59,973 nucleotides of DNA, from NCBI GenBank assembly GCA_046582635.1, contig JAYGEA010000128.1:1-59973 (forward strand), written 5' to 3'. This DNA is from Alphaproteobacteria bacterium. GTDB taxonomy: Bacteria; Pseudomonadota; Alphaproteobacteria; GCA-2731375. Position 1 is the stretch's first letter. Each line of letters begins with the position of its first letter. The position numbers and the translations under genes were made by a program. Shown here one piece after another: positions 1 through 59,973 of the stretch. A model generated the notes under the pieces. The model saw only the letters and a program-made list of their open reading frames with translations. It made no database searches and was not told the origin of the DNA.

Positions 1-226
1 TCTGCGACCCGCATTCGCCCTGGCAGCGCGGCGCTATCGAGAACACCAATGGCGTCATACGCAGGGACATGCCCAGTAAAACCGACATGGCTGATTACAC
101 CGAAGGGGACATCGACGACATCATGTGGGCCGTCAACTCAAAACCCCGAAAATGCCTCGGCTATCGAACGCCCGCCGAGGCTTTCCTCGAAATCCTTCGA
201 ATTGCACTTGAGATGTGAATCCAGCC
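1..226 (+). mobile_element. Right end of an IS30-family insertion sequence
   Basis: Transposase C-terminus whose stop codon lies within an IS30-like terminal sequence ATTGCACTTGAGATGTGAATCCAGCC; exact end uncertain because the left IR is outside the window. Confidence 0.7.
3..218 (+). CDS. IS30-family transposase, C-terminal fragment (5' truncated by window edge)
   Basis: Frame 3 (not in ORF track) reads CDPHSPWQRGAIENTNGVIRRDMP...AVNSKPRKCLGYRTPAEAF...ALEM*, matching the IS30-family C-terminal motifs CDPxSPWQRGxNENTNG and NxxPRKxLGYxTPAE. Confidence 0.9.
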   Translation, partial: CDPHSPWQRGAIENTNGVIRRDMPSKTDMADYTEGDIDDIMWAVNSKPRKCLGYRTPAEAFLEILRIALEM

Positions 227-263
227 CCTTCTCTTTTGGGCTGTGATGTGGCGTACTGGCAAG

Positions 264-3200
264 GTGAATAAAACCAATAATAACGCCTGGATCGGCCGCT
301 CCATTGCGCGGCTGGAGGACCCGGCCTTGTTGCGCGGCGCGGCCCGTTTCGCCGATGACCTGGCAACCCCCGCCAATGTCTGCCATGCCGCCTTTCTGCG
401 CTCCCCCATCGCCCATGGGGAGATCGAGGCCCTGGATACAGCCGCTGCCAGGGCCATGCCCGGTGTGGTCGCGATTATCACCGGTGCCGACATGGCGGCC
501 CATTCGGCGCCCTTCATCACCGGGGTCAAGGTGGCGGCGCCGCAATATGCCCTGGCCACGGACCGGGTTCGTTACGTGGGCGAGCCGGTGGCCATGGTGC
601 TGGCCCTTGATCGTTATCTGGCCGAGGATGCGTTGGAGGCGATCACCGTTGACTATTCCCCCCTGACGCCCGTATTGGATCCGATTGCGGCGCTGGAGGG
701 GTTGGTATTGCACCCTGATACCAATAGCAATGTGTTGCATGAGCGGCATTTCAGCTATGGCGACCCGGAAGGGGCGTTCGCGGACGCGGCCCATGTTGTC
801 GAAGGCACCTATCACTATCCGCGCAATTCCTGCACGCCCCTGGAATGCTATTGCGTCATCGCGGATTACAATGCCGGTGAAGACGCGTTCGAGGTCACGG
901 CGAATTTTCAGGGCCCCTACACCTTGCACACCATCATGGCCCGGTCCCTGAAGGTGCCCGGCAACCGCCTGCGCCTGAAGACGCCGCCCGCCTCGGGCGG
1001 CAGCTATGGGGTCAAGCAGGCGGTGTTCCCTTATGTGGTGGCCCTTGGCGTGGCCGCCAAAATTGCCGGGCGGCCGGTGAAATGGCTGGAAGATCGGTTT
1101 GAACATCTGACCGCCGCGACCTCCGCCACCAATCGGGTGACCACCCTGCGGGCCGCATTGGATAAAGCGGGCCGGGTGCTGGCTCTGGATTGGGACCAGT
1201 TGGAGGATTGCGGCGCCTACCTGCGCGCGCCGGAGCCGGCCACCCTCTACCGCATGCACGGCAACATGACCGGCGCCTATGCCATTGAAAACCTGGCCAT
1301 CCATAACCGCGTGGTGGTGACCAACAAGACACCAACGGGGCTGATGCGCGGCTTCGGCGGGCCGCAGATCTATTTCCCCCTCGAGCGGCTGTTGGACAAG
1401 GTGGCCGCCGAACTGGGCCTTGATCCCTTGGCGCTGCGCCGCCGCAACCTGGTGCCCGGCGACGCCATGCCCTACCGCACCGCGCCGGGCGCCCTGCTGG
1501 ATTCCGGTGATTACAGAAAGAGCCTGGACCGGGCCGCGGCCGACGGCGGCCTGGACGAGCTATTGGCCCGGCGCGAGGGCGCCCGGGCCGAGGGGCGGCT
1601 TTACGGTATCGGCTACAGCGTCGTCGTCGAACCCTCGATCTCCAACATGGGCTACATCACCACCTTGTTGAGCCCGGAGCAGCGGCAACGCGCGGGGCCA
1701 AAAAACGGCGCCCTGGCCACGGCGACGGTGGGCTTTGACCCCTCCGGCGCGATCAGCGTCGCCGTCTCGTCCGTGCCCCAGGGCCAGGGGCACCGCACGG
1801 TGCTGGCCCAGGTGGTGGCTGATGTTTTCGCCATTACGCCGAAAGACGTCGCGGTGATGACGGAACACGATACCGCCAAGGACCCCTGGTCCATCGCGTC
1901 GGGCAATTATTCGTCGCGCTTCGCCGGCGCCGTGGCGGGCGCCACGTACCAGGCGGCGTTGCGGTTGCGCGACCGGCTGACCCTGATCGCGGCGGCGGAC
2001 CTGAATGTTCCGCCCGACGAAGTGACTTATGAAGCGGGGCGCATTTTTGCCCGAAATAATCCCGACAACGCCCTGCCCCTGGGCCGGCTGGCGGCCAAGG
2101 CCCATTGGTCGCCCTTGTCCATTCCCGATGGCGCCGGCGCGGGCTTGCGGGAGACGGCGTTCTGGAACATGGCGGAACTGGCGGAGCCCGATGACGGCGA
2201 TCGCATCAATTCCTCCGGCGCCTATGGTTTTATTTTCGATTTTTGCGGCGTGGAAGTCGATCCCGATACCTTCGCCGTGCGGGTTGATCGTTATGTCACC
2301 ATGCATGACGCGGGCCGGCTGCTGAACCCCATGCTGGCGGACGGCCAAATCCGCGGTGGCTTTGCCCATGGTCTCGGCGCCGCACTGCTGGAGGAGCTTT
2401 CCTATGCCCCCGATGGCGGCTTTCAGGCCGGCACCCTGGCGGATTATCTGGCGCCCACGGTGATGGAAATACCCGAATTGACCATATTGCATGACCAAAC
2501 CCCGTCACCCTTTACGCCCCTGGGCGCCAAGGGTCTGGGCGAGGGCAATGCCATGTCGACACCGGTCTGCATTGCCAACGCTGTATCCAATGCCCTGGGC
2601 CGGGAGATTACAACGTTGCCCCTGACCCGCTCCAACCTGGCGGAATTGCTTTTGGAGGATGAACCGCCGGGCAAGGCGAAGGTGTGTCACGGTCATGCGT
2701 TGGAGGGCCGGGGCAGCACGGCGGTACCGGCATCACCGGAAGACGTCTGGGCCATTCTGTTGGATGATAACAGGTTGGCGGCCGTGATCCCGGGCTGCCA
2801 TGCTTTGGTGCGAACGGGGGAGGATGCTTATAGCGCCGATGTAACCTTGGGCGTCGGCCCCATCAAGGGCCGTTTCGCGGCCAAGGTGGCGTTGCTGGAT
2901 TTAGTCCCGCCGAAAAGCCTGCGCCTGGTTGGTTCGGCAACCGGCCCCTTGGGACGCGCGGAAGGGGACGGGCGGATCAGCTTGCGGGCCACGGCGGGGG
3001 GCACCGAAGTCGACCACACCTACACGGTGCGGATCTCGGGCAAGGTGGCGGCGGTGGGTGGACGGATGATGGACGGGGCGGCCCGCGCCTTGATCAACCA
3101 GTTTTTCAAGCGGCTGGTAAGCCAAACCGGAGCCCCGGAAAAGCTCCCGGCACCAAGTTTTTGGGAGCGTCTGCTGGCGCTGTTGGGGTTGGCGCGATGA
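264..3200 (+). CDS. hmfA: 2-furoyl-CoA dehydrogenase large (molybdopterin) subunit with C-terminal CoxG/SRPBCC domain
   Basis: Xanthine-dehydrogenase-family Mo subunit (GGSYGVKQ, RGFGGPQ, GQGH, GAKGLGE) plus ~150-aa CoxG-like tail; first gene of the order large-FAD-2Fe2S-CoA ligase-crotonase typical of hmfABCDE. Start uncertain (GTG 243 or 264). Confidence 0.85.
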   Translation: MNKTNNNAWIGRSIARLEDPALLRGAARFADDLATPANVCHAAFLRSPIAHGEIEALDTAAARAMPGVVAIITGADMAAHSAPFITGVKVAAPQYALATDRVRYVGEPVAMVLALDRYLAEDALEAITVDYSPLTPVLDPIAALEGLVLHPDTNSNVLHERHFSYGDPEGAFADAAHVVEGTYHYPRNSCTPLECYCVIADYNAGEDAFEVTANFQGPYTLHTIMARSLKVPGNRLRLKTPPASGGSYGVKQAVFPYVVALGVAAKIAGRPVKWLEDRFEHLTAATSATNRVTTLRAALDKAGRVLALDWDQLEDCGAYLRAPEPATLYRMHGNMTGAYAIENLAIHNRVVVTNKTPTGLMRGFGGPQIYFPLERLLDKVAAELGLDPLALRRRNLVPGDAMPYRTAPGALLDSGDYRKSLDRAAADGGLDELLARREGARAEGRLYGIGYSVVVEPSISNMGYITTLLSPEQRQRAGPKNGALATATVGFDPSGAISVAVSSVPQGQGHRTVLAQVVADVFAITPKDVAVMTEHDTAKDPWSIASGNYSSRFAGAVAGATYQAALRLRDRLTLIAAADLNVPPDEVTYEAGRIFARNNPDNALPLGRLAAKAHWSPLSIPDGAGAGLRETAFWNMAELAEPDDGDRINSSGAYGFIFDFCGVEVDPDTFAVRVDRYVTMHDAGRLLNPMLADGQIRGGFAHGLGAALLEELSYAPDGGFQAGTLADYLAPTVMEIPELTILHDQTPSPFTPLGAKGLGEGNAMSTPVCIANAVSNALGREITTLPLTRSNLAELLLEDEPPGKAKVCHGHALEGRGSTAVPASPEDVWAILLDDNRLAAVIPGCHALVRTGEDAYSADVTLGVGPIKGRFAAKVALLDLVPPKSLRLVGSATGPLGRAEGDGRISLRATAGGTEVDHTYTVRISGKVAAVGGRMMDGAARALINQFFKRLVSQTGAPEKLPAPSFWERLLALLGLAR

Positions 3201-4027
3201 AGCCGGCCGCGTTCGATTACGCCTGCCCGGACAACGTGGGCGAAGCGCTGGCCATCCTGGCGGAGCGCGGGGCCGGCGCCCGCATCTGCGCCGGGGGGCA
3301 ATCTCTTGGCGCCATGATGAACCTGCGCCTGATGGCCCCGGCAGTGCTGATCGATATCGCCGGTCTGGACGAGTTGAAATCCATCGCCATGACCGGGGGC
3401 GCCATTGAAGTTGGCGCCGCCGTCACCCAGGCCGAGCTGCTGGCCTGGCCCGATCTGGCGAAAACCCAGCCTTTGCTGGCGCGGATGTTGCCTATGGTCG
3501 GACATTACCAGACCCGACAGCGGGGCACGGTCTGCGGCTCCCTGGCCCATGGCGACCCCAGTTCGGAATTGCCCCTGGCGCTGGCCGTGCTGGAGGGCGA
3601 GGTCTTGCTGGCCAGCAGTCGCGGCCGTCGGGTCGTCGCGGCCAAGGATTTTCAGCTCGGCATGATGGCCACGGATATCGCCGACGATGAAATGGTGGTC
3701 GCGGCGCGCTTTCCCACGGCGCCGGTTAGCGCGGAATCCGCGTTCCAGGAAATCGCCCAACGGCATGGAGATTTCGCCATCGTGGCCGTCGCCGCCGTGG
3801 GCACTCAAAACGGCGTTCGCCTGGGCGTCGGCGGCGTGGCTGATTGCCCCGGTGTGATCGAGCTGAAATGGCCGGTGGATGATGCCGCCCTAAACGATCT
3901 ATTGAACGATTTCGCCTGGTCACTGGGCGGGGCCGACGATCAACATGCCACGGCGCGCTATCGCCGCGAACTGGTGCGCCGTATCGGCCGGCAGGTGGTT
4001 GACGAGGTGCGTGATGCGTTATCTTGA
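3197..4027 (+). CDS. hmfB: 2-furoyl-CoA dehydrogenase FAD-binding subunit
   Basis: MKPAAFDY start overlapping the hmfA stop (ATGA); AGGQSL, RGTVCGSLAHGDP and RHGDFA motifs of CoxM-type FAD subunits. Confidence 0.85.
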   Translation: MKPAAFDYACPDNVGEALAILAERGAGARICAGGQSLGAMMNLRLMAPAVLIDIAGLDELKSIAMTGGAIEVGAAVTQAELLAWPDLAKTQPLLARMLPMVGHYQTRQRGTVCGSLAHGDPSSELPLALAVLEGEVLLASSRGRRVVAAKDFQLGMMATDIADDEMVVAARFPTAPVSAESAFQEIAQRHGDFAIVAVAAVGTQNGVRLGVGGVADCPGVIELKWPVDDAALNDLLNDFAWSLGGADDQHATARYRRELVRRIGRQVVDEVRDALS

Positions 4028-4511
4028 AGCCGGCAAACGCCACATGGTGCGCTTTACCTTGAATGGCCAAATGGTCGAGGGAGAGGCAGAACCGCGTCTT
4101 TTGTTAAGCGACTTTCTGCGCCAGACCCTGGGCGCCCATGGCACCCATGTGGGTTGCGAACATGGCTCGTGCGGGGCCTGCACGATCCGGGTCGATGGCA
4201 AGGCGGTGCGGTCGTGCTTGCTGTATGCGGTACAGATGCAGGACCGGGCGGTGACCACTGTTGAGGGTCTGGCCACGCCGGATGGTTTGAATGCCCTGCA
4301 GGCGGCGCTGCAAAAACACCACGGCCTGCAATGCGGGTTTTGTACGCCGGGTATCCTGATGTCCCTTGAGCAACTGCTTGAAGAAGAACCCGGCGCCGAC
4401 GAGGCGCGCATCCGGGATGTGCTTTCGGGCCATATTTGCCGCTGCACCGGTTATCATGGCATCGTCCAAGCAGCCCTGGAGGTGTTTGGGGAAGTATTCG
4501 GGAACCGCTGA
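4014..4511 (+). CDS. hmfC: 2-furoyl-CoA dehydrogenase 2Fe-2S subunit
   Basis: GCEHGSCGAC...SC and QCGFCTPG...CRCTGY two-cluster motifs. Confidence 0.85.
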   Translation: MRYLEAGKRHMVRFTLNGQMVEGEAEPRLLLSDFLRQTLGAHGTHVGCEHGSCGACTIRVDGKAVRSCLLYAVQMQDRAVTTVEGLATPDGLNALQAALQKHHGLQCGFCTPGILMSLEQLLEEEPGADEARIRDVLSGHICRCTGYHGIVQAALEVFGEVFGNR

Positions 4512-6004
4512 TGTTTGATCTGGGGCGCACATTTCTGGCCAGTGTCCGGCGCATGCCCGACGCGGTGGCGATTTCCGATGGCGAACAGGTTCTGACCTAC
4601 CGCGCCTGGCAGGACCACATCCTGGCCGTGGCCGCCGGCCTTGGCCTGGAAAAGGGCGACCATTTCGTTACCGTGCTGCAAAACCGCTACGAGGCCGCGA
4701 CCCTGCACATGGCGGCGCAGCTCGCCGGATTTGTGATCACGCCCCTCAATTGGCGGTCCAGCGCCGAGGAGCTGGATTATGTCCTGGCCGATAGCGGTGC
4801 CAAATTGGTGTTGTTCGAGGATGCCACCAGCCTCATCATGGACACCGCCCTTCCCGCCATCAACGTGGACCGGGATTGGGATGATTTGCGCGGCGGCCCT
4901 GGGGTGGAACCAATCTCCCGCGCCACGGTGGAGGATAAATCCGTCATGCTCTATACCTCCGGCACCACCGGCCGGGGCAAGGGCGTGCCCCGCACCCAAG
5001 CAGCCGAGCGGGCCGCTGCCATGGCCCATGTGGCGCAAAATCAATACGGCCGGGGCGAGGTTACCTTGGGCGTGATGCCGCTGTATCACACCATGGGGGT
5101 GCGCGCGTTGTTGGCCTCCATCCTGATCAACGGTCATTTCGTCTGCCAGCGCCGCTTTGATCCGCGCGAGGCGCTGTCCCTGATCGCCGAACACCGGATA
5201 ACGAATTTATACCTGGTGCCGACCCTGTATCACGACCTTTTGGCCTCGCCGTTTTTCGCGGGCGTCGATACCTCCTCCGTTCGCAAGCTTGGCTTTGCCG
5301 GTCAGGCCATGACCGATGGTCTGCTGCGGGATCTGGAGGCGGCCTTCAAGCCGGAATTGTTCGTCAATCATTACGGCTCTTCGGAAATCTATACTTTCAC
5401 CATCGAACCCAATGCGGCCCGGAAACCGGGGTCGGCCGGCAAGGCGGGGTTGAACCAGGAAATTCGCATCATTCAGCTCGATGCCCAGGGTCCGGACGAT
5501 GTGGTGGGGGAGGGCGAAGAGGGGCAGATCATCGCCGCCCTGGATGGGGACGAGAGTTTTATCGGCTATTGGAACCGGCCCGACGCGGATGAAAAAGTCC
5601 TGCATGATGGTTGGTACCATACCGGCGATATTGGCTTTTGGGATGGGGACGGCGATATTTTCGTCACCGGGCGGGTTGACGACATGATCATCTCGGGTGG
5701 CGAGAATATCCTGCCGGTGGAAATCGAAAGCGTCTTATCCCTGCATCCCGGCGTGGGCGAAGTCGCGGTGGTGGGGCTGCCCGATCCCCGTTGGGGCCAG
5801 GTGGTCACGGCCTTCATCGTGCGCCGGCGCGGGGTGGCGGAGGGGGTGGACGAAGCGGCCCTGGACGCATGGTGTCTGCAATCGGACCTGCCGCCCTTCA
5901 AACGGCCGCGGGGATATGTCTTTATTCGTGAAGTGCCGAAATCGCCCGTGGGTAAAATTCTGCGCCGCCTGCTGGTAAACGGCGAATATGCTTTGGAATC
6001 GTAA
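4511..6004 (+). CDS. hmfD: 2-furoate-CoA ligase
   Basis: AMP-binding motif YTSGTTGRGKG, YGSSE, GRVDD, PKSPVGKILRR; N-terminus MFDLGRTFL and AHVAQNxY...GVMPLYHTMG resemble HmfD as recalled. Confidence 0.85.
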   Translation: MFDLGRTFLASVRRMPDAVAISDGEQVLTYRAWQDHILAVAAGLGLEKGDHFVTVLQNRYEAATLHMAAQLAGFVITPLNWRSSAEELDYVLADSGAKLVLFEDATSLIMDTALPAINVDRDWDDLRGGPGVEPISRATVEDKSVMLYTSGTTGRGKGVPRTQAAERAAAMAHVAQNQYGRGEVTLGVMPLYHTMGVRALLASILINGHFVCQRRFDPREALSLIAEHRITNLYLVPTLYHDLLASPFFAGVDTSSVRKLGFAGQAMTDGLLRDLEAAFKPELFVNHYGSSEIYTFTIEPNAARKPGSAGKAGLNQEIRIIQLDAQGPDDVVGEGEEGQIIAALDGDESFIGYWNRPDADEKVLHDGWYHTGDIGFWDGDGDIFVTGRVDDMIISGGENILPVEIESVLSLHPGVGEVAVVGLPDPRWGQVVTAFIVRRRGVAEGVDEAALDAWCLQSDLPPFKRPRGYVFIREVPKSPVGKILRRLLVNGEYALES

Positions 6005-6022
6005 ATTAGGAGTGGATCGCGT

Positions 6023-6832
6023 ATGAGCACGTCATTCGATAGCCGGCGGGCTAAGCTGTTGGAGGACCTCGACGGCTTCCGGGTCGAGATCTATCCGGAT
6101 CGGGAGCGGGCCGATATCATTCTCGACCGCCCGCCCCTGAATGTGATCGAAATGGGCCAGCGGGACCAGTTGCGCCTGGTGTTCGAGGAACTGGACGCCG
6201 ACGAAAGGATCCGCGTTATCGTGCTGCGGGCGGAGGGCAAGCATTTCAGCTCGGGCGGCAACATCGCCGGTTTTCTGGCTGCCTCGCCGGAGCATGTTTC
6301 GAAACTGGCGGACAACATTGGGGCGCCGGCGCGATGCCACAAACCCGTGGTGGCGCAAATCCGCGGCTACAGCTTCGGCGTCGGGTTCGAATTGCCCCTG
6401 GCCTGTGATTTCCGCATCTGTTCCGAGACGGCGCAATTCGCTCTGCCGGAACAGCGCATCGGTCAGATCCCCGGTTCGGGCGGCTCTATCCGCCTCCTCC
6501 ACATGATCGGTATCCAACGGACCAAGGACATGACCTTTCGTTCCCGCCGGGTCTCGGGCGCCGAGGCCAAGGACTGGGGTTTTGTCCTCGACTGCGTGGC
6601 GGACGATAAGCTGGAGGAGACGGTGGATGCCTTCGTGGACGAGCTGCGGGAATTCTCGCCCCTGGCCCAGCGCACCATCAAGGGTGTCCTGAACGCGGCG
6701 CAAAATACCTCCGTCGAAGCGGGGATCGAGATCGAGGGCAATGCCTATGGCCGCCTGCGCACGTCGGAAGATTTCAAGGAGGGCGTGGAAGCCTTTCACG
6801 GCAAGCGCAAGGCCAAGTTCAAGGGGCTCTAG
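6023..6832 (+). CDS. hmfE: 2-oxoglutaroyl-CoA hydrolase (crotonase superfamily)
   Basis: Crotonase fold (FSSGGNI, GVGFEL, LPEQRIGQIPGSGG); ERADIIL and ASPEHVS segments recalled from HmfE; operon position. Confidence 0.8.
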   Translation: MSTSFDSRRAKLLEDLDGFRVEIYPDRERADIILDRPPLNVIEMGQRDQLRLVFEELDADERIRVIVLRAEGKHFSSGGNIAGFLAASPEHVSKLADNIGAPARCHKPVVAQIRGYSFGVGFELPLACDFRICSETAQFALPEQRIGQIPGSGGSIRLLHMIGIQRTKDMTFRSRRVSGAEAKDWGFVLDCVADDKLEETVDAFVDELREFSPLAQRTIKGVLNAAQNTSVEAGIEIEGNAYGRLRTSEDFKEGVEAFHGKRKAKFKGL

Positions 6833-6835
6833 GCC

Positions 6836-7663
6836 GTGAAGCCGCCGGCCTTTGAATACCTGGCACCCAGCACCCTGGAACAGGCGGTGGCCGCCCTGGG
6901 CGCGGGGGATGCCAAGATACTGGCCGGCGGGCAAAGCCTGGTACCCATGTTGAATTTCCGCCTGCAGGCGCCGTCTCTACTGGTTAATATCACCCGCATT
7001 CCCGGTTTGGACCATATTGTTGACTGGCCAGAAGGCGGGGATGGCGGCCTGCGCATCGGCGCGCTGACCCGGCATCATGGCTTGGAAACCTCGGCCCTGG
7101 TTCACGATCGGTTTCCCGTGCTGCACGCGGCCATGGCAGAGGTGGCCCATCTGGCCATCCGCAATCGCGGCACCATCGGCGGCAGCCTGTGCCATGGCGA
7201 CCCGGCGGCCGAGCTGCCTGGCATGGCGGTGTTGTTGCAGGCCCAATTGCAGACGACCCAGCGGACAATTCCGGCAGCGGAATTTTACGATGGTGCCCTG
7301 TCCACGATCTTGGCGGCAGATGAAATCCTCACGGAAATTCTGCTGCCCGCCCTGCCCCCCGGTACCGGCTGGGGGTTCGAGGAGTTCGCCCGCCGCTCGG
7401 GCGATTTCGCCTTGGCCGCCGTGGGGGTGCTGATCGGCGCCGAGGTGCGGATCGTCGCCATGGGCGCCAACGACATTCCCATCAGACTGGCGAAGGCGGA
7501 AGTCTTGTTCAACGGTCCCTCGGACATCGACGCCGTGGCCGAGGCGGCGGGGGCGGAGGTCTCACCCGAGAGCGACCTGCATGGCTCCGCCGATTACCGC
7601 CGTCATCTGGTAAAGGTTCTCACCCGCCGCGCGCTGCGGTCGGCCTGTGAGCGCGCGGCATGA
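6836..7663 (+). CDS. Molybdenum hydroxylase FAD-binding (CoxM-like) subunit
   Basis: (M)KPPAFEY, AGGQSL, RNRGTIGGSLCHGDP, ARRSGDFA. Confidence 0.9.
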   Translation: MKPPAFEYLAPSTLEQAVAALGAGDAKILAGGQSLVPMLNFRLQAPSLLVNITRIPGLDHIVDWPEGGDGGLRIGALTRHHGLETSALVHDRFPVLHAAMAEVAHLAIRNRGTIGGSLCHGDPAAELPGMAVLLQAQLQTTQRTIPAAEFYDGALSTILAADEILTEILLPALPPGTGWGFEEFARRSGDFALAAVGVLIGAEVRIVAMGANDIPIRLAKAEVLFNGPSDIDAVAEAAGAEVSPESDLHGSADYRRHLVKVLTRRALRSACERAA

Positions 7664-8118
7664 TTGCGGTTGTCGTCAATGGGGTGAGTTACGAGCGGGA
7701 AGTGGAGCCGCGCCTGTTGCTGACGGATTTCCTGCGCCACGATCTCGGCCTGACCGGCACCCATGTGGGCTGCGAACAGGGGGTTTGCGGGGCCTGCACC
7801 ATTATCATGAACGGTGACAGCGTGCGCGCCTGCCTGTGTTTCGCCGTGCAGGCCGATGGCGCCGAGATCGAAACCGTGGAGGGATTGGGCACGGTCGATG
7901 ACCTGAACCCCCTGCAACAGGCCTTTCAGGAACACCACGCCCTGCAATGCGGTTTCTGTACGCCAGGTATGCTGATGACCGGTGTCGACCTGCTGCGTAA
8001 GTACCCCCTGGCCACGGACCAGGAGATTCGCCAAGGGTTGTCGGGCAACCTGTGCCGCTGCACCGGCTATGAACATATCGTCCGTGCTATACGTTCGGTG
8101 GTCGAACGTGAACGTTGA
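7660..8118 (+). CDS. Molybdenum hydroxylase 2Fe-2S (CoxS-like) subunit
   Basis: GCEQGVCGAC, QCGFCTPG, CRCTGY; ATGA overlap with upstream gene. Confidence 0.9.
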   Translation: MIAVVVNGVSYEREVEPRLLLTDFLRHDLGLTGTHVGCEQGVCGACTIIMNGDSVRACLCFAVQADGAEIETVEGLGTVDDLNPLQQAFQEHHALQCGFCTPGMLMTGVDLLRKYPLATDQEIRQGLSGNLCRCTGYEHIVRAIRSVVERER

Positions 8119-10444
8119 CGCCAGACCGAAGATCATCGGCGCCGCCGTGCAGCGGCGCGAGGATCCACGCCTGTTAACCGGCCAGGGCCGCTTTATCGAC
8201 GACATAAGCCTGCCCCACATGCTGCACATCGCCTTTTGCCGCAGCGATCATGCCCATGCGCGCCTTGTAGAGGTCGATGTTGCCGCCGCCGCCATGCCGG
8301 GGGTGGTTGCCATCTTCACCGGGGCGGATCTGTTGGGCACCTTCAATCCCATCCGCGCCACCTCCCGCATGGCGGATTATCATGCCACCGAGTTGCCCGT
8401 GCTGGCCCATGACAAGGTCCGTTATGTGGGCGAGGCAGTCGCCGCCGTGGTGGCAGAGAGCCGCTATCTGGCGGAAGACGCCGCCGAATGCATCGTTGTC
8501 AGCTATGAACCCTTGGGCGATGCGGTTGATGTTCTGGCCAACGCCGAACCCGGCGGCCCGCTGTTGCACGAGGATGCGGGCACCAATGTCATTGTCTCGC
8601 GAAGCTTTCAGCGCGGCGATGCGGAGGGCGCAATGGCGGCTGCGGCCGTCCGTGTCGGGGCGACCTTCCGCATGCACCGCAAGACCCCGGCGGCTTTGGA
8701 AAACCGGGGCTATGTGGCGGATTATGATCCCGGCCGCCGCACTCTGACCCTGCATTCAACCACCCAGGTGCCCGGCATCGTGCGCGATGCCCTGGAGGAG
8801 ATGCTGGAGATCCCCGGCAATCGATTGCATGTGATGGCGCCCGATATAGGCGGCGGCTTCGGCGGCAAGGCATCGTTGTACCCGGAAGAAGTCCTGGTCT
8901 GCCTTCTGTCCCGCCGCCTGGGCCGACCGGTGAAATGGCTGTCCGACCGGTTGGAGGATTTGCTCACCACGACCCAGGCCTTTGACGAAATAGTCGAGGC
9001 GGAACTGGCCTGTGACGAAGATGGCCATATCCTGGGCTTGCGGGCCGATTGCCTGGGCGATGTGGGCGCCTATTCCGTCTATCCCTGGACGGCGGCCATC
9101 GAACCGGTGCAGGTGGTCTCCTTCCTGCCCGGACCTTATCGGGTAACGAATTACCAGGCCCGGGCCCGCGCGGTGGCGACGTCTAAGGCGCCGACGGGGG
9201 CCTATCGAGGCGTGGGGCGGCCCATATCGGCCTTCGTCATGGAACGCTTGGTGGACATGGCGGCGGCCAAACTGGGTCTGGATCCGTTGGAGATGCGCCG
9301 GCGCAACATGGTCCGGGCGGACGAGTTTCCCTACAAATCAGCCTCCGGCATTGTCTGGGATAAATGCGGCTTCATGGAATGCCTTGAAAGCGTAACTTCT
9401 GATTACGATGACCTGCGCCAACAACAGTCGGCGGCGCGCGCCGAGGGGCGGTGGGTCGGCCTTGGCCTGGCATCCTATGCGGAGCTGACGGGCCTGGGCA
9501 GCCGGATCGCCGTGGCACCTGGAATGCCGGTCAACACGGGCACCGAAACGGCCACCATACGCATCGATTCTACTGGCGCGGTGACGGCGCAATTCGGCAT
9601 CGCCTCCCACGGCCAGGGCCTGGAAACCACTCTGGCCCAGGTCATAGCCGAGGAACTGGGCGTCCGCATCGAAGATGTCGAAGTGATCCACGGCAGCACC
9701 CAAGGCATGGCGCATGGCACCGGTACTTTCGCCTCCCGCAGTTCCGTGCTGGCGGGCGGGGCGGCAATCATCACCGCCCGGGCCGTGCGGGAACAGGTGT
9801 TGAAGGCCGCCGCGCATATGTTCGAAGCGGATGCGGGCGATTTGGACGCGGCGGGGGGCGAAATTTTCGTCACCGGCACGGACCGCTCCATGACCTTCCG
9901 GCAACTGGCCAAGGCGTTGTATTCCGAGATGGGCCGCTTCCCCAAGGAGCTGCGGGAACAGATCGAGTTGCAGGCCACCCGCATGTACGACCCCTATTTC
10001 GGCACCACCTCGCCCGCCAGCCATCTGGCCATGGTGGAGGTTGACCCGGAAACCTATGGCGTGACGATCCTGCATTATGGCGTGGCCGACGATTGCGGCC
10101 GGGTCATCAATCCCCTGATCGTCGACGGCCAGGTTCACGGCGGCGTGGCCCAGGGCATTGGCGCCGCCTTGATGGAGGAAGTGGTCCATGATGACAATGG
10201 ACAAATTCTCACCGCCAGTCTGATGGATTACCTGCTGCCCACGGCGGCGGAAATCCCATCCATATCGGTGCATCATGTGGAGGATTTTATACCCGATAAC
10301 ATGGGCGGCTTTCGCGGCATGGGGGAGGGGGGCACCATCGGCGCGCCCGCCGCCTTGGCCAACGCCATTGCCGACGCGGTGGGCCGGGATATCAATGTGC
10401 TGCCCATGACGCCGGAGCGGCTGTATCGTTTGCTGAACAGATAA
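8108..10444 (+). CDS. Molybdenum hydroxylase large subunit (CoxL form II-like / xanthine dehydrogenase family)
   Basis: RREDPRLLTGQGRFIDD, GGGFGGK, active-site loop AYRGVGR, HGQG, GMGEGG. GTG start at 8108 inferred. Confidence 0.9.
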   Translation: MNVDARPKIIGAAVQRREDPRLLTGQGRFIDDISLPHMLHIAFCRSDHAHARLVEVDVAAAAMPGVVAIFTGADLLGTFNPIRATSRMADYHATELPVLAHDKVRYVGEAVAAVVAESRYLAEDAAECIVVSYEPLGDAVDVLANAEPGGPLLHEDAGTNVIVSRSFQRGDAEGAMAAAAVRVGATFRMHRKTPAALENRGYVADYDPGRRTLTLHSTTQVPGIVRDALEEMLEIPGNRLHVMAPDIGGGFGGKASLYPEEVLVCLLSRRLGRPVKWLSDRLEDLLTTTQAFDEIVEAELACDEDGHILGLRADCLGDVGAYSVYPWTAAIEPVQVVSFLPGPYRVTNYQARARAVATSKAPTGAYRGVGRPISAFVMERLVDMAAAKLGLDPLEMRRRNMVRADEFPYKSASGIVWDKCGFMECLESVTSDYDDLRQQQSAARAEGRWVGLGLASYAELTGLGSRIAVAPGMPVNTGTETATIRIDSTGAVTAQFGIASHGQGLETTLAQVIAEELGVRIEDVEVIHGSTQGMAHGTGTFASRSSVLAGGAAIITARAVREQVLKAAAHMFEADAGDLDAAGGEIFVTGTDRSMTFRQLAKALYSEMGRFPKELREQIELQATRMYDPYFGTTSPASHLAMVEVDPETYGVTILHYGVADDCGRVINPLIVDGQVHGGVAQGIGAALMEEVVHDDNGQILTASLMDYLLPTAAEIPSISVHHVEDFIPDNMGGFRGMGEGGTIGAPAALANAIADAVGRDINVLPMTPERLYRLLNR

Positions 10445-10456
10445 GAGGAATAAGAC

Positions 10457-11215
10457 ATGGATTTTGGCTTGGCGGGCAAGGTTGCCCTGGTCACCGGCGG
10501 GGCCCGTGACGTGGGGCGGCAAATCGTTCTGGCCCTGGCTGGCGAAGGCGCCGCCGTGGCGATCAATTATCGCGGCTCGGAAGCGGCGGCCACTGCATTG
10601 GTGGCCGAGATCGAAGGGCAGGGGGGCACCGCGCGGGCCTATGGCGCCGATGTCACCGATTACGGGGAGGTCTGTGCCATGACCGAACAGGTGGTGGCCG
10701 ACTTTGGCGGGCTGGATGTGTTGATCAACAACGCCGGCTATGTCACGCCGCAGCGGTTCACCCAGACCACGCCCGCCGACTGGCATGCCCAGATCGATGT
10801 CGGCCTGTACGGCGTCATTCATTGTTGCCACGCCGCCGTGCCGCATTTGGCGGCGTCGGGCGATGGGCGGATAATCTCGTTGGCGGGGGACTCCGCCCGG
10901 GTCGGCGAAAAGGGTCTCTCCATCACAGCCGCCTCCCGCGGCGGCGTCCTGGCTCTGACCAAGTCCCTGGCCAAGGAGCTGGGCCCCGACGGCATCAAGG
11001 TCAACGCGGTGGCCCTGGGTCTGGTGGAAACCGGGCACAGCGACAAGGCTTGGCTGGAGACCAACATGGCCAAGATCGTACGCAACTATCCCACGGGCCG
11101 CATCGGCCAGCCGGAAGATGTGGCGCCCATGGTGGCCTTCCTGGCCTCCGCCGGGGCATCTTGGGTGACCGGGCAGATCATTTCAATTAGTGGCGGATAT
11201 TCCATGGTGGGTTAG
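10457..11215 (+). CDS. Short-chain dehydrogenase/reductase (FabG-like)
   Basis: TGGARDVG, NNAG, VNAVALG; the canonical YxxxK appears as TAASR, so catalytic site is atypical. Confidence 0.85.
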   Translation: MDFGLAGKVALVTGGARDVGRQIVLALAGEGAAVAINYRGSEAAATALVAEIEGQGGTARAYGADVTDYGEVCAMTEQVVADFGGLDVLINNAGYVTPQRFTQTTPADWHAQIDVGLYGVIHCCHAAVPHLAASGDGRIISLAGDSARVGEKGLSITAASRGGVLALTKSLAKELGPDGIKVNAVALGLVETGHSDKAWLETNMAKIVRNYPTGRIGQPEDVAPMVAFLASAGASWVTGQIISISGGYSMVG

Positions 11216-11253
11216 AATAGGGTCCTGGAGAAACATAAAACTGGGAGCTTGCT

Positions 11254-11643
11254 ATGACTGAATTTGTGAACCCCAAGGGCAGTTTCAAACCACAGGGCGC
11301 CTATACCCACAGCGTCAAGGTGCCGGCCAATGCGGAATGGCTGGTAATCTCGGGCCAGGTCGGCTTCGATGCCAAGGGCAAAATTGTCGGCACCGTGCGC
11401 CAGCAAACGGAGCAGGCCTTCCGCAATATCCTGATTTGCCTCAAGGAAAACGGCATGACCAAAAAGCATCTGGTCAAGTTCACCGTCTTCCTGACCGACC
11501 CGCGCAGCATCGATGCCTATCGGGCCGCCCGCAAGAAAATGATCGGTGACGGCACCCTGCCGGCCTCCACCCTGCTGATCGTCGATGGTCTGGCGTCCCC
11601 CGACATGCTGGTCGAGATCGAAGCCACGGCGGCGAAGGCTTAG
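11254..11643 (+). CDS. RidA/YjgF/UK114 family protein
   Basis: 129 aa; ISGQVG, QTEQAFRNI, PASTL...LVEIEATA motifs. Confidence 0.85.
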   Translation: MTEFVNPKGSFKPQGAYTHSVKVPANAEWLVISGQVGFDAKGKIVGTVRQQTEQAFRNILICLKENGMTKKHLVKFTVFLTDPRSIDAYRAARKKMIGDGTLPASTLLIVDGLASPDMLVEIEATAAKA

Positions 11644-11665
11644 GTATAAACCAGAGGCCGTTTTA

Positions 11666-12547
11666 ATGACCGATATTGATACCGGGCTGAACGTCTGGCG
11701 GATGACGTCCAATCATAACCGGATGATCGAACTGCAGGCGGACACATCGCCCGCCAGGGACGGCCCGGTGGAGGTGGCGTTCTATGGCTCCTCGGCCTTT
11801 CGCATCACTTCGCCCAAGGGGGTCAGCGTGATGATCGATCCCTGGCGCAACCATCCTTCGCGCACCTGGGATTGGTATTTTCACGATTTCCCGCTCACCG
11901 CCGTGGATATCGGCGTCTCCACCCATGCCCATTTCGACCACGACGCCCTGCACCGCCTGGATGCCCACGTCCTGCTGGACCGCCTGATCGGCATGTACCG
12001 CTTTGGCGACATGACCATCTATGGCCTGGCGGACAAACATGCGGTGGATTCCTCCTGCAACATCTATGACTTCAAGAAAATCCATAAGCATTTCCACGGT
12101 GTCGATGTGGAGCCGCCCGACAACCCGCGCAGTTGGGACCATTGCCTGATGGTGGTGGAGACCGGCGGCCTGCGCATCGTCCATTGGGGCGACAACCGCC
12201 ACAACCCGCCCGACGATATCTGGAAGGCCCTGGGCCACATCGATATTGCCCTGTTGCCCGTGGATGCCTCGCAACACGTCATGGGGCATATCCATGTGCA
12301 GGCCATCATGGATCGACTGAAGCCCCGCGTCGTGGTGCCGCACCATTACTACATCTGGGACGTGGTCCAACGCCAAAGCACCTTGCAAACGGCGGAGGTC
12401 TGGGTTGGAGAGCGGGAGGTGGTGCAGCGTATCGCCGGCCCGAAGAAAATCTACCGCATCGCGGAGCTGGATAAGCTGGATGGCGCCGTGCACTATTTCG
12501 GCGACAACGTGAATTTCGATAAAGCCGCCTGGATGGACGGCAGCTGA
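11666..12547 (+). CDS. MBL-fold metallo-hydrolase
   Basis: THAHFDHD (HxHxDH), HWGD, PHHY metal-binding motifs. Confidence 0.85.
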   Translation: MTDIDTGLNVWRMTSNHNRMIELQADTSPARDGPVEVAFYGSSAFRITSPKGVSVMIDPWRNHPSRTWDWYFHDFPLTAVDIGVSTHAHFDHDALHRLDAHVLLDRLIGMYRFGDMTIYGLADKHAVDSSCNIYDFKKIHKHFHGVDVEPPDNPRSWDHCLMVVETGGLRIVHWGDNRHNPPDDIWKALGHIDIALLPVDASQHVMGHIHVQAIMDRLKPRVVVPHHYYIWDVVQRQSTLQTAEVWVGEREVVQRIAGPKKIYRIAELDKLDGAVHYFGDNVNFDKAAWMDGS

Positions 12548-12556
12548 AATGCGTTT

Positions 12557-12641
12557 ATACGGTGACGTAATACTTATTTTTTCCGCCAGTCGCAGAATAT
12601 CCTTAAAAGCGATCTGTGAAATAGGTATTACGTCACCGTAT
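12557..12641. repeat. Inverted-repeat element copy 1 (REPIN/MITE-like)
   Basis: ATACGGTGACGTAATACTTATTT (12557-12579) and AAATAGGTATTACGTCACCGTAT (12619-12641): 23-bp IR with 1 mismatch; extra partial arm CGTCACCGTATT at 12647-12658. Confidence 0.85.
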
Positions 12642-12665
12642 TAGCCCGTCACCGTATTAACCAAT

Positions 12666-12901
12666 GCCATGGTTTTTCAGGAACCCATGAGCAGCCTTAA
12701 TCCGGTTCACACCGTCGGCCGCCAGATCGCCGAACCCTGCTGCCCGGCGAAGTGCCAAGCCCCTTGAACCCGCCGACCGGCTGCGCCCTGCACCCGCGCA
12801 GCGCCCGGGCCATGGCGGTCTGTCAAACCACCCGGCCGGAACTACGGCTGCAAGCCGACGGCCATTGGGTCGCCTGTCATCTTTTTGATGACGAGGATTA
12901 A
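12666..12901 (+). pseudogene. Deletion remnant of oligopeptide ABC ATPases (DppD/OppD segment fused to DppF/OppF C-terminus)
   Basis: [24 protein letters not shown] joined out of frame to [20 protein letters not shown]...C...HWVACHLFDDED* (oligo_HPY-type tail). Confidence 0.8.
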
Positions 12902-12909
12902 GCCTGCGC

Positions 12910-14004
12910 TCAGGAGGCGATGCCGAAATCGATTAATGAACGGACGGTGCGGCCTTCCTTCATGGCCTTGAAGCCGTCGTTGATTTCACTGAGCTGGAGC
13001 TTGTCGGAAATCCAGTCGTCCAGGTGCAGGCGGCCTTGGAGGTAAAGGTCGATCAGGTGCGGCATGTCCGTGCGGAAGCGGTTGGAGCCCATGGAAGAGC
13101 CCTGAATTTTTCGCTCCCGCAGAAAGGCGAAGCCGTCCAGCTCGATTTTTTGGCCCACGGGCACCATGCCCACGATGGTCGCGGTGCCGCCCACAGCGAG
13201 CATTTCGAAACACTGCTCGGCGGTAATTTTCAGGCCCAGGCATTCGATGGCATGATGCACCCCGCCCTTGGTCATCTCCATGATCTTTTCCACCGGGTCG
13301 CCGTCATTGGGGTTAACCAGGTCGGTGGCGCCCAGTTTGGTGGCCAGCTGCAGCTTGACCGGGTTGGTGTCCACGGCGATGACCCGGGCCGCGCCCGCGA
13401 TATGGGCGCCGTTGATGGCCGCCATGCCGACCCCGCCGCAACCCACCACGGCCACGGTGTCGCCAAAACGTACGCCGGCGGTGTTCACCGCCGCGCCAAA
13501 GCCGGTGATGACGCCGCAGCCGATCAGGGCGGCGCGGTCGAGGGGCATGTCTTTCTGGATTTTCACGATGGCGTTCTCGTGCACCAACATCTGTTCGGCA
13601 AAAGACGACAGATTGGTGAAGGTATGCAGTTGGTCCGGCTTCTCCCATTGCAGGCGCCGGGAGGCGCCGGGGGGCAGCTTAACGTCCGTGTTGGTACAGA
13701 TTACCGGCCGGCCGGAAGTGCATTGTTCGCAGGTGCCGCAGAACACCGAGAGGCAGGTGATGACATGATCGCCCGGGCTGACGTAGGTCACTTCCGATCC
13801 GACCTGCTCCACAATCCCGGCGGATTCATGGCCCAGCACAACGGGCATGGGATGGGGATACAGCCCCTCGATAAAATGCAGATCCGAATGGCACAGGCCC
13901 GCGAAGGCGGTGTTGATCAACACCTCATGGGCGCCCGGCTTTTTTGTGGCGATCTCCTCGATCACCAGCGGTTTATGGGGTTCGTACAATACGGCGGCTT
14001 TCAT
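12910..14004 (-). CDS. Zn-dependent alcohol dehydrogenase (class III-like MDR)
   Basis: CHSD, GHE, structural Zn CxxCxxC(x7)C, GCGGVG. Confidence 0.9.
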   Translation of the reverse strand: MKAAVLYEPHKPLVIEEIATKKPGAHEVLINTAFAGLCHSDLHFIEGLYPHPMPVVLGHESAGIVEQVGSEVTYVSPGDHVITCLSVFCGTCEQCTSGRPVICTNTDVKLPPGASRRLQWEKPDQLHTFTNLSSFAEQMLVHENAIVKIQKDMPLDRAALIGCGVITGFGAAVNTAGVRFGDTVAVVGCGGVGMAAINGAHIAGAARVIAVDTNPVKLQLATKLGATDLVNPNDGDPVEKIMEMTKGGVHHAIECLGLKITAEQCFEMLAVGGTATIVGMVPVGQKIELDGFAFLRERKIQGSSMGSNRFRTDMPHLIDLYLQGRLHLDDWISDKLQLSEINDGFKAMKEGRTVRSLIDFGIAS

Positions 14005-14118
14005 CGGGGCATCCTCCTGTTATTGGTTTTGGCCATTTTTTTGTGTTGCCATTATGCGAGACTAGCGCGGAACATGGCGATGTGCCCAGAGAATGTGACC
14101 TATCGGGTTCCTTGAACT

Positions 14119-14238
14119 CTAATCCGGCGGACCGGCTTGCCGCAAAGCGTCGATGTCGCGTTCGAGGAAATCCTGATCCTTAAAATAAAAATAGCGTTGC
14201 CGCAAACCCCTTGCACTGTAGTCGGGACGGGTCTTCAT
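14119..14238 (-). pseudogene. C-terminal remnant of a TolB-like/TPR (adenylate cyclase-type) protein
   Basis: MKTRPDYSARGLRQRYFYFKDQDFLERDIDALRQAGPPD* resembles the conserved P.FS...L.FKD...E...DGLRKAGLPE* terminus of that family. Confidence 0.55.
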
Positions 14239-14250
14239 TTGTGGCGCGAA

Positions 14251-14433
14251 TATCTCCCGCGCCAAGCGAAGATGCCATGGGCGACGTCCCGCCTAATATC
14301 GACGCAAAAAAAGGCCGGCCCAGATTACCTGGGCCAGCCTTGCAATGTCGTACGTCAAATTTGATTGGAGATAGCGGTAGATCTATTCCTCCTCTATCTC
14401 TTGCCCACCGATGAGCGCCGCCGAGGCGCCCGG
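14251..14433. repeat. ~180-bp direct repeat copy A (gene tail + terminator + next cassette start)
   Basis: Aligns by eye with 15123-15307 (shared blocks TCCCGCGCC, GCGAAGATGCCA, ACGTCCCGC, GCCGGCCCAG, GCCTTGCAATGTCGTA, AGCGGT, CCGATGAGCGCCGCCG, GCGCCCGG). Confidence 0.85.
14306..14341 (-). terminator. Rho-independent terminator
   Basis: Minus strand AAGGCTGGCCCAG-GTAAT-CTGGGCCGGCCTT followed by a T-run, downstream of the 14383 stop. Confidence 0.75.
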
Positions 14434-15150
14434 CAGGGCCGCGGCCCAGAGAATGTTGTTGAACTTAAGCATGCGGTTGACGGCGGGGTTGCTATTCACC
14501 GCCTTGCGGATCGCCGCCGCTATCTTCGGGGCGATGGTCTTGATGTAGTTCGGGTCGGCCAAATAGGCACGGATGGCTTCCGCCAAGAACTCGCGCGAAA
14601 TGTCTCCGCCCTTGTAGCAGGCACCTTGGGGCGTCGCGGGTTTGCCCCATGATGCCGCCCCGGTTCCATAGCGGCCGCGGTTGGCATTGTTGAGGGTGTT
14701 GTAAAGCGCCTTCAACTCTGTTTTCAGGCCCGTGTCGGAAATTTCCCCCGCCAACTGATCCACAACGTGGCCGATCTCATGGCCGTAGACGATGGGAAGT
14801 TGATCGGGGGTCAGCTTTTCCGAGAGGAAGACCCGCGTGGGGCGTTTCGTGGTTCGGTCGAATTCTGTCCGACCCAAGTCACCTCCGGTGGCGGATTGCG
14901 CGATCATCTGAGTGCTTCGGCCCGTTCCTTCCTTTGCGATGGCGTCAAATTCCTCTGGCGGGAGGGTCTCGTCCGCTCCGCCAGCCACTCTTCGGCCCAC
15001 AATTCGACCGCCGACTTTGAGGGGGTTTCCGTCGATGTCGTGGGTGAGGTTTCCTTGCTCATCGGCACGCGCTCCGGAAGGATAATCCTTGTCAAACGGG
15101 CGCGGTTCCGCCGTTGGAGGATTATATCCCGCGCCGCGCGAAGATGCCAC
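14383..15150 (-). CDS. Zincin-like metallopeptidase domain protein (putative toxin/phage polyvalent-type cassette)
   Basis: HEIGH (HExxH) plus downstream EFLAEAIRAY; bracketed by the direct repeats. Start uncertain (GTG 15150 corresponds to an ATG in repeat copy A; ORF track uses 15177). Confidence 0.65.
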   Translation of the reverse strand: MASSRGAGYNPPTAEPRPFDKDYPSGARADEQGNLTHDIDGNPLKVGGRIVGRRVAGGADETLPPEEFDAIAKEGTGRSTQMIAQSATGGDLGRTEFDRTTKRPTRVFLSEKLTPDQLPIVYGHEIGHVVDQLAGEISDTGLKTELKALYNTLNNANRGRYGTGAASWGKPATPQGACYKGGDISREFLAEAIRAYLADPNYIKTIAPKIAAAIRKAVNSNPAVNRMLKFNNILWAAALPGASAALIGGQEIEEE

Positions 15151-15307
15151 GGGCAACGTCCCGCTTTGTATTGACACAAAACAAAGCCGGCCCAGCTTAT
15201 CTGGGCCGGCCTTGCAATGTCGTATTTAAAATATGATCTGGTAGAGCGGTGGATTAATCCTCCTCCGACCTGGTTGCCCCGATGAGCGCCGCCGCCCCCG
15301 CGCCCGG
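15123..15307. repeat. ~180-bp direct repeat copy B
   Basis: See copy A; includes hairpin GCCGGCCCAG/CTGGGCCGGC (15186-15210). Confidence 0.85.
15178..15210 (-). terminator. Rho-independent terminator
   Basis: Perfect 10-bp stem GCCGGCCCAG/CTGGGCCGGC followed on minus strand by TTTGTTTTG. Confidence 0.65.
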
Positions 15308-15782
15308 TATTGGGCATAGCTGCCCGGAATGCCCAGGGACATGATCGCCCCGGCCAATGCCGTCGCGCCGGCGGTGACTTTGGATACGTCCGACTTATTG
15401 ATGCCATCCATCAGTTCCCCGGCGCCCTTCTTGAGGTCGGGAATATCCTGGGTGGGACTGAGCGATGCGACCATGTCCACCAACCCAAATATCCGGTCGC
15501 CCACATTTGGTCCCATTTTGTTCAGGAACTTGCGCGTTTCCCCCTCCGCCGCCATGAGCGGCTGCGTGGCGTTTTCATAGACCCATATTTGCGAGGGATG
15601 CCAGCCTTCGTACGTGGCGTCATTTTTTATAGCCTTGCCACTGGATTTGTTGGTATTGGACTTGCTGTTGCCATTACTTACATAGTCATCTCCAAAAGGG
15701 ACCTGAGGCTTTGTTTTCGTTGCTTCCCCATGAGCGGTAGCGTCGGATGATACACTTTGCCGTCGCCATAGATATCAATCAT
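15254..15782 (-). pseudogene. Frameshifted/deleted hypothetical gene (possible N-terminal carrier of the cassette)
   Basis: AAGGAGA RBS + ATG at 15782 (MIDIYGDGKVYHP), frameshift near 15730 into the frame ending ...AGAIMSLGIPGSYAQY, second shift into PGAGAAALIGATRSEED*, paralogous to the PGASAALIGGQEIEEE* tail of the peptidase ORF. Confidence 0.55.
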
Positions 15783-16088
15783 GGGGTCTCCTTTCGGGAG
15801 CCTGAAGGTTCAGAATATGTGAGGGTGCCAGGCGTGAACATTCACCGGGGTTCAGGCTGCCGAAACAGGCTGCAACGCCGACACAAATTTTCAGTCACGA
15901 TTTCAGGCACAAAAAAGGCGCCGGGCCAGGCCGCTCAGTGAGAGCATGCGGGGCAAACAGCGCCTGTTCATCTGTAATATTCGGATATCAAGCCCGTTTA
16001 TTCCAGTATGGCGATACTACACTATTTAAATTGAAATTGCAAGAAAAATTCTATTTACACGCATCGGGGACTGAACCAAATAGCGCAC

Positions 16089-16161
16089 AAAAAAGTGAGG
16101 CGTCAGGTGCATTGGACGCGGGGTCCTAGCAATGTATCCCGAAGGATACGCCTGACGCCTC
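16089..16161 (-). terminator. Terminal stem plus U-tract closing the candidate ncRNA
   Basis: Perfect 11-bp pairing of 16097-16107 with 16151-16161, followed on minus strand by AC-TTTTTT; large structured loop, so atypical. Confidence 0.5.
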
Positions 16162-17322
16162 GGAACCATGGGAACCGGAGTTCCCTGATCCTCGGAGTCC
16201 AACCACCTGCTGGTCACATCACTTCGGTACTTTGTCAAAAGAAGCTTTGTCCGAAGACATTGCTGTCTAAAAACGCCGCCCCGAAATGTGGTTCCCAAAC
16301 TTGCGTTCAAAAACCCGTGGCCAAGGGCCTGCTGCTCCAACGGTTCGGTGGTCATGGTGCCGCGCCCCGAAGGGTTCCGCGCCCTAATCGCCTTACCGTA
16401 TGGGCCGTTCCACGTATTGCCGCGGATCCGAAGACGCGCCGCAAACAGCTTTCCCGCCCAACCAATCCAGACACACCCACGGTTTAACCCGCTTGTCGCC
16501 TCGACCGGCTTGCCAACCTGGATAATCTGCGGGCCACCCCTAGAGGTCAACGCGCAAACCATTCCGACCAGCCGGATCGCTCCACCGAAAGGTTTCCGCC
16601 CGAAGGTTTCTCCCAGAAGGCTTCACAATCCCCGTTCCGTTGTACGCCATGGTTCCCCCCGAAGGCTTCACCTAGGCATCCATCGACCCGGTTGCCGAAT
16701 TTCCGTTCCAACCCGAAGGCCGGATCTTCCACCCGGCGGGTCAAGGTCACCCGACATCTCCGAAGAGCTGCACGCTTCCCTGATCCCGGCCTTGCCCTTT
16801 GTCATCCAGCCGATCCGAAGACCCGCCAAACATCAACCGACCTGGCCTTTGACCGCAGCACCCGTCATGCCCGAAGGCACGCCAGCCTCGCGATCCCGAC
16901 CGCCTGGTATCGTAAGATCCGCATCCGAAGATTTGCACCCAATGACACCCGCTTCCGGTTGGATTGTTTCACCGTTCCCGCATCACCCGGAAGCATGGCG
17001 ACAACCGCTCCTCAATCCGCCGGCCGAACCCGCCCGAAGGCCGTTTCCGCCAGCTCGGCCAACCTACCCGAGGATGTGCACCCGAAGATCCGCATCCAAA
17101 GTCACTTGGCCATTCGACCCTTCACCGAACGAAGGCACCCGGAGGCGTCATCGATAGGTTCCCGGTCCCGAAATGCCATCCACATCGGTTGCCCGTTGCG
17201 GTATCCAATGGCCTGTTCCAACCAAGGTTGGCGCAAACCAAATGGGTCTTGGTACCCCGCGGCGGCCCCGGCTTTTGAATGCCTCGCTTTTGAAGGCTTG
17301 GCATTCATCCTTCGTGACCGCT
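16089..17322 (-). ncRNA. Candidate large structured non-coding RNA (~1.2 kb) with tandem UUCG-capped hairpins
   Basis: 13 CCGAAG on + (=CUUCGG on -) at 16139, 16251, 16367, 16428, 16600, 16659, 16713, 16760, 16815, 16871, 16925, 17034, 17082, most flanked by complementary arms with G-U pairs valid only on minus; terminal stem + U6; no credible protein. Ends approximate. Confidence 0.7.
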
Positions 17323-17387
17323 GATTGGAATGGTGGATCGGAATGATGCGGCAAACAAGATGAATTTGTAAGGAAACGTCAATTTCC

Positions 17388-17436
17388 TGTGGATAACTGA
17401 AATATTATTACACAATCACCCCACAAGCTATCCACA
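17388..17436. promoter_or_regulatory. DnaA boxes
   Basis: TGTGGATAA (17388-17396, perfect reverse complement of TTATCCACA) and CTATCCACA (17428-17436, 1 mismatch) in an AT-rich intergenic region. Confidence 0.6.
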
Positions 17437-17697
17437 AGCCTCGGTTAACCAATTCTGAATTGCCAATCGATTCATTAACTTACGGGCAATGTTATGGCAA
17501 ATAAAAACCAGGTCCGGCGCGGCAAATCAAGGTGGGTTTTAGGTCGAAAAGCGGCTTCATCGACCCTGGGGCTGCTTCGAATCAGTTGAAAACACAATTC
17601 AATTCAAATTGCGCCAGAATCGGTCCCGATAATTTTCGTAAATGATGGTTCCGCCGGCTTTCTCCGACCTACGCTGGTCCTTGGCGGGCAATATATC

Positions 17698-17821
17698 CTA
17701 ATCAATGTCCAACCGTTTCCAATCCAGAATGGGCCTCTCCTGGCCCGCCTCGGGGACGTTGTCCAGCAGGTCACCTTCCAGATGGATCGTGGCAGTCCAC
17801 CTCGTCGTAAAATCTGCTCAT
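17698..17821 (-). pseudogene. Probable deleted-gene remnant
   Basis: MSRFYDEV start right after the Fe-ADH gene, joined out of frame to TIHLEGDLLDNVPEAGQERPILDWKRLDID* with host-like codon usage; family not recognised. Confidence 0.3.
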
Positions 17822-17847
17822 GACTGGTTCCGCTCGAAAGGGGCCTC

Positions 17848-19017
17848 CTAAAATGCGGCGCGCAGGATTTCCATGATCTGATCGGGGGAGCGGATCTCCC
17901 GCGGGTTGGAATAGGTCCAGGAATCCAGCATGCAGTTTTCCGCCAGTTGCAGCAGTTGATCCTCGGTAATGTCCACGTCGCGCAGGGTCCGGGGCATGCC
18001 CAGGCCGGAAATCAGCTTGTCCAGGGCATCGCCGGCGGAGCCGCCCGGTTGCCCCAGCGCGGCGGCGATATCCGCCTGGCGGTTGGAATTGATGGCGGCG
18101 TTATAGTCCATCACGTACGGCAGCATGATGCAGGAAGTATAGCCGTGGGGTACATTCGCCGTGCCGCCCAAAATATGGCCAATGGCATGGCTGGCGCCCA
18201 GCCGGGTACCGGTGACGATGCCGGTCATGGAAATCCAGGCGCCCATGAGGCATTGCAGGCGGGCCTCCAAATCCGATGGGTCGGCCTTGACCCGGGCCAG
18301 CCCCGCGCTCAACAGGCGCAGGGCCTGCAGGGCGGCGCCGTCGGTATAGGCGTTGGCATCCAGGGAGCAATAGGTCTCCACCGCATGGTCCACGGCGCGA
18401 ATGCCCGTGGACAGCCACAGCCATTCCGGCGTGTAAATGGTGGCGGCGGGGTCCAGGATCACCAAAATGGGAATGATGCCCGGATGCATATAGCTTTGTT
18501 TCAGCTTCTCCACCGTGTTGGTAATCCCGGCGCGGGCATTGAATTCACCCCCCGACAGGGTGGTCGGCACGACGATCTGGCGTACCGTGGGCGCGTCGTA
18601 TTCGGGGCAATGGTGGTCGCCGTTTTCATCCACCACGGTGCGGAACGGCTCCAGCCCGGCGGCTTCGGAAATATTGTGTTGCAGACAAATGGTCACCGCC
18701 TTGCCGCCGTCCGTGGCCGAGCCGCCGCCGAAACTGACCAGCAGATCACAACCAGCCTCCCGCGCGGCGTTGGCGCAATCCACCACCGCCTCCCGTGGCG
18801 AGTGCGAAGGCATATGGTCCCAGCGCCCGGCGTACCGGGAACCCAGCGCCGCCGCCATTGTCTCGACCGCATCCGTGTCCCGATTTAAGGTGCCGCTGAC
18901 CAGCAGATAGACCCGTTCCGCGCCCAGGCGCTCGGCCTCGCCAGCTACCGCGCCCGCCGCCTCCTGTCCGAAGATGACCCGTTCCATGCCCGTAAAGACG
19001 ACTTCACCGCTTTGCAT
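17848..19017 (-). CDS. Iron-containing alcohol dehydrogenase (maleylacetate reductase-like)
   Basis: GGGSATDGGK, PTTLSGGE, DHAVE, HAIGH...HG iron ligands. Confidence 0.9.
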   Translation of the reverse strand: MQSGEVVFTGMERVIFGQEAAGAVAGEAERLGAERVYLLVSGTLNRDTDAVETMAAALGSRYAGRWDHMPSHSPREAVVDCANAAREAGCDLLVSFGGGSATDGGKAVTICLQHNISEAAGLEPFRTVVDENGDHHCPEYDAPTVRQIVVPTTLSGGEFNARAGITNTVEKLKQSYMHPGIIPILVILDPAATIYTPEWLWLSTGIRAVDHAVETYCSLDANAYTDGAALQALRLLSAGLARVKADPSDLEARLQCLMGAWISMTGIVTGTRLGASHAIGHILGGTANVPHGYTSCIMLPYVMDYNAAINSNRQADIAAALGQPGGSAGDALDKLISGLGMPRTLRDVDITEDQLLQLAENCMLDSWTYSNPREIRSPDQIMEILRAAF

Positions 19018-19041
19018 ATTATGTTTCCTATCTTTCGTCCG

Positions 19042-20532
19042 CTATGACGGATTGGGATCGTTGATCTTGTCCAGGGGGAAGATCGGCCGGCGCACGTTCT
19101 TGAAATCCAGCATGTCATAGTCCGAGGTGCAAACCCCGACGCCGGCACATTCGATCACCTGTTTCGCTACCTCGCCAAAGCCGGCGCGATAATGAATGCG
19201 GCTTTTCAACATCAGGTACTTTTTCTTCAACGGATCAATCCCGAGGCTGAGGAAGCAATTCAGATCGTTGGGTTCCTGATGCCGGCTGATCACCACGATT
19301 TCCACCTTGCCGGTGTCCAGCACCACGGTCGGGCCCATGTCCTGCAAGATACCGGTCGCGGCCGGGCCTTGATTGCGGAACTGGCCGTTGGAAATAATCT
19401 TCACAATACCGGTCACCTGGCGCGGTTCGCCCTGGCGATCGATCGAGGGCATATCAATCTTGCCGCCCAGATTTATGGTGACCTGGGCGCCCACGCCGGC
19501 CGCAATCATCTCCCGCACGGCGCCGGGATCATGGATGGCGAAGGCGGCGACGTCCTCCAACCCCGCATCCAGCACCCCGCCCAGCACCGCCATGGTATCC
19601 ATGGTGCCGCCCGATGCGGCGTTGTCGTAATGGTCCAGCACCACGACGGGGCCTTCTGTGGCCGCCTTGGCCCGGGCCAGGGAGTCTTCCAAGGGTTCGA
19701 TCTGATAGACGAAGGCTTCCCGTTCGTTCCAGGCAAAATCCAGCAGCTCGTCGCGATAGCGTTCGGCCAGCGCGGGGTCATTGTCCGTCACCACCACCGC
19801 CGACAGACCGGCGTTGTGGATGTCGGCATGGGGGAAGCCAACGAACAAGGTGGCGATCAGGGCGCCCTCGGCCTCCATGCGCTTGGTCATCTCCTGCAGA
19901 TCCTTGTTGGGGAAATTGGCCGTGCCCTGGCGCATCACGTGGGGCAGCATGGGCCGGTTGCCCCAGGCCATGGTGGGGATGCTCCGGCCCGCCAGCATCT
20001 CGAACAACGGCCGCCCCGTGCGTTCGGCGGTCTCGTAATTGTCAATATGGGGATAGGTCTGAAAGCCGCCGATCACCGTGGCGTTGTCGGCGATGGCGTC
20101 ATACATGTTGGTGTGCATGTCGAGGGAGACCGCCATGGGGGTATGGGGCGCAATCTTGCGGATATTGGCCAGCAGGGTGCCCTCTCCATCGTCGGAGCTT
20201 TCGGTCACCATAGCGCCATGCAGATCCAACAGAATGGCATCGCACCCGTCCTCGATGGCCGAGAGAATGCGCGCGGTGATGTAGGCATAGGCGTCGTCCT
20301 GCACGGGGCCGGAGGGGGGCGCATTGGCGGCGATGGGAAAGACCATCTCGGCGCCGGCTTCCTCCGCCAAATCGATAAAGGCGCCGACGCCGCTGTTGGT
20401 GCCCTTGAAGGCGTCATAGACCTCTTGCCCTTCATAGGGCAGGGGCTGCGCCTTGGCAAAGCGTTCGATGGGTGTGGGCACCGGGGAAAAGGTGTTGGTT
20501 TCGTGCTTCATCATGGCGATGACGACGCGCAT
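19042..20532 (-). CDS. M81 family metallopeptidase (MlrC-like)
   Basis: HETNTFSP, LDLHGAM, DMHTN, TYPHID, DNAASGG, KSRIHYRA. Confidence 0.9.
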   Translation of the reverse strand: MRVVIAMMKHETNTFSPVPTPIERFAKAQPLPYEGQEVYDAFKGTNSGVGAFIDLAEEAGAEMVFPIAANAPPSGPVQDDAYAYITARILSAIEDGCDAILLDLHGAMVTESSDDGEGTLLANIRKIAPHTPMAVSLDMHTNMYDAIADNATVIGGFQTYPHIDNYETAERTGRPLFEMLAGRSIPTMAWGNRPMLPHVMRQGTANFPNKDLQEMTKRMEAEGALIATLFVGFPHADIHNAGLSAVVVTDNDPALAERYRDELLDFAWNEREAFVYQIEPLEDSLARAKAATEGPVVVLDHYDNAASGGTMDTMAVLGGVLDAGLEDVAAFAIHDPGAVREMIAAGVGAQVTINLGGKIDMPSIDRQGEPRQVTGIVKIISNGQFRNQGPAATGILQDMGPTVVLDTGKVEIVVISRHQEPNDLNCFLSLGIDPLKKKYLMLKSRIHYRAGFGEVAKQVIECAGVGVCTSDYDMLDFKNVRRPIFPLDKINDPNPS

Positions 20533-20638
20533 GGCTGCCTCCTTCATTATCAATTATTGCGGCGTAGGCTGGCAGAGCGCCGGGGCGGTGGCAAGTATGA
20601 TGTTGGGCATTATGTCGGGAGGTTCGCCGTCGCCGCGA

Positions 20639-21370
20639 TCAGACCTCCATGCGTTGCGCCAGCAGACGCAGCACCTCGTCGGTTTGGCGGACAAAACCAT
20701 AGGCGCCTTGCAGCGACAATGTCGTGGCGTCCTGGAGGTCTTGGGAAAAGGTCGCCGTGCCGTCGTCCACCAATATGACCCGATAGCCCCTGTCGGTGGC
20801 ATCACGCATGGTGGTTTCGACGCAACGGTTGGTCACCACCCCGCCCAGCACCAACGTCTCGATACCCAGATTGCGCAAGGTGGCATCCAGGCCGGTGGAG
20901 GCAAAGGCGCCGTAGGTGGTTTTATTGATGACGATCTCATCCGCCAAGGGTTCCAAAACCTCGACCATGCGTGCCCAGGGATCTGTCCTGGCGGGCAGTG
21001 CCGGTTCGCCGATTTGTTCCCGCGCCTGGTCATTCATGCGCTTGAAAGCCGGCGCCCAATCGCCGCCGTCGGCGCATTCGGAAGCGACGGTGGTAAAGAT
21101 CACCCGATGTTTGCCGGCGCGAAAGACATCCAGCAAGCGCTTCAAGTTGGGTTCCACCATGGACTTCGAGCGTTCCTGAAGATATTCCCCCAGACCTGAT
21201 GTCCGCCGATCTATCATCCGCGAAAAGGGCGATTGGGGATTGATGAAGTATTCCTGCATATCGATGATTAACAGGGCGGTCTTGGCGAGATCGAATTCCA
21301 CCGGCAGATTGTTTAGTTTGTTCTGGGCGGCGATATATCTTTCATGGGCCGCCGTTATGCCTTTGCTCAT
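20639..21370 (-). CDS. Isochorismatase-family cysteine hydrolase
   Basis: LLIIDMQ, KTTYGAF, GVVTNRCVETT (D-K-C triad). Confidence 0.9.
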   Translation of the reverse strand: MSKGITAAHERYIAAQNKLNNLPVEFDLAKTALLIIDMQEYFINPQSPFSRMIDRRTSGLGEYLQERSKSMVEPNLKRLLDVFRAGKHRVIFTTVASECADGGDWAPAFKRMNDQAREQIGEPALPARTDPWARMVEVLEPLADEIVINKTTYGAFASTGLDATLRNLGIETLVLGGVVTNRCVETTMRDATDRGYRVILVDDGTATFSQDLQDATTLSLQGAYGFVRQTDEVLRLLAQRMEV

Positions 21371-21396
21371 GCTTTCAACTCCAATAGTAAATTTAG

Positions 21397-22440
21397 CTAT
21401 GTCGCGCCATAGCCCTTGAAGGCCACGGGGATGCGCTGGATATCCTGGATCACCTCCGCCGGCAGGCTGCCGCGCAGCTCGGACGAGGCGCTGTCCGATA
21501 CCGTATCGGAGATACCGCCGAAGCGTTCGGCAACGGCGCCGGCAATCTCGTCATGGCGGCCGACGGCGGCAAACAGGCGGACCACGTCGTCGGAGATTTC
21601 CCCTGTCATCTTGTCCCATTGATCGGTCTTGGACATGTGGTTCAGTTTGTGACCCAGGTCGAGCAGGTCATGCTGTTCCAGCACCGGCCAGTAGGCCCGG
21701 GTGGAGCCGTAGAAGCCAACCCGCATGCGGACCCATTCCACCACTTTGTCCACGGTTTCGTCGTCCGGGCCGGTGGCGATAAAGCCGCCGCCCGAGATCT
21801 CGAAGTTTTCCCGGCGCCGCCCGACGCTCTCGATGGCGCTGTCCAGACGGGGGATGACAATTTTTTCGAGATACTTGCGGGTACAAAAGGCGTGCAGGCG
21901 GGCGCCATCGTATTCCTGGCCGGCCACTTTCATCATGGCCGGCCCCACGGCGGCGACGGTGATGGGCGGTGGTGGAGAGGCAATGGCCTCCGGCGTGAAG
22001 TTGGGGGTCATCAGGGTAAAGCGGTAATGGGCGCCCTCGAAGTTCAGCGCTTCGCCGGTCTTCCAGTTGTTCCAGATGGCGCGCAGGGCCTGGGCGTATT
22101 CCCGCAGGCGCGGTGCCGGTGGGGTCCAGGGGGCGGAAAAGCGCCGCTCGTTATGGCCCTTGACCTGGCTGCCGATGCCGAGGACAAAACGCCCGCCCGA
22201 GGCAGCCTGCAGATCCCAGCCGATGTTGGCCACGGTCATGGGACTGCGGGCGAAGGCGATGGCGATGCCGGTCGAGAGCTGCAGCCGCTCGCTGTTGATG
22301 GCGGCGACGCCCAGGGGCATGAAGGGATCGTGGCGGTTTTCCAATGTTGTGACGCCGTCATAGCCCTTGGCCTCGATGGCGCGGACCGCGTCGGGCACCT
22401 GGGCAAGGTTGTGTTGTGGAATGGTTGTCATCACCCGCAT
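21397..22440 (-). CDS. LLM-class oxidoreductase, putative F420-dependent (MSMEG_2256/TIGR03617-like)
   Basis: ENRHDPF, IAIAFARSP, LGIGSQVKGHNERRF, FYGSTRAY. Confidence 0.8.
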   Translation of the reverse strand: MRVMTTIPQHNLAQVPDAVRAIEAKGYDGVTTLENRHDPFMPLGVAAINSERLQLSTGIAIAFARSPMTVANIGWDLQAASGGRFVLGIGSQVKGHNERRFSAPWTPPAPRLREYAQALRAIWNNWKTGEALNFEGAHYRFTLMTPNFTPEAIASPPPPITVAAVGPAMMKVAGQEYDGARLHAFCTRKYLEKIVIPRLDSAIESVGRRRENFEISGGGFIATGPDDETVDKVVEWVRMRVGFYGSTRAYWPVLEQHDLLDLGHKLNHMSKTDQWDKMTGEISDDVVRLFAAVGRHDEIAGAVAERFGGISDTVSDSASSELRGSLPAEVIQDIQRIPVAFKGYGAT

Positions 22441-22609
22441 GGGGCATCCTCCCGTTGTTTTTTTTATCAGCCGCTCGGTCGCTTGTCCCATCTGGTGCTC
22501 CTTCGGGTCCCAGCCTAAAGGCGTCCGCGTGGTCCGGCAAGATTGCTTGTAGCGCCCTGGCCCCCTTCGCCGCTATGGTGGATAAAACCAGATCTTGAGG
22601 AGAGACCAC

Positions 22610-23566
22610 ATGAGCATTGGCGCGGGCGTTGGCCTGTCCACCTATCCGTTTTCCAGCATCGACGGCTTCTGGGCCTGGGTGCAAATGTGCGAGGAAGGCG
22701 CGGTGGATTCCATCTGGCAGACCGATACCCTGGTCTCCAAGGAACCCATGCTGGAATGCATGACCACCATGGCGGCCCTGGCGGGTGCCACCAAAAAGCT
22801 GAAATTCGGCATGAACGTAGCCTCGGTCGCGTTGCGCAATCCCCTGGTCCTGGCCAAGCAATGCGCCACCATCGATGTGCTCAGCAATGGCCGCTTGCTG
22901 CCCGCCTTTGGCATTGGCAGTACTTTTTCGGCCGATTGGCGCACCACCGGCACCCCCACCAAGCGCCGGGGCAAGCGCACGGACGAGGGCCTGGAGATCA
23001 TTTCGCGTCTGTGGAAGGGCGAGGAAGTCACCCTGGATGGTGAATTCTTTCAATATGACGGCGTGCGTATTTCCCCCTTGCCGGCGCAGGCGGAGCTGCC
23101 GTTGTGGATCGGCGGCTCGTCCGACGCGGCGATCCGGCGCACGGTGAAATACGGCACCGGCTGGCAGGCCTCGTTCGAAAATCCCGAACAGGCCGGGATC
23201 ACGGTCGAGAAGATCAAACAGGGCATGCGGGCGGCGGGCCGTGATTTCGAGGAGGATCATTTCGGCACGGGCATCAACTATCGTTTCGGCAAATGGGATG
23301 ACGACGTGGTGGTCCGCGCCGCGAAACGGTTCGAGCGGGTCGGCGGGCGCAATTCCCGCGACAGCTTTGCCGTCGGCGGGGCGGCGGAACTGTTGGACAA
23401 AATCCGTGCCTTTGCCGATGCCGGCCTGCCAAAACTGATCCTCCGCCCGCTGGCGGCGAACGATACGGACACCATTCGCCAGACCCAATTGATGATCGAC
23501 GAAATCCAACCCGAAATCGCCGCCATGAATAGCGCCGAAAAAGCCAAATTGGCCGCGCAGGCGTAA
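22610..23566 (+). CDS. LLM-class flavin-dependent oxidoreductase
   Basis: TKKLKFG, RNPLVLAKQCATIDVLSNGR, PLWIGG. Confidence 0.85.
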   Translation: MSIGAGVGLSTYPFSSIDGFWAWVQMCEEGAVDSIWQTDTLVSKEPMLECMTTMAALAGATKKLKFGMNVASVALRNPLVLAKQCATIDVLSNGRLLPAFGIGSTFSADWRTTGTPTKRRGKRTDEGLEIISRLWKGEEVTLDGEFFQYDGVRISPLPAQAELPLWIGGSSDAAIRRTVKYGTGWQASFENPEQAGITVEKIKQGMRAAGRDFEEDHFGTGINYRFGKWDDDVVVRAAKRFERVGGRNSRDSFAVGGAAELLDKIRAFADAGLPKLILRPLAANDTDTIRQTQLMIDEIQPEIAAMNSAEKAKLAAQA

Positions 23567-23583
23567 GAATTAGCGCGGCAATG

Positions 23584-23680
23584 GATTCAATACGTTGACG
23601 TAATACTTATATCAATCGATACCTGTAAATAATAGCAGATATACTGCAGTTATATAAATATTACGTCACCGTATTGAATC
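23584..23680. repeat. Inverted-repeat element copy 2
   Basis: GATTCAATACGTTGACGTAATACTTATAT (23584-23612) / ATATAAATATTACGTCACCGTATTGAATC (23652-23680): 29-bp IR with 2 mismatches, AT-rich core. Confidence 0.85.
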
Positions 23681-23716
23681 TAAAAAGACCACACGCAAAT
23701 TTTTGAGGAGATATGA

Positions 23717-24817
23717 ATGTCGTTGAGAGTTGAGGCCGGGCAGTTGCAGGCCCTGATCGCGGAAATATTCGAGCGCGGGGGCTGCATGCCGGATGAGGCC
23801 GAGCGGATTGCCATGCGCCTGTTAGGGGCCAATCTGACCGGGCATGACAGCCACGGCGTGCTGCGCACCTCGCGCTATATCGATTGGTTGAAGCGCGGGT
23901 TGTTTTATGCCGGGCGCAGGGTGCATATCGGCTTTGACAGCGACGCCCTGTGCATCCTGGACGGCCAATACGGTTTCGGCCAGACCATCGGCGAACAGGC
24001 GGTGCGGTTGGGTATGGACAAGGCGGCGAAAAGCGGCGCCGCCGTCGTGGCGTTGAACAATGCGGGCCATTTGGGCCGCATCGGTGATTGGGCCGAAATG
24101 GCGGCGGCGGAAGGCTTTGTCTCAATCCATTTCGTCAATGCGCGGGGCTCCGTCCTGGTGGCGCCTTTTGGCGGCACCGAGCCGCGTTTCTCCACCGCGC
24201 CGTTCTGCGTCGGAGTGCCTAGGGGCGATGATCCGCCCGTGGTGCTGGATTTCGCCACCTCCGTGGTGGCCGAGGGCAAGGTGCTGGTCGCCCACAAGGG
24301 CGGCAAAGCATTGCCCGAGGGCGCCTTGATTGACGAAAACGGCACCCTGTCGACGGACCCGGCGGTGCTGTATGGCACCGCCGGCCCCGACGCCCCGCCG
24401 AACGAACGCAACGGCTTCGGCGCCATCCGGGCCATGGGCGATCACAAGGGATCGGGCCTGGCATTTATCTGCGAACTGCTGGGCGGCTCGTTGACCGGCA
24501 ACCGGGCGACGGGCATCGCCAACGAACATTTTGCCAACGGCATGCTGTCGATCTATCTCTCGGTCGAGGTCTTTGATCGGGGCGGTGGTTTCGCCGACGA
24601 TATCACCCGTTACATCGATTTCGTAAAAAGCGCCAAGCCCTCCGACCCGGACCAACCGATCCTGGTGCCGGGCGACAAGGAACGCGCGGTCAAGGCCGAA
24701 CGCTTGGCCAACGGCGTGCCCCTGACCGAGGAAGCCTGGGACGATATCAAGGGCGCGGCCCGGCGCGTCGGCATGGAGCCTGACGACATCGACGAGATCG
24801 CGGCGCCGATGGCTTGA
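23717..24817 (+). CDS. Ldh_2 family malate/lactate/ureidoglycolate (hydroxycarboxylate) dehydrogenase
   Basis: GHDSHG, GHLGRIG, LDFATS, HKGSGL, PGDKE. Confidence 0.9.
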   Translation: MSLRVEAGQLQALIAEIFERGGCMPDEAERIAMRLLGANLTGHDSHGVLRTSRYIDWLKRGLFYAGRRVHIGFDSDALCILDGQYGFGQTIGEQAVRLGMDKAAKSGAAVVALNNAGHLGRIGDWAEMAAAEGFVSIHFVNARGSVLVAPFGGTEPRFSTAPFCVGVPRGDDPPVVLDFATSVVAEGKVLVAHKGGKALPEGALIDENGTLSTDPAVLYGTAGPDAPPNERNGFGAIRAMGDHKGSGLAFICELLGGSLTGNRATGIANEHFANGMLSIYLSVEVFDRGGGFADDITRYIDFVKSAKPSDPDQPILVPGDKERAVKAERLANGVPLTEEAWDDIKGAARRVGMEPDDIDEIAAPMA

Positions 24818-24867
24818 AGGTTTGGGCTAACGGTTTGGCCTGAGGGATTGGCCCGAGGGACTATCCT

Positions 24868-26519
24868 TTACGCCGCCGCGTTTTGCCGGCAATAGCACGA
24901 CGCCTTGACCTCTACCTCCGAACGCGCCATGGCCTGATCCAGGGCCTGTTTGATCAACAGAGCCTCGGTGGTTTCGCCGCGCCGGGTCAGGCATTCGTGC
25001 AGGCCATGCAGGCTCCACAGGTTGTTGGGATGCTGGCAGGCCCGGCTGAGGCTCTGGTCCAGGCCCAGATCGGCGCGGTAGACCGCCTCCGCTTCCTCTG
25101 CCTGACCCTGTTCCAACAGCAGGGCGCCCAGGGCATGGCGGGTCGGCTGCATCCAGCCCCAGGGTTCGTCATAGGGCAGGTTGTCGTCCAGTTCCACCGA
25201 GCGGCGCAGGTGGTCGAAGGCCACCTCGACATTGCCCTTGCGGTATTCCAACTCGCCCTCAAGCATGGCGGCGGCAATTTCCAACAGGTCAACCACGACG
25301 TTGTTGTGCACCCGCCGGGTGTCGGGCACCGCTGCCTTGGCCGTCATGAAGGCATCCCGTTCCGCCTCCGCTGCCGCCACATTGCCGGAGGCTGAGTGGG
25401 CCACGGACTTGGCATAGCGCATCATGGCGGTGGTGACGCAATAGAGCACCGGGTCATCGGGCATGTCTTGATCAATGATCTCCTGCCATTTGCCGAACCG
25501 CACCATGACGTGCTGCTTCATGGAGAGGTAACCCTCGATAAAATCCGCCATGGGCGGGGAGGGATGCGCAACAGATCTTCCGGCGTGGTATCGATAATCT
25601 CCTGCGCGGCCTTGATGGCGGGCGTGTATTGGCCCAGGAACATGGCGCCGTAGATGGCGAAATGATGGTCGTGGGTGCGGTACATGGCATAGACGTTCAT
25701 GGCGCCTTCCTTGGCCAGGAATTTCCGGTCGGCGGCAATGGCCTTTTGATTGTAGACCACCACGTCGCGGTATTGGCCGCACAGCACGTCGATATGGGTC
25801 GGCATGTGGATCAGATGGCCCGCGTCGGGAACCAGGTCGCGCAGGCAATCAGCGGCGCGCAGAGCCTTTTGCGGAAAGGGCGACATTTCCATGAGGTGGA
25901 TATAGAGGTGGAGCATGCCGGGATGCTCCCAAGCGGCGGGCAGCGCGGCGAAGGCCCGTTCCAAAACCCCCTGCGCCTCCAAGGTGCCCGCGCCCTTGGC
26001 GACGCCGCCGGTTTTCAGATCCCACATCTTCCAAGGCGTACGGTTCATGATCGCCTCGGCGAAAAGGGCGCAGACTTCCAAATCATCCGAATGGGCCGCG
26101 TGCACCTCCCGCATGGCATCGGCGTAATCATTATCCCAGCCCCGTTGATCGTCAATGGGGTCACGTTGGGGATAGCGGGCGGGCAGGGCGCGGATCAGGG
26201 CCTGTTCGACCTCCCCGGTCCCTGCGGCGTGGGACAGCGCCAACTGCGTGGCGTCATGGCTGGCGGCCAGCGCGGCCGTTTTTCCGGCCGGGTCCAACCG
26301 CACCCACGGCAGATTATAATTGGGGCCGGAGGCATAGGCGATGCCCCAATGGGCCATGGCGCAGGCGTCGTCATGTTCCAAGGCGCGTTGGAAACAGGCA
26401 ATAGCCTCGGCATGGTTATAGCCGTACATCCAGTTGATGCCCCGATCGAACCACAGTTGCGCCTCGGGAGATGTTGTCGTAATGGCGCGCTTGAACGGGC
26501 CGAGATCGTAATAGTCCAT
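24868..26519 (-). pseudogene. TPR-repeat protein with single -1 frameshift
   Basis: ORFs 25518-26519 and 24868-25848 join at LLRIP(S)PPMAD if one C is added in the run at ~25561-25563; HMPTHI, YDEPWGWMQP motifs of this family. Could be an assembly error. Confidence 0.75.
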
Positions 26520-26546
26520 GTAATCCTCGCTACTGATACTGCGCGT

Positions 26547-28328
26547 CTATGACGCGCGCCGTTGAGCCGTCGCTGCTTCATCGAGATTCAGATCGGGGGT
26601 AATGACCACGCCGTAGTCCCTGGCCGCCGTGTCGATGGAGATCAGACCATCGGTCACATCTTCCAAAACCTGTTGCGCCTCGCGCAACATGGGATCGCCG
26701 TAGCCACCCCCCGCCGGGCCGACGCAGACGAATTTGTCGCCGGCCTGAACGGCGGTGTGGGGCACTTTCGAGGGCAGTTCGCCTCCCTCCTTGTCATTGC
26801 CGTTGGCGCGGTCCAGGCGCAGGCCGGCGGCGCCGCCGTCGTTGCCGCCCCGGAAGCCCCAGGGTGGGAATTTATGCCCCTCGCCCTCGATCGAGGCGCC
26901 GCCGTCGTCCAGATATTCGAACTCCCGGATCGAGCCCAGGCCGCCGCGCCATTGTCCGGCGCCGCAAACATCCTCGCGCAGCTCATAACGGCCCACGCGG
27001 AGCGGCAGGTGGCTTTCGATATCTTCGATGGGATTGTTGCGGGTGTTGGCATACAGCGTATCGACGGCGTCCATGCCGTCCTTGCCGTCCCGGCCGCCGT
27101 AGCTGCCTTCGAAGATTTCCATGTGGACCCAGTGTTCGGAGTTCCGCAGGCCGGAAAACGCGATGACCCGCAAATTGCCGATGCCGGCGGAAACCTGGCT
27201 GGGCGCGACCTCGGCCAGGGCCTTCATCACCGTATCGGCCAGCTGGTTGCCGGGACAGAACCGCGCGATGGTGGGCGCGGGGAAGATGGGATTGGCCAGG
27301 CAGCCCAGGGGCGCGACGATCTTGATGGGCCGGACCAGGCCGTCGTTGACGGGGATATGGCCGTGTACGGCGGTGTCCAGCAGCACCGAACGCACGGTCA
27401 ACCAGACGGCGATATCCACGGTGCCGTGCAGGGGCATGTTGATGGGCTTGTCATCGATCTGCTTCGCCGTACCGGTCAGATCCACCACCATCTCGTCGCC
27501 CGTGACCGTAATGGCGACGCACAGGGGCAGTTCCCGATATGCTGGATCGGGATGATCGAGGAAGCCGTCGATATAGGTGGTGGCGGAATAGGTGCCGTCG
27601 GGCAGGGCGGCGATGGCCTGGCGCATCAGGCGTTCGGAATGGTTCATGACATCTTCGCAGGCGGCTTGAAAGACCGTCTTGCCGTAGCGGTCGATCAGCT
27701 CCACCAGCCGTTCGCCGCCGATGCGGGCGGCGGCGATTTGGGCCTCCATGTCGCCCACCACCAGGTCGGATACCCGGATGTTGTCGCGCAGGATATGCCA
27801 GACCGGCATCACCTTCTCGCCCTGCTCATAAAGTTTGATGGCCTTGAATTGCAGCCCCTCGGCATAAGCATCGATGGCATCCACGATGCCGCAACTGCCC
27901 GGTGTCAGGGAGCCGATATCCAGGTGATGCGCCGTGGTGGCGGAAAAAGCGATCAGCTCGCCGTCGTAGAATACCGGTACAATGAAGCCCACGTCCGGGA
28001 CATGGCTGGCGCCGGCATAGGCATCATTGTGCATGACCACGTCGCCAGGCCGGAATTCCTCGCCGCGTTCGGCCATGATTTTCAGCACGCCCCGCACATA
28101 GCCTGGAATGGGTCCGGATTGCAGGGGTGTCGATTGGGCCGATTCCGCCAATCCACGGCCAGACAGATCCACCAACCCGGCCCCGAAATCCTCCGACTCC
28201 CGGATGATCGAGGAATAAGACATGCGCATGAGCTTGTAGCCCATTTCGATGGAGATATTCTCCAAGGCGCCCTGAATGACCGAGGCGGTGACGTGGTCCA
28301 CGGTCGGGGAATTCTTTTGGATGTTCAT
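26547..28328 (-). CDS. Hydantoinase B/oxoprolinase family protein
   Basis: SSIIRESEDF, NDAYAGASHVPD, HHLDIG, GAGQWRGG, GGGYGDP. Confidence 0.9.
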   Translation of the reverse strand: MNIQKNSPTVDHVTASVIQGALENISIEMGYKLMRMSYSSIIRESEDFGAGLVDLSGRGLAESAQSTPLQSGPIPGYVRGVLKIMAERGEEFRPGDVVMHNDAYAGASHVPDVGFIVPVFYDGELIAFSATTAHHLDIGSLTPGSCGIVDAIDAYAEGLQFKAIKLYEQGEKVMPVWHILRDNIRVSDLVVGDMEAQIAAARIGGERLVELIDRYGKTVFQAACEDVMNHSERLMRQAIAALPDGTYSATTYIDGFLDHPDPAYRELPLCVAITVTGDEMVVDLTGTAKQIDDKPINMPLHGTVDIAVWLTVRSVLLDTAVHGHIPVNDGLVRPIKIVAPLGCLANPIFPAPTIARFCPGNQLADTVMKALAEVAPSQVSAGIGNLRVIAFSGLRNSEHWVHMEIFEGSYGGRDGKDGMDAVDTLYANTRNNPIEDIESHLPLRVGRYELREDVCGAGQWRGGLGSIREFEYLDDGGASIEGEGHKFPPWGFRGGNDGGAAGLRLDRANGNDKEGGELPSKVPHTAVQAGDKFVCVGPAGGGYGDPMLREAQQVLEDVTDGLISIDTAARDYGVVITPDLNLDEAATAQRRAS

Positions 28329-28330
28329 TT

Positions 28331-30403
28331 CTACGCTCCTGTCTCGATCAACAGATTGCCCCCGGCCTGGGCCGTGGCCCGGGCGCCTGGGGGGATAACG
28401 GTGGTGGTGTCTTTTTGCAGGATGATGGCCGGCCCTTCCACCGCCTGCTCGATGGGCAGTTTGTCCCGTTCGTAGAGGGACGTCGCCATGGCCTGCAATT
28501 CGCCATCGTGGTGGAAGTGGCATGGCACTTCTTCGAGCTTGGCTGTGGCGAGTTCGCCACCTTGTTCCAAGGTCGGCAGTTCGATCTTTGGCATTTGGCC
28601 GATGCCGGTGACGCGGATATTGACGATTTCGATGGGGCTGTCCTCGAACACATGGCCGTATTCCGTGGTGTGGATCGCTTCGAAAGCCTTGAAGATATCC
28701 GTCAGGCTGGCGGCATCCACCGGGCCGTCGGCCACGGGTACCCGCAATTCATAGCCTTGGCCCACATAGCGCAAATCACCGCTGCGTTGGTAGGCCACGT
28801 CGTCCGCTTCCAGGCCGTCGGTCTTAAATTGTGCCGCAAGGCCGTCCCGCATGGCGTCGAAGTCGCGGCTCAGACGGGCGCCATCCACATCGCCGCTGAC
28901 CTGGAATTCCGTGCGGATGGCATCGTACTTCAGATCCGTGGTCAGCAGACCGGCGGCCGAAGTAATGCCGGGGTAGGGCGGAATGATCACTTCCGGAATA
29001 CCGAGGTCGCGGGCCACGTCGACGCCATGCAATGGCCCCGCGCCGCCAAAGGCAACCAGGGAAAACTCGCGCGGGTCGTGGCCTTTTTGCACGGTGCGGG
29101 AGCGGATGGCATTGGCCATGTTGGCGTTGATGATGGTCAGAACGCCGCTCGCGGCGGCCTCCTTGGTCATGCCAAGCTGTTCCGCCAGATCGGCGATCGC
29201 CTTATGGGCGGCATCCGCATCCAGGGTCATCTCGCCGTCAAGAAAATTACCCGGCTGCAAGCGGCGCAGGACCACGTTGGCATCCGTTACCGTTGGCAAG
29301 GTGCCGCCGCGTCCATAGGCGGCGGGGCCGGGCTCGGCGCCGGCGGATTGCGGTCCGACGCGAAACGCCTGCCCCGCGTCCAGATGCGCGATGGAGCCGC
29401 CGCCCGCGCCGATGGTGTGTATATCGATCATGGGCGCCATCAAGGGATAACCGCCGATCCAGGTATCCCGGGCCGTGGCCTCGGCGAATTGGCCGTCCAC
29501 CACCAGGCCGATATCGGCCGAGGTGCCGCCCACGTCAAAGGTGATCAGGCGGCTGCGGTCCGAGCGTTCGCCGCTCATGGCGCCGCCCAGAACACCCGCC
29601 GCCGGGCCCGACAACAGGGTCAGGACCGGTCGCTCGGCAACCATGGCGGAGGTCGCGACGCCGCCGTTGGAACCCATGACATGCAATTCGGCCTTGAAGC
29701 CGTTGTCCACCAGGGCGCTTTCAAGTTCCTTCACGTAGGTGCGGACTTTTGGCCCGATGAAGGCGTTCATGGCGGCGGTGGTGAAACGCTCGAATTCCCG
29801 GAACTGGGGCGAGACGGCGGATGACGTGGTGACGAAGCAATCGGGATATTCCTCCCGAATGATCTCCGCCGCGCGATCTTCATGGGCCGAATTGATATAG
29901 GAAAACAAAAAACAGACGGCAATGGCCTCCACCCCGGCGGCCTTCAATTCGCGGGCCGCCCGGCGCACGGCAGGCTCGTCCAGGGGCGTCAGGACGGCGC
30001 CGTCGGGGGGCGTCAGGCGTTCGGCCACCACCTTGCGGTGGCGCCGTTGGACCAGGGGGCGGTCCTGCCAGGGTATGTCCTGCATGATGGAATAATGTTG
30101 CGGCCGCTGATGACGGCCGATGTGCAGGATGTCTCGGTAGCCTTCCGTGGTGACCATGCCCGTGGTGGCGCCCTTGTATTCCAGCACCGCGTTGGTGGCG
30201 ATGGTGGTGCCGTGCAGCACATGGTCCACCGCGGCCCGGTCCACATCAAATCGCTCACAGACCTCCACCATGCCCTGAATGACGCCCCGGCTGGGATCGT
30301 CGGGGGTGGTGGGAATTTTGTGAATGGCCACCGCCTGGCTTTCCGTGTCGCCGTACATGACGTCCGTGAACGTGCCGCCAACATCGACGCCTATGAGTTT
30401 CAT
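28331..30403 (-). CDS. Hydantoinase A/oxoprolinase family protein (ATP-binding subunit)
   Basis: [40 protein letters not shown]. Confidence 0.92.
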
Positions 30404-30419
30404 GTCTTGTTCTTGTCCT

Positions 30420-31358
30420 TCACTCAGGCGGCAATATGACGCCGGCGGTTTCGGTAATCAGCCCGTATTGGTCGGGCTGGCGGTGTTCGGCGAAGTTGAA
30501 CACCGTGTTCTTGTAATGATTACACGCATCCAGATCGCAATCGGCAACCACCAACTCATCATCCAGGGTGCGACCCTGGGCCACGATCTCCCCCGTCGGC
30601 GCGACGATCAGGGTGCCGCCCAGCATGTCGCAGCCCTCTTCACAACCCGCCTTGGCCACGCCGATCACCCAGGTGGCGTTCTGATAGGCGCCTGACTGCA
30701 TGGACAGATTGTTGTGCAGGCCGGCCAGGTGGGTCGGCTCGAAACCCCAGGGCGGTTCCGTGGCGGGGGTGTTGTAGCCCAGCATGATCATCTCCACCCC
30801 TTGCAGGCCCATCATGCGGTACGTCTCGGGCCAGCGGCGGTCGTTGCAGATGCACATGCCCATGATGCCGCCCATGGTGCGCCAGACCGGAAAACCCAGG
30901 TCGCCAATGTCGAAATAGGCCTTTTCCAGATGCTGCCATTTGCGTTCGGGCTTATGGTCCGCGTGGCCCGGCAGATGCACTTTTCGATACTTGCCGATGA
31001 TCTCGCCGGATTTATCAACCAGGATCGCCGTATTGAAACGCTTGCCATCTGTCTGCTCGGCAAAGCCCAGGCAGAAGCCGATGCCGTATTCGGCCGCCCT
31101 GTCGAACAGGGGCTGGGTCTCGTTGCCGGGCATCGCACTTTCAAAGAAACGGTCAATGTCCTCCGCGTCTTCGAAATACCAGCGGGGAAAAAACGTTGTC
31201 AGGGCCAATTCGGGAAAAACCACCAGATCGCAGCCCCGCTCATGAGCCCGGTCGAGCAGGGCCAGCAAACGGGCGACGACCGCGACCCGGCTTTCGTTCA
31301 GACCAATGGGGCCAAGTTGCGCCGCCCCCACGGTGACCATGCGATTTGATTTTGTCAT
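30420..31358 (-). CDS. N-carbamoyl-D-amino acid amidohydrolase (nitrilase superfamily)
   Basis: [48 protein letters not shown] signature motifs. Confidence 0.9.
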
Positions 31359-31434
31359 GCGTGGTATTCTGCACCCAAGCTGGCGTGAATGGAAACAGCC
31401 GTTATGATCAGAAAAACGAAGATAGGAGACCAGT

Positions 31435-32304
31435 ATGAAATACGGCGTATCTTTTCCACAAACCCAAATCGGCAACGATCCCGTTGTCATTCGTAATTTT
31501 GTCGAAACGGCGGAGGAACTCGGCTTCGAACGCCTGACCCTGGTGGATCATATCCTCGGCGCCAAGGAGGCCAAGGACGCCCCCTGGGCCGTGCATTACA
31601 CCATTGAATATGGCTTTCACGAACCCATGACCCTGTTCGCCTGGATCGCCGGCTTCACCACCAAGATCCGCCTGGTCACCGCCAACGTGGTGCTGCCCCA
31701 GCGGCAGACCGAACTGTGCGCCAAACAGGCCGCGCAGATCGATATTCTGACCGGCGGGCGCTTGGATCTGGGTATCGGCGTCGGTTGGAGCAAGTCGGAG
31801 TTCGAGGCCCTGGGGATGAATTTCGCCAATCGGGGTGATCGGATCGAGGAACAGATAGCATTGATGCGCCGGCTGTGGACCGACGAGGTGGTCGAATTCG
31901 AAGGCAAATGGCACAATATCTCCGACATGGGCATGAACCCCCGCCCCATCCAGCGCCCCATCCCTATCTGGTTCGGCGCCATGGCCGAGGTTGCCGTCAA
32001 GCGTGCAGCGCGCATCGGCGACGGCTGGTTGATGAACCCCCGCGCCGAGCCGGACGACGGGATGAAACGCCTGGTGGAAACCTTCCACGAGACGGCACGG
32101 GACGCCGGCCGCGACCCCGGCAGCCTGGGCATCGACGCTACAGTCTTCGCCGAGGACCGGGGCCCCAACGAATGGCTGGCCGAGGCCCAGGCCTGGCGTG
32201 ATATTGGCGCCACCTCGGTCACCTTCCGTACTTCCGAATCCGGTTTCACCCATATCGACCAGCACCTTGACGCCATGCGCAAATTGGCCGACGCGGTGAA
32301 TTAG
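31435..32304 (+). CDS. LLM-class oxidoreductase, putative F420-dependent (Rv2161c-like)
   Basis: DHILG, FHEP, LPQRQT..AKQAA.ID.L.GGR, GVGW..SEF. Confidence 0.8.
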   Translation: MKYGVSFPQTQIGNDPVVIRNFVETAEELGFERLTLVDHILGAKEAKDAPWAVHYTIEYGFHEPMTLFAWIAGFTTKIRLVTANVVLPQRQTELCAKQAAQIDILTGGRLDLGIGVGWSKSEFEALGMNFANRGDRIEEQIALMRRLWTDEVVEFEGKWHNISDMGMNPRPIQRPIPIWFGAMAEVAVKRAARIGDGWLMNPRAEPDDGMKRLVETFHETARDAGRDPGSLGIDATVFAEDRGPNEWLAEAQAWRDIGATSVTFRTSESGFTHIDQHLDAMRKLADAVN

Positions 32305-32313
32305 GAGTGCCCT

Positions 32314-32751
32314 ATGTCTGAACTACCCGTTGCCATCGGCGACAGCGCTAGTTTCACCAAGACCGTGGGCGAGAGCGACATCTATGGCTTTGCCGGCATC
32401 ACCGGCGACTTCGCCGCCCCGCACGTGAACGAAGCCTTCATGCAGAAATCCCAATACGGCACCCGCGTCGCCCACGGCGCCCTGTTGGTGGGTTTCATGT
32501 CCACCGCCTCGGCCATAGTCGCCACCCGGGTCATCGAAGCCCGGGACGATTTGACGCCCATGTCCATCGGCTATGACCGCGTACGCTTTATCGAGGCCGT
32601 GAAGATTGGCGACACCATCACGGTAACGTACGAAATCAAGGAGCTGGAGCCTGAGCGCAACCGCTCCCGCGCCGCCGTGACGGCCACCAATCAGCGCGGC
32701 GAGACCGTCGGCGTGGCGGAGCACATCATGAAGTGGCTGATTAATCCGTGA
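32314..32751 (+). CDS. MaoC-family dehydratase
   Basis: FAGITGD..P.H, R.AHG, RF...V.IGDT. Confidence 0.88.
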   Translation: MSELPVAIGDSASFTKTVGESDIYGFAGITGDFAAPHVNEAFMQKSQYGTRVAHGALLVGFMSTASAIVATRVIEARDDLTPMSIGYDRVRFIEAVKIGDTITVTYEIKELEPERNRSRAAVTATNQRGETVGVAEHIMKWLINP

Positions 32752-33108
32752 GCCATGAGGCGATCAGGTCGCATTATTGATATTACCTTGGCTCTCCATT
32801 CAAGAGGGCACGATGACCCCCGATCTGGTGAAGGCTCGCTACGTCGCAACCGAGATACCTTCACTTTTCGTTGAGATTGCAGCGGCGTCTTACACCCAAA
32901 CTATGGTCAATTATTGTTCACGAGCAATGGCTTGTTTGACCCGTAAGACAAGTGTGATGCGCATAATTAGCAATGGAAATGATGCATTTTCGTTGTAGAC
33001 CACGCCGAATTGCACTTCAACTTAGACAGCGGAATTGCAAATAGGCTTGCTAGTATATTTAGATAAAATTCTTTCCAACGCAATACTATGTAGATTTTTG
33101 CGATGATT

Positions 33109-33123
33109 TTAACTTTTTGTTAA
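33109..33123. promoter_or_regulatory. CtrA-type binding site
   Basis: TTAA-CTTTTTG-TTAA is an exact TTAA-N7-TTAA match upstream of the FecR-domain gene; AT-rich context raises chance probability. Confidence 0.45.
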
Positions 33124-33207
33124 TGTTATTTACTCAATTATGTCCAATTACGTTGAATTCATATTGGTTGTATGAACCGGTGAATTGAGGAGGGCAAAGG
33201 CATAATC

Positions 33208-34707
33208 TTGTTCTCTAACGGGATACTTAATGTGATTTGCCCAATTAAGTATATCAGCCCTATCGGCGCCACCGTGTTGCTGTTGGCTATGCTCAATGCA
33301 ACGTCCCCATATGCGGACGAAGGCGCCTTCGAGGTTGTGCCGACGGCGCTAACGAGCGAACACGGAACGTCCGGCAAAAAACTACAATCGCCGGGAAAAA
33401 ATCTGCAAATCACACGACTGGGAGGCGATAACTGGGTTGTGCAACTGGTAACCGGCTCGGTTCAATTTTCCGGTTCGGGCCGGCCGGTTGTAAGCGGCGA
33501 CAAAGTGCCGACGGGTGAACGTTTGGTTAGTGGCCCTGGCGGTCGAGCCTTGCTGGTGCGTCGCAATGACAAAATTACGATGTCGCAAAACAGCAGCATG
33601 TCAGTTGGAGAAAACTTCGGCGATAGGCTTTTGACCAATATTATTCAGGGCATGAGCACGTTGCTGTTTCAGGTTGAGAAAAACCCCGGCCAGCAATTTC
33701 ATGTGGTCACGCCTTTTCTGGCCGCTACCGTCAAGGGCACGACCTTTACCGTAAGCATACGGCCCGAAGGGGCGGCCGTGCATGTGACCAATAGCGCGGT
33801 GCAGGTCGCTTCCCGCCGCGGCCGGCGCGCGGTTATTTTGCGACCTGGATAGACCGGTTCGGTTTCCTCGAAACCGGGTGCCGAAGTGGAAGTTCGCCGG
33901 CGTGAAGGCAAGGGCAAGTCATCGACCGGAACCAAAGCCAAATCAGAAGCAACGAAACAGGCGCCAAAAATTAGAGACGATGAGAGCGGCCGGAACGGCC
34001 AGAACGGCAAGATCGAGAGGAGCAAGAACGGAACCGATACCGCCATCGCCAAGAACCGCGGGAATACCGGGGAAACAGTTAAGAAAAAATCCGCCAAGGC
34101 TAAGACGGCACCGAAAATTGCCAAAGGCGGCCGCAAAGGCAGGCGAGGCGCCAAGGCCGGCCGCAAGGGTAAACCAGGCGCCAAGGCCGGCAAGCGCGCG
34201 AAAGTTAGCAAATCACTGAAACGCAAGCGGCGATTGGCCCGGGCAATCGGGTCCAGGCCCGCTAACTTTGCAAAACTGACCAAAGGGTTCGCCGGAAATA
34301 TCACGCGGCCTGTCAAAAACAACAAGGCCAATCGCGGCAAGGGAAAATCAGCTGGGAATGGCGAAGGCGGCAAGCGCAAGAAGCGCGCTGGTGTGGTGTT
34401 CAAGGAAATCTCCGCCTTGGGCGGTGCCTTGCGTGGCAAGAGCAAAGCTTCCAGGAAAGGTGGGCCGCGTCCAGGCGTGAGGTTTCGCGTGACTGTCGCC
34501 GCGAACAGAAAATCTGGTGGCAAGGCCAGCGTTGGTGGCGCTGGCAAGGCCAAGGTTGCGTCAGTTGCCGGCGTCGTGCTCCGCGGGCCGGAGCCGAACG
34601 GTAAAGCGGCCGGTAGCAAACGCAAAGCCGTCAAACGCAAAGCCGCCAGACCGAAAGGCGGCAAACGCAAAGTCGCCAGGCGGAAGGGCGGCAAAGGCAA
34701 AAAATAG
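33208..34707 (+). pseudogene. FecR-domain protein with Lys/Arg/Gly-rich C-terminal tail, interrupted by in-frame TAG
   Basis: FecR motifs (F.V.TP.LAATVKGTTF.V, VHVT...VQV) then LRPG*TGSV at 33850-33852; downstream ORF 33886-34707 is in the same frame. Start uncertain. Confidence 0.7.
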
Positions 34708-34850
34708 CAAGAACGGCACAAATTGAGACCACCAGTTCGAGCCCGTCCGCTGCATGGATCTCAAAGGGAGGCGCCTGCGTCATTTAGCAGAATTATGACG
34801 GCTTCCTGATTATTGCCATGGTATCATGCGGCGTGAACAGGAGGGTGGTC

Positions 34851-35762
34851 ATGACCGCAACATCAATTAAATGGCCCGTAAAACAGCGGGATTTTCACAA
34901 TCATCATTTCGATTCCACGATTTGGGACGATTTCAATTTTCGCGACGACGACATTGTCATATCCACCTACGCCAAATCCGGCACCACGTGGCTGCAACAG
35001 ATCGTCGCCCAGCTGCTGTTTCCGGGCCAGGAGGGTATGGAAGTGGCGGAAATGTTGCCCTGGATGGATTTGCGGGTGCCGCCCAAGGCGGTCAAGCTGC
35101 CCGAGGTGGAGGCCCAAACCCATCGCCGCTTTGTAAAGACCCATTTGCCGGCGGATGCTCTGGTCTTTTCGCCAAGTGCCAAATACCTCTATATCGGCCG
35201 CGATGGCCGTGACGTGTTCTGGAGCTTGTACAACCATCACGCCAATGCCAACGACTTTTGGTATGGGGCCCTGAACGACACGCCCGGCCGGGTTGGCCCG
35301 CCCATCGAAAAACCTGTTTCCGACGTCCGTCAATATTTCCTGGAGTGGTTGGCGGGCGATGGTTTCCCCTTTTGGCCGTACTGGGAGAATATCCGCACCT
35401 GGTGGGAGATCCGCCATCTGCCGAACGTATTGTTCCTGCATTTCCAGGATATGAAGACCGACATGGCGGCTGAAATACGCCGGGTGGCGGAATTTCTGGA
35501 AATTCCCATTGATGAAGCCAAATTCCCGCAAATGCTGGAATTTTGCGGTTTCGATTACATGAAGGCGAATGCGACCAAGTCCGTGCCCCTGGGCGGCGCC
35601 TTTTGGGATGCCGGTGCCCAGGTATTTATTCACAAGGGTGAAAATGGCCGCTGGCGGGATATTTTGACCGCCGAAGATTGCCAGGCCTACGAATCCCGCG
35701 CCCGCGAGGAACTTGGCCCCGACTGCGCCCGTTGGCTTATCGAAGGCGGTGGGTCGGAATAA
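34851..35762 (+). CDS. PAPS-dependent (aryl) sulfotransferase
   Basis: TYAKSGTTW 5'-PSB loop, KTH, RDGRDV..S, HKG..GRW. Confidence 0.9.
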   Translation: MTATSIKWPVKQRDFHNHHFDSTIWDDFNFRDDDIVISTYAKSGTTWLQQIVAQLLFPGQEGMEVAEMLPWMDLRVPPKAVKLPEVEAQTHRRFVKTHLPADALVFSPSAKYLYIGRDGRDVFWSLYNHHANANDFWYGALNDTPGRVGPPIEKPVSDVRQYFLEWLAGDGFPFWPYWENIRTWWEIRHLPNVLFLHFQDMKTDMAAEIRRVAEFLEIPIDEAKFPQMLEFCGFDYMKANATKSVPLGGAFWDAGAQVFIHKGENGRWRDILTAEDCQAYESRAREELGPDCARWLIEGGGSE

Positions 35763-35789
35763 CGCAGCAACTGGATGAACATTCCGTAG

Positions 35790-36746
35790 ATGAACATTCC
35801 AATTCTGGACTTCGCGCAATCGAACGATTTCATCGTGATGGAATTGCGGCGTGCGTTGGAAGACGTAGGGTTTTTCGCCGTCGTCAATCACGGTATCGAT
35901 TGGGCCGGGGTGGAGGCAATTGTTGATGCCAATCGGCGCTATCATGCCCGTCCCCTCGCCAAGAAGTTGGCAAGCGCCTTCAACGCCTCGTTCGCCGGCT
36001 ATTTGGCCCAGTCCGACAACACTATTCGTACTTCAGACCTGAATGAAAATGACAAGGGTGATTTGAACGCCGCCTTTTTCATGGAACGTGACCGCGTGCC
36101 CGACGGCATTCAATCGCCCCGCGCCCGGGCTTTCAGAAGCCCGAACCAGTGGCCCGACGACATGCCAGGATTTAAGGACACAGTGTCGGGTTACTACCAA
36201 TTGATGGAGGGTTTCGGCGCTCGGCTGCTGCCGCTTTATGCCCGTGCCCTGGGTCTGCCGGAAGATTATTTCGATGCCGCCTTTCGCTGGCCCCAGGCCA
36301 GTCTGCGTTTGTCCCACTATCCCCCCGCACAACGCGCCGACAATCAATTCGGCATTGCGCCGCACACCGACGCGGGCTTTCTGACCATCCTGCCGCAATC
36401 GGACGTCATGGGTTTGCATATTCGTCCGCCCAATGGCGCCTGGACGGCCGCCCCACGGGTTGAGCAGGGCTTTTTCATCAACTCCGGCGACATGCTGAAA
36501 CGCTGGACCAACGACCGGTTCCTGTCGACCCAGCACATGGCCATCAACGAGGCCGGCATCGACCGTTATGCCACGGTGTTTTTTTACAGCCCGGACCTGG
36601 AATTCGAAATGGCCTGCCTGCCGACCTGCCAAGGCCCGGACAATCCGCCGAAATATCCGCCAATCACCTACGGCCAATACCGTGACTGGTTCATGAACGC
36701 CAACTATCGGGATGGCGTGCAGGACAGGCCGGCAGACCCTGCCTGA
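35790..36746 (+). CDS. 2OG-Fe(II) oxygenase, isopenicillin N synthase family
   Basis: GFF.V.NHGI, LRLSHYP, HTDAG, NSGDML.RWTND, STQH, RY...FF. Confidence 0.9.
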   Translation: MNIPILDFAQSNDFIVMELRRALEDVGFFAVVNHGIDWAGVEAIVDANRRYHARPLAKKLASAFNASFAGYLAQSDNTIRTSDLNENDKGDLNAAFFMERDRVPDGIQSPRARAFRSPNQWPDDMPGFKDTVSGYYQLMEGFGARLLPLYARALGLPEDYFDAAFRWPQASLRLSHYPPAQRADNQFGIAPHTDAGFLTILPQSDVMGLHIRPPNGAWTAAPRVEQGFFINSGDMLKRWTNDRFLSTQHMAINEAGIDRYATVFFYSPDLEFEMACLPTCQGPDNPPKYPPITYGQYRDWFMNANYRDGVQDRPADPA

Positions 36747-36749
36747 CGA

Positions 36750-37406
36750 TCACAATAGGTCTTTATCAGCGTCGATTGGACCAACGCCCGTTGTCTTCAA
36801 TTTTGGAAAACCGGGATACCAAGCGCGGTGGTTGACGGCAAAGTTTCCCGCCCCCGGCTTGGTCAAACACCCACGCGGCGCTATGTAGCTGTAGATGTGG
36901 CGGTCGGGAACCTCCGACCAGCCGATGTTGAAGGCGCAAAGCTTGGGGAAGAATTGCAGGCGGCTGTAGGGTAGGTGGTCGTGGATCCACCAGGCCAGCG
37001 CCCGCCAATCGGCACCCTCGGCAAATTTGTCGGTGAACCAAGGTACCAGCACGCAGGCCATGGCGCCCATGTGACCGTTGCTGTCCAGATGATCCCAGAC
37101 ATGGCGGCCCTTGGCCCGCTCCGGATTGGCGCAGTTCAGGTTATGCTTGTTGCCGAAGGCGTTGACGGCGGCGTTGCGGTAGGACGAGCGGATGGACAGA
37201 CCGCCGAAGCTGGCCTTCAGCGGTTCCAGCAATTCGGTGCATAGTTTGGTGCCGGCGGCGATGGCCCGGTCCGGGTTATCAGGGATGTTGGGGATGCCGT
37301 GGAACGAGGAAATCTCGCTGTAGAGAAAATCCCGCATGAAGAACGACGGCGACAGGCGGACCCGGCCGAATGCCTCCAACCCCTTCATGCTGCCTGGTTT
37401 GCGCAC
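36750..37406 (-). CDS. Conserved hypothetical, peptidase M15-like
   Basis: RVRLS..FFMRDFLYSEI, SSYR, H.WD, ALAWWIHDHLPY; family assignment from recall. Confidence 0.6.
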   Translation of the reverse strand: MRKPGSMKGLEAFGRVRLSPSFFMRDFLYSEISSFHGIPNIPDNPDRAIAAGTKLCTELLEPLKASFGGLSIRSSYRNAAVNAFGNKHNLNCANPERAKGRHVWDHLDSNGHMGAMACVLVPWFTDKFAEGADWRALAWWIHDHLPYSRLQFFPKLCAFNIGWSEVPDRHIYSYIAPRGCLTKPGAGNFAVNHRAWYPGFPKLKTTGVGPIDADKDLL

Positions 37407-37408
37407 GC

Positions 37409-38518
37409 CTACAACACCGCCAAATTCGGGTCGCAGATCATGCCGGTGCGGATGGCGGCGCCCTTGTCAGCCTCGGCGAAGGCGGTGTTGATCTCGGCGA
37501 TGGGATAGAGTTGCGAGAGCACGTCTTCGAACGGATAGCGCGCGCGGTTGCGCGCTAGCAGTTCCAACCCCCGGCGCAGGGCCCAGGCCTGATAGCCGCC
37601 GACACCGACCATGCGGCGGTTCTGATGCACCAGCCAGGCGGGATTGAAGGGAATGGTGTGCTTGCCGCTGATATTGCCGATGACCAGATAGCGGCCTTCG
37701 TTGCGGGACATTTTCAGACCCTCGATCAGGGCCGAGGGATGGCCCACCAGTTCCGCCACCACATGGCCGCCGCCCCCCGTCAGATCGGCCACGGCCGAGA
37801 TACGCTCTTCCGGCGTTCCGAAGTCATCCACGTTCAGGACATGGTCGGCGCCGAAGCGTTTGGCCAGGGCCAGGCGGTCCTCGCGCTTGTCCAGCACAAC
37901 AATATTGGTCGCGCCCGCCTCCCGCGCCACCGCCGCGGCGTACAGGCCCAGACCGCCCGCGCCCTGGATCACCACCGTTTCACCGGCCGTCAACGAGACT
38001 TGCTCCAGGCCGTAGATCACCTGGGCTAGGGCGCAGTTCAGGGGTGCCACCACCCGGTCCGATAAATCATCGGGCGTGCGGAGGACGAAATGGCCGGGCC
38101 GTAAATAGAAATATTCCGCATAGGCGCCGGTGAAATGCGGCGGCTTGTCGCTTGTCGAACGGCCGGCGCCGATGCGCCGGGACTCGCAATGAAGGCGGTC
38201 GTTGGCCAGGCAGGGTTGGCAATGATGGCAGGGGTAGAAGTAGGAATAGACGATGCGGTCGCCCTCCGCCAGGGGCTGCCCGGCCGCGTCCATTTTGACG
38301 TTGCTGCCAAGGCGTTCCACCCGCCCGGTCATCTCGTGGCCCATGATCGTGACGGGCTTGCGCGGCGTATCCCCATGCCAGCCGTGCAGGTCCGAGCCGC
38401 AAATGCTGCTGACCGTGAGCCGGACCAGAATGCCGTCCGCCTCGACCTCCGGAACGGGAAATTCCCGCGCCTCGAACGGCTCGTTGGCGCCTGTGTAGAC
38501 ATAGGACCAGCCTTGCAT
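37409..38518 (-). CDS. Zn-binding dehydrogenase (MDR family)
   Basis: CGSDLH, GHE, CHHCQPC...C, GAGGLG. Confidence 0.9.
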   Translation of the reverse strand: MQGWSYVYTGANEPFEAREFPVPEVEADGILVRLTVSSICGSDLHGWHGDTPRKPVTIMGHEMTGRVERLGSNVKMDAAGQPLAEGDRIVYSYFYPCHHCQPCLANDRLHCESRRIGAGRSTSDKPPHFTGAYAEYFYLRPGHFVLRTPDDLSDRVVAPLNCALAQVIYGLEQVSLTAGETVVIQGAGGLGLYAAAVAREAGATNIVVLDKREDRLALAKRFGADHVLNVDDFGTPEERISAVADLTGGGGHVVAELVGHPSALIEGLKMSRNEGRYLVIGNISGKHTIPFNPAWLVHQNRRMVGVGGYQAWALRRGLELLARNRARYPFEDVLSQLYPIAEINTAFAEADKGAAIRTGMICDPNLAVL

Positions 38519-38618
38519 CGCGTCTTCCTCCCAAATTGGATAATGTCACAGAGTGACATACTTCTGCCTCTGCTCATATAATCGGCGAACGAAATGTATT
38601 TGTTTGGGAGAGTGATAC

Positions 38619-39467
38619 ATGGCCCTTCAAATCACGCCGCTCTGCCCCGCCCTCGGGGCGGAGGTCAGCGGCCTTGATCTTACCCGGCCCATGGATGGGG
38701 CGGAGGAGCGCTCGGTGCAAGAGGCTTTCCTGGCCCATCACTTGCTGTGTTTCCGTGGCGCGCCGCTGAGCGCGGCGGATTTTGCCACCCTGGCACGACG
38801 GTTTGGCGAGCCGCAGGTGCAGTTGCTGCGCCAGCAACGCCATGACCTGGTACGGGAGGTTTCCATGCTGGACAGCACCTATGCCCGGGCCGAGGACAAG
38901 CCCGACGATATGCGCCGGATGCGCCTGACGGGTTGGCACACGGACGACAGCTATTTCGAGGCGCCGGCCAAGGCGACCCTGCTGCAATCCATCGAGATCC
39001 CCGACAGCGGGGGCCAGACCAGCTTCTGCAACACCCGGGCCGCCTATGAGGATCTCGATGCCGCGGAGAGGCAACGTCTGGCCGGCTTGCATGCGGCCCA
39101 CCGCTATGACAGCCCCCGCGCGCCGGTCAGGCCCAAGACACGGACCAGCGATGAAGCGGCGGAAACGCCCGAAGTGGTCCACCCCCTGGTGCGCACCCAT
39201 GAAGATACCGGGCAAAAGGCGATCTATTTCAATCCCAACCGGACCGACCGCGTGGTGGATGTGAGCCATGACGAAAGCGAGGCGGTTCTGGAGTGGGTCA
39301 ACGAACGCATGACCCGGACGCAATACCGCTACGACCATGAATGGCGCGTGGGCGACCTGCTGATCTGGGACAATCGTTGTCTGGTGCATTCGGTCAATAT
39401 GGATTTTCCCGTTGGCCAGACCCGCCTGCATCAACGTATCCTGCTGCGCGGCGAGAGACCCGCATAG
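38619..39467 (+). CDS. TauD/TfdA family 2OG-dependent dioxygenase
   Basis: LGAEVSG.DL, WHTD, HPLVRTH, WDNRCLVH. Confidence 0.9.
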   Translation: MALQITPLCPALGAEVSGLDLTRPMDGAEERSVQEAFLAHHLLCFRGAPLSAADFATLARRFGEPQVQLLRQQRHDLVREVSMLDSTYARAEDKPDDMRRMRLTGWHTDDSYFEAPAKATLLQSIEIPDSGGQTSFCNTRAAYEDLDAAERQRLAGLHAAHRYDSPRAPVRPKTRTSDEAAETPEVVHPLVRTHEDTGQKAIYFNPNRTDRVVDVSHDESEAVLEWVNERMTRTQYRYDHEWRVGDLLIWDNRCLVHSVNMDFPVGQTRLHQRILLRGERPA

Positions 39468-39487
39468 GACTGACCAAGGAAGAGAGC

Positions 39488-40567
39488 ATGAACGATCAAA
39501 CATATCAGCCGGTGACCGACGCCAGCGCCTGGCATGCCGCGGAATTCGAGGCGGACCGGTCCTGGGAATACTATCTCGATGACGGCCACATCGCCGAATT
39601 GACCCAGGCCTTGGCCGCCGTCAAGGATCGCGGTCTGGCCTTGGCCCAGATCGGCCCGGATGATTTTCCCTTGCCCACGTTATCCGCGCGGCTGCGGTCC
39701 CTGGGCGATGATCTGGCCACCGGTCGCGGCTTTGCCCTGGTGCGGGGTTTTCCGGTGGATGGTTTTTCGACCGAGGATCTGTCCTTGATGTATTACGGCC
39801 TGTGCCGCCATATCGGCATAGGCATGACCCAGAACAGCGACGGCGGCCTGGTCCATTATGTCACCGACGGCGCCCTGAAACCGAACCAGGGCAAGCGCGG
39901 CGTGGGCTTTCCCAAGGCCTCGCGCCTGCATGTGGATCTGATGGATATCGTTTCCCTGCTCTGCGTCCGCCAGGCCGCCGATGACCCCCATAGTCATCTG
40001 GCCAGCTCCACCACCCTCTACAATGAAGTTCTCAAGCGCCGGCCCGAATTTCTGCCCCGCCTGTTCCAAGGCTATGAATGGGACCGCATGGACGAGCACG
40101 GCGATGGGGAAGCGGCCACCTCGGGGTATCAGGTGCCGCTGTTCAGCGACAAGAATGGCGCCGTGTCCTGCCGTTATAACCGGGCCTGGATGATCGCGGC
40201 GCATGTGAACGCCAAGGCGCCCCTGTCGGCGGCGGATGAGGAGGCCTTTGACCTGCTGGACCGGATCGCGGCGGAAACCCGGTTGTCGTTTCCCTTTGGC
40301 GAGGGGGACATCCAGTTTTGCAGCAACTACACCGTCTTGCATGGCCGCGAAGGGCACCGGTTGGAGCCGGATGAAGAGCGCAAACGGCTGTTGATCCGCA
40401 TCTGGCTGAATGTGCCGGAATTCAGGCAATTCGCCGACGAGGCTATCGTACGTCACGGTATCGGATATCATGGCAACCTGGGTTGGACCGCCGGGGAGCT
40501 GCTGGCCGGCGCCAACAAGACACCGCGCATGCGCCGGGACGATGGCGCCATTTCGACCAGGCTATAA
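39488..40567 (+). CDS. TauD/TfdA (clavaminate-synthase-like) dioxygenase
   Basis: GRGFALVRG, LHVD..DIVSLLC, GDIQF..N..VLHGR, RLLIRIWL; AAGGAAG RBS. Confidence 0.85.
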   Translation: MNDQTYQPVTDASAWHAAEFEADRSWEYYLDDGHIAELTQALAAVKDRGLALAQIGPDDFPLPTLSARLRSLGDDLATGRGFALVRGFPVDGFSTEDLSLMYYGLCRHIGIGMTQNSDGGLVHYVTDGALKPNQGKRGVGFPKASRLHVDLMDIVSLLCVRQAADDPHSHLASSTTLYNEVLKRRPEFLPRLFQGYEWDRMDEHGDGEAATSGYQVPLFSDKNGAVSCRYNRAWMIAAHVNAKAPLSAADEEAFDLLDRIAAETRLSFPFGEGDIQFCSNYTVLHGREGHRLEPDEERKRLLIRIWLNVPEFRQFADEAIVRHGIGYHGNLGWTAGELLAGANKTPRMRRDDGAISTRL

Positions 40568-40583
40568 TTCGACCAGGCTATAA
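40552..40583. repeat. Perfect 16-bp tandem duplication spanning a stop codon
   Basis: TTCGACCAGGCTATAA x2 (40552-40567, 40568-40583). Confidence 0.9.
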
Positions 40584-40652
40584 AGTGCCGCTTGTAATCT
40601 GAGTTGGTAGCGAGCCCAATAAGGCCGCTGATTTCGGTTGGGGGGAGGCCAC

Positions 40653-42947
40653 ATGACACAGGACCAGCACCAGAACCAAAAAGCCGAAGATCTGAAGCGC
40701 GACGCCAACCATTTCCACCGCTGGCCGGTGCCGGGCAAGATCGAAGTCACCCCCACCAAGCCGCTGGCCAATCAACGGGACCTGGCCCTGGCCTATTCCC
40801 CCGGCGTCGCGGCACCGTGCGAGCTGATCGTCGCGGATCCGCGCGAGGCCGCCAACGTCACCGCCCGGGGCAACCTGGTCGGCGTCATCACCAACGGCAC
40901 CGCTGTATTGGGCTTGGGCGCCATTGGGGCCCTGGCCTCCAAGCCGGTGATGGAGGGCAAGGCGGTATTGTTCAAAAAGTTCGCCGGTATCGATGTTTTC
41001 GATATCGAGATTGACGAAACCGATCCGGAAAAATTCATCGAGATCGTCCGCGCCCTGGAGCCGACCTTTGGCGGCATCAATCTCGAGGATATCAAGGCGC
41101 CGGAGTGTTTTCAGATCGAAGCCGGCCTGAAGCAACGCATGAAAATCCCCGTCTTCCACGACGACCAACACGGCACCGCCATTTGCGTCTGCTCGGCCCT
41201 GGTCAACGGCCTACGCCTTGTCGGCAAGGAGCTCGGGGAGGTAAAGGTGGTCACCTCGGGTGCCGGGGCGGCGGCCATTGCCTCGCTCAATCTGTTGGTC
41301 AGCCTTGGCATGCCGGTCGGGAATATTTACATCACCGACCGCAAGGGCGTTGTTTACAAGGGCCGGGAGGGCCATATCGATGTCTCCAAAAAGGTCTACG
41401 AAAAAGACACCGACGACCGCACCCTGGCGGACGCTATTCGGGGCGCCGACGTCTTCCTCGGCATGTCCGGCCCCAATGTACTGGATGGGGACATGGTCAA
41501 GGCCATGGCCGACAATCCCATGATCCTCGCCCTGGCCAACCCGAACCCCGAGATCCTGCCGGAAGTGGCGCATGCCGCCCGTGATGACGTGATCATGGCC
41601 ACCGGGCGTTCCGACTACCCCAACCAGGTCAACAACGTGCTCTGCTTCCCCTATCTGTTCAGAGGCGCCCTGGATTGCGGCGCCACGGAAATTAACGAGG
41701 CCATGAAGCGGGCCACGGTCTATGCCATCGCCGATCTGGCCATGGCGGAATCCTCCGAAATTGTCGCCCAAGCCTACATGGGGGAGAGCCTGGCGTTTGG
41801 CCGTGACTATCTGATCCCCAAACCGTTTGATCCCCGCCTGATCCTGGAGATCGCCCCGGCAGTGGCCAGGGCGGCCATGGACAGCGGTATCGCCCAGCGG
41901 CCCATCGCCGATTTCGAGGCCTATCGCGAGACTCTGGAACGCTTTGTCTATAAATCCGGCATGGCCATGAAACCGGTATTCGAAAAGGCCCGCGCCAATC
42001 CCAAACGGGTGGTCTATGCCGAGGGCGAGGACAAGCGCGTCCTGCGCGCCGCCCAGGTGCTGATTGATGACGGGGTCTGCCGCCCCATCCTGATTGGCCG
42101 GCCGGGCGTGATGGCCGAACTGATTGGGGAACTGGGCTTGCGCATGGTACCGGGCGATGATCTGGATGTGGTTGATCCCGACAACAACCCCTATTTTGAA
42201 AACTATTGGCCGGTTTATCACCGGCGTATGCAGAACCACGGCGTCTCGCCCGACGAGGCCCGGATCATGACCCGGCGGACTGCGACTGTACTGGCATCCC
42301 TGATGCTGGACGGCGGCGACGCTGATGCCATGATTTGCGGCACCGTGGGCCGCTATCACAGTCATCTGCGCCACCTGGAACAGGTCGTGGGTCTGGGCGA
42401 TGGGGTGGAAAAGATGTCCAGCCTGAATGTGCTGCTGCTGCCCCAGGGGCAGATGGTCTTCATATGCGATACGCAAGTTGCCGAAGACCCTACGCCCCAG
42501 GAAATTGCCAACATGACCATGCTGGCCGCCGATCAGGTGCGCCGCTTCGGCAACACGCCCAAGGTGGCGCTGCTGTCCCATTCCAATTTCGGCTCCCTAC
42601 ACTCCGTCTCGGCCGCGAAAATGCGCCAGGCGTTGGAACTGATAGGGTCGGAAGCGCCCGATTTGGCGGTCGATGGGGAGATGCATGGCGACGCGGCCCT
42701 GAACGAAGCCATCCGCAAGCGCCTCTATCCCAATTCCCGCTTTGACGGCGTGGCCAATCTGCTGATCATGCCCACATTGGATGCCGCCAACATCACCTAC
42801 AACGTGGTCAAGACCGTCACCGGCGCGACCTCGATCGGCCCGATCCTTCTGGGCGCGGCCAAACCGGCCCACATCCTGACCACCTCCGTCACCTCCCGCG
42901 GCATCGTCAACATCTCCGCCCTCGCCGTCGTCGACGCCCAGGCCTAG
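40653..42947 (+). CDS. maeB: NADP-dependent malic enzyme with phosphotransacetylase-like C-terminal domain
   Basis: [58 protein letters not shown]; PTA-like tail ([17 protein letters not shown]). Confidence 0.95.
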
Positions 42948-42954
42948 ATTTTTT

Positions 42955-43037
42955 TACTATGACGTAATACCTATATAAGCCATTGATAAAAACTATTATT
43001 AAAATTCAACAGTTTATATAAGTATTCCGTCACCGTA
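42955..43037. repeat. Inverted-repeat element copy 3 (more degenerate)
   Basis: TACTATGACGTAATACCTATATAA (42955-42978) / TTATATAAGTATTCCGTCACCGTA (43014-43037): 24-bp IR with 4 mismatches, between convergent genes. Confidence 0.8.
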
Positions 43038-43048
43038 TTAAGTTCCTG

Positions 43049-43921
43049 CTAGCCGAGGCGTTCGCGCAGGGGGGCGATGACCTCCGCGGCGAAGCGTTCC
43101 AGGCTGCCGGGGATGTCCTTGCGGAAGGGGGCCGTGGGCACGACCACGCGGTCGATGCCCATGTCGGCCAGGCGCAGGGCGGAATTCAGCGGGTCGGCGG
43201 GGTCGATGCCGGCGGTGATCTGGATCTCGGCCGGATCGCGGCCGGCGCGTTTGGCTTCTTCGCGGATGATCGCCAGCAGGGGCTTGTAATCGCCGTCCCA
43301 ACCGGTGGCCGGGAAGAAGCCGTTGCCCAAGCGTCCGGCCCGCCGGGCGGCCGCCTCGGAATGGCCGCCGATGATGATGGGCAAGGGTTGCTGCACTGGT
43401 TTCGGGTTGCAGCTGATGCCCGCGAAGTTGACCAGTTCGCCGTCATAACTGGCGTCATCACCGGCCCAGAGGGCGCGCATGGCGGCGATGGTTTCGTCCG
43501 CCCGCTGGCCTCGGCGTTCGAATGGCACGCCGATCGCCTCGAACTCCTCGCGCAGCCAGCCGACGCCGATGCCCAGTTCCATGCGCCCGCCGGACATGAA
43601 ATCCATGGTCGCCAATTGTTTGGCCAGCACGACCGCATTGCGCTGCGGCAGGATCAGCACCCCGGTCATGAAGCGCAGGATTTTGGTACAGGCGGCCATG
43701 TGGGTCATCCAGACCAGGGGGTCGGGCAGCAGGGTGGTCGGGTCGCCCGGCAGCTTACCGGTCTGGTTATAGGGGTATTTCGAATTGTAATCCGTGGGCC
43801 AGACCACATGCTCCACGGCAACGGCGAAGGAAAACCCCACGCGCTCCGCCGCCTGGCAAAATTGCACCGCGCGGTCGGGTTGCGGATATACGGTGGAGAC
43901 AAAATGTGCGCCGAATTCCAT
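43049..43921 (-). CDS. LLM-class oxidoreductase, putative F420-dependent (Rv2161c-like)
   Basis: EHVV.P, YPY..TG, DPL.W, ILPQRN...LAKQ.AT.D, GVGWLREEF, GGHS.AAARRAGR; AGGAGG RBS before ATG 43921. Confidence 0.85.
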   Translation of the reverse strand: MEFGAHFVSTVYPQPDRAVQFCQAAERVGFSFAVAVEHVVWPTDYNSKYPYNQTGKLPGDPTTLLPDPLVWMTHMAACTKILRFMTGVLILPQRNAVVLAKQLATMDFMSGGRMELGIGVGWLREEFEAIGVPFERRGQRADETIAAMRALWAGDDASYDGELVNFAGISCNPKPVQQPLPIIIGGHSEAAARRAGRLGNGFFPATGWDGDYKPLLAIIREEAKRAGRDPAEIQITAGIDPADPLNSALRLADMGIDRVVVPTAPFRKDIPGSLERFAAEVIAPLRERLG

Positions 43922-44034
43922 GGGGCCGTCCTCCTGTTTGAAGTTTTCACCATGTTGGCAGGCCGGGAAAGTTTGGGCAACCGGGCCGGGAGCGGTTAGT
44001 CTTACGCCAAACAAATTTGGATAGGAGAGCAAAC

Positions 44035-44829
44035 ATGACTGTCGTCGAGACGGAGCGTCACGGACAAATCCTAGTGGTCAGAATGAACCGGCCCGAGCGC
44101 CTGAACGCCCTGAATACGGAGATGCGGACCGAGCTGGCCCGAACCTGGACCGAATTCCGCGCGGATGACGGCTTGGAAGTGGCCATTTTCACCGGTACGG
44201 GGCGGGGGTTTTGCGCCGGCGAGGATATGAAGGAAACCCTGGAGCACAAGACGCCGGGCGGCAAGCCCCTGGCCTTGGAGAACCCGTTTATGTCCGGCGC
44301 CCTAGAAAAACCGGTGATTGCCGCCATTAACGGTTTCGCCATGGGCGGCGGCTTCATGTTGGTGGAACAGACCGACCTGCGCGTCGCCGTGCACGACGCC
44401 GTGTTCGAAGTGTCCGAGGCCAAGCGCTGGCTGTTGGGCGGCTACAACCACGGCCATCTGGCCAATCTGCCCTACGCGCTGGCCATGGAAATGGCGCTGG
44501 GTTTCCGCTTCACGGCGCAGCGCTTCCACGAAATCGGCTTTCTCAACCGGGTTGTCGAGGCGGACGCCCTGATCCCCACGGCCATGGAGATGGCGGAGCA
44601 TCTGTTGACCCTGCCCCCCGCATCCCGCGTGAACACAGTGCATATCATGCGGCGGATACGGCCCTCTATCGCGCCCAACATGGCGGATCTGGCAACGGCC
44701 TTGCATGACCACGGCGCCAAATCGGACCTGATGGAATCCCGCGCCGCCTTCGCCGAAAAACGCCCGCCCAATTTCAAGGGCTGGGACGATCCCGAGGACC
44801 GCTACCGCTTGCCGACTTTGAAAGATTAA
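44035..44829 (+). CDS. Enoyl-CoA hydratase/isomerase family protein
   Basis: NRPERLNA, FCAGED, KPVIAAINGFAMGGG, AFAEKRPP. Confidence 0.9.
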   Translation: MTVVETERHGQILVVRMNRPERLNALNTEMRTELARTWTEFRADDGLEVAIFTGTGRGFCAGEDMKETLEHKTPGGKPLALENPFMSGALEKPVIAAINGFAMGGGFMLVEQTDLRVAVHDAVFEVSEAKRWLLGGYNHGHLANLPYALAMEMALGFRFTAQRFHEIGFLNRVVEADALIPTAMEMAEHLLTLPPASRVNTVHIMRRIRPSIAPNMADLATALHDHGAKSDLMESRAAFAEKRPPNFKGWDDPEDRYRLPTLKD

Positions 44830-45467
44830 TTCGCCTGCGCCTTGCGCTCCGCCATGCGGTCCAGGAAGTCCTGGGTGGTGTTGGTGCGGGGGAAGGGGGC
44901 GGCGGGCACGGGCAGGTCGAGGAAGGCGCAGAGCGGCGCCCACCCTTCGGCCACGTCAAAGACCAAAAGCCGTGCCTTGGGCAGGCCGGCCCTGACTGCT
45001 TCGATGTTGCGGCGGTAGGCGGCGAGGACGTGATCCCGGTCGTCCAGTTTGCCGCCAAAAACCCGCTCGACGATCAGGTCCCGGGTCATGCGCCGCATGC
45101 GCAACCGGCCCGGGTCCAGCACCGCGTCTTTTTCCTGGAAGTTCTTCAGGATAGTTTTGGACATGCTCTGCCACCAGGCCTCTTCATCGCGGACGGTCAG
45201 GATCACCTTGGCATCTGGATAATGTGCTGCCAGCGGTTGCCAATAGTGACAGGCCGGCCAGTCCGCCGTTGCTTGATAGCCACTCAGGATTTGATCCCAA
45301 TCAGCCTTGCCACTTTGTGCCGCGTCGTACCAGGCGTCCGCGTTTTCCGGCCGGTTCATGACTTCCAGCATGTGATAACAGGGCCCCAGGCCCAGATGCT
45401 CCAGGGCGCCCTTCATGGATAATGTTCCCGTGCGGCCGAAACCGGCGCCAATTACCTTTAGTGTCAC
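44826..45467 (-). CDS. Sulfotransferase-family protein (P-loop, Sulfotransfer_4-like)
   Basis: LKVIGAGFGRTGTLS, CYHM, DWPA, AKVILTVRD, GW.PLC.FL, FP..N. Confidence 0.85.
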   Translation of the reverse strand: MTLKVIGAGFGRTGTLSMKGALEHLGLGPCYHMLEVMNRPENADAWYDAAQSGKADWDQILSGYQATADWPACHYWQPLAAHYPDAKVILTVRDEEAWWQSMSKTILKNFQEKDAVLDPGRLRMRRMTRDLIVERVFGGKLDDRDHVLAAYRRNIEAVRAGLPKARLLVFDVAEGWAPLCAFLDLPVPAAPFPRTNTTQDFLDRMAERKAQAN

Positions 45468-45483
45468 CCATTGATCCTTTTGC

Positions 45484-46740
45484 CTACTGCCGATTTGGTT
45501 GCGGCCGGTGCAGTTCCGGCAGGGTCTGTGAAAAGGTCTGCCGGCCCCGTTTAAAGCCGTACAGGGGCCGGGCGATGGTGGCGACGGCCTCGGCGGGGCT
45601 TTGAGCATTCCAGACCACCAGGTCGGCGGGTTTTCCGAGGCCAATGCCGTAGTTATCCCGGCGCAGCAATTTGGCCGAACGGTTGGTCAGCATCTCGAAA
45701 CAATCCGCCAGTTCGTCCTGGCCGCCGCGCTGGGCCACGTTGGCATACAGATTGGCGATGCGGATCAGGGAGCAATCGCCGAATGGCGTGAACGGGTTCA
45801 GCACATTGTTGGTGGAGAGCGAGCAGTTGACGCCGCAGGCCAGCAGGGCATTGGCGTCCGCCACCCCGCGCATGACGCTGTGGTCTTGATGCCGGCCCAT
45901 GACAAACAGATCCGTGGCCGGCAATACGGTGACGGCCACCCCGGTATCCGCCAGTCGCCGGCCCAACTCAGCCAGGGGACCCGGCGCCAGGGCGGAATAT
46001 TTGGTACCGTGGCCCACCGCCACCCGCCCGCCCCAGCCGTATTGTTCCGCCAGATCGCAGACCAGGTGGATGTCCATGTCATCCGTGGTCGGGCCCACGT
46101 CGAGGTGAATATCCACATCCACGTCGAAGTCCCGCGCCAATTCGAAAATGCGCCTGATCTGCCCGCCATGGTCCGGGTCATAGCCCGGCGCGCCGCCGAT
46201 CACCGTCGCGCCGTTCTTCAGGGCGGCCACCAGGTTGGCATCCGTCTCCGGTACATTCGTCAGGCCCTCCTGGGCGAAGACGCAGATTTCAATGTCGATC
46301 GCCCAGCGGTAGTCATCGGCCAGTTGCTTCAGCGCCTCGAACCCACGCAAGCCGCCATTGGGATCCAATTCGGCATGGGTGCGCATATGGCTGGCACCGT
46401 TGACCACGCATTGTTCCACCGTCGCCCGGGCCCGGGCATAGACGTCTTCCTGGGTGAAGCCCGGTTTGACGGCGGAAACCCTGTCCATGTGGTCGGTGCC
46501 CCGGTCGGGTGCCGCCGTGCAGCGGTCCATGATACGGGATTTATCCAGATGGATATGGGTCTCGATCAGGCCGGACGACGCGAGGCGGCCGCCCACGTCA
46601 CGCTCTTCGCCCGATCCCGCACCCGACAGATCGGTTTCGATGGCGGCGATGGTCTCGCCCTGAATGCCGATATCCATCAGGGGCGTATCGGGTGCCGTGC
46701 CTGCAATACGGGCATTGCGCAAAATCAGATCGAAAGTCAT
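45484..46740 (-). CDS. Cytosine deaminase-like amidohydrolase
   Basis: ETHIHLDK, RTH, FAQEG, DIHLD, GH, NNVLNPFTPFG. Confidence 0.88.
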   Translation of the reverse strand: MTFDLILRNARIAGTAPDTPLMDIGIQGETIAAIETDLSGAGSGEERDVGGRLASSGLIETHIHLDKSRIMDRCTAAPDRGTDHMDRVSAVKPGFTQEDVYARARATVEQCVVNGASHMRTHAELDPNGGLRGFEALKQLADDYRWAIDIEICVFAQEGLTNVPETDANLVAALKNGATVIGGAPGYDPDHGGQIRRIFELARDFDVDVDIHLDVGPTTDDMDIHLVCDLAEQYGWGGRVAVGHGTKYSALAPGPLAELGRRLADTGVAVTVLPATDLFVMGRHQDHSVMRGVADANALLACGVNCSLSTNNVLNPFTPFGDCSLIRIANLYANVAQRGGQDELADCFEMLTNRSAKLLRRDNYGIGLGKPADLVVWNAQSPAEAVATIARPLYGFKRGRQTFSQTLPELHRPQPNRQ

Positions 46741-46825
46741 GCGGTCTCCAGGAATGGCGGCGGGTGACGTTGCGCCAATGATAGCTTAGCTTGTTGCCGC
46801 CCGCCATCGAGAAGGATTTCGCGCC

Positions 46826-48781
46826 ATGTCCGCTTACCCGCATCTGTTTTCGCCTCTGCAAATCGGTACCCGACGGGTGCGTAACAGGGTCGCCGTGCCG
46901 GCCACCTTGACGAATTTTGGTCAGGGCAACCGGATCACGGAGAAGTGGCAAAACTATCTCATCGAACGGGCCAAGGGCGGCGCCGGTTTGATCGTCTCGG
47001 AAATTATCGCGGTGGATGCCGAGGCCATAGCCCATGGCGCCGTGGTCACGGGATTCGACGACCGGAATGACGACGGGTTTACCCAGGTCGCCGCCGCCGT
47101 GCACGGGGCGGGCGCCTTGCTGGTGGGGCAGCTGTGGCATCCGGGCCGCCAGCAATTGTGGCACCCGACCAAATCCCCCATGGGCGTCTCGGACCAACCA
47201 GACGCCTTGAGCTGGACCGTGCCCCACGTGATGTCGGTGGGCGAGGTCGGCCGCGTTGCCGCCGCCTATGTGGCCGTGGCGGAACGCCTGGCGCGGTGCG
47301 GCTTTGCGGGGGTGGAGCTGCATGGGGCTCATGGCTATCTGATCGGGCAGTTCCTCTCCCCGTGGTCGAATACCAGGGATGACGATTATGGCGGCGGTAT
47401 CGAGGGGCGGACCCGCTTCGCGCTCGATGTCGCCCGGGGCATTCGCGCGGCCTGCGGCGCGGACTTCATCATCGGCCTGAAAATGCCCGGCGATGAAGGG
47501 GTGGAGGGCGGCATTGATCCGGACGAAGCGGCCCGCCTGACCAAGCGTTTGGCCGGGACCGGCGATTTCGACTATTTCGCCCATGGCCAGGGGAATTTTT
47601 CTCTCTCCCTGGAAACCCATGTGCCCGATCTGCATTTTCGGCCCGGACATTTCAAGGATATTGCCAAACGCATGCGCCAGGCCGCGGGCGGTATTCCGGT
47701 CATGGCCCTGGGCCGGATTGGTGAACCGGACCTGGCCGAGGAGATCATCGCTGAAGGTTATGGCGATCTGGTCGGCATGACGCGGGCCCATATCGCCGAT
47801 GCCGCCTGGGCCCGCAAGGCGGCCGCCGGGCTGGCGGCGGAGATACGGCCATCGGTCTTCGACAATTGGGCCTGGGGCGAAATTCATGGCGGCAAACCCC
47901 TGGCGGAACATCACAACCCCTATCTGGGCCAGGCGGGCGAGGCGGATGCCCATCCCGCCTCTCAGCAAGCGCCCGCGCCGAAGACCATCGCCGTGGTCGG
48001 GGCCGGCCCGGCGGGCCTGGAAGCGGCCTGGGTCGCCGCCGCGCGGGGTCACCGGGTCACTCTGTTTGGGGCATCGGCGGCGGTCGGGGGTAAGTTGACC
48101 CTGGACAGCCAACTGCCGGGACGCTCGGAAATAGCCAAAATCATCGCCTACCAAACGCATATGGCGGCGCGGCACGGCGTCCATCTGATTTTAGGCCATA
48201 GGGCGGGCGTGGACGATATCCTGGCCATAAAGCCCGATGCCATCGTCCTGGCGACGGGCGGCACCCTGCGCCGGCCCATGGATCTGGCCATGAATCTGGC
48301 CGGCGATGCGGACCAGGTGATGGACGGCCAGCGTTACATCCAGGCGCCAACCAAAGGCGGCGCAGCTGTCCTGTTCGATCAGGATCACGGCCCCACGGTG
48401 TACGGCCTGGCCGATCTCATGGCGCGGCAATTTGAAAAATTGGTGCTCGTCACCCCGCGTCCCGGTATCGGCCAAAACGTGAATTACTGCAGCGCCATTG
48501 GCGTGCATCGCCGGCTGCACCAGGCCGGTGTCGAGATATTGCCGTCCCATAATTTGACCGACTTTCGCGATGCCCGCGTGACATTGCGCAATGTCTTTAC
48601 CGGTGGGGATAAAATACTCGAAAATATCGACCAGGTGGTTTTCGCCACGCCGCGCCTGGCCAACGATGCCCTGGCGGACAAGTTTGGCGACATTCCGGTG
48701 CATGCCATTGGCGACTGCCACTCGCCCCGCAACCTGATGGCGGCCATTCACGGCGGCCATATTGTCGGTGCGGCGTTATAG
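46826..48781 (+). CDS. NADH:flavin oxidoreductase (OYE TIM barrel + FAD/NAD domain; TMADH/DCR-like) lacking Fe-S cysteines
   Basis: RAKGGAGLI, QLWHPGR, ELHGAHGYL..QFLSP..N.R.D.YGG, GAGPAGLEAA, IGDC. Confidence 0.88.
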   Translation: MSAYPHLFSPLQIGTRRVRNRVAVPATLTNFGQGNRITEKWQNYLIERAKGGAGLIVSEIIAVDAEAIAHGAVVTGFDDRNDDGFTQVAAAVHGAGALLVGQLWHPGRQQLWHPTKSPMGVSDQPDALSWTVPHVMSVGEVGRVAAAYVAVAERLARCGFAGVELHGAHGYLIGQFLSPWSNTRDDDYGGGIEGRTRFALDVARGIRAACGADFIIGLKMPGDEGVEGGIDPDEAARLTKRLAGTGDFDYFAHGQGNFSLSLETHVPDLHFRPGHFKDIAKRMRQAAGGIPVMALGRIGEPDLAEEIIAEGYGDLVGMTRAHIADAAWARKAAAGLAAEIRPSVFDNWAWGEIHGGKPLAEHHNPYLGQAGEADAHPASQQAPAPKTIAVVGAGPAGLEAAWVAAARGHRVTLFGASAAVGGKLTLDSQLPGRSEIAKIIAYQTHMAARHGVHLILGHRAGVDDILAIKPDAIVLATGGTLRRPMDLAMNLAGDADQVMDGQRYIQAPTKGGAAVLFDQDHGPTVYGLADLMARQFEKLVLVTPRPGIGQNVNYCSAIGVHRRLHQAGVEILPSHNLTDFRDARVTLRNVFTGGDKILENIDQVVFATPRLANDALADKFGDIPVHAIGDCHSPRNLMAAIHGGHIVGAAL

Positions 48782-48823
48782 CGTGCTAGGTTAAGGAAAC
48801 AGAAAAACAGAGAGGAAACGAAG

Positions 48824-49588
48824 ATGGGCAGACTGGATGGCAAGGTGGCGGTGATCACCGGCGCGGGTTCGGGTATCGCGCGGGCGGCGGCCAGCATTTT
48901 CACGCGGGAAGGCGCCCAGGTGGTGGTGGCCGAGATCAATCCCGAACTGGGTGCGGCGGCGGCGTTGGAGGCGGGCAACAACGCCTTGTTCGTGCCCACG
49001 GATGTCACCGATGAAGACAGCGTCAAGGACACCATGGCCCAAGCGGTGGAACATTTCGGCGGCCTGCATATCCTGTTCAATTGCGCCGGCGGCTCGGTAA
49101 TTGAAGACGCGCGGGTCACGGACGTGGACATGGCGGTTTGGGAACGCACCATTCCCCTTGATCTGAAGGGGCCGTTTCTGTGCAGCCGCTTTGGCATTCC
49201 CCACCTCATCGCCAGCGGCGGCGGGGCGGTGGTCAACGTATCCTCCGTCGTGGCCTTGCGCGGCAATCATCCCGCCCACGTCTATTCCGCGGCCAAGGGC
49301 GGCCTGATCTCGTTCACCCGTAGCCTGGCCGGCGCCTATGCCGATGAGGGCGTGCGCGCCAATGTGATCTGCCCGGGCCTGATCAAGACCGACCGCGTCA
49401 AGGCACGCTATGTGGCGCGCAAGCCGTCGGAAGATCGCAAGGGCACGGTGGGCACTTTTGAAAGCTATCCCTTCGGCGTGGGCGAGCCCGAAGATATCGC
49501 CAACATCGCCCTGTTCCTGGCCTCGGATGAATCGCGCATGGTCAACGGCGCCGTGATCCCGGCCGAAGGTGGAATTTCGGCCTATTAA
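48824..49588 (+). CDS. Short-chain dehydrogenase/reductase
   Basis: TGAGSGIA, NCAG, YSAAK, RANVICPG. Confidence 0.9.
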   Translation: MGRLDGKVAVITGAGSGIARAAASIFTREGAQVVVAEINPELGAAAALEAGNNALFVPTDVTDEDSVKDTMAQAVEHFGGLHILFNCAGGSVIEDARVTDVDMAVWERTIPLDLKGPFLCSRFGIPHLIASGGGAVVNVSSVVALRGNHPAHVYSAAKGGLISFTRSLAGAYADEGVRANVICPGLIKTDRVKARYVARKPSEDRKGTVGTFESYPFGVGEPEDIANIALFLASDESRMVNGAVIPAEGGISAY

Positions 49589-49611
49589 GCTTATCAAAGG
49601 GGAGTGCGCAA

Positions 49612-50847
49612 ATGCTGTTCAATCGTCAACGGGCCGAAACGATCATGGCCCGCCATGGCCTGGATGCCCTGGTGGCCGCCTCGCCCGACAATGTTCTCTA
49701 CGCCACCGATTACGAGTGCGTGACCCACTGGCTCAACAAGGGATTTCAGCTCTATTCCCTGTTCTCGCCGGGGCACGATCCCGTGGCCTCGCTGATCGCG
49801 CCCGAATTGGAGCTGGACGCCATCGTCGACGGCGATGTCTGGGTCGAGGATGTGTATCTGTTCTCCCCTTTTGCCCGGGGCCCGGCGCAATTGGATGCCA
49901 TGGACCAAACCGGGCGGGCCGCCAAGGCCTTGGTGGAGCGGGCCCATCCCGTGGCCCGGGCCCTGGACGGCCTGGTTGCCGCGATCGAGAGCCGGGGCCT
50001 GGAGGGGGGCCGCATCGGCGTTGATGAAAGCGGCATCTCGCCCCTGTTCTGGTGGGAATTGCAGCAACGACTGCCCAACGTCGATATCGTCTATGCCAAT
50101 GCCATCTGGTGGGAAATCCGCATGGTGAAAACCGCTGCTGAAATCGAACGCCTGACCCGCGCCTCTGAAATAACCGAGGCTTCCATCAAGGCCGCCCTGC
50201 GCCTTGTCAAACCCGGCACCACGGAGCGGGAGGTGATCAATGCCTACCACAGCGAGATTACCGCGCGCGGTGGCCGCTCGACATTTTGCATCCTTGGCAG
50301 CGGCAGCCGCACGGCCCAGCCCCATGCCCTGGCCAGTAACAAGGTGATCGCGGATGGTGATCTGATCCGCTACGACATCGGTTGCACCTATGGCTATTAC
50401 CACGCCGACAATGCCCGGGCGATGGTGCTGGGGCCGCCCAGCGGCGAGCAGAACAGGATCTGGGAGGCCATGGCCGAGGGCGTCGATGGGGCGGTGGACC
50501 TGATGCGGCCCGGCGCCGATGTGCGCGATGTCTATCGGGCGGCCATGGCGCCGGGACAGCGTCTGGGTCTGGAAAATTTCGAACGTTTCCATTGTGGTCA
50601 CGGCATCGGTGTCAGCGTTTATGACCCCCCCGTAATTACCCTGGCCGATCCCGCCACCTCGGCCTTTTTGATGCCGGCCGTCGATGGCGGCCTGGAGGCG
50701 GGCATGACCTTCAGTATCGAGGTCGGATATTATATCCAAGGGGTCATGGGATTTCTCTGCGAGGACACGGTCGTGGTCACGGAAACGGGCGTTCGCCGCC
50801 TGACCGGTAATTCGAAGTCCCTGGATTTTGAAGCTTTTATTGCCTGA
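49612..50847 (+). CDS. M24 family peptidase (Xaa-Pro/creatinase-like)
   Basis: RMVKT..EI, YDIG, YHADNAR, HGIG, SIE, EDT metal ligands. Confidence 0.88.
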   Translation: MLFNRQRAETIMARHGLDALVAASPDNVLYATDYECVTHWLNKGFQLYSLFSPGHDPVASLIAPELELDAIVDGDVWVEDVYLFSPFARGPAQLDAMDQTGRAAKALVERAHPVARALDGLVAAIESRGLEGGRIGVDESGISPLFWWELQQRLPNVDIVYANAIWWEIRMVKTAAEIERLTRASEITEASIKAALRLVKPGTTEREVINAYHSEITARGGRSTFCILGSGSRTAQPHALASNKVIADGDLIRYDIGCTYGYYHADNARAMVLGPPSGEQNRIWEAMAEGVDGAVDLMRPGADVRDVYRAAMAPGQRLGLENFERFHCGHGIGVSVYDPPVITLADPATSAFLMPAVDGGLEAGMTFSIEVGYYIQGVMGFLCEDTVVVTETGVRRLTGNSKSLDFEAFIA

Positions 50848-50875
50848 GTAATTTTGAATAGGAAGTAGGTACGAG

Positions 50876-51736
50876 ATGTCACGCTGGAGCAACCGCCGTC
50901 GGAAATTTCGGGAAATCCTGGCAGGGGACGCCTGCGTCTATCCCGCCTCGGTCTATGATCCCATCTCGGTCCGTATTGCCGAACATATCGGTTATGAGAT
51001 GGGCATGTATGCCGGTTCCCTGGCTTCATTGGCGGTATTGGCGGCGCCCGACCTGATCCTGTTGACCCAGACCGAGTATGCCCAGCAGGCCCATCGCATG
51101 GGCCGGGCGGCGGAGTTGCCCCTGTTCGCGGACGCCGACCATGGCTATGGCAATGCCCTGAACGTCAAGCGGACGGTGGAGGAGTTGGAGTTCGCCGGTC
51201 TGGCCGGGTTGTCCATCGAGGATACCAACCTGCCCCAGCCCCACGGCAGCGGCGGCAAGGCGTCATTGTTGTCTATCGAGGAAGGCGTGGGTAAGATGCG
51301 GGCGGCGGTGGCGGGGCGGTCGGACCCGGACATGGTCATCGCCGGGCGCACAAGTGCCGCCGCATTGACCTCCATCGATGATGCCATCGCGCGGTCCAAG
51401 GCCTATGTGGTGGCGGGTGTTGACGCCATCTTTCTGGTCGGGGTGGCGAACCGGGAGGCCTTGGAAACCATCGCGGCGGAGATCAGCGTGCCGATCTTGC
51501 TGGGTGGCGGGGCCAGGGATATGCGCGATCCGGCCTGGCTGGCCAGCCAGGGCGTGCGCTTCCTGTTGCGGGGCCACCACATATTCTCGGCTTCCGTCCA
51601 GGCCATCCACGATACCATGCGGGCCCTGCGCGACGGCGTGGCGCCGGAAGATGTCACGGGAACGGCCTCGGGCGATCTTATGCGGGCCGTTACCAAGGCC
51701 GATGATTATGCCCGCCAGGGCAAGGAATGGCTGTAG
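50876..51736 (+). CDS. Oxaloacetate decarboxylase-like (isocitrate lyase/PEP mutase family)
   Basis: ASVYDP.S.RIA, GS.AS..VLAAPD, DADHGYGNALNV.RTV.ELE, IEDT.LP; lacks the KxCGH loop as in PA4872-type OAA decarboxylases. Confidence 0.8.
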   Translation: MSRWSNRRRKFREILAGDACVYPASVYDPISVRIAEHIGYEMGMYAGSLASLAVLAAPDLILLTQTEYAQQAHRMGRAAELPLFADADHGYGNALNVKRTVEELEFAGLAGLSIEDTNLPQPHGSGGKASLLSIEEGVGKMRAAVAGRSDPDMVIAGRTSAAALTSIDDAIARSKAYVVAGVDAIFLVGVANREALETIAAEISVPILLGGGARDMRDPAWLASQGVRFLLRGHHIFSASVQAIHDTMRALRDGVAPEDVTGTASGDLMRAVTKADDYARQGKEWL

Positions 51737-51764
51737 GGACGAGGCGCCGATGGAAGGTAATGCG

Positions 51765-52520
51765 ATGTCGAAACGGCTTGAAAACCAATCCGCCCTGGTG
51801 ACGGGCGGCGGTGCCGGGATTGGCCGGGCCATCGCCGTGCGGCTGGCCAGCGAAGGCGCCTGGGTGCTGGTGGCGGATATCAACGATGATGCGGCGGGCG
51901 GGACCGTGCGCCTGATCGGCGATGGGGCCTCCGCCATACATCTTGATGTGACCCAGCGCGCTTCGGTCGCGGCAATGGTGGCGGCGGCGGTCGAGCGCCA
52001 TGGACGACTGGATATTGCCGTCAGCAACGCCGGGATCATGGACTGCATGCCGTTCCTGGAGATGACCGACGAATTCTGGAACAAGGTGATCGGGCTAAAT
52101 CTTTCCGGTGCCTTCATGTGCGGCCAGGAAGCGGCCCGCCAAATGGCCGCCCAGGACGGCGGTGGCGGGCGCATCGTCTTCGTGGCCTCCAATTCCGGGC
52201 AATTCGGCGGCCGGGGCCGGGCCGCCTATGGCGCCTCCAAGGCCGGCCTGATGAACCTGACACAAAGCATGGCCATCGAATTAGCGGAGCATGATATTCG
52301 CGTCAATGCCGTCGGCCCCGGCCCGACAAAAACCCGTGACGAACAGGGCGATGTCCCGTCACCCTGCGTTATGTCCCGCATGCCCCTGGCGCGTTTCGGC
52401 CGGCCGGAGGAAGTCGCCGCCGTTGCCGCCTTTTTGGCTTCGGAAAACAGCAGCTTCGTCACCGGCCACACCTATTTCGCCGACGGCGGCTACACGGTCG
52501 CCGGGATGATGGAGGGCTAG
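51765..52520 (+). CDS. Short-chain dehydrogenase/reductase
   Basis: TGGGAGIG, NAG, YGASK, RVNAVGPG. Confidence 0.9.
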   Translation: MSKRLENQSALVTGGGAGIGRAIAVRLASEGAWVLVADINDDAAGGTVRLIGDGASAIHLDVTQRASVAAMVAAAVERHGRLDIAVSNAGIMDCMPFLEMTDEFWNKVIGLNLSGAFMCGQEAARQMAAQDGGGGRIVFVASNSGQFGGRGRAAYGASKAGLMNLTQSMAIELAEHDIRVNAVGPGPTKTRDEQGDVPSPCVMSRMPLARFGRPEEVAAVAAFLASENSSFVTGHTYFADGGYTVAGMMEG

Positions 52521-52573
52521 CCAATTGAGGCTATCAGCCCTATTTTGGGGCTCTGGATTTTAGGATGTTTATC

Positions 52574-53437
52574 ATGAATGCTCCCACTTCGAAACAGGAT
52601 GCCGTTCGGGCCGAATTGACGTTCATCGTACCCCAGGACGAAAAACCCTATTTTGAAAGTTCCGCCCTGACCGGCGAGCAGCCGAAGGTATTTTTCAAGA
52701 CCGAGGATCTGGTCGTCACGATCAATGATATGCGGCCCCTGGTCCATGAACTGTCGGTTGATCGCCACGGCTTTGAATTAATGACGTCCGCCACCGCCGT
52801 GGACGATCTGTATGATGACGAGGCCATTGCCGACATCTATGAAGCTGAGTTGATCGCGCTGTTGAAATCTCATCTGGGCGCGGACAGGGCGGCGGTGTTC
52901 GACTATACGCGGCGTTCCGACAGTAATGCGGGGGCGGCCAACGCGGATGGTTCGCGCGGTCCCGCCAGCCGGGTGCATGTGGATTACACGCCCAGGTCCG
53001 GGCCCCAGCGGGCCAAGGACTGTCTGGGTGCGGACCAGGTGGACCGAATACTGGGCAGCGGCGGCCGGATCTCGCAAATCAATGTCTGGCGGCCCATCAA
53101 CGGTCCCGTGCGGCGCACGCCCCTGGCCTTGGCCGATGCCTCCAGCGTGGCAGCACGTGAGCTGATCGCCACGGACCAAAGATTTCCCGACCGCACGGGC
53201 GAGATTTTTCAATTGGCCCATGGCGATGGCCAGCGCTGGTTCTGGGCGCCGGATATGGCGGATGATGAAGTGTTGTTGATCAAGGGGTGGGACAGCCTGG
53301 ATGATGGCCGGGCCCGCTTTACCCCCCATGGCGCCTTCAAGCTGCCGGGCCAGGACAACAATGAGGATAGCGGCGCGCCGCCGCGGGAGAGTATCGAGGC
53401 GCGCTGTTATCTTGTCTACGAAGCCAAAGCTGCATGA
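52574..53437 (+). CDS. CmcJ/NvfI (AsaB-like) family oxidoreductase
   Basis: HGFEL, VHVDYT, INVWRPI, PLAL.DA.S, HGAF, PRESIE.R. Start 52565 or 52574. Confidence 0.8.
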   Translation: MNAPTSKQDAVRAELTFIVPQDEKPYFESSALTGEQPKVFFKTEDLVVTINDMRPLVHELSVDRHGFELMTSATAVDDLYDDEAIADIYEAELIALLKSHLGADRAAVFDYTRRSDSNAGAANADGSRGPASRVHVDYTPRSGPQRAKDCLGADQVDRILGSGGRISQINVWRPINGPVRRTPLALADASSVAARELIATDQRFPDRTGEIFQLAHGDGQRWFWAPDMADDEVLLIKGWDSLDDGRARFTPHGAFKLPGQDNNEDSGAPPRESIEARCYLVYEAKAA

Positions 53438-54483
53438 ACACCAGCCGAAAATCGACCGTGATCTCCGCCCTGGACGTCAAGGCCAAGGCCCTGGAACTGG
53501 GCGCCGATCTGGTCGGCATCGCCTCGGCCAAGGTGCTGAACGCCTTTCCCCCCGACCCCCGTTATCCGCAAACCCCGGAGCGTATCTCGCCCCGGGTGAA
53601 AAGCGTCGTCGTCATCGTCCAGCATATTCCCGCCGCCGGCTTCCGCTGCAAGCAGATGGTGCCGGTGCAATACCTGGATATGATCGTCCTGCGCCGCATG
53701 GACAAGATCGCCGCCCGCATCGCCTACTGGCTGGAAGAACAGGGTCATCCCGCCTTTGTCACCGCCGCCCAGGAGACGGACTGGAACATGAAGAAAGCCA
53801 GCTACGGCTATCTCTCCACCCGGCATCTGGGTATAGAGGCGGGCTTGGGGAATTTCGGGCTGGAGGTCAATATCCTGACGCCCGAATACGGCCCCCGGGT
53901 TTATCTGACCGGCATTTTGACCGAGGTGGAGTTGGAAGCCGACGGCCCCATGGCGGAACAGGTCTGCATCGGCGAGGGCTGTTCGCGCTGCCTCTATTCC
54001 TGTCCCGGCGATGCGGTGGGGCATTTCGATATCGACAAGCCGGCCTGCGCCCAATTTGCCCAGGAATTCGGTTATATGACCGTCACCGCGATGATGCAGA
54101 AGTTCGCCAAGGCGGACCGGGCGGAGAAACTGGAAATGCTGCAATCCCGTGATCTATTTGGCTTCTGGCAGGGAATTTTGCGGGTCGTCGGCTCGTTCGG
54201 CGATTGTCCCCGCTGTCTGGCGGTCTGTCCCGTGGGTGTCGACTATCATGCCTTTTTGGCCGACGATCAAAAGCATATCCCGGAACAGACACCGGAAAAG
54301 GTGGCCCTGGGCAAGCGCTTCAAACAGGCCCGGGAGAGGGGCGATGATATTCCCGGCCTGAACGAATGGAATATCCGCTGGGTCGGCACGGATGGCTATA
54401 CGGGCAAGGCGGCGAAGAAAGTCCGGCAGGACTTTCGCGCCGAACAGAAACGCCTCATTGCCGATGCGGGCGAGGTAGAGTGA
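53434..54483 (+). CDS. QueG/reductive-dehalogenase-like 2x[4Fe-4S] protein (paralog 1)
   Basis: GADLVGIA, S.RH....AGLG..G....LTPEYGPR, C-x4-CxxCxxxCP...C...CxxCxxxCP (8 Cys). Confidence 0.75.
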   Translation: MNTSRKSTVISALDVKAKALELGADLVGIASAKVLNAFPPDPRYPQTPERISPRVKSVVVIVQHIPAAGFRCKQMVPVQYLDMIVLRRMDKIAARIAYWLEEQGHPAFVTAAQETDWNMKKASYGYLSTRHLGIEAGLGNFGLEVNILTPEYGPRVYLTGILTEVELEADGPMAEQVCIGEGCSRCLYSCPGDAVGHFDIDKPACAQFAQEFGYMTVTAMMQKFAKADRAEKLEMLQSRDLFGFWQGILRVVGSFGDCPRCLAVCPVGVDYHAFLADDQKHIPEQTPEKVALGKRFKQARERGDDIPGLNEWNIRWVGTDGYTGKAAKKVRQDFRAEQKRLIADAGEVE

Positions 54484-54484
54484 T

Positions 54485-55468
54485 ATGGATCCAATTTATC
54501 GTGCGCCCCTAACCGCCGAAGAGGTCAAGGCCAAGGCAAAGTCCTTTGGCGCCGATATCGCCGGTATCGCGGACGGCAAGGTCATGGATGAATTCCCCCC
54601 CGACCCCGACAATTCGCGCCGGCCGTCCGATGTTACCGAATATGACGGCGGCCGCGCCATTGTCTTGGGCAAGCGCCTGCTGTCGGGCCCGACCCGGTTG
54701 CCCCGCTGGGACGAGCGGCACAAATATTATAACGACGAGTTGACCCTGACCATGCTGGAGGAAGCGGCGCTGGAACTGGTGCTGTGGCTGGAAAGCCAGG
54801 GCTACCCCGCCCTGATCATCCCGCCCACCCATGTGGACCCCTGGCTCTATTTCGGCAAGCCGGCGCAGCATCTCGCCCCCTTGCTCTCGGCTTCCCACGC
54901 GGCTGTGGAGGCGGGCCTGGGCACCCTGGGCCTGAACGGCCAGCTCCTCACGCCGCAGTTCGGGCCGCGCCTGATGGTAACGATTGTGCTCTGTTCCCTG
55001 GATGTGGCGCCCGATCAGCGCATGACCGAACCGCTGTGCCACGGCCCCGAATGCGGGCGCTGTCTGTCGGCCTGCCCGGGCGATGTGATCGGCCATTGGG
55101 ATCGGGATTGGCAGGGCTGTGACCGCTATCGCTCTCCCCACGGCTTTAAGGCGGTTTCGGATTTCCTGACAAAGGTCTTGCAGGCTCCCGACAGTGATGC
55201 CCAGATGAAACTGGTGCGCTCGGAGGAAAGCTTCAACATCTGGCAAAGCACCCTGCGCGGTGCCGGCGTTGTCACCGGTTGCCGCCGCTGCCAGGACGTC
55301 TGTCCCGTGGGCGCCGATTATGCCGCCATGGTGGAAGATGCCCTGCACGAAATTGCCGAGGACACCCCCGAAAAACAGGCCCGGCTGGCGAAGATGGTGA
55401 AGGCCGAAAGTGACGGCAAGATGCCGGAATCATTCATCCGCGAGCGGCGCTGGATTGGCGAAGACTGA
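54485..55468 (+). CDS. QueG/reductive-dehalogenase-like 2x[4Fe-4S] protein (paralog 2)
   Basis: GADIAGIA, HAAVEAGLGTLG..LLTPQFGPR, CHGPECGRCLSACP...C...CRRCQDVCP. Confidence 0.75.
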   Translation: MDPIYRAPLTAEEVKAKAKSFGADIAGIADGKVMDEFPPDPDNSRRPSDVTEYDGGRAIVLGKRLLSGPTRLPRWDERHKYYNDELTLTMLEEAALELVLWLESQGYPALIIPPTHVDPWLYFGKPAQHLAPLLSASHAAVEAGLGTLGLNGQLLTPQFGPRLMVTIVLCSLDVAPDQRMTEPLCHGPECGRCLSACPGDVIGHWDRDWQGCDRYRSPHGFKAVSDFLTKVLQAPDSDAQMKLVRSEESFNIWQSTLRGAGVVTGCRRCQDVCPVGADYAAMVEDALHEIAEDTPEKQARLAKMVKAESDGKMPESFIRERRWIGED

Positions 55469-55483
55469 TATTGTCGGTCAAGG

Positions 55484-55891
55484 TCAGTTTGGAATGATCA
55501 GATCCAGGGTTGGAAAAAAGCCTTTATATCGGCCCACATCCCGCGTGAGCAGACGATAGTCAGAGACCGCGGCATGGGCCCCAATGTAGAAGTACGGCAT
55601 CGGAGAGGTCCGTGAACCACCGCGCTGGCGATAGGCTAGAAAGCATTTACCGGCCAGGAACGCAGCCTCGTAGGGCAGGTTGTCGCGGCGGTGCATGGAT
55701 GTTGGCAGCGCATATTCCAAATCCTCGATGTTGCGGTAGCCAACCGAAACTTCGGCGTAAACAAGTGGATTAATCACGAGGATCGCACTGTTTGCGGCTT
55801 CGGCTAGTGCGTTGGCCGACCAGTTTTGCCATGTCTTGTCATTGCCCGCGACATCCAGAATGACGTTGCTATCAACGAGAACCGGTCTCAT
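55484..55891 (-). CDS. vapC: VapC PIN-domain toxin (conserved Asp replaced by Tyr)
   Basis: LVDSNVILD, YAE, P(Y)FYIGAHA, LLTRD; ATGA overlap with antitoxin. Confidence 0.85.
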   Translation of the reverse strand: MRPVLVDSNVILDVAGNDKTWQNWSANALAEAANSAILVINPLVYAEVSVGYRNIEDLEYALPTSMHRRDNLPYEAAFLAGKCFLAYRQRGGSRTSPMPYFYIGAHAAVSDYRLLTRDVGRYKGFFPTLDLIIPN

Positions 55892-56121
55892 GAATCGCGC
55901 GTCAATGCCATGATTTCGTCGGTGGTCATGGAAATATCGCTCGTCCCCCGTAGTCGCCGAATGATCTCGGCGCCCCGGCCGGTGCCATCCTTGGACGGAA
56001 CTGGGATGATGCGAACCGCGCTGCCATCATACTCGAATTCAACCTCGGTATTCGGTAATAGACCCGCGCTTTCCCGTATTCGGGCGGGAATGGTCACCTG
56101 CCCCTTCGATGTAATCCGCAT
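55888..56121 (-). CDS. vapB: AbrB/MazE-type antitoxin
   Basis: MRITSKGQVTIP..IRE..GL, C-terminal TTDEIMALTR. Confidence 0.88.
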   Translation of the reverse strand: MRITSKGQVTIPARIRESAGLLPNTEVEFEYDGSAVRIIPVPSKDGTGRGAEIIRRLRGTSDISMTTDEIMALTRDS

Positions 56122-56385
56122 GCCAATCATCCTAAATTCCTACTTGGAAAAGTAAGAGTAGGAAATATTGCCCAAATTGGCAGCAGCTTGCGATCTCCTT
56201 CGTGGCGGCTGGATCAAAATGTCTTGCATTTCGGCCTTGAGAGCCCTACCAAAGCGGCGTAACCGGCTGCATCGATATGGTTCTTCCATAAATATTCGGC
56301 CCAGATCATTCGTAGAGGCGTCTTCTCTAATTCTTGGGTGCGGCGCTGAAATTTCGTATTCAGCGCTTAATGGACGGACGGCATA

Positions 56386-57420
56386 TTGAACAAGTCTGAG
56401 TTTGACGCGGAACGTACAACTGGGCTGACCACAACACGTGAATGGTTGCGGTTGCTGGCGCCGTACCGCGAACCAAATCATATCCGCAGTTTTGGCGAGC
56501 TGTTCCTGACCGGTGCCATATTTGTGGCGTTGTGGGTGGCCGCGTGGTTGGCATTTTCCATCAGTTATTGGTTGACCCTGGCGATCTCGGTCTTGGCGGC
56601 GGGCACGTTGGTTCGTCTGTTCATGATCCAGCATGATTGCGGCCATGGCGCCTTTTTCCGGCGCCGGGCCATAAATGATTGGGTGGGCCGGCTGCTCGGC
56701 GTTTTGACCATGACGCCGTACAAGGTCTGGCGGCACAGCCATTCAACCCATCATGCGACGTCGTCCAATCTGTGCAAGCGGGGCATCGGAGATATTTCTA
56801 CCCTGACGGTGCGGGAATATCAGGTCCTGTCAGGCCCCCGGCGCCTGGCTTACCGGCTATATCGCAGTCCGTTGGTTATTTTCGGCATTGGGCCGGCCTT
56901 TCAATTCCTGCTGCGCAATCGACTGCCCCAAGGGATCCGCCGTGAAGCCTTGACCAACTGGGTCTCCGCCATGGGGACCAATCTGACGATATTTATTGTC
57001 GCCGGCGTGATGATTTACGCCGTTGGCGCCGGCCCTTTCCTGCTGGTTCATTTGCCGATCATCCTGCTGGCCTCTTCTATCGGGGTTTGGCTGTTCTACG
57101 TCCAGCACCAATTCGAAGATACCTACTGGAGCGAGAACCAGGCCTGGAGCTTGCAGGACGCAGCCTTTCAGGGCAGTTCCCACTATGCCCTGCCCCAGCC
57201 GTTGCGCTGGTTCACCGCCAACATCGGCGTCCACCATGTCCACCACCTGCAAAGCCGCATTCCTTACTATCGCCTGCCCCAGGTCCTGCGGGATTTCCCC
57301 GAATTGGCCGAAGTCCGCCGCATGAACCTCAGGCAAAGTTTTGCCTGTGTCCGCCTGCGCCTGTGGGACGAGGGCCGCTCCAAGCTGGTCACCTTCGCCA
57401 AGGCGCGCAAGCAGGATTGA
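56386..57420 (+). CDS. Membrane fatty acid desaturase (acyl-lipid, Des-like)
   Basis: Three His boxes HDCGH, HSTHH, HHVHH; hydrophobic segments; YVQHQFE. Confidence 0.9.
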   Translation: MNKSEFDAERTTGLTTTREWLRLLAPYREPNHIRSFGELFLTGAIFVALWVAAWLAFSISYWLTLAISVLAAGTLVRLFMIQHDCGHGAFFRRRAINDWVGRLLGVLTMTPYKVWRHSHSTHHATSSNLCKRGIGDISTLTVREYQVLSGPRRLAYRLYRSPLVIFGIGPAFQFLLRNRLPQGIRREALTNWVSAMGTNLTIFIVAGVMIYAVGAGPFLLVHLPIILLASSIGVWLFYVQHQFEDTYWSENQAWSLQDAAFQGSSHYALPQPLRWFTANIGVHHVHHLQSRIPYYRLPQVLRDFPELAEVRRMNLRQSFACVRLRLWDEGRSKLVTFAKARKQD

Positions 57421-57428
57421 ACGCGAAG

Positions 57429-59665
57429 CTATTTTGTAAGCGACCGGGCGACCCGGAAACCGGTGAAGTAGTCGCGAACATTATGCTTGGTCCAAAGTCG
57501 ATAGGCCGAGCGCAAATGCGAAACTCCACTCATCGCAGAGCCGCCGCGAACGGCATGTCGATAGCATTCGCCCCAGGTTTTGGCCGCACCGTCCTGCGGC
57601 GCGTCATAGTAATCCTTTTTCTTGCAATCCCGCACCCATTCCAAGGCGTTGCCGTGAAGATCGTGGAGGCCGAAAGCATTCGCCTTATACCGGCCAACCG
57701 GCGCGGTTCGCATGCCATAGCCGTCATCGCAATATTTGTACCGCCCGTCGATGTCAGTATTTATGTCGGCGCCATTCATGTGATCGCAGAGGGCACCAGG
57801 ATCGTCGCCAAAGCTGTATATAGTCCGGCTGCCCGCGCGGGCGACGTATTCCCATTCGGCCTCGGATAACAGCCGATAGCCGCCGCCGGATATTTCATTC
57901 AGCCATTTGATATAGGCTTGCGCGTCTTTCCAGCTGACACAGACGGCGGGATCATTATCCGTCTGGTTATATCCGGGGTCGCGCCAGCTCCGGCTGTGGT
58001 CCAATTCAATTTTTTCACCATTGAAGAATTGGCAGCCATCCGTGAAGTTCTTACCTGTCGATTGCACAAACCGGGCAAACTGTTGGCGTGTAATTTCAAA
58101 CTTACCCACCGCAAGTGGGTAATCGATTTCAACCTTATGCACGGGCCTTTCCTGCTTCTTGCCTTTGCCGCTTAAATCGCCCATGAAAAACCTGCCCGGT
58201 GGGATCACCACCAGTTCCGGGCAGTCCGGGCAATCCTTGAACGTCTCGCCGGGCCGATGGTCGCGCCGACGATTGGGATAGGTGCCCACCGCTGGTTTCG
58301 CCCTGCTGGGCGCCGTAATTCTGGGCGGAATAAGGGCCGCCGTGCGGGCGGACAGGGCGGCATGTAATTTTTTGGCGCGGGCGGCAAAACGGCCCGATGG
58401 ATGCGCCTGTAGAAACGATGCCAGGACCGAAGGCACGTCACTATCCCTGACCGTTTTCCAAAAGTTTAATTCATCGCCGTCAATCGGCGCCAACAGGGTG
58501 GCGAAAACATAGCCGGTCCCGCCCCCTGGCTGTTCGATCCGCAACCACCTGCCGCCGGCGGCTTCCCCCGTTACCGTCACGCCGGTATCCTTGGCGATGC
58601 GGCCTTGCTTTGCCGATGATGTGGTGGGTCGGGACCGCACGTTGGCGTTTTTCAGGGCCACGTAGCTGGCGTAAATTTCCTTGATACTTTGGTCCGGCGG
58701 TTGCAGGGATGCCGTCTGTGTCGGTTTAAATTCTTCGATCTTGATACGGGCCAGGGGGGCGAAGGGGCCGTTGGGATATTGGTTCAGATAGGCCTGAAAA
58801 ACGGCATGATTGCCGCTGTCCTTGATGGATTCCCAAAACATCAATTCAGCGGAATTGCTTTCGGGCTTGCTCTGTGATGTCGCGGGCGCGGGTGCTGCCA
58901 TTTTGCCGATGGCGGTCTCGTTGAATATAAAATCCCCCTTGATGGAGGACGTGATCCACGGGTCCTGCTTGCCGTTGGTGGCGGCCGATACCCGCCGGGC
59001 GGTTTCCTTGAAGACATCCTCCAGCTTCAGGCCGGGCCGGTCCAGCACCGCCAGCAACGCGCCCGTGAAGACCCCGTGCCCGCCCTTGGGGCCGTCCTGG
59101 GCGGTCTGTCCCAGGGCAGCGGAATAAACCATGGCCATGCCCCCGATGCCGGCGGGTGCGGCGGTAACGGTCAGGCCGCGGGAGGCGGAGCGGCTGCGTT
59201 TCGGCAGGGGATTGTCCCGGCAGGCATCCATGATGACGATATTGAGGCAGCTGCCCGCCCGTTTCATGGCGTGGAGGAAAGTATCCGCCCGGATGGCTTC
59301 AAAATCCAAATCATCCTCCACCTCGATCTCGGCGTTCGCGGGAATGATATAGTTCGCGCCACGGGCCTTAATGCCTTGGCCGGCATAGAACGCCAGGCCC
59401 ACGTCCGCCCGTTCCAGTTTGCCCTCGAATTCGGCGATGGCACGGCCGATCTGGCGGCGGCTGGCGTCCAGTTTGACGATCACCTCGAAGCCGAGGCTGC
59501 TCAACTTTTTGGCCATGCCGCGGGCATCGGTGGTGGCGTTGTTCAGACTGGGCAGGGTGGCGTAGGTATCAATGCCGATCACCAGAGCGACCCGCCGCGC
59601 CGCCGCCGCATCAAAGACGGTCAGTAAGAACAGCAAGGTGATGATCGTAAGCCGGAATGTCTCAT
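57429..59665 (-). pseudogene. Caspase (peptidase C14) + SH3-like + FGE-sulfatase domain protein, frameshift after start codon
   Basis: RVALVIG, FYAG(Q)G, DACR, FKDCPDCPE, RLLSEAEWEY, NAFGLHD.HGN..EW, GFRVAR; ATG at 59665 (ATGA overlap with upstream stop) is one base out of frame with the signal-peptide-like TFRLTIITLLFLL. Confidence 0.7.
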
Positions 59666-59973
59666 CGTTCGCTCACCGTGATCACGAAAGAGGCTTCCGA
59701 TACCACGGCATCGGGCAGTTTTTGAAAGGTGGGCGATGGTTTCAAGGCCATGCCGGGGGGCAGGGGGGCCGGGGAGTTACCCGAACGTTTCATGCCGGCC
59801 AGAATGCCGTTAGCGGGGATGCCGTCCAGGGCCAGGTCGGATTCTTCCTCGATCCGGGCATTGGCCGGGATCAGGTAGTTCTCGCCTTACGATTGGATAC
59901 CGTGGCCGGCATTGAACACCAGCCCCACGTCGGCCTCGCGCAATTGTCTCTCGAACGCCGCGATGGCCCGGTA
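59662..59973 (-). pseudogene. Second caspase-domain gene remnant (5' part outside window)
   Basis: YRAIAAFERQLREADVGLVFNAGHGIQS*GENYLIPANA... with in-frame TAA (59887-59889); the DACR region is missing before the ...SEASFVITVSER* end. Confidence 0.75.

What the first reader, a model, noticed from the sequence alone, without database searches (positions are those of the whole stretch)
16089..17322. Candidate undescribed ~1.2-kb structured ncRNA: an array of UUCG-capped hairpins on the minus strand
Seen: 13 CCGAAG hexamers on + (CUUCGG on -) against a single CTTCGG on + in this interval. Seven consecutive copies (16600-16925) are spaced 47-59 nt apart, and the other gaps are about 1-3 times that unit (112, 116, 61, 172, 109, 48). 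On the minus strand most cap long imperfect stems, e.g. GAUCGCGAGGCUGGCGUGCC-UUCG-GGCAUGACGGGUGCUGCGGUC, UCAGGGAAGCGUGCAGCUC-UUCG-GAGAUGUCGGGUGACCUUGA and CGUAUCC-UUCG-GGAUAC. Several pairs are G-U on minus but would be A-C on plus, which fixes the strand. Hairpin arms differ in sequence, so this is not a simple tandem repeat. The region ends in an 11-bp stem plus U6, and the overlapping ORFs are Pro/Arg-rich with no recognisable domain. Established: C(UUCG)G is the hallmark extra-stable tetraloop of structured RNAs, and bacteria have large ncRNA classes such as OLE, GOLLD, ROOL and HEARO. I recognise no rRNA, RNase P, tmRNA or intron signature here. Inference: a large scaffold/sponge-type RNA presenting repeated helices, or a precursor processed into ~55-nt units.
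Basis: partly seen in the sequence, partly recalled or inferred. Interest (0 to 1): 0.9.

Follow-up and report, generated by a model that had tools for sequence, protein, structure and literature searches.

The report
Abundant new hairpin-array RNA behind DnaA boxes
This stretch encodes a real, very abundant, highly folded non-coding RNA of about 1.2 kb from uncultured marine bacteria, and it belongs to a previously undescribed RNA family of Alphaproteobacteria that always sits behind binding sites for the replication initiator DnaA.

Summary
Window 16089-17315 (minus strand) is a discrete transcript of about 1,227 nt. Contigs of four metatranscriptome runs cover only 16124-17314, at word depths of 30 to over 1,000, and cover none of the flanking genes. 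No reading frame is conserved. Rfam 15 gives no hit.

The locus is single-copy and present in 21 of 21 species genomes of one uncultured marine genus. RNA length there is 658-1,280 nt. Covariation supports three domains: the 5' domain, the core, and a 3' three-way junction that doubles as the terminator. G-U pairs fix the strand.

- The UUCG hairpin array is the variable, expandable part. In a sister lineage one ~99-nt module occurs once or four times.
- The 3' junction and the promoter layout recur in 12 of 150 other alphaproteobacterial families sampled, with RNAs of roughly 130-960 nt. The layout is a pair of DnaA-box-like 9-mers, then the -35 and -10 elements, then a CAC(G/A) start.

Function is unknown. 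My best guess is a DnaA-controlled, stable, trans-acting RNA whose conserved 3' junction is the working part. I found no published description.

The parts
17428..17436 (+). Distal DnaA-box-like 9-mer (CTATCCACA, 1 mismatch to TTATCCACA). It forms an inverted pair with the proximal box and lies about -113 to -121 from the RNA 5' end.
   Evidence: Conserved in the genus alignment of the promoter region. At least 2 boxes in 18 of 19 genus loci.
17388..17396 (-). Proximal DnaA box, a perfect TTATCCACA, about -73 to -81 from the RNA 5' end and followed by GAAAT.
   Evidence: The same box-GAAAT arrangement lies upstream of homologs in other families.
17324..17354 (-). Putative promoter: -35 TTGCCG (17349-17354), 19-nt spacer, -10 TCCAAT (17324-17329), 7 nt, then the start in CACGAAGG. 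This is inferred by comparison with homologs and was not found by the consensus scan.
   Evidence: My reading. One search found no sigma-70 consensus here.
16089..17315 (-). The ncRNA, about 1,227 nt. The 5' end is at 17314/17315 and the 3' end is at the U-run 16089-16094.
   Evidence: RNA-run contigs cover only 16124-17314, with adapter letters directly after 17307 and 17314. Metagenome-collection contigs L082, L079 and L085 start at the homologous position. Conservation stops at 16090.
17090..17315 (-). Conserved 5' domain. It has a 5'-terminal hairpin, a 10-bp long-range helix with three consecutive G-U pairs, a GCAA-capped hairpin and several UUCG hairpins.
   Evidence: Alignment A2 (26 sequences; it runs on to about 17042). 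94.9% of cells paired. 27 of 56 pairs changed on both sides. 0 of 500 shuffles reach the observed values on four of five measures.
16530..17090 (-). Variable UUCG-hairpin array, which holds 9 of the 13 CUUCGG sites. The homologous interval is 24 to 561 nt in the other species.
   Evidence: The minimal 658-nt RNAs (L011, L070) lack it.
16290..16540 (-). Conserved core domain, a multi-branched fold.
   Evidence: Alignment A3 (26 sequences). 95.6% of cells paired. 24 of 60 pairs changed on both sides. 0 of 500 shuffles. Model R1 finds it in 20 of 21 genus genomes.
16329..16339 (-). Nearly invariant motif UGGAGCAGCAG; its 5' half is unpaired and its last four bases pair (helix 1) in the consensus fold.
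16089..16161 (-). 3' three-way junction and terminator. An 11-bp outer stem (16151-16161 with 16097-16107) encloses a UUCG hairpin and a 4-bp hairpin with loop CCCGC, followed by AC and U6. This is the only RNA part conserved across families.
   Evidence: Cross-family alignment A7: 97.9% paired, 13 of 24 pairs changed on both sides, 0 of 500 shuffles.

Best explanation
Window 16089-17315 (minus strand) is the gene of a stable, abundant, independently transcribed structured non-coding RNA.

**Shown.**
- It has its own conserved promoter region and ends at a conserved three-way-junction terminator.
- It folds into covariation-supported domains.
- It accumulates far above its neighbouring genes in marine metatranscriptomes.

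**Family.** It is the largest known form of a family that Rfam 15 does not hold, found in about 8% of the alphaproteobacterial families sampled. The defining features are:
- a cluster of DnaA-box-like sites, usually an inverted pair about 40 nt apart, 30-35 nt upstream of the -35;
- a start at CAC(G/A);
- a G-rich body of tetraloop-capped hairpins of very variable length, giving RNAs of about 130 to 1,280 nt;
- the 3' junction with a near-invariant outer stem GGCGUCAGG/CCUGACGCC.

**Inferred.**
- DnaA controls its transcription. The box position upstream of the -35 suggests activation.
- The conserved 3' junction is the effector part, a protein-binding or pairing site.
- The UUCG/GNRA hairpin body is an expandable, nuclease-resistant scaffold. 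It grows by tandem duplication of hairpin modules and in this genus has evolved extra conserved domains.
- The RNA acts in trans, since its neighbouring genes differ between families.
For: **Expression.**
- 22 of 24 listed RNA runs, from 20 studies, hold 82-92% of the sampled words. Some of these runs have only 7 million letters.
- Contigs of 4 runs from 4 studies cover only 16124-17314, at word depths of about 480, 600-790, 30 and 1,250-4,300. Depth is 0 over 15000-16071 and 17412-19000, which includes the Fe-ADH gene.
- Adapter letters abut 17307, 17314 and 16124.
- Three short contigs of different species-level variants begin at the same homologous position.

**Non-coding.**
- The longest frame of this RNA is broken in the 90%-identical relative.
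- Substitutions by codon phase are 31/25/33.
- Indels are 1, 1 and 28 nt.
- The five overlapping ORFs have no Pfam match.

**Conservation.**
- The locus is in 21 of 21 genus genomes at one place each.
- Conservation stops sharply at the terminator.

**Structure.**

| Alignment | Cells paired | Pairs changed on both sides | Cells with double change (shuffle mean ± sd) |
|---|---|---|---|
| A2, 5' domain | 94.9% | 27 of 56 | 122 (38 ± 5.6) |
| A3, core | 95.6% | 24 of 60 | 94 (29.5 ± 5.4) |
| A7, 3' junction | 97.9% | 13 of 24 | 47 (9.7 ± 3.2) |

For these three measures no shuffle of 500 reaches the observed value. Slid-partner controls give far fewer double-change cells (1-34).

**Strand.** G-U makes up 18.7% and 22.4% of paired cells, against 1.9% and 0.6% for A-C.

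**Family.**
- The junction model R2 hits 13 of 151 class-level genomes and 18 of 25 genomes of a second order.
- 20 of 23 outgroup loci have at least 2 DnaA-box-like sites within 120 nt upstream, against 1 of 920 shuffles. In the genus it is 18 of 19 loci.
- All 8 further loci checked have at least 1 box upstream.

**Module duplication.** One genus holds 1 copy of a ~99-nt unit in one species and 4 copies in another.

**Trans action.** Neighbouring genes are unrelated between families.
Against: **Limits of the expression data.**
- Only contigs were laid, not raw reads. Strand, exact ends and level are therefore not measured directly.
- My reading of adapter orientation rests on recalled adapter sequences and an assumed library type.
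- 3' contig ends scatter between 16097 and 16154.

**Promoter and DnaA.**
- DnaA binding and regulation are inferred from sequence only.
- The consensus promoter scan found nothing at the proposed promoter. Its -10 is weak and the spacer is 19 nt.

**Function.**
- No protein partner or RNA target is identified.
- The hairpin arms share no sequence motif beyond C(UUCG)G and a G-rich 5' arm. That argues against a simple multi-site sponge and leaves the role of the array open.

**Family-level caveats.**
- The genus-specific 5' and core domains are not found in other families. Homology across families rests on the promoter layout, the start and the roughly 80-nt junction.
- Alignment A7 was fitted to the model, which favours its structure.
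- The genomes compared are related, so counts across them are not independent.
Confidence: 0.85

Rival explanations
1. Multivalent protein sponge. The many hairpins are repeated binding sites that titrate an RNA-binding protein, as CsrB/RsmZ titrate CsrA. The copy number of sites would be tuned by duplication.
For: - Hairpin number varies from 0-1 to about 19 among relatives.
- Arrays grow by tandem duplication.
- The RNA is highly abundant.
- A module of the type GAAGCC-tetraloop-GGYGG recurs in several families.
Against: - Arm sequences are not conserved. Over 301 hairpins only the C(UUCG)G cap and G-richness are shared.
- The candidate module occurs only 0-2 times per RNA in this genus.
- The loops are UUCG or GCAA, which are structural caps rather than recognition loops (established knowledge).
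- The shortest family members have a single hairpin.
- The 658-nt form of the genus lacks the middle array altogether.
Confidence: 0.2
2. The functional unit is the DNA locus. On this view it is a DnaA-box cluster outside oriC that titrates or remodels DnaA, like datA/DARS or the Bacillus DnaA-box clusters. Strong transcription next to it would serve the DNA element, and the RNA would be secondary.
For: - The DnaA-box cluster is the most widely conserved feature of the locus.
- The locus is not at the canonical origin, so it would be an extra-origin cluster. dnaA and hemE lie elsewhere in 10 of 10 genomes checked.
- GC skew keeps its sign across the window.
Against: - The RNA itself is under selection for structure. 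Compensatory changes occur in three domains and in the junction across families.
- It accumulates as a discrete stable species.
- There are only 2-4 boxes per locus.
Confidence: 0.1
3. RNA-only architecture or ribozyme. The large conserved fold in this genus would assemble into a homo-oligomer, as ROOL, GOLLD and OLE do, or would catalyse a reaction.
For: - Size of 0.66-1.28 kb.
- Multi-domain covarying fold with invariant unpaired motifs, UUCG and GNRA caps and multiway junctions.
- High abundance.
- A near-palindromic, largely invariant CYGCGG segment in the 5' domain (my reading).
Against: - No similarity to those families in Rfam.
- Family members of about 130 nt keep only the junction, so the ancestral function needs no large fold.
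- The scan for inter-domain covariation gave only trivial G/U-rich matches.
Confidence: 0.1
4. Precursor that is cut into small hairpin RNAs of about 55 nt.
For: - Regular 47-59-nt spacing of seven hairpins.
- Word depth differs between contig pieces in one run, X11, from 150 to 4,300.
Against: - A single contig of 1,147 nt (X1) and pieces of 709 and 808 nt span many units.
- Metagenome-collection contigs of 1,071-1,241 nt equal the full length.
- The units differ in sequence, and the array is absent from the minimal form.
- Contig depth cannot measure processing.
Confidence: 0.05

Closest known systems
OLE, GOLLD and ROOL large ornate bacterial ncRNAs (Rfam; cryo-EM paper PMC12286853, of which I saw only the search listing and the start of the abstract)
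   Same: Large size (0.6-1.3 kb). Complex covariation-supported fold. Unknown biochemical function. OLE is likewise exceptionally highly expressed (abstract start of PMC3413148 in the search listing).
   Different: - No sequence or structure match.
- Different taxa (marine Alphaproteobacteria).
- Not associated with phages: 0 of 14 viral-contig pattern hits are real.
- Length varies ten-fold within the family through expandable hairpin arrays.
- The promoter carries DnaA boxes.
CsrB/RsmZ-type sponge RNAs (recalled knowledge)
   Same: Variable number of hairpins along one abundant RNA that ends in a terminator. Hairpin number evolves quickly.
   Different: Those RNAs present GGA motifs in their loops. 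Here the loops are UUCG or GCAA and the arms share no motif.
CcnA of Caulobacter crescentus (PMC8959179; I read passages found with the find mode)
   Same: An alphaproteobacterial ncRNA gene that lies next to DnaA boxes and is tied to the cell-cycle machinery.
   Different: - CcnA is 182 nt, lies inside the replication origin and has a CtrA-box promoter (passages).
- This RNA is not at the origin.
- This RNA is up to 1.28 kb and has a different architecture.
DnaA-box clusters outside oriC (datA, DARS, Bacillus DBCs) and DnaA-regulated promoters (recalled knowledge)
   Same: A cluster of 2-4 consensus DnaA boxes away from the origin, next to a promoter.
   Different: I know of none that drives a large structured ncRNA. 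Two literature searches found no such case.

Membership tests
Any Rfam 15 family (including OLE, GOLLD, ROOL, HEARO, raiA, IMES, cuckoo, group II intron, RNase P, tmRNA, 6S, rRNA) | Score at or above the family's gathering threshold against its covariance model | tested here: not met
   - 0 matches in the whole window.
- Only H19_2 at E=4.6 in 15700-17700.
- No consistent match in 17 homologous loci.
- No match in 4 outgroup loci.
Protein-coding gene | Reading frame conserved among homologs, codon-phase bias of substitutions, indels in multiples of 3 | tested here: not met
   frames are not conserved, phase counts are 31/25/33, and indels are 1, 1 and 28 nt; no Pfam match.
CRISPR array or simple tandem repeat | Near-identical direct repeats at a fixed period | tested here: not met
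   only short, imperfect repeats centred on the CCGAAG motif.
REP/BIME-type dispersed extragenic palindromes | Many copies scattered over the genome | tested here: not met
   One locus in the own genome and one place per genome in the genus.
CsrB/RsmZ-type sponge | Repeated GGA-containing loops | tested here: not met
   Loops are UUCG. There is no conserved arm motif over 301 hairpins.
CsrB/RsmZ-type sponge | A CsrA protein encoded in the genome | not tested
   I did not search for CsrA.
Chromosomal origin (oriC) transcript, CcnA-like | Location in the origin, next to hemE or dnaA, with a GC-skew switch | tested here: not met
   GC skew is positive on both sides. dnaA and hemE lie on other contigs, or more than 1 Mb away, in 10 of 10 genomes checked.
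Proposed new family: DnaA-box-associated tetraloop-hairpin RNA | 3' three-way-junction terminator with outer stem GGCGUCAGG/CCUGACGCC enclosing two hairpins | tested here: met
   The window scores 104 bits against R2.
Proposed new family: DnaA-box-associated tetraloop-hairpin RNA | At least 2 DnaA-box-like 9-mers clustered upstream of the promoter | tested here: met
   Window 17388-17396 and 17428-17436. Family-wide counts.
Proposed new family: DnaA-box-associated tetraloop-hairpin RNA | DnaA actually binds the boxes and regulates the RNA | not testable with these tools
   Needs ChIP, EMSA or DnaA depletion.

The most novel reading that the evidence does not exclude
Many Alphaproteobacteria would carry a DnaA-controlled non-coding RNA that couples replication initiation to another cellular process through its invariant 3' junction. 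Its body can inflate from about 130 nt to 1.3 kb by duplicating tetraloop hairpins. In one uncultured ocean genus that body has become a multi-domain RNA that ranks among the most abundant transcripts of the cell. This would be a new class of cell-cycle-linked RNA and a natural example of modular growth of a large RNA.
Probability: 0.35. Interest if true: 0.92.

Novelty: categorically new. Interest (0 to 1): 0.88.

Why it matters
**A new large bacterial RNA.** Few large structured bacterial RNAs are known, and each has opened new biology. This one is supported by expression, by covariation and by wide phylogenetic spread. It is missing from Rfam 15 and from the literature I could search.

**A testable link to DnaA.** The invariable association with DnaA boxes gives a concrete hypothesis linking an abundant RNA to the replication initiator.

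**A view of how large RNAs evolve.** The family shows RNAs growing by tandem duplication of stable hairpins around a small conserved core.

**A practical point.** Marine metatranscriptomes hold this RNA at high depth, so it may distort expression analyses of these uncultured bacteria. It could also serve as a marker for them.

Tried and rejected
**Hypotheses tested and rejected**
- **Origin of replication.** Considered because of the DnaA boxes and AT-rich spacer. Rejected because GC skew does not switch and dnaA and hemE lie elsewhere.
- **3' UTR of the upstream Fe-ADH gene.** Rejected because the gene has no RNA-contig cover, the gap 17504-17846 is not conserved, and the RNA has its own conserved promoter region.
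- **Leader of a downstream gene.** Rejected because of the terminator and the non-syntenic downstream DNA.

**Searches that found nothing**
- **Syntenic analog in sister genera.** Nothing UUCG-rich lies downstream of the Fe-ADH orthologs.
- **Core-domain model R1.** It finds nothing outside the genus in its family, which equals its order: 0 of 12 genomes. In 18 outgroup loci with filters off it gives only weak local hits.
- **Inter-domain covariation scan.** Only trivial G/U-rich runs.
- **Repeated binding-site module.** Weak.
- **Viral contigs.** 14 exact pattern hits, none with the stem or the boxes.
- **Conserved neighbour gene across families.** None.

**Chance results**
- Triple-CUUCGG pattern search in 301 class genomes: most hits are chance or coding repeats, such as G294, G064 and G321.
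- The sigma-70 and terminator consensus scan missed both the promoter and the long terminator.

**Literature.** Seven searches found no description of this RNA. The CrfA sponge paper PMC12559287 (outline and passages) is unrelated. Supplementary files were not consulted and may hold sRNA lists that include family members.

- Read laying used contigs only. Parts without cover beyond the RNA are reported as seen and are not proof of silence.
Full report
**1. The observation**

The sites fall in all three reading phases, so they are not a protein repeat.

In the whole 4.4-Mb assembly the motif occurs 0.334 times per kb per strand. No other 1,250-nt stretch has more than 5 copies on one strand.

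TRF finds only a short stretch of 14-nt period and the repeat finder finds only short repeats centred on the motif, so this is not a tandem repeat.

The minus strand folds better than its shuffles (−545.9 against −511.9 ± 11.8 kcal/mol, z = −2.9). The plus strand does not (z = −0.6).

**2. It is not coding and not a known RNA**

- Five overlapping ORFs have no Pfam match at E ≤ 1.
- The longest frame (322 codons, stop to stop) is broken in the 90%-identical relative L002, whose longest frame is 150 codons.
- Substitutions between the two fall 31/25/33 over the three phases.
- Their indels are 1, 1 and 28 nt.
- Rfam 15 gives nothing at gathering thresholds in the window.
- At E ≤ 10 in 15700-17700 it gives only a meaningless H19_2 match.
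- It gives no consistent match in 17 homologous loci.

**3. It is a discrete, abundant transcript**

*Sequencing runs.* 22 of the 24 RNA runs listed, from 20 studies, hold 82-92% of the sampled words of 16090-17330. Three of these runs have only 7 million letters.

*Contigs laid on 15000-19000.* Contigs of four runs from four studies cover 16124-17314 and nothing else. Word depths are about 480, 600-790, 30 and 1,250-4,300. Depth is zero over the 1.07 kb downstream and the 1.6 kb upstream, which includes the Fe-ADH gene. DNA contamination would cover the flanks as well.

*Ends.*
- Loose ends directly after 17307 and 17314 and directly before 16124 are, from memory, Illumina adapter letters. 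That would make them molecule ends.
- Short contigs of the metagenome collection match the element. L082 (1,218 nt) equals window 17314-16097 at 99.5% identity.
- L079, L082 and L085 are three different species-level variants. All begin at the same homologous position, window 17314/17315.
- 3' contig ends scatter: 16097, 16097, 16101, 16124-16126 and 16154. This is expected for the 3' strand of a strong stem.

*Limit.* Contigs cannot give the strand.

**4. Conservation**

- The locus is single-copy in the own genome.
- It is present in 21 of 21 species genomes of the genus, at one place each.
- It always lies downstream of the same Fe-ADH gene.
- Conservation stops sharply at 16090 in 17 of 19 relatives; L002 carries on downstream and L006 is cut by its contig end.
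- An exact 26-nt pattern of the 3' end occurs in 18 records of the species-genome collection. All are titled as uncultured marine Alphaproteobacteria or Rhodospirillaceae MAGs. 17 of them are the same loci as the genus genomes.
- The pattern also occurs in 21 metagenome contigs.
- 24 distinct full-length RNAs measure 658-1,280 nt.
- Every homolog keeps the strand bias: 7-19 CUUCGG in sense against 0-1 in antisense.

**5. Structure**

Three blocks are conserved: 17315-17090, 16540-16290 and 16200-16089. Between them lie stretches that vary in length. The middle block is 24-561 nt.

| Alignment | Sequences | Cells paired | Pairs changed on both sides | Cells with double change (shuffle mean ± sd) | Slid controls |
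|---|---|---|---|---|---|
| A2, 5' domain | 26 | 94.9% | 27 of 56 | 122 (38 ± 5.6) | 19-34 |
| A3, core | 26 | 95.6% | 24 of 60 | 94 (29.5 ± 5.4) | 14-29 |

For these measures no shuffle of 500 reached the observed value. The one exception among the five measures is 'further pair types' for A2, which 94 of 500 shuffles reached.

- G-U pairs make up 18.7% and 22.4% of paired cells, against 1.9% and 0.6% for A-C. The same pairs would therefore be 78% and 74% paired on the plus strand. This fixes the minus strand.
- A nearly invariant UGGAGCAGCAG, only partly paired in the consensus fold, lies at 16329-16339.
- The 3' end is a three-way junction. An 11-bp outer stem encloses a UUCG hairpin with G-C/A-U covariation (12 against 7 sequences) and an invariant 4-bp hairpin with loop CCCGC. 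A U-run follows.
- Just upstream, a helix GAAYC/GRUUC closes a pocket that holds one to about five inserted hairpins, depending on the species.
- 45% of 456 UUCG tetramers have at least 4 flanking pairs, against 4.2% for all tetramers. 139 of 494 perfect tetraloop hairpins with at least 5 bp are UUCG.

**6. The array is the expandable part**

Others have about 140 nt there.
- In another family, two species of one genus differ by one against four near-identical tandem copies of a ~99-nt three-hairpin unit. Arrays therefore grow by tandem duplication.
- In the window the units have diverged, and only short repeats remain around the motif.
- Over 301 hairpins the arms share nothing but the C(UUCG)G cap and a G-rich 5' arm.

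**7. Promoter region with DnaA boxes**

- Conservation runs on for about 190 nt upstream of the 5' end, to about 17504.
- This stretch holds a perfect TTATCCACA (17388-17396, minus strand).
- About 31 nt further upstream, across an AT-rich spacer, it holds an inverted one-mismatch copy (17428-17436).
- Both are conserved through the genus. 18 of 19 loci have at least 2 boxes there, and none has a box inside the RNA.
- By comparison with homologs in other families I read a -35 TTGCCG, a weak -10 TCCAAT and a start in CACGAAGG. That start coincides with the observed 5' end. This is inference, and the consensus scan found nothing there.
- The locus is not the chromosomal origin. GC skew is positive on both sides. 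dnaA and hemE lie on other contigs in 5 of 5 genus genomes checked.

**8. A wider family**

*How it was found.* A search for three CUUCGG at hairpin spacing in 301 class-level genomes gave mostly chance or coding repeats. It also turned up two non-coding arrays in other families, G178 and G195. G178 ends in the same three-way junction. Both arrays lie behind consensus DnaA boxes.

*Exact pattern.* A junction pattern is present in 3 of 401 genomes. One of them, G272, has two RNAs of only about 130-150 nt.

*Covariance model R2* (built on the junction):
- It finds further members in G104 and G173, plus a second copy in G178.
- It hits 18 of 25 genomes of G104's order, including 13 of 13 in one genus.
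- It hits 13 of 151 class-level genomes sampled one per genus, that is 12 of the 150 other genomes sampled.

*Junction covariation.* On 29 distinct junctions, 97.9% of cells pair. 13 of 24 pairs show changes on both sides, and no shuffle of 500 reaches this. This alignment was fitted to the model.

*DnaA boxes in the family.*
- 20 of 23 outgroup loci carry at least 2 DnaA-box-like 9-mers within 120 nt upstream, against 1 of 920 shuffles.
- All 8 further loci carry at least one.
- The distance from the boxes to the junction tracks RNA length, from 133 to about 1,480 nt.

*Other properties.*
- The RNAs are G-rich and lack long sense frames. Some lineages cap their hairpins with GCAA instead of UUCG.
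- None matches Rfam.
- In G104, a single 3.1-Mb contig, the RNA is over 1 Mb from dnaA and hemE. In four other genomes those genes lie on other contigs.
- Neighbouring genes differ between families.
- The 5' and core domains of the window's genus are not found elsewhere.
- All 14 viral-contig pattern hits are chance.

**9. Reading**

*Shown.*
- A real, abundant, independently transcribed, structured ncRNA.
- A modular architecture with a variable hairpin array.
- Membership in a family that Rfam 15 does not hold, defined by the DnaA-box cluster, the start and the 3' junction.

*Inferred.*
- Control by DnaA.
- Action in trans.
- The junction as effector.
- The array as a stable, expandable scaffold.

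*Rivals.* A multivalent sponge, a DNA-level DnaA element, an RNA-only assembly or ribozyme, and a processed precursor. They are weighed in their own sections.

**10. Literature and limits**

- Seven searches found no description of this RNA.
- CcnA is the nearest concept but differs in size, place and promoter (passages).

Noticed in passing
L131 (G441:C7) against L133 (G440:C346): Two species of one genus differ by four against one near-identical tandem copies of a ~99-nt three-hairpin unit in their homolog of this RNA. This is a recent module duplication.
   Followed up: partly
L119 (G195:C44:1-520, minus strand): An array of at least 12 CUUCGG hairpins with a two-hairpin unit of about 65 nt lies behind two perfect TTATCCACA boxes. 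The contig end cuts it off. The junction model finds no 3' end elsewhere in that genome.
   Followed up: partly
L130 (G178:C2:122132-122211) and G081 (three R2 hits): Some genomes hold 2-3 junction-bearing loci. The second G178 copy has different inner hairpins, so paralogous subfamilies may exist.
   Followed up: no
L170 (G159:C15): A family member of about 800 nt has no CUUCGG at all, and many of its hairpins are capped by GCAA. The tetraloop type is lineage-specific.
   Followed up: no
window 17480-17504 (minus strand): A conserved ATTTTCCATAAC block and a GANTC site (GAATC or GATTC) lie upstream of the distal DnaA box in most genus loci. Their meaning is unknown. From memory, GANTC is the CcrM methylation site.
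   Followed up: no
window 14383-15177 and 15226-15555 (minus strand): The two ORFs downstream of the RNA (264 and 109 aa) have no Pfam match, and this flank is not syntenic in the other species.
   Followed up: no
L019:461-537: A long palindromic hairpin just downstream of that species' RNA gives spurious miRNA-family matches in Rfam.
   Followed up: no
G000:C108:460-1189 (+): This is the second densest CUUCGG cluster of the genome, with 5 copies. I did not inspect it.
   Followed up: no
G124 (class sample): 138 reverse-strand matches of the triple-CUUCGG pattern stand against 137 matches of the control pattern. This points to a highly repeated, palindrome-like element in that genome.
   Followed up: no
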